Shown here: piece by piece, positions 1 through 64,000 of the stretch
Layout of the letters: each line of letters starts with the position of its first letter
Position numbering within the stretch: position 1 is the first letter of the stretch
Source of the DNA: Eledone cirrhosa
Taxonomy: Eukaryota
Direction of reading: 5' to 3'
Assembly (NCBI GenBank): GCA_964016885.1
Contig: OZ024743.1
Location: 41,292,001-41,356,000 of the forward strand
DNA: 64,000 bases
The notes under the pieces: generated by a model
What the model saw: only the letters and a program-made list of their open reading frames with translations
The model's database searches: none
What the model was told of the DNA's origin: nothing
Program-made: the position numbers and the translations under genes

Positions 1-408
1 TATTGTAAATTCATGCACAATATACCACAAATGGGGATCGACAGAGGAAGCTCGTAATTCAAGTATACGTACGTATATATGGCATTATGATATATGACAT
101 AAAGATATTGTTATTTTAAATGTATAGTATGTCTTATATGGTAAGTAGCTTATGGTAGAAGATTGATTACTTGTATATGAAAGTAGAGGCACAATTCCGT
201 TTTTCCACTTTAAATATATTATAATTATTTTCTATTAAATCAGAATTGCTAAGAAATGTTTGTGTTTTATTATATTCTAATACTTCACATGTTATACATA
301 GAACTTCCACCTATCAAATAATATTTATACACATACATACACTATATATATATATATCAGAAGGGTGAAAGCAGCGATTCTTTGCTTAAACTTTAATATG
401 TTATTTTA

Positions 409-474
<66 letters not shown>

Positions 475-560
475 ACATTTTTAAAGCCGACGGCAGAGCT
501 CAAGCCGTTTCGACGGCGTGAGCTCTGCCGTCAGGGTTTCGATGACAGCCATCATGTCAG

Positions 561-960
561 GTACACATGTTGTTGAAGTGTGTTTTACTCCGTCAATACA
601 TCGATATGTCCAGTTCCTGGTTGTGTTGTTATTCCTCTGAGGAACTGGAATAACAACACAACCAGGAACTGGACATATCGACGTATTGACGGAGTAAAAC
701 ACACATTAACCACATGAGTACTATCTTTTTACACCAATTCGGACTGCCTGAAGAAGTCACAGCCAATGATGGCAGTCACCGAAATATATATAGCAGTATA
801 TCTATAATTTATAATAACCGAAGCCACATTTTTCATATTTGACTTATTTTTTTACATTACTCAGGAGAAAACAGATCAACCTGCGTATTTCGTCGAGTGC
901 TCCAATCTGCATACTAGGGTGTCGGTAAACAACCAACATTTATTCGAAAAAGAAAAAAAA
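561..960 (+). mobile_element. Penelope-type pLTR/retrozyme fragment with fold-back 5' inversion (561-721) and an HHR
   Basis: 578-635 is the near-perfect reverse complement of 647-704 (extends to 561/721 with mismatches); followed by HHR at 743-797 and ends at an A-run/(TA)n. Confidence 0.6.
743..797 (+). ncRNA. Type I hammerhead ribozyme motif, stem II partly decayed
   Basis: actgc-CTGAAGA-a-gtcacagcca-atga-tggcagtcac-c-GAAA-tatata-TA-gcagt; stem I actgc/gcagt; two mismatches in stem II. Confidence 0.65.
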
Positions 961-1273
961 TATATATATATATATACATAAGCTCTTAAGCTACTTTGGT
1001 GATACACAGTACTAAAAACTCGGATTTAAGCACTTGCCAAAATTGTATAAGAAAATTAATTACGAAAATTTAAGACATTCAGACACAGTTGTAACCTTTC
1101 CTACACAACTGAAGAAAAAGAAAAAAAAACAATATATATCAATATATGCATCCACCTACTTTACAGAGATTTTGTATTCGTGATCCTAAGTATGCATATA
1201 TGTAACTGCACACAAACACACGAAAAATGATGTGGAATTGTCTATGTATGAGTGTATCTATCTATTTAATTTT

Positions 1274-1310
<37 letters not shown>

Positions 1311-1699
1311 TATATATATATACATATGTGTGTTTTCCAATCCCACATTTACCACCATTTAGAAGAATTACTTCAATATGAATGTATTATCACGTCACAT
1401 TGAACTGATAGTAAGTCTTACACCAAGTATATCATATAAACTCATAGAGTACACACACATATAGCCTGACATATTCGCAGTATGTGAAGCTCATTATTCA
1501 ATAACAATATATTATATCATATTATTTATTGATGTTTATACACGGAACAAAAGCGCTACCTGAGGTTTAAAGGCTCAGTATTGTCCATATCAACAGAATG
1601 TGATATTGATCAAAATTGAGACAAAATCTTTATGCGCTTATACGAATTTATCTTACATAGCTAGTAAGGGATGTTTTGTGTACTACAGAAAGTATGGCT

Positions 1700-2260
1700 G
1701 AAATAGCCACAAAAACAGTAGTGGTCCAAAGACAGTCCCTTGGGGCACCACACTTTTTACTAATGTTTCCTAAAAAATCAGGCGTCTGTCTTCTATGAAG
1801 TCTTACAGCCACCCACCTAATTGTCTAATATCATACAATAGTCGATATTGTCGAAGACCTTCACAATGTCGAGATATGTCGCATCCAGATTTGGGTGGTC
1901 CAGAAGCTGTATCAGTACCAAATCTTACTGATGTATAAGCCGTGTAAGGAAGCTTCAACTTGGGCTAAAGCCATGCTGGGTGTTAGCTAGGAAGTCATTT
2001 TCCGGGAGGAACCTGATCAGTTTCTCTGTTGATTCGTTCCATGATTTTACTGATATGTCAGATCAGGCAGACTGGTCTAAATTTGTTAGCCTCAGCTCGG
2101 TTACCTCCTTTATGCTTTTTGCCAAATGAGCAGTTTACCGCCAGCCATAGAACAGCTGATGAGTACCTTCGGTGAATTTACTAAGGGCTGCTGGGTTGTT
2201 TTGAGGAAGATTGATGGAAATTCAGCAGGTCCAGCAACTCAGTGTGCTTTCATATCTTGT
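1700..2260 (-). pseudogene. Decayed CR1/L2-group LINE reverse transcriptase fragment
   Basis: Minus strand gives FRPVCL (cf. YRPVSL), YLDIVKVFD (cf. YLDFxKAFD) and ggtgccccaagggactgtctttggaccactactg (VPQGTVFGPLL). Confidence 0.7.
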
Positions 2261-2598
2261 ATGATCGATATTACAAATTACTTCGTTATATTTATGATGT
2301 AAATGATCGCCAGTTCAGCGTGCATTGATGTGGCATTAGAGATATCATTTGGTATTGTTATTAACATGTGCCTCATTGCGGGGTAAAAACTATTGTGTAC
2401 TGTTAATTCCGTCTCTCATTTATCATCGGTCAGTGAGCCATTTCTATGAGAAAATGGAATATCCCTGCTATGTATCAACGGGGCTTCTTTCGTAAATTTA
2501 ACGAATGCTTCGTGGTTCGTGTTTTATTATCTATATAGCACTGAATTTTCTCACCAACCACCATTTTTCATGGGAAAGTGCAATTACAATTACGAGCA

Positions 2599-2635
<37 letters not shown>

Positions 2636-2738
2636 TATGTATTTTTCATAAATGTCTCACTTGCCAATGATATATGTATATATATATATATGACGAAGGA
2701 AATGTGGTAAGGAACCAGGTGCACCATAACGCACCAAA

Positions 2739-2825
<87 letters not shown>

Positions 2826-3141
2826 TATATAAATATAAATATATATATATAAATATATATAAATATATAAATATATATAAATATATATATATATATATAC
2901 ATATGTATACATAAATATATACATATATGTATACATATATATATACATATATATATACATATATATATACATATATATATACATATATATATATACATAT
3001 ATATATATACATATATATATACATATATATATATACATATATATATACATATATATACATATATATATACATATACATATATATATATATAAACATATAT
3101 ATATACATATACATATATATATACATATATATATACATATA

Positions 3142-4751
3142 CAGTGCCCCGCAAAAGTATACAACACATTAGGAAAAATGCGGTTTTAGGTATTTTTAAT
3201 AAAGTTAGGGTAATGAAAATTTAACTACTGATAGAACATATAATGAGGCATTTAATGATACAATTATATTTTTAAAAAAATAACAAGGTAATAACTCAAG
3301 AAGAAAAATCAATATTTTTATAACACAAAAGTTTACAACACATTTATTAAATCATCTCTTAATATTTTGTAGCGTAACCTTTGTTGCTAACTACAGCCTG
3401 TAGGCATTTGGAGTAGCCTCCTACAAACTTCTTGGCTAATATTTTTCCATTCTTCACAACAAATTTTCTTTAGTTCAGGGATATTTTGGGGTTTCCTTTT
3501 TTTGAATTCTGAGTTTCAGTTCTCTCCACAAATTTTTGATCGGGTTAAGATCTGGAGACTGACATGGCCATTTTAGAACATTTGTTCCATTCGTACTTAA
3601 CCAAGATTGTGTTAGCTTTGCAGTATGCTTTGGATCGTTGTCTTGTTGAAAAAACCAAACGGGCTTTAAGCTGAGAGAATGTGCACTTTGATGTAAATTC
3701 CTTTGCAAGATACTTCTATAATAAGCGCCATCCATTCTTCCTTCCATTATTTCAATATTTCCTACACCAGTGGTACTAAAGCAACCCCAGACCATAACTG
3801 ATCCACCTCCAAATTTTACAGTTGGAATAGTATTCTTCAGCGAATATTCAGTACCTTTCTTTCTCCAGACTTTTGCCACAGCATTTCGCCAAAAAGTTCA
3901 ATTTTTGTTTCGTCTGACCAAAGTACATCTTCCCAAAATGACGCAGGTTTGATGAGATGCTCATTTGCAAAGTTTAATCGACGAAGAACGTGTTTCCTCG
4001 TAAGAAGTGGTGTGTTCCTTGGAGACTTCGAGAAGATATATCGATGTAGTGAACGACTAATTGTATCTGTGCTCACTTTTACTCCACTTCCTTCTAGGTC
4101 ATCCTAAAGATTTTAATGAGTACACCGGGGTTCGTTGCCAAGCTTTCTCGTCAATAACCGAGCTGCACGTTCCGTTATCTTTCTATCTTTCTAGGACGAC
4201 CATAACTAATTACAGGACAGATGGAATGATGAGATTTCCAGTGACGAATTATAGTACCAACTGAACTCAATGGCACATTTAACTGACAAGATATCTTTCT
4301 ATAACCAACACTATTTGTATGAAGGTCTACAATGCGTTTACGGAGGTCTTGATCAATCAGTTTATTTTTCCCCATATTGTCAATGTTTACAGGATGGTTG
4401 TCAATGTTTGCAGGACTGTTGTCAGACAAATAATGACGTAATGTTTTTAATTATCCTTAGAAGTTACCTTAAACCTAATCTAGAACATTCTACTGAATTT
4501 TAAATCTGAAAATTTAAGAATTTTCTTGAAAAAGAGCGATAAATAGAAAATGTGTTGTAAATTTTACGTTATAAAAATATTGATTTTTCTTCATGAATTA
4601 TTTCCTTGTTATTTTTTTTAAAAATATGATTGGATCATTAAATGCCTCATTATGTGTTCTATCAGTAGTTACATTTTCATTACCCTAACTTTATTAAAAA
4701 TACCTAAAACCGCATTTTTCTTAACGTGTTGTAAACTTTTGCGGGGCACTG
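3142..4751 (-). mobile_element. Tc1-like DNA transposon, IR/DR type, 1610 bp, complete but decayed
   Basis: Ends CAGTGCCCCGCAAAAGT...ACTTTTGCGGGGCACTG, flanked by TA on both sides; ~200-bp TIRs (3142-3345, 4548-4751) with the direct repeat caaaagt(a/t)tacaacacatt at outer and inner ends. Confidence 0.95.
3359..4375 (-). pseudogene. Tc1 (DD34E-type) transposase, several frameshifts
   Basis: MGKNKLIDQDLRKRIVDLH N-terminus; WSDETKIELFG, GGGSVMVWGCF, FQQDNDPKH, SPDLNPIKNLW (catalytic E replaced by K); ends KGYATKY*. Confidence 0.92.
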
Positions 4752-4854
4752 TATATACACATATATATACACATATATATATATACATATATATACATAT
4801 ATATATACATATATAAATATATATATATACATATATATACATATATATATACAT

Positions 4855-4893
<39 letters not shown>

Positions 4894-4958
4894 CATATAT
4901 ATATACATATATATATATACATATATATATACATATATATATACATATATATATATAC

Positions 4959-5041
<83 letters not shown>

Positions 5042-5735
5042 CATATATATATATACATATATATATATATACATATATATATACATATATATATATACAT
5101 ATATATATATACATATATATATATACACATATATATATACACATATATATATATACATATATATATACACATATATATATATACATATATATATATACAC
5201 ATATATATATACACATATATATATACACATATATATATACACATATATATATATACATATATATATACACATATATATATACACATATATATATACACAT
5301 ATATATACATATATATATATACATATATATATACATATATATACACATATATATATACATATATATATATGTACATATAAATATACATATATATATATAT
5401 ACATATATATATATACATATATATATACATATATATATACATATATATATATACATATACATATATACATATATATATACATATATATATACATATATAT
5501 ATATACATATACATATATACATATATATATACATATATATATACATATATATATATACATATACATATATGTATATATATACATATATATATATATACAT
5601 ATACATATATATATATACATATATATATATATACATATATACATATACATATATATATACATATATATACATACATATACATATATGTATATATATATAC
5701 ATATACACATATATATATATACATATACATATATG

Positions 5736-5779
<44 letters not shown>

Positions 5780-6193
5780 CATATATACATATATATATAT
5801 ATACATATACATATATATATATACATATATATATACATATATGTATATATATATACATATATATATACATATACATATATGTATATATATATACATATAC
5901 ACATATATATATATATACATATATGTATATATATACATATATATATATATACATATACATATACATATATACATATATATATATAGATATACATATATAC
6001 ATATATATATATACATATACAGCTATACATATATATATATACATATACAGATATATATACATATATATATATATACAGCTATACATATATATATATACAT
6101 ATACAGATATATATACATATATATATATATATACATATGTGTATATATATATATACATATATATATACATATATATATATATATACATATGTG

Positions 6194-6227
<34 letters not shown>

Positions 6228-6295
6228 CATATGTGTATATATATATAAATATATATATATATATACATATATGTATATATATATATACATATATG

Positions 6296-6328
<33 letters not shown>

Positions 6329-6506
6329 ATACATATATATACATATATATATATACATATATATATATACATATATATATACATATATATATATATACAT
6401 ATATATATATACATATATATATACGTATATATATATACATATATATATATACATATATATATACATATATATATATACATATATATATATATACATATAT
6501 ATATAC

Positions 6507-6557
<51 letters not shown>

Positions 6558-6558
6558 C

Positions 6559-6643
<85 letters not shown>

Positions 6644-6648
6644 CACAT

Positions 6649-6742
<94 letters not shown>

Positions 6743-6744
6743 AC

Positions 6745-6778
<34 letters not shown>

Positions 6779-7028
6779 ACATATATATACATATATATAT
6801 ATTTATACATATATATATATATACATATATATATATACATATATATATACATATATATACATATATACATACATATATATATATATACATATATACATAC
6901 ATATATATATACATATATATATATATATACACATATATATACATATATATATATACATATATATATATATACATATATATATACATATATACACATATAT
7001 ATATACATATATATACATATATATATAC

Positions 7029-7071
<43 letters not shown>

Positions 7072-7098
7072 CATATATATATACATATATATATATAC

Positions 7099-7129
<31 letters not shown>

Positions 7130-7183
7130 CATATATATATACATATATATATATACATATATATATATCTATCTATACATATA
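4752..7183. repeat. Interrupted (TA)n microsatellite
   Basis: Continuous TA with TACA/TATG interruptions. Confidence 0.98.
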
Positions 7184-7342
7184 TAGGAACGACGGCTAAT
7201 TCTGGATTGAATTAGCCGTCGAAACGTCTTGAGCTCAGCCGTCGGGGTCTTAATTGTTCCTATTACCCACTCTACTACCATAAGTATTGAGTACTTTGGT
7301 GCGTTATGGTCCACCTCGTTCCTTACCACATTTCCTTCGTTA
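7184..7342 (+). mobile_element. Short dispersed element carrying the 3' half of an HHR (relatives at 485-535, 2691-2741, 39376-39519, 40667-40862, 43280-43298)
   Basis: Shared gaattagccgtcGAAACggcttgagctcagccGTCggggtc...ttggtgcgttatggtccacctggttccttaccacatttccttcgtta; copies lie in or beside (TA)n. Confidence 0.8.
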
Positions 7343-7361
7343 TACATATATATACATATAT

Positions 7362-7394
<33 letters not shown>

Positions 7395-7422
7395 TAAATA
7401 TAATCGATATATATATATATAT

Positions 7423-7470
<48 letters not shown>

Positions 7471-7484
7471 ACATATATATATAT

Positions 7485-7516
<32 letters not shown>

Positions 7517-7781
7517 ACGGAAAAAATGAAACGATATTTCATTTCCCACTCTTAGTACGGCTGTTACTTAAATATAAGTATGTACACGTACATACATATA
7601 TGTATACCGACGTACAGTAGTATGTATATATATATATACATACATGCACACATATATATATGCACGTATGGATTCACCGAACATTTATTATAATGCTCGG
7701 TGTGTTTGTAAACAAACATCCCGTATTAAGCCGTAGTGTCTAGCAACCACCGTTGCTCATTTGTTCAACACTGACAAAGGA

Positions 7782-7824
7782 ACGCTGTACTAGTTTCAAG
7801 CTTGTTAGCTATCGTCAGCAACGT
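7782..7824 (-). ncRNA. Type I HHR of the 422-bp monomer, left arm (also 8204-8246, 8625-8667, 9047-9089, 9469-9511)
   Basis: Minus strand acgttg-CTGACGA-t-agct-aaca-agct-t-GAAAC-ta-GTA-cagcgt. Confidence 0.85.
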
Positions 7825-10158
7825 ATACCTTCCTGCCAGATTGTTGAACGTATATACTTACCTTATGCATATTAACGGCTGAGTAGCCCAATATGCATAT
7901 CGAGTGGGTTAATCGGCCGGGTGCACCGAAAACGATAAACGGAAAAAATGAAACGATATTTCATTTCCCACTCTTAGTACGGCTGTTACTTAAATATAAG
8001 TATGTACACGTACATACATATATGTATACCGACGTACAGTAGTATGTATATATATATATACATACATGCACACATATATATATGCACGTATGGATTCACC
8101 GAACATTTATTATAATGCTCGGTGTGTTTGTAAACAAACATCCCGTATTAAGCCGTAGTGTCTAGCAACCACCGTTGCTCATTTGTTCAACACTGACAAA
8201 GGAACGCTGTACTAGTTTCAAGCTTGTTAGCTATCGTCAGCAACGTATACCTTCCTGCCAGATTGTTGAACGTATATACTTACCTTATGCATATTAACGG
8301 CTGAGTAGCCCAATATGCATATCGAGTGGGTTAATCGGCCGGGTGCACCGAAAACGATAAACGGAAAAAATGAAACGATATTTCATTTCCCACTCTTAGT
8401 ACGGCTGTTACTTAAATATAAGTATGTACACGTACATACATATATGTATACCGACGTACAGTAGTATGTATATATATATATACATACATGCACACATATA
8501 TATATGCACGTATGGATTCACCGAACATTTATTATAATGCTCGGTGTGTTTGTAAACAAACATCCCGTATTAAGCGTAGTGTCTAGCAACCACCGTTGCT
8601 CATTTGTTCAACACTGACAAAGGAACGCTGTACTAGTTTCAAGCTTGTTAGCTATCGTCAGCAACGTATACCTTCCTGCCAGATTGTTGAACGTATATAC
8701 TTACCTTATGCATATTAACGGCTGAGTAGCCCAATATGCATATCGAGTGGGTTAATCGGCCGGGTGCACCGAAAACGATAAACGGAAAAAATGAAACGAT
8801 ATTTCATTTCCCACTCTTAGTACGGCTGTTACTTAAATATAAGTATGTACACGTACATACATATATGTATACCGACGTACAGTAGTATGTATATATATAT
8901 ATACATACATGCACACATATATATATGCACGTATGGATTCACCGAACATTTATTATAATGCTCGGTGTGTTTGTAAACAAACATCCCGTATTAAGCCGTA
9001 GTGTCTAGCAACCACCGTTGCTCATTTGTTCAACACTGACAAAGGAACGCTGTACTAGTTTCAAGCTTGTTAGCTATCGTCAGCAACGTATACCTTCCTG
9101 CCAGATTGTTGAACGTATATACTTACCTTATGCATATTAACGGCTGAGTAGCCCAATATGCATATCGAGTGGGTTAATCGGCCGGGTGCACCGAAAACGA
9201 TAAACGGAAAAAATGAAACGATATTTCATTTCCCACTCTTAGTACGGCTGTTACTTAAATATAAGTATGTACACGTACATACATATATGTATACCGACGT
9301 ACAGTAGTATGTATATATATATATACATACATGCACACATATATATATGCACGTATGGATTCACCGAACATTTATTATAATGCTCGGTGTGTTTGTAAAC
9401 AAACATCCCGTATTAAGCCGTAGTGTCTAGCAACCACCGTTGCTCATTTGTTCAACACTGACAAAGGAACGCTGTACTAGTTTCAAGCTTGTTAGCTATC
9501 GTCAGCAACGTATACCTTCCTGCCAGATTGTTGAACGTATATACTTACCTTATGCATATTAACGGCTGAGTAGCCCAATATGCATATCGAGTGGGTTAAT
9601 CGGCCGGGTGCACCGAAAACGATAAACGGAAAAAATGAAACGATATTTCATTTCCCACTCTTAGTACGGCTGTTACTTAAATATAAGTATGTACACGTAC
9701 ATACATATATGTATACCGACGTACAGTAGTATGTATATATATATATACATACATGCACACATATATATATGCACGTATGGATTCACCGAACATTTATTAT
9801 AATGCTCGGTGTGTTTGTAAACAAACATCCCGTATTAAGCCGTAGTGTCTAGCCGTAGTGTCTAGCATTATAATAAATGTTCGGTGAATCCATACGTGCA
9901 TATATATATGTGTGCATGTATGTATATATATATATACATACTACTGTACGTCGGTATACATATATGTATGTACGTGTACATACTTATATTTAAGTAACAG
10001 CCGTACTAAGAGTGGGAAATGAAATATCGTTTCATTTTTTCCGTTTATCGTTTTCGGTGCACCCGGCCGATTAACCCACTCGATATGCATATTGGGCTAC
10101 TCAGCCGTTAATATGCATAAGGTAAGTATATACGTTCAACAATCTGGCAGGAAGGTAT

Positions 10159-10201
10159 ACGTTGCTGACGATAGCTAACAAGCTTGAAACTAGTACAGCG
10201 T
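10159..10201 (+). ncRNA. Type I HHR of the 422-bp monomer, right arm (also 10581-10623, 11003-11045, 11425-11467)
   Basis: acgttg-CTGACGA-t-agct-aaca-agct-t-GAAAC-ta-GTA-cagcgt; stem I extends through ctggcagg/tttgtcag and gttcaaca/tgttgaac; palindromic ACTAGT at stem III. Confidence 0.85.
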
Positions 10202-11677
10202 TCCTTTGTCAGTGTTGAACAAATGAGCAACGGTGGTTGCTAGACACTACGGCTTAATACGGGATGTTTGTTTACAAACACACCGAGCATTATAATAAAT
10301 GTTCGGTGAATCCATACGTGCATATATATATGTGTGCATGTATGTATATATATATATACATACTACTGTACGTCGGTATACATATATGTATGTACGTGTA
10401 CATACTTATATTTAAGTAACAGCCGTACTAAGAGTGGGAAATGAAATATCGTTTCATTTTTTCCGTTTATCGTTTTCGGTGCACCCGGCCGATTAACCCA
10501 CTCGATATGCATATTGGGCTACTCAGCCGTTAATATGCATAAGGTAAGTATATACGTTCAACAATCTGGCAGGAAGGTATACGTTGCTGACGATAGCTAA
10601 CAAGCTTGAAACTAGTACAGCGTTCCTTTGTCAGTGTTGAACAAATGAGCAACGGTGGTTGCTAGACACTACGGCTTAATACGGGATGTTTGTTTACAAA
10701 CACACCGAGCATTATAATAAATGTTCGGTGAATCCATACGTGCATATATATATGTGTGCATGTATGTATATATATATATACATACTACTGTACGTCGGTA
10801 TACATATATGTATGTACGTGTACATACTTATATTTAAGTAACAGCCGTACTAAGAGTGGGAAATGAAATATCGTTTCATTTTTTCCGTTTATCGTTTTCG
10901 GTGCACCCGGCCGATTAACCCACTCGATATGCATATTGGGCTACTCAGCCGTTAATATGCATAAGGTAAGTATATACGTTCAACAATCTGGCAGGAAGGT
11001 ATACGTTGCTGACGATAGCTAACAAGCTTGAAACTAGTACAGCGTTCCTTTGTCAGTGTTGAACAAATGAGCAACGGTGGTTGCTAGACACTACGGCTTA
11101 ATACGGGATGTTTGTTTACAAACACACCGAGCATTATAATAAATGTTCGGTGAATCCATACGTGCATATATATATGTGTGCATGTATGTATATATATATA
11201 TACATACTACTGTACGTCGGTATACATATATGTATGTACGTGTACATACTTATATTTAAGTAACAGCCGTACTAAGAGTGGGAAATGAAATATCGTTTCA
11301 TTTTTTCCGTTTATCGTTTTCGGTGCACCCGGCCGATTAACCCACTCGATATGCATATTGGGCTACTCAGCCGTTAATATGCATAAGGTAAGTATATACG
11401 TTCAACAATCTGGCAGGAAGGTATACGTTGCTGACGATAGCTAACAAGCTTGAAACTAGTACAGCGTTCCTTTGTCAGTGTTGAACAAATGAGCAACGGT
11501 GGTTGCTAGACACTACGGCTTAATACGGGATGTTTGTTTACAAACACACCGAGCATTATAATAAATGTTCGGTGAATCCATACGTGCATATATATATGTG
11601 TGCATGTATGTATATATATATATACATACTACTGTACGTCGGTATACATATATGTATGTACGTGTACATACTTATAT

Positions 11678-13168
<1,491 letters not shown>

Positions 13169-13182
13169 TAACTTTGAAAAAC

Positions 13183-15976
13183 TCAGGATTTGGGCACCAT
13201 GGCCCATTGGAGAAGAGAATTACTGTTTGCGGAGACATATCCTGGTGTGGGTGGTTTGTCCGCGATTACTTGGAGGAATTTGTCCAAAGACTTCTTGAAT
13301 TTTGTGTGGACAATTTCTGTTTTGACGTGTCCTTGTGTGATGTTGAAGAGAGTAGGCCCAATTGAGGTGAAATAATTGTGCCGTATTGTTGTTATGTGTT
13401 GCGATTTAGATTTTTGTTTGGGACGAATAGCACGGGGCCCAAGCCTTGGCTGTATTTTGAAGGTGATGCCAACATCATTTGGGCAGTGCTGATGAAACAT
13501 TTTCCACATCATGCAGATAATATAACGCTCACGGCGACGTTGGAGTGAGTAAAGTTTCAGCTTTTTAGTCGACCCCAGTAGTCAAGGTCTGAAATGCCAT
13601 CTATCTTTTTCGTGATTTCCCTTTGGGGAGCTTCAAGTTTCATGATACTTTGTTTCGTGTGGGGAGACCACAGTGGACAACAGTATTCAAGGTCTGGTCG
13701 GGCAAAGGTAGAGAAGAGAAGGATAATGGTGTGGGAATCTCTCGACTGGAAGGTTCTGGGGATCCAGGAACACATTCTACGGGCCATGTCAACTTTGATG
13801 CTTATATGCGTGGCCCAGCTTATGTTGCTGTCCACGGATACTCCCAAGTCTCTGATGTTGTTAGATGCCACGAGAGTTTCACCGGAGGGAAGGGAGTACG
13901 GGAGTTTCAGAGCATCCTCTTTTCCAAAGTGGATCAGTTCGAATTTGTCTTCGTTCAGTAACATGTTCTTTTCCGCCCATTGGGTAACAGCCAGTAGGTC
14001 TGACTGAAGTCTTATCCGGTCATCCACGCCATTGATGACCTTTTTGAGCTTGGAATCATCAGCTAAAATTCTAATGTTGCTGTGTTTGATGATGTCAGTG
14101 ATGTCATTAATATAGATGATGAAGAGAAGTGGGCCCAACACAGTGCCTTGTGGGACACCACTACTGACTTTGGCTGGGCTGGATTTGACTCCTTCGACTA
14201 CAACATGTTGGGTTTTGTTTGACAGGAAGCTCTTGATCCACTGCAGCAGCTTTCCAGTGACACCAATATTGGACAGCTTTCTCAGTAGAATGTTATGATC
14301 AACCCTGTCAAAGGCCTTGCTGAAATCAAGGTAGATAACATCAGTGTTGGAACCCTCTCCAAGACTCTCAAAATGTCATCAAAGTGATGCAGTAGCTGCG
14401 TCAGGCAATCCCTTCAATTACGGAATCCATGCTGGTTGGAGTTCAGCATATTGTTACTCTCAAGGAAGTGAGTCATTCGCGATCTCACCACTCTCTCAAA
14501 TACCTTAATGATATGAGAGGTGAGTGAGATTGGACGGTAATTCACGGCATGGGATTTGTTTCCTTTTTTGAAAACTGGGACAACGGACTGGGCTAGAATG
14601 TTTTCTGGCACATATCCAGCATCCAGTGAGTTCCGCCACAGATTGGCAAGAGGAGATGCAAGTTGGTGTTGACACGCCTTCAAGACACAAGCAGGAAACC
14701 TATAGGGATCTACTGCTGAATTATGCTTGATTTCCTTTATTGCCGCTAAGACATCAGGGGCGCCAAACGTTATGTCCGATAAGGTGTAATGGGGAGTAAC
14801 ATCGCCGATACAGCCCAGATCGGCCATATCAGGATTGCTGAAACAGAGCAGTATTGTTTCTGCAGTATCTCACCCATGGCTTATGTGTTGCTGCTGACAG
14901 TATTTCAGCTTGTTGATTTTTTTGTTAGTTCTCTTAATTTTCCTGATGAGCGTTTTTCTATTTCTAGGGATTCTGCTCTTAGATTTGTTTCTAGTTCTTA
15001 ATGGGGTGTGTTTTGCACATATGTTTGTAACAGTGTCCACAAATGTCTGCCAGGACTTTTTGATGTTAGTGGGTGTGTGAGTGTGCGTGAAGGACCAGTC
15101 GACATCTGCAAGATCATGACTGATCGCTTCCCAGTTTGCATTGTAGAAATCCATAGCGTCAAACGGAGGGACAGGAGAGATGACATTGGGTTTGTATAGT
15201 GGACGGTGGAATATCAGATCACAGAGAACCATGTCATGATCAGAGAGTAGAGTTTTCTCCACTGCAATATTGTGGATATTGTCAGTGTGTTTGCTGAAAA
15301 TTAAGTTTAGGACGTTTTTGTGGCACCTCGTTGGTTCGAGCACCAGTTGGGACAGGAAGAATTCATCCATGAAGTCAAGAAGCGATTCCACTGCTTCCCT
15401 GTCAGAGGTTGATGCAGAAGAACCTGGTGGCTGGCTGTTTGTGGACCAGTCAAGTCCGGGGAGGTTGAAGTCCCCCATCATTAAGATGTTGTCAGGGTGA
15501 CAATCTTGGATGAAACACTTTATGCTGTTGAGGCATTCCTTGAAGCATGGTAGAGGCGTTTGGGGTGGCCTATAGAGCCCAACTACTATTAGGTTGTTGG
15601 TTTGACTGAATACAGTGACTGCTTCGCAGTATCCATTAGTAAATATGTTCATAGCCTCTGTTGAGAAAGAATTATGGACATAAATGGCAGTCCCACCCTT
15701 TCTTCTGCCAGCGCGATCAGCACGGATGGCTTTGAAATTTTTCACTTTCACCTCGGCTTCCAAGTCGAGGTTACTGAGATGGGTTTCAGTGCGGACGTTG
15801 AAAGGGATGTGGTTTGGATGGACATCAACCCAGTCCTCCAGGAATTTGATATTCCATTTTTGAGTATTGGTGGAAGGGCTGATGCCTTGAGCGTTAAGCA
15901 TAAATGTTGAGGCGAGAGTGGATGGTTTTAATTGTTTTGGTGTGTTGTTAATTTGTTTGTTTGTTAATGGCAGCAA
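13183..15976 (-). pseudogene. LINE ORF2: APE endonuclease + reverse transcriptase, frameshifted
   Basis: LNAQG, TETHL, GGTAIYV, YRPP, MGDFN, SDH; YRPISLTS, QHGFR, GVPQGTVLGPLLF, LADD, DLGV, LEYCCPLWSP. Confidence 0.93.
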
Positions 15977-16189
15977 TGGGAGGTTGTGCAGTGGGGTGAT
16001 AGTGGAGGGTGGTGCTGGGTTATAGCTCGAATGTTTTTTTCCAGTTCTTTTGCCAAATTCATTATGGCGAAAAAAGAGGAAGAAGTTTCCTGTTTAGGAG
16101 TCTGTTGGTGACTGTGGTAGTGGTTATTTTTATGTAGGTTATGGTTTTTGTTTTTGCTTTTATTTTTATTTTTATTTTATTTTGTCCGA

Positions 16190-16824
16190 CGGGTCCCCGG
16201 GAGATGGGTAAAGGTACAATCCCGGTGTAAACACAATCTGTCTCGCAGGGAACGGCGGCAGATTTGTGGATTCCTTGTTTGAGTTATTGGTGGTTGTGTT
16301 GTTGTTAAATTAGAGTATGTATTATGGTGGTGGCTGTTTGTGGGGATAGACCGTTTTGTCCTAGGTAAATGGGTGAATTTGCAGCCACTATCCGTACATA
16401 TTCTATAGCGTAGAGAGTAGCGGCAAATGATGGGGTTTCGAGTGGGTGTGTATGTGTGTGTGTGTGTGTTGTGAGAGGTGTAGATGATGGTTTGAGTAGG
16501 TTTTGATGACCTTTGTGGGTTGTGGGAGGGAGAGTTCTTGTACTGGTATTAGAAGGTAAATTCCTTGAGATAGCAGTAGGCAAAGATGTTGTAGTAGTAG
16601 TAGTAGTAGTAGTAAGCAGAGGAGATGTTGGCATTAGCGATGATTGCCCTGTTGGGGCAGAGAAAGGAAGAGGCGTTTCCTGCTGTGAGACAGTGGCTAC
16701 TGGGAGGTCAATAGTTTCATTTAGTAGTTCGGCCATTGTTGATGAATCAAGGAGTGGTTCACACTGTTGTTGTTGTCGTTGTTGTTGCTGTTGTTGTTGT
16801 AGCTGTTATTGTTGTTGCCGTTGT

Positions 16825-16856
<32 letters not shown>

Positions 16857-17117
16857 CTGGACAGCATCCGAAGAAAAAACACAGCGTAGTTTATCCAAAT
16901 GTTTATTGAATAATTTAAAAGCAACTTCGATTTGCCTTAATTTATTTTGAATCTGTTGTTCAGATCGGGTTTTCAAAAGGTGAACTGTACGTTTAGCAAT
17001 GTCGTTCAGACATGAAGCATCTAGGTCTTCTGTTTGGGTAAGGCAATGCCATGTGTTTATTAGAATGTCGATTTCATTATCAGACCAGTTCTGTTTGGAT
17101 TTTTGCTGGTTAGCCAT
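16190..17117 (-). pseudogene. LINE ORF1: Myb/SANT-like N-terminus, polyQ, Thr-rich linker, two CCCH zinc fingers
   Basis: MANQQKSKQNWSDNEIDILINTW...RSEQQIQNKLRQIEVAFK; in-frame stop in the CAA repeat at 16806-16808; after a frameshift CRYSLRYRICTDSGCKFTH and CRRSLRDRLCLHRDCTFTH (Cx8Cx4Cx3H). Confidence 0.7.
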
Positions 17118-17472
17118 TCTAGCTTTGAGTGTGTGTGTTTTAGTTAAGTATTTCAATATATATATATATATATTTTTTTTCTTGTGTGTGAGTGAGAAGT
17201 GTATATATAAATATGAGTATATATATATAAATATATTCTGGTTATTTGAAATTAATGAAATTAATGAAAAGACGAAAGTATATAATAATTTGTAGTAAAA
17301 GTAAAATGTTCTCACACGTTGGTAAACACGTGGTTTCAAATATATAAGAATATAGATGTATGTAAATGTAATTGACCGGTCAATTTGGTTTGTTTGGTTT
17401 TGTTTTGTAGCTGTGTGACATGCTGCTTACTCAGGGAGAGAAGTGAAAACACGTCTTTATACTTCAACACCA

Positions 17473-18431
<959 letters not shown>

Positions 18432-18579
18432 TTATACTTTGGGAGGGTCATGTTGCCAATAAGAAACACACGCACCAGTGTTTCACTTCAATTTATTAAA
18501 ATAAATTTATAATAAATTTATAAATTTATAAATTTCTGGTTGGTTGGTTGGTTCCACAACCAGATAGTTGTTTATATAT

Positions 18580-18624
18580 AGTCATAGTTCTTTCGTCACA
18601 CACTCTGTGACCTCTTCAGTGACT
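18580..18624 (-). ncRNA. Minimal type I HHR in the Penelope pLTR (mutated copy 19051-19095 +, deleted copy 23013-23045 +)
   Basis: agtca-CTGAAGA-g-gtcaca-gagtg-tgtgac-GAAA-gaac-TA-tgact; one extra G before stem II. Confidence 0.7.
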
Positions 18625-19351
18625 GGGGATTCCTTTCTTTGTTTCTCTGCCTCTCCTTTGTTCTGTCCTATGCCATTTTGCTTCTGTGTGTTTGTTGTGT
18701 GCTCAGTCTGCGCATGCGCTACATGCGGGTGTCTGTGTGTGTTTATGTTCATTTATTTATTTGTTTATTTACATGTTACTGGTTGGTTGTTTGTTCTATG
18801 TGTATGTGTGTTTTCATGTGTGGAACAGCAACATCACAACTTACAATTAAGGACAAAATGAAAACACACACACACATAGAACAAACAACCAACCAGTAAC
18901 ATGTAAATAAACAAATAAATAAATGAACATAAACACACACAGACACCCGGATGTGGCGCATGCGCAGACTGAGCACACAACACACACACAGAATCAAAAT
19001 GGCGTAGGACAGAACAAAGGAGAGGCACAGAAAAAAAGAAAGGAATCCCCAGTCACTGAAGAGGTCACAGAGTGTGTGACAAAAGAACTATGACTATATA
19101 TAAACAACTATCTGGTTGTGGAAGCAACCAACCAACCAGAAATTTATAAATTTATAAATTTATTATAAATTTATTATAATAAATTGAAGTGAAATAAACT
19201 GGTGCGTGTGTTTCTTATTGGCAACATGACCCTCCCAAAGTATAACAATATCGGTTTCAACACACGATTTCAGATAAATTATCTTGCTAAACAAATTCAG
19301 AAATGAAATATCGTAAGCCCTAGCCAGGCTAACAAGATACTGAAAACCACC

Positions 19352-22300
19352 ATGTTCTGTTGTCTACGAAAAACCATAACATCTCGACAACTACACTTCA
19401 TAAAAGAATGTGCCTCATCCCGAGTTTACACCAACACCATCAACACCGACGTTAGAAGATTACAACTCACCAAAAAACGAGCAGATAGGCTAAAACGAAC
19501 ATTAATTCTAAACATAAAAAAGAAGATCTATAGAGAATTAAGTCATCAAGAAAAACATAAGCGTAACCTAATACAAGAAATAGCTAGGATCACCACACCA
19601 AGAGAGAAACTAATATTTATAAGCCTTATACACCCTGACGAACTGTACATTACTCAAGAATGTGATAAGCACTTTAACAAGAAACTAAAGTGGCTTAAGC
19701 AGATAAAGCTAAATCAGGATACTATAGAGAATACCAATAGATATCCCGACAAAATTGACGGTATAAATATGGCCGACACCTCATTAACAGAAGAGTTCAA
19801 CAACAACAACAACACAAATATATACGGTAACACAAGAATAGATGACGATGAGATGTATGTGTTATGTTTACCCCCGAAATTTGTGACATTCAAGAAGGTA
19901 AATATGATTAGTTGTCTATCAGAAATAGAAAAAATCATTTACAAAAGTACGCGGGGGTCTCAAAAACAAAAACAAAAACAAGAGCAACAATATACGCACA
20001 CACATATACAACCCACATCCCAACAACAACAGACACACAGACACAAACAACAATAACAACAACACACACACCAACAACAATAACAATAACAATATACCCA
20101 GAAACAACAACAGACACGCAGACACAAACAACAATAACAACACACACAACAATAATAACACATACGGAGACAACAACAACACACATCAACAACAGCACAC
20201 ATCAATAACAACAACACACACACATTCAATGCCTCTCACCACCACCACAATCTTAACAAACACACAGACACACAAAATAGGGTAGATAACAACAATGAGC
20301 CAGTGGAAAGAGACAGGAGTAATTGTGAGAGACATAGAAACAACCATTACGCTGTTGGTGGAAATAGAAATAGAAACAACACAACTAACAATAACAATAG
20401 CACTAGTACACATAAAGCAGCAGCCTGGAACTCTACGTTTTATAATCCCTCCGATAAATCATTCGACCTGTGACGAGTCCACCCCACGCGACTTTAGCAT
20501 TTAACAAACGCACGCAATTGCCGTCGCAGGTCGATGAACAAACAGAAGCACAATTTAGTATAGCTAGATCCGAACTTAGAAATATTATAGAACAGTATAG
20601 CAAGAAGCATAATAGAATGGAGGCCCAGCAACTGGGAGAAAAATCTGCAAATGGCTTGCGTAAGCTCATGCAGCGCTCATGTAATAGAGAGATAGCATGC
20701 TTTCCAACAGACAAGTCTGGCAGAATGTCGGTTGACAGCCTGCCAAACTACATCCAGGCAATGCAACCCCACATCACTAACACAAGAGAGGTAACACCAC
20801 AGGAGCATGAGGATAGAGAAAAAGCCCTCAATGCCCATATGGTGATGTGGAAGAATATAATGCAGCCCAACAAAAGGACTGCCAACAACTTCCAGGCCTG
20901 GAACAATGACGTGCCGGCGTTGTATGGGCTTCGAAAATACCATAAAACGGGCTGTGACCCTGTCGCGGGTCCACCAACACGGCCAGTCTGTGGAGCTAAC
21001 ATTGCTAGTAACTACAGACTGTCTTACTTCCTCTCCCTGATCATACGCCCCATCATTGAAATGTCCCCAGATGTATGTGGCAGAACGGAGGACCTCCTCA
21101 GCAGAATCGGCGTGAGTAACCGATCTGGGGACCTAATAAACTGCATAATAGGCAGTATGGATGTTGTGTCCCTGTATCCATCTATTGACGTGGATTTTGC
21201 TGTGGAGAAATGCGTAGAAATGATCAGTGAGAGCAAGGTTGAGTTCCGTGGGATTGATACCAGTGAGCTGGGACTCCTACTTAAACTTACCTATTGTAAT
21301 AATTACCTAGACACATATGACCTTAGCAACCAGTGCCCTACAAGACCAGCAAGAGGCAGACCGCCTACCATTACCTCAATGGCCAAGAAAACCAACACAT
21401 ATAGATAGAACGGGTGGATCAGAGCCATACGGACACCCGAAAACCACGATGAACTGAAGAAAATGATTGCACATGCGGTAGGGGCCAGCATAAAATTAAC
21501 CCTTAAGGAACATATGTTCAAATTTAATGGAAAAACATATGCCCAAGAGGAAGGAGCAGCCATTGGTGTTAGCATTGCAGGCGACATAGCTAACTTATTC
21601 ATGGTATGGTGGGGCAGTAGACTTAAACTTAAACTTAAAGAACAATTAGAAGACCCCTTAACCCTCATAATGTACTCCCGCTACGTAGATGATATAAACA
21701 TCGTAGTTAAGACACCCCCACTAGAGAACAGTCAGGAACTAGAGAAAAACACAATGGAAAGCATACAGCAAATAGCAAACTCCATCCACCAGAGCATTAG
21801 AGTTACTATAGACTACCCAAGTAAACACCCCAACCATCGATTACCTGTACTAGACACAGAGCTCTGGTTAGATACCATTAACAACAAAAAACAAATCCTC
21901 CATTCCCATTATGCCAAACCCATGACTTCCAAACATCTGATCCACCGAAACTCGGCCGTTTCGGACCATACCAAAATCAACATACTGATTGCGGATTTGG
22001 TACGGGTGATGAGAAATGTGTCCCGCATGTGCAACACCGAAGAACTAGAGAGACACATACAACACTTCATCCACCGTATGCAGTTCTCTGGCTACAATCA
22101 GAGAGATAAAATCAGAGTGTATAGAGGAGCCAGAACCAAATGGGAAAAAATGGTAAATAATGACATAAATGGGACCTGCCCCTTGTATAGGAGCAAATTT
22201 TGGAATAGAATAGAAAGAACTAGGAACAAGGCTAATAGAATAAACTCATGGTATGATAGCAATAAATACCAGAGTGTAATGTTCATCGATACAACCCCTA

Positions 22301-22790
22301 GAGGTGAATTAGCTTACAAATTTTGAAGGGCCCTAAATAAACATAAACTCAATATTAAGATAGTAGAAAGACCAGGTACCTCCGTAAAAACACTTATTAG
22401 CAAGACATACCCTTTTCAAAGACCCTCATATATAGATAAGTAATGTATAACCTGTAAAATAAGCCCCCATATTAACTGTAAAACTAGAAATGTAGTGTAT
22501 AGCATAAGATGTACTGAAGGACAATGTAGAGACAAAAATATAGTGTACATAGGTGAGACAGCTCGTAGTGTAGGGGAAAGGATAAATGAACACTGGCGAG
22601 ACCTTCAAGATAATAAAGAATCATCTGTACTCTAGCAACATGCTAAAATAGAACACAGGGGTAAATTAGAAAACATAGAGATAAAAATTGAAATCTACAC
22701 ACAGAAAAGACGCAATGTTTAGACAAATTACAGAGGCAATAAACATAAAAGAATTACGACCAAAATTAAATAGAAAATATGAGTGGAACA
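19352..22790 (+). pseudogene. Penelope RT + GIY-YIG endonuclease, with stops and frameshifts
   Basis: PTDKSGR, PTRPV, SMDVVSLYPSI, GAAIG, YSRYVDD, LPVLD; then CITC, NCKTRNVVYSIRC, YIGETARSVGERINEH, RQITEA, PKLNRKYEW; stops at 21406 and 22324 and further on. Confidence 0.92.
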
Positions 22791-23319
22791 CAACATCACA
22801 ACTTACAATTAAGGACAAAATGAAAACACACACACACATAGAACAAACAACCAACCAGTAACATGTAAATAAACAAATAAATAAATGAACATAAACACAC
22901 ACAGACACCCGGATGTGGCGCATGCGCAGACTGAGCACACAACACACACACAGAAGCAAAATGGCGTAGGACAGAACAAAGGAGAGGCACAGAAACACAG
23001 AAAGCAATCCCCAGTCACAGAGTGTGTGACAAAAGAACTATGACTATATATAAACAACTATCTGGTTGTGGAAGCAACCAGCCAACCAGAAATTTATAAA
23101 TTTATAAATTTATTATAATAAATTGAAGTGAAAGCAACTGGTGCGTATGTTTCTTATTGGCAACATGACACTCCCAAAGTATAACAATATCGGTTTCAAC
23201 ACACGATTTTAGATAAAGAATTTTGCTAAACAAATTCAGAAACGAAATATATATATATGAATACATATATATAAGAAACGGTATATATTTAATCTAATAA
23301 TTCTAAAGACATGATTTAT

Positions 23320-25407
<2,088 letters not shown>

Positions 25408-26176
25408 ATTAATAAAATAATGAATAAACAAAGAAACAGTTCCTTATATTAAAAAAATTCATCATTTTACGATCGTTTCTAGGATATATATGTGTTAGAG
25501 TTGGTATGCATATTCTATAGATCTATGTACAATATTTATACAAACTATCAGAGGGAATATACATACCTACACATATATATGCTGTCTTCAGAAATAATGA
25601 TATTTGTTTATTGAAAAAAACAAAAATTCAATACAATAGGTCTGTTTGGGAACAGGTTTTGAATTGACCAATACAGAGATAGTGAGGGTCAAGATATTAA
25701 TATAGTAGTAGAAGAACCTTAAATTATGGGTAGAGGAAGGTCTATTTCAGTTTTAGATGGAAAAGAATATTATGAATGAAGGATTATTTTAGGGAAGGAG
25801 TAGGTCTTGTAATGACCTCAGAAATGATTTTATTTGTTCATTGAATAAAACCAACCAATAAGACAGCATATATATGTGTAGGTATGTATATTCCCTCTGA
25901 TAGTTTGTATAAATATTGTACATAGATCTATAGAATATGCATACCAACTCTAACACATGTGTATCCTAGAAACGATCGTAAAATGATGAATTTTTTTAAT
26001 ATAAGGAACGGTTTCCTTGTTTATTCATTATTTTATTAATTTATCTTGACTCTGTTTTCCGTTTATTTTTCACCGAAAGTAGTTTTTGAATGCATCTTCT
26101 CTTTTCATGATATCCGGATTACATTGAGTTCTTCATACGGATTGGCCACTACCGTAAACTTTTGGTAGATTTATCT

Positions 26177-26178
<2 letters not shown>
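25408..26178. mobile_element. Head-to-head pLTR-like element with HHR
   Basis: 25408-25588 is the reverse complement of 25860-26040; both outer ends run into TA tracts. Confidence 0.75.
25459..25600 (-). ncRNA. Type I HHR with ~105-nt stem II
   Basis: tcattattt-CTGAAGA-[long hairpin: atatatatgtgt/acacatatatat, ggtatgtatattc/gaatatgcatacc]-GAAAC-gatc-GTA-aaatgatga. Confidence 0.8.
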
Positions 26179-26200
<22 letters not shown>

Positions 26201-26207
<7 letters not shown>

Positions 26208-27027
26208 CGGACACACACATATACATGAATGCATCCACACCCAACCGTGAGTTAATGGTGCCAACCTCACCGATGTTGCTCAATGAATGACTGGGACAGA
26301 CCAATCCGGTTGAATTAGACTGAAACAGTATCAGAGTTAAAAATACATTATGAAGAGAGAAGAGGAATCTAGGAGCAGTTTAGGTATGATACATTTTATT
26401 ACTAATTATATCTAAATGTTTCTTCTCTCTTCATAATGTATTTTTAACTCTGATACTGGTTCAGTCTAATTCAACCGGATTGGTCTGTCCCAGTCATTCA
26501 TTGAGCAACATCGGTGAGGTTGGCACCATTAACTCACGGTTGGATGTGGATGCATTCATGTATATGTGTGTGTCTTCATGTATCTGTGTGTTTCTAAATA
26601 TATTGTTAACAACTCCCTCTGGTCGAGTAATCTTTGAAGTGTGGTGACTGCTGGAAAGCTGCCATTACTCATACTTCTCGCCTCCTTCACCACCTCTTCT
26701 ACGGCTTCGATATAAATACCCCCTCCGCCTCCGTGGTATTTTCTTCGGGGTTATAAGAGGCTTAGCTCTGTTTCTCGACCGTTATATCGCGTGACTATCT
26801 CCCCCTCCGCCTTTTGGGATTCTTTCTCACGTCGTGTAGACGCGCTCTTGATGCTAGTAAAATGAGGTATCCTCTTGATAAGTCGGCAGACCTCGCAAAG
26901 ACTCTATATCTTTATGATGTATTGTTTTTGTTTATGCCACGAAACTACGTAGTCGAGGAATCTAGGAGCAGTTTAGGTATGATACATTTTATTACTAATT
27001 ATATTTAATGTTTCTTCTCTCTTCATA

Positions 27028-27030
<3 letters not shown>
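26201..27030 (+). mobile_element. 593-nt retrozyme-like monomer plus ~76-nt terminal redundancy and inverted 5' arm
   Basis: 26362-26439 repeats at 26955-27030; 26201-26363 is the reverse complement of ~26420-26583. Confidence 0.8.
26870..26959 (+). ncRNA. Type I HHR with U3-A8 variant core
   Basis: tcctc-TTGATAA-gtcggca...tgccac-GAAAC-tacgta-GTC-gagga; palindromic ACTACGTAGT at stem III. Confidence 0.75.
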
Positions 27031-27101
<71 letters not shown>

Positions 27102-27415
27102 GTCTATTTTCCTTAATGTATATATATATATAGTGAGAGAGATAGAGAGGCGGGGAGAAAAAGAAATGGAAGTGGAAATAGCAATAAAAGTATATATAAG
27201 GGGTCTGTCTTTCTTTTTTTCTTCTTTGATTCATCGAAGTGACATGATTGTAAAAATCACAGGCAGACTATAAAAAAGGAGTTTTATAATGTATATAAAC
27301 ATAACCGGTGTCGGTGTAATCCATCTTATCAATAAAAAGAATTAAAAAGAATTATTAATCCAAGATTTAAAATTAAGTGTTGAAGCAGTTTTGTTCATCT
27401 CCTTTGTTGAGAAGA

Positions 27416-29645
<2,230 letters not shown>

Positions 29646-29650
29646 GGAGC

Positions 29651-30327
29651 ATGGCTGATGGGTCTCCAACAAGCAAAAAAAAAAAAAAGATGGCGGAGAA
29701 CCTGAAGAACCATCGGTTTCTGAGGACCCTGGCACAGATAGAGAGAAATAGAAAAGAAATTGTGAAGGCGTATGTCCTCATAGCGCCACATATGGAGATG
29801 CTAAGCCATGTCCTCAGGGAGGAGAAAACCGAAGAGAGGGATGAGGAGCAAGAGAGGGAAAGGGAAAGGAAAAAGAAAAGGAGGAGCGCACAAGCACGGA
29901 CCTGAAAGAAAATGATATACCCTCCGCCACATGCAGGGAGGGCAGGCCGGGCAACCAATAAGCAAAGGGCAAAGGTGAAAAGCGAAATCACCTTCCGAAG
30001 GAGAACCAAGCGCAGAGGGACCAGTGGACAACTGTTCAAAGGAAGAACAGAAAGCACCGAGACACTAGGAGCAAAAAAACCCAAGTAATGTGCAAGTTTT
30101 TCAAGAACGGGACATGCTGACATGGAGAGACAGGGATGGGATGCAGATTCGCCCACCCTAGGTCTCAAACGAACTATGCCCATCATACTCGCGCAACATG
30201 CCCTAGCCAAAGCCGAAATAAGCCGCTCCAGAAGTATGCTGATGTCGCGCGTGCCGCACCAACAAGGAGAAGGCACGCACATGCCGACGAGATACAGATG
30301 GCAGCAGCAGATCAGAAAAATGTTTAA
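29651..30327 (+). pseudogene. LINE ORF1 remnant: charged coiled-coil-like region and CCCH zinc finger
   Basis: [22 protein letters not shown]; [21 protein letters not shown] after a frameshift. Confidence 0.6.
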
Positions 30328-30431
30328 ATGATGGCAGAGAAGATTGTGGGACAGCTGACCTGGCTGCATCTTCTCCAGAGCCAGAGTCATCCACACCAGC
30401 ACTCGAGACCACCACAGTTAAGGGACCCAGA

Positions 30432-52032: not shown

Positions 52033-52569
52033 ATTATGTGGGTGGGTGTATAAGTGTATGTAGGTCTCCTTTTCCTCGTTTTTCTTTTAATTTTTCAAGG
52101 TGTTATCCATTAATGTGTAGGGTGTGTGTTGAGGTTTTCCGTGTTTTAAAGAAGAAGAGAGGCGACTGAGACAATGAGGAAGAACGAGAAGTTTTTGCAA
52201 TAGATTTTTTTTCCTCTTTATTTATATATATATACATATAAATATATTTCTTTTAGTTTGTTTTATCCCTCTTTCTTTTCTAAGTGGGCGGTGTGCATAG
52301 AAAGGAAGGAGAGAGAAAACCAGAGAAGTAGTGAAAGTGTTTTAGAAGTATATGTTTATAATTCTAGTAATTTTTGTTCCTTAGTAAAAATTACTTATAT
52401 AGCTGCTCTTATATTCTTCCCTCTCCTTCGTTTTCTCCATATTCATAGCCATCACCATCGTCATCATCATAATTTTAGACATCATCATCATCAGCTTAGG
52501 TAATTATTTTTATTATTTTATTTGTCGGGCGTTCCTTTTTTGTCCCTCTGCTCAATATATATATATATA

Positions 52570-52604
<35 letters not shown>

Positions 52605-52679
52605 TATATTTTGTTTAGCTGTATTATATAATCTGTTCTTTAACTTGTAGCACTCTCCTCACCCTTTTTTTATAGTTGT

Positions 52680-53764
52680 TATTGTACTTGCATCAGCTGT
52701 TGTTGTTATTGTTGTTGTGTTTTATCAGTAGTAGTAGTAACAGTAGTATCTACTGTTGCTGCTCATTCTGAATGATAGCCTCTTGTTTGTAACCACTCCT
52801 CTTACTCTCACTCCTTCCGACAGATGCTGCTGCTGTTATTGCTACTACTGCTGTTAATACTACTGCTGCTCCTGTTGTAGTTGTTGTGGCGATGGTAGTG
52901 GTAGTGGTGAAATCGGCACTGGTAGTAGTAGCGGTGGTGTAGTTTGGTGTGTGGTATAATGGTAGCAGTCGTAGTAGTATTAATAAGAGAAAAAGCAGCG
53001 GCCTAATGTTGTGTTGTAGTAGCAGCATTAATAGTAGTAGTTGTATTAGTAGAAGCAATAGCAGCTGTGTATTAGTAGTAGCAGCATCACTAGTAGGAGT
53101 ATTAATACGCGTAATAACTGTGGTATGGTGTGCTGTGTTGTTGTTGTGGTGGTAGTACATGTAATAGTACTAGCACTACTAGTAGTAGCAGCATTAGCAC
53201 GTGCAATAATAGTGGTGTAGTGTGCGATGTGGTGTGGTGTGGTTGTACTTGTTGGTTTTTATGATTCCGGCCACTGTCAAATATTTTCACATCTTTTTAA
53301 CACAAAATGGACAGTTTCGGCTTTGCAGCTGCTGCTCTTTTTTTTGTTGTTGTTGTTAACTGTGGTGGTGGTGGTGGTGAATATAGTTTCCTTGTTGCTT
53401 GTGTAGCTAGTGATGGTGATGGTGATAGTGATGATGATGGTGATGGTGATAGTGATGATAATGGTGAGTACGTTGATAATGTTGGTGGTTATAGTAACAG
53501 TGATGATGATAGTGTTGTTGTGGTAGTTGTATTGGTGGTTATAGTGTTGTTGGTGGTGGTGGTGGCTGGGACTGGCAACGGTGCTGGTAATAGTGAGGTT
53601 AATCGTGGTGACGACGGGGATGATGGTGCCGACAGTGTGGTTGATGGTGGTGTTTAAGGTGAGCGTGATGGTTGTGGTGGTGTCGGTAGTGTTGTAACTA
53701 CTACTACTACTACTAATACTACTACCACTACTACCACTACTATTACTACTACTACTGCAACTAT

Positions 53765-53796
<32 letters not shown>

Positions 53797-53810
53797 TTAC
53801 TACTACTACT
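52680..53810. repeat. Mixed trinucleotide low-complexity region (TAG, GTT, GGT, GAT, CTA)
   Basis: Direct reading. Confidence 0.85.
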
Positions 53811-54476
53811 GACGGAGCTGTGTCATTGTTTTTAGAAACCAAACTCCGTTCTTTCTAAACAAATTTTATTCCAAAGGCGTTCCCGTCATGACCTTTCCAT
53901 ATATTTGTATATTACGGAGTGCCTTGTCCAGTGTGATTGTTCATTCTTGTAAGACAGTAAGCATGCAATTTGGGGGACAACTATTTGCTATCTCTAGAAG
54001 ATCGAGTAACTACATGAAGGTCTCGTGTTATTGTACTTATGATGTTGCTATATATATTTATTTATGTTGTTGATATTACCACTGTTGAGTCGCTATTATT
54101 TCTAGCACAACAAGTGACTGCATGGAGGTCCACCTTTTCTGATCATATTACTATTTATGATATTTATGTTGTTGATGTCTCTGTTGTTGATTTTGTTAAT
54201 ATCTCTCTTGTTAGTGAGTGTTACTGGTTGTTGGTTTTGGCAGTGTTGTTAATCTTTTAGACTTTATTGAGACATTTCTGTTAGTTGTTGATTTCGCCAC
54301 TGAAGCTGTCATTGATGATAGAAGAGGCGGCGATGTGGCAATAGAGAAGGAGAGAGAAATAGAGAGAGAAACCTGAGAATCCGGTGTTAACACATGCACA
54401 TTTTCAAGCAGTTTCAAACATAAACTCAAGAACATAAACAAATATAAGTGGATTCATATAATCGGAAGCAGACAGC

Positions 54477-54564
<88 letters not shown>

Positions 54565-54962
54565 ACAGGGAGTAAAAGACGATTATTAGGAACAAAAATA
54601 TTTGTTTTTCCCATTTTATTTCTTTCTCTCTTTTTTTCTGGGTTAGAAAATGATTAAAACGAAATATTTTATTTCGTCTGAAGTGTTAAGGTATTAGTTG
54701 ATTTATTTATTAATTAACAATGGCATTTATTTATATATATATTTGCAGTGGAGGCGCGTGGCTTAGTGATAATGGTGTTGGACTTTGGATCATTCACGTT
54801 GCTTCAGTTGAAACAGTACTAGCAATGGCTGGGAGATTAAACCTGCGAAGGACCGGCGTCCTGTACAGAGGAGAATCTTGTACTCTCAGATTCTTCACGC
54901 CACGAAACCGTGATAGGTACCGGCCTGTCAAGCCTCCTGGATTCAGACAGAATTTAGACATC

Positions 54963-55007
<45 letters not shown>

Positions 55008-55034
55008 TACACACACACATATATATATATATAC

Positions 55035-55089
<55 letters not shown>

Positions 55090-55116
55090 TACACACACAC
55101 ATATACATATATATAC

Positions 55117-55180
<64 letters not shown>

Positions 55181-55724
55181 GTATGTTCTTTATTATTGCT
55201 AAGTGGTGTGTCTTGCTACACTGGAGTTTCACCTGTGCAATCACGGTATCATCAAACAACACTAAATTTTGCATATCAGAGACACTATACGAAGGGAAAT
55301 CCTCGGTTTGTGATGTGTATGTAGGGAGGGTGACTATTAATGTAGGTGTATGCAGTAATAGAGAATATTTGAAAAAAGTATAGACAAACACATCCTTCTC
55401 CAAATATAGTTATTTGCATAGATTTGAATATATTTTTAAATTTCCCAGTGCTTTTAAATCAATCTCACACACACACAAGAACACACACACACACACAAAC
55501 ACATATATATTAATCAATTATAGAGTTTGGTCAACGGTTAAGCTTACGCTGTTTCGATATATACACAGGGGCGTGAACAAGCAAATTGAAAAATAAATCA
55601 TGACACGTGGAGTTGAAAATATGTCGATTAACAGTGAATTAAACTTAACACACACACGCACACGTGTATATATATAAATTAAATTAACCGATATAAAAGA
55701 CACAGAAGCGAAAACCAACCAAAC

Positions 55725-55842
55725 AGTGAGTGTGTTCTGTTATTAATTCTGGCAATATTACACAAATATGACCCTACCCAAGTATAACAATATTTGTTTC
55801 GACACACGATTTCATATCAAAAACCTCGCAAAACTAATTCAT
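55725..55842 (+). mobile_element. Penelope pLTR 3' tail fragment (another at ~40405-40463)
   Basis: atgaccctacccaagtataacaatatttgtttcgacacacgatttca matches atgaccctcccaaagtataacaatatcggtttcaacacacgatttca at ~19226-19272. Confidence 0.75.
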
Positions 55843-55977
55843 CGCCGTTATATATATATTTATATGTATATATATGTATATATATATATCAGTAAAATTT
55901 AATATTAATATATACATGCGCTGTAGAAACGAGATGATAGGGACTGGGGTCCCTATCATTCCACTGCAAAGTGATCG

Positions 55978-56115
55978 TGGAGGTGCCACGCAAAAAAGCA
56001 CCCAGCACTCATTGTAAATGACATTGGTGTTAGGAAGGGCATCCAGCTGTAGAAATCAAGCCAGAATCAGTTCCCGTCCCGCCCTTGCAAGCAGGGAAAA
56101 GTGGACGTAAAATGA
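55978..56115 (+). mobile_element. SINE/RTE-type 3' end fragment
   Basis: ggtgttaggaagggcatccagctgtagaaa...gtggacgtaaaatga, recognised by eye as a common RTE-associated tail. Confidence 0.5.
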
Positions 56116-56521
56116 AATTTTGAAAATGATGAAAATGATACATGCTAAGTATGTATCTATATGTTTGTGACTATAGGCATACAATATATACAGTTCAAAC
56201 ACACACACATACAAGATATGTACATGGAAACGCGCAGACATTCGCACACACACACACACATGTGTTTACGGAAGACAAACACTTACGCGTCTAGAAAAAC
56301 AGAAATATAGAATTCTGTTTCGGGATTGTAAGAATACAGAAATTGAATGAATGTGAGCAGAATAGTTGTAGTAGTAGCAGCAGCTGTAGCAGCGGTACTA
56401 CTAACGGCAATAGTAGTAGCAGCAGTACTATTTACATAAGTAGTAGTAATAGCAGAAGCAGCAGTAGTACTATTTACAACTGTATTAGTAGAAGCAGTAG
56501 CAGCCGTACTATTTACACAAA

Positions 56522-56559
<38 letters not shown>

Positions 56560-57449
56560 ATAGTAAGAATGATGTATTTTAAGAACTAGAAGAGTTTAAA
56601 ATGCGATGAGGTTACGTCAGATTGGTCACACAATGTCAATGTCTTTGCGAAGAATCTTTGTTTTATGATTTCATAAAAATTAAAATCAATTTTACTGGGA
56701 TTAGAAATACTCTTTCAGCCAACTCCTCCATTTAAGTCTGATAATTATTTCTACTTTCAGCACAAGGCCAGCAATTACACAGTACATTACTGGTACTTTA
56801 TTTTATCGACCCCGTAAGGATGAAAGGCAAAGTTAACCTCGGCGGGATTTGAACCTAGATCGTATGATAACGATAAGGTCTTAGGTCCAGTAAAACAGCA
56901 GATGTAAAAGTGAGTCGTTTGGAAGTTAACTCAGTAATGTCCTATTTACTCATAGAATCATAATAGGTTGTAACTTATAACAATGAAGATATTTCTCGTT
57001 TCTGTCGAAACAAAAGGCTTTCTCAATACAAAGTTATAGTCTTTACTATACTTCATATTGTAAGTGAATTAATGCATCAATATATAATTATGTAACCGAG
57101 AAACGTTTTCTTTCTTTACATACTTGCTTACTATGTAATATATCACAACGCCCCTGACTGTGTTTACCTCAAGGAGGTAAGTTACAATCTGATACCGTTT
57201 CCAGCCTGTATGTTTAACCAGTCAGGAAATGAAAGTGGAATAGAAAGAGAGGGCAAATAAGAGAATGAGAGTCGTATCACAAACCGCTGAAAAAAGTAGT
57301 TAACCTCTCACAAATCACATGGTAAGTTTTTATGTAAAGCTACAGTGAATAAAATATTCCATGATATATAAAATATGGTATATAAAACAACAGGTTTGTC
57401 AAGATGTGTTGTTCATCATAGATGTGTTGATAATACTTACTTGTACTTG

Positions 57450-57870
57450 TGTCGACACTCACCCTGGGCGGGTTGAACCGGCTTCTTCCCTTGTCCTGAC
57501 GGCATCCCAAACCATAGCAGCCCACGCACGACAGTCCCGGGCTAGGTCACTAGAGATAGCGAGCCAACCCCCTCCTCAACGCGGCAGGGCGGTGGCAACG
57601 GTTAGTGTCAGAGCTATGCCGTCGGGAACTCCGGTTCCTGGTAGGGCCACCCAAGGCGGATTGGTCTGGCACCCAGCGGTATTAAGGCCGCAACCTGGCA
57701 AAAGGGGCTCTGGAAAAAATCCAAGAGGTGTCTGTTCCGGCAACCGGTGGCTTCGCGTCGCTTCTCTCTCTGTGTCAGTGGAGAATCTGCGGCAAACAAG
57801 ACGTTTTTCCCCCTCGTCCGGGATATACATGCGGGTTTTTTGGGGACCGCTTGTGAATTCACTTCTCCCA
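57450..57870 (+). mobile_element. GC-rich island resembling the 5' region of an RTE-clade LINE
   Basis: Sharp GC rise; ggaactccggttcctggtagggccacccaaggcgga motif; candidate HDV-like ribozyme at its start. Confidence 0.45.
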
Positions 57871-57879
57871 TGACACTAC

Positions 57880-58127
57880 TTCCATGAACTGATAATAGAC
57901 TGCACATGATTAACAAAGTTTACATCGGTTCAACATAGTAGAACTAGGATTGTATAGTCCGAGGACAATTGTAGATATGCAGCCTACAGTAAGCACTGAG
58001 GCTTTATCCAGCCTAAACTTCCACAAAGCTAACAGGAAAAGGATTTAGAAGGAGCTCCTGAAGCAAAACTTGACTGACAGTCTCTCTATGGAAGATGTCA
58101 ACAAAACAACTTGAGCAATTCATGGAA
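57880..58127 (+). pseudogene. Fragment of CR1/L2-group ORF2
   Basis: ttatccagcctaaacttccacaaagctaacaggaaaaggatt (LSSLNFHKANRKRI) matches ~31119-31160 (LSSLNFYKANWKKI). Confidence 0.65.
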
Positions 58128-58519
58128 ATAATTGTTTCTACTTTTGGCACAAGGCCAGCAATTATATCAGTGTATCACTGGTACTTTATTTTATCGACCC
58201 CGTAAGGATGAAAGGCAAAGTTAAGCTCGGCGGGATTTGAACTCATACCATAAAGGGCCGTAACTCTGCTGCAAAGCATGGCGTCCGACCCTCTACAGAT
58301 ACTGGGAAATAATACAAGCCATATGCTCAAAGTTTACTTCGGAAATAAAGGCTAACATAAAGCAAATTTTCTGATTCTGGAATTTCACATTTTTTTTTTT
58401 TTTTAAATTAATATTAGTTTCTAATTTAGGCACAAGCCGGTAATTTGGTTCAAAGGTTATTTGGTTGAATGAATCCCAGTACTTGATTGGTACTAAAGAA
58501 AAATGATATATCGTCCAGG

Positions 58520-58919
58520 TGTGTGAACGACATCTCATCTCTCTAAGATTATTAATTAAACAGAAGGGCTTTAACGATAACAAGGCTAATCTTTTATTAA
58601 ATGATTCATTTAATTAAACACAACATAATAATTACATTCATAGGACATACCCTGCAAGCTAAACGGCAATGGCTTAATTCTTACATTCAAGAAGAGATAT
58701 GAAAATCTCTTGGTCAAAAACAGGCGTTTTTACAAAGTACGTCCACGTGGCAGGACAAAGGCGACTGGAATTGAAAACCAAATCTCTTGAGTTTTACATT
58801 GGCGTCTCTTCTTTTAGAGAACGCCGAGATAAGGGAAGTAATTCGCTATTTTTTTTTGTTACCCACAGGTGGCGACACTGCGTTGCTATAGTCAACACAC
58901 TGTCGCCAGAGTTACTACA
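58520..58919 (-). repeat. Putative 3' LTR (~400 bp)
   Basis: Minus strand: purine-rich ggaggtgat then TGTAGTAAC at 58919; AATAAA near 58595; ACA end near 58520. No second LTR available to confirm. Confidence 0.45.
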
Positions 58920-59407
58920 ATCACCTCCGACCAGATTTTTAATAAAAATCGTAAAACAAACGATAGCATGGAGGAACTAGAAGTTATAAATTGGTGCAAG
59001 AAAAATTCCTGTAGTATATAACAATGAAGCCAAAGCCTTACAAGGTACTCTTTACAAGTTGTTGAAACCGGTTTCAAAACGAACAATATAGAGGTGAAAT
59101 AGGTTAATGCATGCAAGCATTACACAAAAAATATGCAACAAATGCAATAATTATACACATGCAGCAATAAATGCAAAATGCATTAAAAATAGCATTCGCA
59201 GTAAGGGTCCCAAATGCGATAAAAAAAAAACGATAGGCATTGAAAATGCCATAGGCAGTAAGGTTACAAATTGTAATGAAAAATTATAATATGCCTTAAA
59301 AATACCAAAGGCAGTCAGGGTACAAAATGCAACAACAAATTAAATATACAGTAAAAATAACTGCAAGAAAAAATAATACAATTCAGAAGTTTATAGTACT
59401 GCATAGC

Positions 59408-62288
59408 TTACGGGGCCAATGCACCCTTCGACCTGAACGGGTCGTATTTCTGTATGTTGGTGGGGAGGGGGGACGAAGAAACAAGTGTATGTGGCGAAGA
59501 AAAAGAAGGGGGCATTTGTGGTTCAAGTGTCACTGTGTCAGTGTCCAGATTGGCTCGTTTGAGGCGATCAACGGAAATAGTTTCCCTGGACCCCCTAATG
59601 TCCACCCTGAAATGTTTCTCTGTACGAGCAAGCACACGATAGGGTCCAGAGTACGGCCGTGTGAGAGGGGCCTCACAGCGTCGTCTCTAAGGAACACGTG
59701 TCCACAAGGCAATATCCCTTGGGACGGCAGTTTTTACAGTTTGCTTCCTAGTGTCCATCGGTGGTAAATCCTGGAAGTAAGAATGAAGCCGGGACACGTA
59801 GGAAGCGGGATCCTGCGAAGCAAGATCAACAGTAGCAAGCATTTGCCCCGGTAACGCAAGAGGAGTACCATAAATCAATTCGGCCGGGGAGAACCCAAGG
59901 TCCACCTTTATTGTCGACCGAATCCCTAACAACACAATAGATAGGTACTCAATCCAACGTGAAGAGTCCATTGAAGCCCTTAAAGAGGCTTTAAGCTGTC
60001 TGTGAAATCTTTCCACCATTCCGTTTGATGCTGGATGATATGCCGTGGTTCTTATGCGAGTAGCGCCGATAATTTGTGTTAATTCACGGAAGAGGTTCGA
60101 TTCAATTGACGACCGCGGTTCGTTGTTATTGTGGTTGGTACTCCAAAACGAGCGATCCATGCAGATACGAGAGTACACGCTGTCGTTTCAGCAGTGATAT
60201 CTGTCATAGGGATGGCTTCAGGCCAACGCGAACAACGGTCAACGATCGTCAAAATATAGGAATAACCATGACTAATCGGCCACGGGCCGACGATGTTCAC
60301 ATGATTGTGACGAAATCTGGCATCAGGACAGGTGGAAGTTCCGAGAGGAGTTTTAACGTACTTATGATCTTTTGACTTTTGGCAAGCGACACAGAAACGG
60401 CACCAAGCAGCAATGTCACGTCTCATATCAGGCCAGAAATATCTGGCTGTTATGAGTTTTACCGAGGCTGTAGCTCCTGGGTGAGAAATGCCATGCAAAG
60501 CGAGAAATACAGTTCGTCGATGACCAACTGGGACGAGAGGTCGTGGTGAGTCCAACGAGATATCACAAAGTATCTGTCCGTCAGCGGTTGATAAAGGAAG
60601 GTATTTCATATTGCAGTTAATGAACTCCGGCGATGTGCAATCCAATGATTCAAGCGAGGGTTGGTCAATGGCCATTTGACGCAAATCTATATCGTTAGAC
60701 GACGAGATCGAAGCAATCGGGAGGCGAGACAAGGCGTCTGCCGCAGTGTTCAAAGTACCCGGAATATGTTGAATATCATTGGTGTATTGGGAAACAAAAT
60801 CCAGATGTCTAGTTTCCCTAGGCGAATATTTGTCAGATTTTGATCTTAAAGCGAAAATCAACGGTTTGTGATCTGTGAAAATAGTGAACGCTCACCGTTC
60901 AGAACATGGGAGAAATGTTTCACATATAAATAAATTGCTAAAAGCTCACGCCCGAAAGTACTATAACGATTTTCGGCAGGCTTTAGCTTTCTCGAAAAAA
61001 ATTCCAGTGGTTATTGTAAACCATCGCACTTCTGTTGCAAGACTGCGCCCACGGCGGTATCCGACGCATCAACACAGAGCGATAGCTCGGCGTTGGGCAC
61101 TGGGTGGGCGAGCAAAGACGCGCTCGCTAACGCCTTTTTCACTTTTTTAAAATCCTCAAGCTGCGTTTTATTTATGGAAATGTCCATATTCTTACGCCGG
61201 CAATTTAAAAAAATTTCTGTCAACGAGAACAGCAAGTTGGAACAATTAGGTACAAATCGCCTATAAAAATTGACAAGGCTTAAGAATTGACGCAATTGTC
61301 GCAGTGAACTTGGCGGAGGCAAATCCGATACTGCCTTAACCTTCTCAGGAAGAGGTCGAATACCATCGGCGTCAATCAGATGGCCTAAAAATGTTAGTGA
61401 AGTCGAGCCGAAAACACACTTGGAAGCAATAATACGAACACTGTATTTCTGTAAACGGCGAAATAGGGTATCTAGATGTTTGGAATGTTGTTCAGGAGAA
61501 GAACTAGCAATCAGTACATCATCGATATAAGTGTAGACAAAATCGAGCCCACGAGTGACATCATCCATGAATCGTTGGAAGGTACTTGCAGCATTTCTAA
61601 GTCCGAAAGGCATAGTGAGGAACTCGAAAGATCCAAATGGAGTGGCAATAGAAGTCTTCGGAATATCCTCCTTGTTAACCGGAATCTGATTATAAGCACG
61701 AATCAAATCGAGCTTAGAAAAGATTGTGCAACCTTGTAATGAAGAAGCGAAATCCTGCAAATGCGGGATTGGATAACGGTCAGGCACAGTAATCGCGTTT
61801 AAGCGTCGGTAGTCACCCGTCGGCCTCCAATCACCAGAAGATTTAAGTACCATATGTAGAGGCGATGCCCAAGGACTTGTGGAACGCCGAATTATTCCTA
61901 ATTCCAGCATGTGGTCGAATTCAGTCCGTGCAGCTTTCAACTTCTCTGCAGACAATCTTCGAGGACGTGAGAAAACAGGTGGACATGTAGTGGATATAAT
62001 GTGTTCAATCACATGATCCGGACTAGCAATTCGTAATCTTCCTTGCGTTAGCTGTGGGAATGATTTTAACAAACTGTGATACTGGTTGCCCACTTCAGAC
62101 AAGAAAAAAGTAGGGCGCACTGTGGCGATCTCCGGCTTTGTACCCTCGAACGATAGGCCTGTTTTAGCATCAAAGAGTCGTTGTCTGCGGATGTCAATCG
62201 ACAAAGAAAAATGGTGGAGAAAATCCGCTCCCAAAATGGCGTATGGCAAGTCGGCGATAGTAAACTTCCACTTCAATTCACGACGCAA
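59408..62288 (-). pseudogene. Gypsy pol (RT, RNase H, integrase), frameshifted
   Basis: [57 protein letters not shown]...[38 protein letters not shown]. Confidence 0.95.
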
Positions 62289-62315
62289 ATTTTTTAACAG
62301 AAGAGGAAGCGAAAT

Positions 62316-63509
62316 TTACCCGTACGTTCGAATGGCCGTGTGGTTGACTGCTCGTAAATTTATATTTGATTCAGATGGGGTTTTTTTGAGATAACTGACT
62401 GGCCAAATACTCAGCGACGCGCCAGTATCGACAAGGAAAAATTTTTTCGACCGCAGGTCGTATACGAAAAGATGGCGGTTCGGTCGATTTTCCCAGAGTT
62501 CACTAGCCGCCCCTAGTGGCTCTGCTTTGCGTTTTCCGAATGGCTTGTAATTACAGGGCGTGCGACAACTTTGTGCCCTACTGCCGAAGTTAGTATGATA
62601 CCAACAAAACCAAGAATTATTGTTGTCTGAGTTGTAGTGCTGGCGATGAATAGAAGACGGCGGCGAACGGTACTCGTAGCGGTTTCGAGGAATAGCAGAC
62701 GAAGGCAAACGGTACTCGTAGCGGTTTCGAGGAATAGCAGACGGAGGCGAACGGTACTCGTAGCGGTTTCGAGGAATAGCAGACGGAGGCGAACGGTACT
62801 CGTAGCGGTTTCGAGGAATAGCAGACGGAGGCAAACGGTACTCGTAGCGGTTTCGAGGAATAGCAAACGGAGGCGAACGGTACCTCAAACGTTGAGAAGG
62901 CTCTCTGTGTTGTACGGTCAAATCCTCCACTTTTTGGGTAAGCGCTTCGATCATCTCCAACAGTTTGCTGTCGGCCACAGAAGAATTGCGTGGGAGAACA
63001 TGAGAAGAATCCACACAAGGATTATGCCGACTGCTGTTAGAGTCCACCTCTAGTATTCTATCCGCGGATGCGGCAAGTTGATCTAACGATTCCCTCTCCA
63101 AATTATTGACCAAGACCATCTGCGCACTTGGCGGTAAACGAGAGAAAAATAGTTGTTTGAGGAATGGGGAGTCCATCCCCTGGGAGTCGCTCAATTCCGA
63201 CAGATGTCGCAAATAGGAGCTTGGCGTCCTGTCACCCATTTGGGCATCATCTAACAATTCCCGAAAACGACTTTCCGCTGACTTGGTATTCCTCCGAATA
63301 ATTTCCCCTTTCAACGAGCCATAAGTAACGTCTGCGGCTAAATTGGTTACCACATCCTTCACAGAATATGCCAACGACACAGGCAAGCCACTAACTAGTA
63401 CCTTCAGTTTATGCTGTTCTTTGGTTTTGGTTAAATCAAAATAGCATTCAAGCTGCAAAAACAATAATTTGATGTCGCCTGCGAAGGACGGCAAATGATG
63501 TGGATTCAT
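62316..63509 (-). CDS. Gypsy gag + aspartic protease N-half (frameshifted from pol)
   Basis: 397-aa ORF: GDRTPS, CHCC knuckle, FLVDTGASLS. Confidence 0.88.
   Translation of the reverse strand: MNPHHLPSFAGDIKLLFLQLECYFDLTKTKEQHKLKVLVSGLPVSLAYSVKDVVTNLAADVTYGSLKGEIIRRNTKSAESRFRELLDDAQMGDRTPSSYLRHLSELSDSQGMDSPFLKQLFFSRLPPSAQMVLVNNLERESLDQLAASADRILEVDSNSSRHNPCVDSSHVLPRNSSVADSKLLEMIEALTQKVEDLTVQHREPSQRLRYRSPPFAIPRNRYEYRLPPSAIPRNRYEYRSPPSAIPRNRYEYRSPPSAIPRNRYEYRLPSSAIPRNRYEYRSPPSSIHRQHYNSDNNNSWFCWYHTNFGSRAQSCRTPCNYKPFGKRKAEPLGAASELWENRPNRHLFVYDLRSKKFFLVDTGASLSIWPVSYLKKTPSESNINLRAVNHTAIRTYG
62656..62885 (-). repeat. 42-bp coding tandem repeat in gag
   Basis: About five copies encoding R(S/L)PPSAIPRNRYEY. 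Confidence 0.9.
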
Positions 63510-64000
63510 GATTGCCGAAGAATCTCCCAGGACGAACTATGTCTTTGAAGCAGCCACTCGACCAAAAGGCCACACTGGAATCCAAAATCTTATTCACGCG
63601 AATTCAACTGAAATTCTTTTTGAAAATTCTCGCCGGCCAAAATAAAATTTGCATAATAAAAAAAATTATTTTCCATGAAAATTATTTGGTAAGAATATCC
63701 CAAGATGGCTGATTGAAAAATGTGTTTGTGATGAAGAAGCCGTCATGTGGCACGATGCCGCCAATCAGATGGCTGGGATTGAAGAAGACAAGCTGTACGC
63801 GGGAAAACAAAATTTTTGAGTCTCCATTTTGTTATTTTAACAGAAGGTTGAAAGCAAAATTTTATATCCAGAGAAATCCTTTTTTTTTTTTCTTTTTTAA
63901 AGAGAGAAGTTGATGCAAAAGGAAACATATTGTTCACTCAAAGACAAGATACCAAACAACAACGGGCCGGAATTCCATATATATATGTGCAGCGTCGCAC

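Follow-up and report, generated by a model that had tools for sequence, protein, structure and literature searches.

A head-to-head array of hammerhead monomers

The window, i.e., the whole 64,000-nt stretch of DNA that was analysed, holds a palindromic array of 422-nt monomers. Tandem Repeats Finder reports a period of 422 at 7513-9853 (5.5 copies, 99%) and at 9864-11677 (4.3 copies, 100%). By exact comparison, the right arm (A arm; plus strand) runs from 9864 to 11677 without mismatch, that is, over 4.3 perfect units. The left arm (B arm; minus strand), followed from 9853 to 7513, comprises 5.55 units in hammerhead sense, and its sole difference is a 1-nt deletion at ~8575. The palindrome of ~5.5 + 4.3 units described in the initial annotation is thus real and amounts to 10 units with one difference.

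We number the unit such that position 1 is the base 3' of the predicted cleavage site. The left arm starts (inner 5' end) at unit position 44 and ends (outer 3' end) at 275, while the right arm starts at 91 and ends at 216. That is, the arms are oriented head-to-head, with 5' ends at the centre and 3' ends outward. The central junction (9854..9863, no strand) consists of 10 inserted nt in which the left arm's end is repeated, resulting in a 13-nt tandem duplication (9838-9866); the join to the right arm uses a shared 3-nt AGC. Both outer ends pass directly into a (TA)n target microsatellite (7341..7512 on the left, 11678..13170 on the right; no strand), without LTRs. The flanks are not mirrored, since the polarity of TATAC is identical in the left and right (TA)n.

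One monomer from cleavage site to cleavage site (10196..10617, plus strand) has 422 nt, a GC content of ~37-39% and no ORF. Read as a circle, its longest stop-free frame is 53 aa, which agrees with the earlier statement that the array lacks a credible ORF. When folded as a circle, ~71% of the monomer is predicted to be paired (z ~ -8 vs. dinucleotide shuffles), and all four hairpins named before are present in the predicted fold, i.e., the monomer can be described as a hairpin chain.

Based on core motif and conservation, we place a type I hammerhead at 10134..10220 (plus strand) with predicted cleavage after 10195. It shows a long, interrupted stem I (10134-10164 with 10196-10220), the core CUGACGA (10165-10171), a stem II of 4 bp closed by U-U and followed by GAAA, and a stem III of 1-2 bp carrying the self-complementary ACUAGU. 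Further cores are located on the plus strand (10587-10617, 11009-11039, 11431-11461) and on the minus strand (9505-9475, 9083-9053, 8661-8631, 8240-8210, 7818-7788). In total, the array has nine CUGACGA...GAAACUAGUA motifs (4 on plus, 5 on minus), all of them complete (9/9), and predicted plus-strand cleavage follows 10195, 10617, 11039 and 11461. These features, namely nine motifs, a U-U at the stem II base and ACUAGU, had all been noted before and are found in the sequence, as expected for a type I hammerhead with dimer-type stem III in a non-LTR retrozyme. The pair U10.1-U11.1 in place of G-C is atypical; this variant has been reported in nature (PMC3088659).

A comparison with library models, which had been proposed as a check, gave no hammerhead match for the window or for a single unit. 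The Rfam scan of the window yields 0 matches at gathering score, and the 44 weak matches at E<=10 on 9990-10500 include no hammerhead family. Most of the latter involve miRNA or snoRNA models matching the TA hairpin, and we rejected them as compositional. The hammerhead call therefore depends on core motif and conservation, not on a library match. A chance match is not a sufficient explanation, since the genome holds 28,594 such cores compared with 20 for a reversed control pattern. This count places the array in a large dispersed family.

Concerning conservation, the ribozyme stem cells are 98.8% paired across 20 variants, among which one stem I pair varies as U-G, G-U or A-U; this covariation is confined to one stem pair changed on both sides, in related sequences only. 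Subfamilies I and II differ in 2/62 core and stem positions (both sides of the variable stem I pair), though the core of subfamily II units was chosen by the search pattern. Outside core and stems, 55-64 of 278 positions differ. In sequencing run X3, the variable ribozyme sites include N7, loop II and the variable stem I pair, and 0 of the 14 core bases. Judged from these sequence comparisons, the ribozyme appears to be under selection, and its conservation bears, indirectly only, on the predicted self-cleavage of the retrozyme RNA. For comparison, Li et al. describe cleavage for 1/9 predicted Xenopus retrozyme dimers (10.64898/2026.07.22.740005, available text). The opposite strand of the unit has no hammerhead core, and no other ribozyme family was found in the Rfam scan. 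The initial annotation's "circular RNA replicon" is therefore not upheld in the viroid sense, with nothing to suggest RNA-to-RNA copying.

The family matches known retrozymes in its 422-nt unit (within ~150-450 bp), low GC, multiple copies, lack of coding capacity and absence of LTRs. A sister subfamily has monomers of 466-538 nt that are 83-85% identical to the 422-nt unit. Units on contigs C13 and C15 are 100% identical, in line with the recent activity assumed beforehand.

Fixed outer ends and independent arms

In inverted pairs of the family, the outer ends are of two kinds, with one arm ending at unit position 216 (A) and the other at 275 (B), i.e., 59 nt apart. In the first unit of the right arm, this 59-nt "tail" between the putative priming sites corresponds to 9990..10048 (plus strand). 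Site A (after 9989) lies in the loop of a UACUUA/UAAGUA hairpin that is kept in both subfamilies, and site B (after 10048) is the 3' foot of the AAAUGAAA/UUUCAUUU hairpin. The sister subfamily uses the same two sites.

Among 18 loci picked without regard to their ends, we find 13 A/B pairs, 0 A/A and 0 B/B; the remaining 5 are cut by N gaps (2) or are single-armed or unclear (3). For 68 B-anchored ends, 31 are opposite an A arm, 1 is opposite a 7-nt A arm and 1 is opposite a B-like arm, while the other 35 come without a scored inverted arm (19 of them border on nothing but (TA)n, and for 16 no partner was scored). AT following the end was a selection criterion for the anchored loci; the AT-rich target is likewise seen in the end-blind set. 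A target-site duplication, which in non-LTR retrozymes exceeds 4 bp when present, is not readable at the B-anchored loci whose flanks were compared, with (TA)n on both sides. One presumed A-anchored locus (L088) was discarded as a false anchor, i.e., a point change inside an arm. Genome-wide exact counts are 1,526 A ends and 473 B ends, an excess of A that arises because a subfamily-variable base sits inside the B pattern. A hidden autonomous partner as its source was rejected, as 0/20 A-anchored loci run into an ORF-bearing continuation of the unit.

Head-to-head palindromes are thus the rule of this family and not an artefact. Long palindromes in AT-rich DNA are prone to fold-back artefacts, and the read check skipped the central junction region of the window (9820-9945) as repeat. 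Still, an amplification or assembly artefact (fold-back reads) has a next to negligible probability: dozens of loci spanning 70-100% identity have the same inverted architecture with different junctions, the window array lacks mirrored flanks, and short-read contigs of X3 (which may be the source sample) hold opposite-strand joints as well as a loose end into (AT)n exactly at 275.

The most informative feature of the family, absent from the initial annotation, is the fixed pair of outer ends at 216 and 275, which corresponds to the "tail" signature of Penelope-like elements (PLEs). Here, an inverted 5'-truncated arm, a one-sided tail and a microsatellite or AT-rich target are all found, as in PLE-type insertions, and this end signature is present on nearly every two-armed copy examined of the 422-nt family.

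Next, we consider how the two arms relate to each other. In 39 anchored pairs, A is longer in 21 and B in 18, both arms exceed one unit in 13/39, and the distance between the inner breakpoints is uniform (KS p 0.69), with breakpoints <=10 nt apart in 2/39 pairs (1.9 expected by chance). Both arms carry the same haplotype in 13/14 loci (permutation mean 3.8). Such common haplotypes would also be predicted if priming happened once and the first cDNA then folded back and was copied into the second arm (self-priming, with an antisense template), which is how Arkhipova et al. 2013 read head-to-head PLEs in their Discussion (PMC3846280, available part). A few junctions, namely those of L043, L047, L086 and L195, are indeed true palindromes at hairpins. 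However, a copied arm cannot outgrow its template, yet either arm can be the longer one; inner breakpoints coincide no more often than by chance; and each arm has its own fixed site and its own (TA)n junction. We consider a fold-back origin largely refuted and, as a general explanation, very improbable. Given near-strict one-A-one-B pairing, independent arm lengths and shared haplotypes, we therefore favour two primings per insertion.

A candidate helper and the nature of the template

An autonomous PLE is found in the same window at 18430..23250 (plus strand) as a separate insertion in (TA)n; this copy is interrupted by stops. It shows the architecture of an RT with YVDD, a Cys-rich linker and, at the C-terminus, a GIY-YIG-type nuclease. 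Pfam detects RVT_1 weakly in a single PLE fragment and gives no match in the full ORF, and the identification is therefore built on motifs and architecture. By linker and CCHH, under clade definitions compared with the available text of PMC8557442, the element might be Neptune/Nematis-like. The closest named relative of its protein comes from Octopus vulgaris (68%), which is compatible with a cephalopod host, as initially proposed.

The ends of this PLE consist of an inverted arm at A' (window-equivalent 19247-19251) and a direct arm at B' (19311), with a 60-nt tail. Across copies of the autonomous PLE, 21/22 pairs are A/B with a 60-nt offset. We regard it as a candidate helper of the retrozyme. 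Its copies are abundant and include open reading frames. The retrozyme itself cannot be an autonomous PLE, as it has no ORF and encodes neither RT nor GIY-YIG endonuclease. Between retrozyme and the pLTR of the window PLE, no homology is found beyond a motif of 10-15 nt in different register. A 15-nt match of the retrozyme tail to the window PLE was rejected as homology, as it shrinks to ~10 nt for other PLE copies and its register differs from site B. Likewise, a further PLE family, present in L040, showed no homology to the retrozyme in its pLTR, and folding of retrozyme and PLE tail regions gave no obvious common structure.

We interpret the family as a non-autonomous, non-LTR retrozyme that is probably (roughly two chances in three) moved by a Penelope-like RT/GIY-YIG protein via twin priming on an RNA circle. 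PLE-type two-site priming as such is very likely, and, given this, a circular template is the probable one. By analogy with known retrozymes, array transcripts would cut themselves at the hammerheads, where a stem III of 1-2 bp should act only as tandem dimer. A host ligase would then circularise the 422-nt monomer, and with no second copy beside it the hammerhead of the circle would be nearly inactive. Judged from the ends, the PLE protein, probably a dimer, would nick both strands of a (TA)n microsatellite. Each 3'-OH would prime cDNA at its own fixed internal site (216 or 275) via 2-5 nt of AT microhomology, for which the genomic pattern is the evidence. Both RTs would travel round the template, covering anything from part of one unit to ~20 units, and would halt at positions that bear no relation to each other; here, the pattern is visible in the arms and the circle is what we infer. 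Finally, the two cDNA 3' ends of the same polarity would be joined, either via a small number of bases common to both or via a short templated insert. Fill-in by repair would then complete the head-to-head array, "tailed" on one side and "tailless" on the other, which is again the pattern seen in the genome.

The template is seamless across the cleavage site. Of 293 arrivals at this site, 274 crossed it, and 175/180 crossings are exact. Stops number 1 within 3 nt of the site (2.5 expected) and 19 within 50 nt (18.8 expected). Breakpoints seemed at first to accumulate directly 3' of the site, an effect that vanished once exposure was counted. A linear multimer would also yield seamless crossings. 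In such a rival reading, PLE twin priming would use a long, uncut, linear transcript of a master array, with the hammerhead serving some other step and no circle being copied. This reading gains from the in vitro observation that uncut RNA is the dominant substrate of Poseidon, for which hammerhead cleavage is dispensable (PMC11167929), and the mosaic arrays L108, L092 and L039 suit a heterogeneous linear template. We nevertheless consider it unlikely. Copying from a linear template can only shorten, yet arms of 16-20 identical units exist beside a median arm of ~1 unit. In L031, L087, L035 and L036, locus-specific variants are fixed in all units of both arms, which would need a monomer bottleneck. 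Furthermore, the ribozyme is conserved across subfamilies though cutting would destroy such a template, arms starting at the cleavage site are not in excess, in contrast to what is expected for partly cut multimers, and the unit-specific variants of L108 and L039 are not repeated at matching distances from the 3' ends of the two arms.

Not all arrays are clonal. In L086, two aged units with ~13 differences and stepwise variants alternate with period 2, in L039 the arms differ in haplotype with a variant confined to 13 units of one arm, and L108 and L092 hold mosaic arrays. Length is therefore also gained by amplification at the DNA level or by template switching. This raises the question whether PLE-type insertions of slightly >1 unit were generally lengthened later in DNA by unequal exchange or slippage, along the lines that Li et al. 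2026 propose for retrozyme arrays (10.64898/2026.07.22.740005, Discussion as available). The period-2 alternation of decayed units in L086 and the variant block in one arm of L039 fit this explanation, which as a general account we find improbable nonetheless. Arm length does not rise with age (Spearman length vs. identity +0.21, p 0.08), and the youngest loci hold the longest arms. Moreover, both arms often exceed one unit (see the 39 pairs above), the window array has a single difference, and already a one-unit arm crossing the cleavage site requires a circular or multimeric template.

The preferred reading, i.e., twin priming on a circle, can be extended. One PLE dimer might hold one 422-nt circle with its two RT subunits placed on fixed sites separated by 59 nt. 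A staggered (TA)n break would supply a primer to each subunit, one from either end, and the RTs would chase each other round the circle until the cDNAs join. Such asymmetric twin priming would account in general for the tails of PLEs as well as for their inverted pLTRs and partial tandems. The retrozyme, in turn, would recruit the PLE protein by mimicking its RNA in structure, with no homology in sequence. To this joint reading of two-headed rolling circle, general PLE integration mechanism and structural mimicry, we assign somewhat less than even odds.

Relation to known elements

LINE-1 twin priming offers a familiar comparison. There, two target strands prime cDNAs on one RNA and microhomology joining results in an inversion, with the poly(A) end as first site and a variable second site. 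In the 422-nt family, neither site varies, and the two are internal with a spacing of 59 nt.

Metazoan non-LTR retrozymes are described as tandem copies by Cervera and de la Pena 2020 (PMC7229834), where the word "inverted" is absent, and by Li, Clavereau and Pollet 2026 (10.64898/2026.07.22.740005), whose available text mentions neither tails nor arms in inverted orientation. As far as the text of both is available, co-occurrence and pLTR similarity are the grounds on which they propose mobilisation by PLEs. For the 422-nt family, it is suggested by the insertion ends with no pLTR homology found; the U-U at the base of stem II is a further difference. We found no description of a paired-end inverted architecture for retrozymes in the literature searched, and no inverted retrozyme arrays in the available parts of PMC8490949, PMC8969392, PMC11722881 and PMC13282606.

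The insertions resemble those of endonuclease-bearing PLEs (PMC3846280, PMC8557442, PMC11167929; as far as available) in head-to-head arms, a tail at one end, two internal RT starts, (TA)n targeting and inner microhomology. The tail has 59 nt here vs. 30-40 bp in the PLEs published there. Unlike such PLEs, the 422-nt family has no coding capacity, and its two arms are multimeric, reaching ~20 units. The PLE tail is understood as the stretch between two RT start sites, and Poseidon protein cut and extended both strands (PMC11167929). In that in vitro system, start-site use is equal between strands, whereas A/B pairing is almost strictly one-to-one here. Craig et al. regard the origin of PLE inverted arms and one-sided tails as unresolved (PMC8557442, available text). 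Non-autonomous Chlamys elements, e.g., MRC1, are likewise non-coding PLE dependants with multiple head-to-tail copies. According to the available text of PMC8557442, they resemble the 3' end of their autonomous partner and belong to a clade without canonical hammerheads. The 422-nt family, in contrast, has a hammerhead and no such likeness to its helper candidate.

Two questions become testable with this family, namely which agent mobilises animal retrozymes, with the circle as its template or not, and how PLEs form inverted arms and one-sided tails. The unit is short and non-coding, comes in thousands of datable copies and is found near an abundant candidate helper, and is therefore a ready substrate for in vitro assays. 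An RT that would use either end of a DNA break as primer on circular RNA is of interest for RNA-templated insertion tools. More speculatively, read-through of head-to-head arrays should give long double-stranded RNA, which might lead to silencing or editing.

The family comes from a cephalopod, a group not covered in the text of PMC7229834 or the available text of 10.64898/2026.07.22.740005. In other sequencing runs, few contigs matched (5 in X6, 4 in X7 and 2 in X1), and a piece from X6 hardly differs from the window, as could result from carry-over or from presence in another species.

Array anatomy and hammerhead conservation

The window array comprises two head-to-head arms of a 422-nt unit. 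At the centre, their 5' ends are linked by a templated insert of 10 nt along with 3 shared bases. We number the unit from 10196 (position 1, i.e., the first base past the predicted cleavage site). The left arm (7513-9853, minus strand) runs from position 44 to 275 with one 1-nt deletion, and the right arm (9864-11677, plus strand) is a perfect run from position 91 to 216 of its last unit. Both outer 3' ends enter a TA microsatellite of equal TA polarity left and right. Nine complete hammerhead motifs are found, each on its arm's sense strand. This agrees with the palindromic hammerhead array of the initial annotation, as does the lack of a credible ORF (no frame >53 aa in the unit). The fold of the unit is far more stable than that of shuffled sequences (z-scores of -7.9 and -8.6).

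The core pattern occurs 28,594 times in the 3.0-Gb genome (control: 20), with subfamilies of 420-430 nt and 466-538 nt unit length. Among the 40 of 377 candidate regions that were scored in a DNA search of the genome, identical units are found on several contigs. The array is real and, as had been proposed, recent, and we count it as a young copy within a large family of non-LTR retrozymes. According to Cervera and de la Pena (PMC7229834), who defined the class, respective circles were shown in coral, mussel and axolotl. Within the accessible open literature, supplements aside, we found no report of a cephalopod retrozyme.

The hammerhead core is canonical (CUGANGA, GAAA, GUA). Two further annotated features are present in the sequence, namely a U-U in place of G-C closing the 4-bp stem II and the self-complementary ACUAGU of the 1-2-bp stem III. 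The former occurs naturally and retains activity better than other mismatches do (PMC3088659), and a stem III this short is described in PMC4209133 as acting in dimers within tandem repeats and being quiet in monomeric circles. Rfam recognised no hammerhead in scans of the window and of one unit, such that the call rests on core motif and conservation. Within 20 hand-picked of 81 distinct variants, 98.8% of the stem cells are paired. A single stem I pair is altered on both sides among these related sequences (G-U in 11, U-G in 6, A-U in 3). Compared to the window unit, four units of the longer subfamily II differ at 2/62 core and stem positions, which are the two sides of this variable pair, and at 55-64/278 of the other non-TA positions (Fisher p-values of 1e-4 to 6e-4); for two intermediate units p is 0.16 and 0.03, where the core of all units compared is fixed by the search pattern. 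Contigs from short-read run X3, not chosen by that pattern, vary within the ribozyme at N7, loop II, the variable stem I pair and bulge positions, and at 0/14 core bases. Judged from sequence, the ribozyme is predicted to be active; in Li et al. (10.64898/2026.07.22.740005), cleavage was found for 1/9 predicted elements.

Fixed outer ends and a probable pair of priming events

The outer 3' ends of the arms fall at two unit positions, 216 (A) and 275 (B), separated by a 59-nt tail. Internal sequence was the sole basis for choosing 18 loci (the window and 17 others). Head-to-head pairs of one A and one B end make up 13 of these loci (B at 269 and 274 in two cases), none is A/A or B/B, 2 are interrupted by N gaps and 3 are single-armed or ambiguous. 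Genome-wide, exact end patterns amount to 473 for B and 1,526 for A. We anchored 66 stretches at B ends (68 ends; contig C1, among the matches listed) and 20 at A ends. Opposite the 68 B ends we find an A arm in 31 cases, a 7-nt A arm once and a B-like arm once (locus L154); 19 adjoin (TA)n alone, where an A arm of few bases is indistinguishable from the target, and 16 are without scored partner, one of which has a partner extending past the stretch. The 20 A ends have 9 scored B partners and 3 more assigned separately (L072, L075, L086), 5 inverted partners with a different end, 1 with TA only, 1 without partner and 1 false anchor. In subfamily II, the arms terminate at the two homologous positions. 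In run X3, one end is loose and enters (AT)n precisely at position 275, and several joints between opposite strands are seen. An artefact as source of the head-to-head form is excluded. The open literature as accessible, supplements aside, likewise gave no report of retrozyme arrays that are head-to-head and have paired tail ends.

Both arms could stem from separate primings or from a fold-back of one arm. In 21 of 39 anchored pairs the A arm exceeds the B arm in length, and in 18 the reverse holds. The inner breakpoints show no relation to each other (2 pairs within 10 nt vs. 1.9 expected; KS p=0.69). Including 17 hand-added pairs gives 29 vs. 27 for the longer arm and p=0.54 for the breakpoints. 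Arm lengths of a pair correlate (Spearman 0.41, p=0.01), which could be the pattern of simultaneous synthesis, with age maybe contributing. Inner junctions show 1-4 nt overlap in 23/41 cases, a count without chance control, and short templated inserts otherwise. We argue for two priming events per insertion, not fold-back. This insertion anatomy ties the retrozyme family to Penelope twin priming.

Nature of the template

The cleavage site is passed in 274/293 arrivals without an excess of stops (145 arms), and 175/180 crossings are exact. These seamless crossings rule out a cut linear monomer as template. Locus-private variants are fixed in all units of both arms (A191G in L031, two substitutions in L087, TA-length variants in L035 and L036), and both arms have a common haplotype in 13/14 loci (permutation: 3.8). 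A linear uncut multimer is an alternative template, given that the Penelope-like element (PLE) Poseidon used uncut RNA in vitro (PMC11167929). Taken together, the conserved ribozyme, the seamless template and a monomer bottleneck suggest a circle closed by re-ligation, and the template is probably circular. Anchored arms have a median of 1.05 units (>1 unit in 43/81, >2 units in 15/81); arms of 16-20 units stem from a length-biased set.

At L086:250-4562, nine units alternate between two aged haplotypes, with a stem II change in every second hammerhead. Either a dimer was duplicated at the DNA level or a dimeric circle was copied; we favour the former because the differences are stepwise. Haplotypes differ between arms at L039:4709-8501 and L151; in L039, only one arm has C changed to T at position 7 of the hammerhead, namely in the 13 units closest to its 3' end. 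The arrays of L108 and L092 are mosaic. L086, L039, L108 and L092 speak against a pure version of the annotated rolling-circle reverse transcription of a 422-nt circle, of which the seamless template is supported. Amplification or conversion at the DNA level, or a switch of template, has thus also taken place. Local DNA amplification is also suggested by Li et al. (10.64898/2026.07.22.740005).

Penelope-like elements and further repeats

PLEs were named as candidates by Cervera and de la Pena (PMC7229834), to which Li et al. (10.64898/2026.07.22.740005) add co-occurrence and similarity of the pseudo-LTR ends (pLTR). The window holds an autonomous PLE (18430-23250, plus strand) with RT motifs and C-terminal GIY-YIG motifs. 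For a PLE protein neighbouring the array, the closest named relative is from Octopus vulgaris (68%), in agreement with a cephalopod host. A first look yields 26,102 candidates of its family; the best copies are 96-99% identical and some have open frames >1,200 aa. The head-to-head ends of the window PLE fall in (AT)n at two sites just within the ORF start and 60 nt from each other, and are A/B in 21/22 pairs and A/A in 1/22. Published PLE insertions combine an inverted truncated copy with a one-sided tail (PMC8557442, PMC3846280). Frangieh et al. (PMC11167929) showed that this tail spans the sequence from one internal RT start site to the other, for a protein that cuts and extends both strands. 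The window PLE has this architecture, and the retrozyme follows the same end rule; it therefore behaves like a passenger of a PLE. The window PLE resembles the retrozyme in target, tail length and recent activity, which renders it a candidate helper. Real sequence homology between retrozyme and window PLE was not found, and the genome holds at least one other PLE family (~63% identical protein).

The window PLE also has an inverted pLTR and a hammerhead-like motif at 19056-19096 (CUGAAGA ... GAAAGAACUA). A second PLE-related family (window 55765-55841; L094, L110, L080, L040) shares part of the window-PLE tail but ends at a different B site; L040 holds a longer copy with ~63% protein identity.

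A non-coding repeat with palindromic centre lies in (TA)n (7185-7340; also in the flanks of L095, L098 and L079) and carries GAAACG, a typical motif of minimal PLE hammerheads. In L095 and L163, a retrozyme arm has this element fused to its 5' end, suggesting template switches between families. A further repeated element, whose start adjoins TA runs, interrupts retrozyme arms (flanks of L047, L035, L097), and L070 holds two head-to-head insertions, each twice within 8 kb, i.e., a local duplication.

Endonuclease and RT frames are present in two LINE-like elements (13557-16093, minus strand; 30243-33287, plus strand, with an 840-aa open frame), which are presumably CR1/L2-like given their motifs, and 3475-3897 (minus strand) we take, also by motif, to be a Tc1/mariner-like transposase fragment. 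Remains of a Gypsy-like LTR retrotransposon (59687-63536, minus strand) include frames of gag, RT and integrase; the gag part contains a 42-bp tandem repeat (62644-62883).

Follow-up and report, generated by a model that had tools for sequence, protein, structure and literature searches.

The window analysed here, a 64,000-nt stretch of the Eledone cirrhosa genome, contains an insertion whose sense arm begins at the predicted cleavage site of its own hammerhead ribozyme. Does such a start reveal how the template RNA was made, and by what route do insertions of this kind arise? The original prediction held that the template's 5′ end was produced by self-cleavage in vivo, and that the unusual U3-A8 core of the ribozyme was a compensated variant and not random decay. 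We consider both questions by comparing this copy with the rest of its family and with autonomous elements of the same genome.

Layout of the insertion

With the repeat unit numbered m1 to m593 and m1 placed at window position 26362, the insertion consists of a sense arm and an inverted arm joined head to head between two microsatellite runs (Table 1). As had been read from this copy alone, a 593-nt direct repeat (26362/26955) makes the sense arm one full unit plus 76 nt, starting at the predicted cut (26954/26955); the 76-nt second copy carries one substitution and one deletion. The GA microhomology at the arm junction also stands: it is 2 nt long and leaves the start of the sense arm at m1, m2 or m3. 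No stop-to-stop frame of at least 120 aa is present in 26201-27030.

Table 1. Features of the insertion at 26201-27031 and its flanks (window positions)
Feature	Position	Strand	Basis or remark
(TA)n target run, left flank	26180..26200		sequence
Inverted arm, m60/62 to m222; outward 3′ end at minor distal site m222	26201..26363	-	4 mismatches in 161 nt against sense arm
Head-to-head junction, GA microhomology of 2 nt; sense arm starts at m1, m2 or m3	26362..26363		arm comparison
Full 593-nt unit, predicted cut to predicted cut	26362..26954	+	9 differences from nearest subfamily majority
Proximal end site P (AATGTATT, m74-81), internal copy	26435..26442	+	family 3′ ends concentrate at m76-80
Minor distal end site, m217-222	26578..26583	+	2/118 distal-class ends, including left arm of this copy
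Distal end site D (AATATATT, m236-243)	26597..26604	+	family 3′ ends concentrate at m242-247
Predicted type I hammerhead: extended stem I, long stem II hairpin, palindromic stem III	26865..26963	+	predicted cut 26954/26955
Core UUGAUAA, U3-A8 variant	26875..26881	+	family consensus
Partial second unit to P site (m77-78), outward 3′ end of sense arm	26955..27031	+	sequence, unit alignment
(TG)2(TA)n target run, right flank	27032..27101		sequence

The predicted hammerhead and its U3-A8 core

Read from the sequence, stem I pairs TCCTC (26870-26874) with GAGGA (26955-26959). Stem II pairs GT(C)GGCA (26882-26888) with TGCCAC (26935-26940) and closes a 46-nt hairpin loop region; GAAA (26941-26944) is followed by the palindrome ACTACGTAGT (26944-26953) and by C17 at 26954. 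In the core, TTGATAA in the DNA, U3 is 26875 and A8 is 26880. The motif thus has the UUGAUAA/GAAA/UC core of a type I hammerhead with a Watson-Crick 3-8 pair, and stems I, II (G10.1-C11.1) and III surround the core, with stem I open. The minimum free energy fold of this copy forms stems I and II at a stability that is not unusual (z −0.98), and the circular fold of the unit gives z −4.7. Stem III is computed to have 2 bp in a monomer and to become a 10-bp palindromic duplex in a dimer (−14.3 kcal/mol).

No hammerhead family is among the 16 Rfam matches at E ≤ 10, possibly on account of the long loop II and the variant core, and the Rfam scan of the whole window returned microsatellite noise; a generic hammerhead scan of the window was blind to the site at 26865..26963 and so is uninformative. 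Among 246 ribozyme instances of the family, extracted from the stem III side, U3 is present in 245 (one gap), A8 in 245 (one G) and C3 in none, and 237 read TTGATAAG. UUGAUAA is therefore the family consensus, as the original prediction would have it. Because the motif is conserved in these 246 instances, we regard the hammerhead as no chance resemblance; and because the U3-A8 pair is the family consensus and recurs in two autonomous families of the genome (below), comparison of the copies marks it as inherited, not as decay.

The majorities of the five subfamilies described below differ at none of 44 core and main-stem positions against 36 of 593 overall, a contrast worth only P ≈ 0.06 when worked by hand. 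Seven of eight recurrent alleles at paired positions preserve pairing, all through a one-sided change; no two-sided compensatory change was seen in the hammerhead stems. When sisters sharing this stem III but having a short stem or a C3-G8 pair were sought, eight matches came up, all of them deletion or junction derivatives. In four coded runs, their kind unrecorded, the contigs carry no change at the core among the matches listed; we draw nothing from this about expression or other species.

The core variant is already known and is not new. U3-A8 hammerheads occur in Penelope-like elements of Schistosoma mansoni, with about 1,300 matches (PMC4209133), and natural 3-8 covariation has been described in a paper that also states, citing other work, earlier in vitro activity of U3-A8 (PMC3088659). 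The exchange from C3-G8 to U3-A8 in the S. mansoni Cercyon variant and in the natural covariants is the same as in the 593-nt family, and the hammerheads that these two papers describe likewise have a small palindromic stem III. What differs from those cases, as they are described, is that the pair is here fixed in a homogeneous young tandem family and also in two autonomous families of one genome.

As a separate matter, recurrent A>G alleles exceed T>C alleles on the sense strand of the family (23 of 130 A compared with 17 of 214 T; P 0.009), whereas G>A and C>T alleles are balanced, and several of the A>G alleles lie within the loop II hairpin. The excess could reflect A-to-I RNA editing, or else G-U pairs may be tolerated.

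A family of tandem and head-to-head copies

The host genome of 3.0 Gb is rich in (TA)n. When it was queried with 26362-27030, 111 of 1856 candidate matches were scored, the majority at 94-100% identity, and exact searches found 1504 matches to m1-23, 7857 to m44-64 and 2644 P-type ends; from sampled proportions we infer about 4,000-5,000 insertions. For detailed analysis (loci L001-L254) we retained 182 of 263 element records after removing exact duplicates and records cut by the edge of a locus, and one segmental duplicate was left out of most later counts.

The copies are dispersed over many contigs and include arrays with up to five crossings of the cut site. Sixty-eight full units yield five subfamilies of 591-595 nt, 7-38 positions apart, which take in 64 of the units and leave four unclustered. 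Nearly all outer ends (236/248) abut (TA)3, so that the target is a microsatellite and the 3′ ends are internal to the unit, without poly(A). Seventy-seven of the 182 elements are head-to-head, in the form of partial tandems with an inverted, 5′-truncated arm and an optional 3′ tail. In the features open to testing, the family appears to work like a young, non-coding non-LTR retrozyme.

Variant units are also propagated in tandem: a deletion variant recurs at 565-nt spacing within one array. In another element, L048, the same recurring jump from m144 to m563 is found in both arms, full and deleted units stand side by side, and both arms stop at m35.

Two fixed 3′ end sites, used one of each

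The outer 3′ ends fall at two places about 163 nt apart: a proximal site P (m72-86, mostly 80) and a distal site D (m218-252, mostly 242-247). Elements with a single arm use them about equally (53 P, 49 D and 1 other). Head-to-head elements use one of each: 70 of 77 have P on one side and D on the other, none has two P or two D ends, and each of the remaining 7 carries a single odd end (P 1.7e-21 if the two sites were chosen independently). The palindromic 8-mer AAT[AG]TATT occurs exactly twice per unit, at m74 and m236, that is, at the P and D sites.

Most terminal P ends (91/118) retain G77. Pairing of the primer is accordingly limited to 3 nt at most in the majority of cases, so that little of it is required, and a primer paired across the whole of ATGTAT was rejected on the same count. 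We also considered an RNA helix between P and D that is invaded by the two DNA ends. In local folds this helix has a median probability of 0.75 and exceeds 0.5 in 81% of the 68 units; in the whole circle its probability is near 0, with 7% above 0.5 and a cost of 4.5-7.8 kcal/mol. It is absent in the autonomous families A and B introduced below, and we keep it as a lead only.

The two arms of an element are nearly as similar to each other as the units within one arm. Units of the same arm diverge by 0.74%, those of the two arms by 0.95% and those of different young elements by 2.5%, and rare alleles are shared in 64 of 374 comparisons within arms and 33 of 293 between arms, against 3 of 4318 random pairs. 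Judged by these alleles, both arms of an element come from one source. In 25 of 66 two-armed elements neither arm is contained in the other, which excludes, for those 25, that one cDNA was folded back and copied. D arms extend past P in 53 of 67 cases, and if both arms are made on one molecule this would require strand displacement. The arm junctions mostly overlap by 0-5 nt, and both arms stop within 15 nt of each other in 10 of 67 rows, one of which is a duplicate while two had been picked by the m1 search.

5′ ends relative to the predicted cut site

If 5′ ends marked the ribozyme cut, they should pile up at GAGGA, as the original prediction proposed to check. They do not. C17 is retained in 1480 of the 1504 exact m1-23 matches; of the 24 without it, 15 are point changes with family sequence upstream and only 9, including the present copy, are junctions at m1. 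At the mean rate 2.0-2.3 such junctions would be expected (P 2e-4 to 7e-4) and at the local rate 4.1 (P 0.024), so that nine is an excess in either case. In a sample that is unbiased for the m1 region (the first 100 places of the m44-64 search, 67 arms) none of 86 passes stops at m1, and the 5′ ends occur at scattered positions of the unit; of the 115 passes in the young set, 2 stop at m1. Counting ends joined to (TA)n on one strand gives 45 in m577-m14 against 63 in m14-m44, for anchors that differ in copy number. Among the first 100 of 256 (TA)n-joined matches, which reduce by hand to 38 distinct loci, 2 lie at m1, 30 in m1-14 and 8 in m577-593. Eleven ends fall in m578-m20 where 5.1 are expected. 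Clustering of 5′ ends at m578-581, by the foot of stem II, was a post hoc observation.

Four elements have both arms ending near the cut site, three of them at the site itself, although the site is a TCGA palindrome and by itself favours symmetric joints. By far the commoner behaviour is to read through: the intact site is crossed by 136 of 149 arms, and 37 cross two or more sites, up to five. The sense arm of the present copy is among them. It passes the intact site at 26954/26955, so that a fully cleaved linear monomer could not have been its template; indeed, on a linear unit that had been cut, synthesis primed at m80 would run out after 80 nt. A minority of cleaved templates is plausible, given an excess of two to four times background, but one copy is insufficient to show it, and the claim that a single junction demonstrates self-cleavage in vivo does not hold. 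Because family copies mostly read straight through the site, the start of this insertion at the predicted cut is only weak evidence for a working ribozyme.

Autonomous Penelope-type families of the same genome

A first look at the genome for GIY-YIG frames gave 10,597 candidates, of which 150 were scored and 50 loci examined. The unit of family A (L298) is 4979 nt long and has a 938-aa frame with matches to a reverse transcriptase (28 bits, just under the Pfam cut-off) and to GIY-YIG, together with a CxxxxCxxC linker of the kind described for Neptune (PMC8557442). It carries a U3-A8 hammerhead that has stems unlike those of the retrozyme and is matched exactly 11,539 times. The ends of the family are found 82 and 150 nt past the cut site, and its head-to-head pairs follow the same rule as those of the retrozyme: 22 of 26 are P plus D, 4 have one unclassified side and none has two ends alike. 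An apparent D/D pair proved to be two separate insertions. The P plus D rule is thus common to the retrozyme and to an autonomous RT/GIY-YIG family.

Family B has a U3-A8 hammerhead with different stems again, a 37-nt tail and a single two-armed example, which is P plus D. Spacing between P and D in the three families is therefore 37, 68 and about 163 nt. The ends of the retrozyme have no significant similarity to those of families A and B (47-151 of 300 shuffles score equally), and none of the 50 GIY-YIG loci holds a pLTR partner homologous to the retrozyme, short shared words being all that was found.

Several minor observations concern these families. In family A, loci L321-L352 include many tiny two-armed copies, each arm of which ends some 40-90 nt upstream of the cut; a transcription start or a short RNA may lie behind this pile-up of 5′ ends. 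The predicted hammerhead of family B (L304, L310, L276 and the minus strand of window 40324-40388) is doubly variant, combining U3-A8 with C13 (GCAA for GAAA), a combination found in 16 of 29 motif matches. The word TTATTACTAATT, at m35-46 (window 26396-26407), lies 35-36 nt past the cut both in the retrozyme and in family B (L283, L284, L294 and L316), within an overall alignment that is not significant.

A proposed route of copying and its alternatives

The reading that we favour, with a probability of roughly 0.7, is that the retrozyme is copied by a Penelope-type reverse transcriptase/endonuclease that primes from both ends of the cut target on a single RNA, which is probably a circle. Its firmest part, and a very probable one, is twin priming at two fixed sites; that a circle is the usual template is a more guarded proposition, towards which the data lean. 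Tandem copies would be transcribed, and the RNA would cleave itself, probably as a dimer held by the palindromic stem III (the dimer logic follows PMC4209133). Units would then be ligated to a circle, by analogy with other retrozymes, for which RNA circles have been demonstrated (PMC7229834). A two-subunit Penelope enzyme might bind P and D and cut (TA)n on both strands, each DNA end then priming at its own site. Synthesis would roll on with strand displacement and halt at scattered points, after which the two cDNA ends could be joined via microhomology of 0-5 nt. Most 5′ ends would then be points where synthesis halted; a small minority, perhaps with the present copy, would be run-off ends from RNA cut at the ribozyme.

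Related biochemistry points both ways. A Penelope-like protein has been shown to start at two internal sites and to extend both strands, and is predicted to form a dimer (PMC11167929). In the same in vitro system, as reported, the start site does not differ between strands, no reads end at the cut site, ribozyme mutants insert normally and unprocessed RNA is the main template; cleavage has been detected in one of nine tested retrozymes (bioRxiv 10.64898/2026.07.22.740005). Also weighing against the favoured reading are the distal arm of the present copy, which ends at the minor site m222, the 50 GIY-YIG loci without a partner for the retrozyme, the hammerhead stems with no two-sided compensatory change and the elements whose two arms stop close together.

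The dominance of unprocessed RNA as substrate in vitro (PMC11167929) would suit the same twin priming on long linear read-through transcripts, with the ribozyme slow or idle and no circles. Some 99% of passes read through the cut site, in some elements both arms end together, and a linear read-through RNA suits the mixed units of L048, with both arms ending at m35, better than a unit circle does. Shared alleles would be expected, too, if two transcripts came from a single source locus, which counts against the reading that both arms come from one RNA. Linear templates would nevertheless lose 5′ sequence in each round, yet arms of young subfamilies have up to five crossings, so that some regenerating step would be needed; moreover, the core and stems look constrained and the tandem units of an arm are near-identical. 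We consider linear transcripts unlikely, though they are the most serious competitor of the circle. The self-cleaved linear unit of the original prediction, with 5′ ends that mark the cut and multimers made by template jumps at the cut ends, could explain the excess of starts at m1 (9/1504, two to four times expectation), the 11 ends in m578-m20 and the three elements with both arms ending at the site. Its jumps would need to leave no seam in about 99% of cases, no pass of the unbiased set stops at m1, the density of (TA)n-joined ends is no higher around the site than just downstream of it, and the TCGA palindrome alone favours the symmetric joints; as the normal route it is improbable.

Doubtful to a still greater degree is a fold-back, in which one cDNA snaps back and is copied as a second strand up to a fixed site. 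It is compatible with 41 of 66 two-armed elements, the present copy included, and self-priming from palindromic junctions has been proposed (PMC3846280), but the other 25 exclude it as the sole route, and since single arms end at P and D equally often, both sites prime directly. As for a satellite or MITE that spreads at the DNA level and whose ribozyme-like motif has decayed, the missing Rfam match and the ordinary local fold (z −0.98) would agree with it. Against it, the copies are dispersed at (TA)n targets, their 3′ ends being fixed and their 5′ ends scattered, the arms are unequal and variable, the core is invariant and autonomous retroelements end likewise, which together make it scarcely credible. 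Returning to the Penelope-type enzyme with a circular template, we offer one more specific form tentatively, at a little below even odds: an asymmetric pair would hold the RNA at two fixed sites, one for each target end, and both subunits would roll, displacing strands, round a circle made by the U3-A8 ribozyme. The spacing of the sites would be elastic, and the pLTR 'tail' would be the loop between the subunits, not a fixed element.

Relation to known retrozymes and Penelope-like elements

A preprint of July 2026 argues that non-LTR retrozymes of 51-972 bp are non-autonomous Penelope-like sequences (bioRxiv 10.64898/2026.07.22.740005), a range that includes 593 nt. Like the metazoan non-LTR retrozymes described there and in PMC7229834, the present family consists of non-coding tandem units with one type I hammerhead each, is low in G+C, and has thousands of copies and a proposed dependence on Penelope. 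It differs from those descriptions in its U3-A8 core, bulged stem II and long loop II; its unit is also longer than the retrozyme units of about 170-400 nt with proven circles, its own circle being a predicted one. Head-to-head arms, fixed ends and (TA)n targets characterise the 593-nt family, and we found no description of them in the accessible text on non-LTR retrozymes.

Compared with endonuclease-bearing Penelope-like elements of the Neptune and Nematis type, the family has no reading frame, and its tail is 163-167 nt against 30-40 nt in their pLTR (PMC8557442, PMC3846280, PMC11167929). A tail at only one end of the insertion has been described qualitatively (PMC8557442, PMC3846280) and has been connected with two start sites (PMC11167929). 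Here the one-of-each use of the sites is given as a count (70/77, none alike), whereas the Penelope papers, as far as their accessible text goes, are qualitative and the in vitro study reports no strand difference; in the accessible literature we found no count of strict one-of-each use and no 163-nt tail. The rule that both insertion ends are primed, from one RNA source and at two fixed sites, gives something countable for a mechanism that is still described as open. It is valid in parasite and autonomous element alike, accounts for the optional 'tail', and is testable in the existing in vitro Penelope system.

In LINE-1 twin priming, both target ends also prime on one RNA, giving an inverted 5′ part and a microhomology joint, but with a second site that is random and arms free of overlap. 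The 593-nt family, by contrast, has two fixed sites and overlapping arms that are longer than the unit.

Neighbouring elements in the window

The open reading frames of the window are of LINE and LTR type, with none of GIY-YIG type among them. Retroelement fragments, LINE-type (endonuclease, RT) and LTR-type (RT, RNase H, integrase), lie at 13560-16093, 21409-22323, 30765-33287 and 60079-63536. Immediately to the left of the insertion is another head-to-head repeat between (TA)n runs (25404-26180), with one arm ending about 136 nt before the other; the (TA)n run on its right-hand side holds the retrozyme. Fragments of this repeat recur in about 20 other sampled loci at 75-97% identity, and the part of it that was examined contains no hammerhead. 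Farther away, at 7515-11677, is a two-armed array of 422-nt units that has no similarity to the 593-nt unit and carries the canonical C3-G8 core (CTGACGA at 10165). Both core types, U3-A8 and C3-G8, are thus found within one window.
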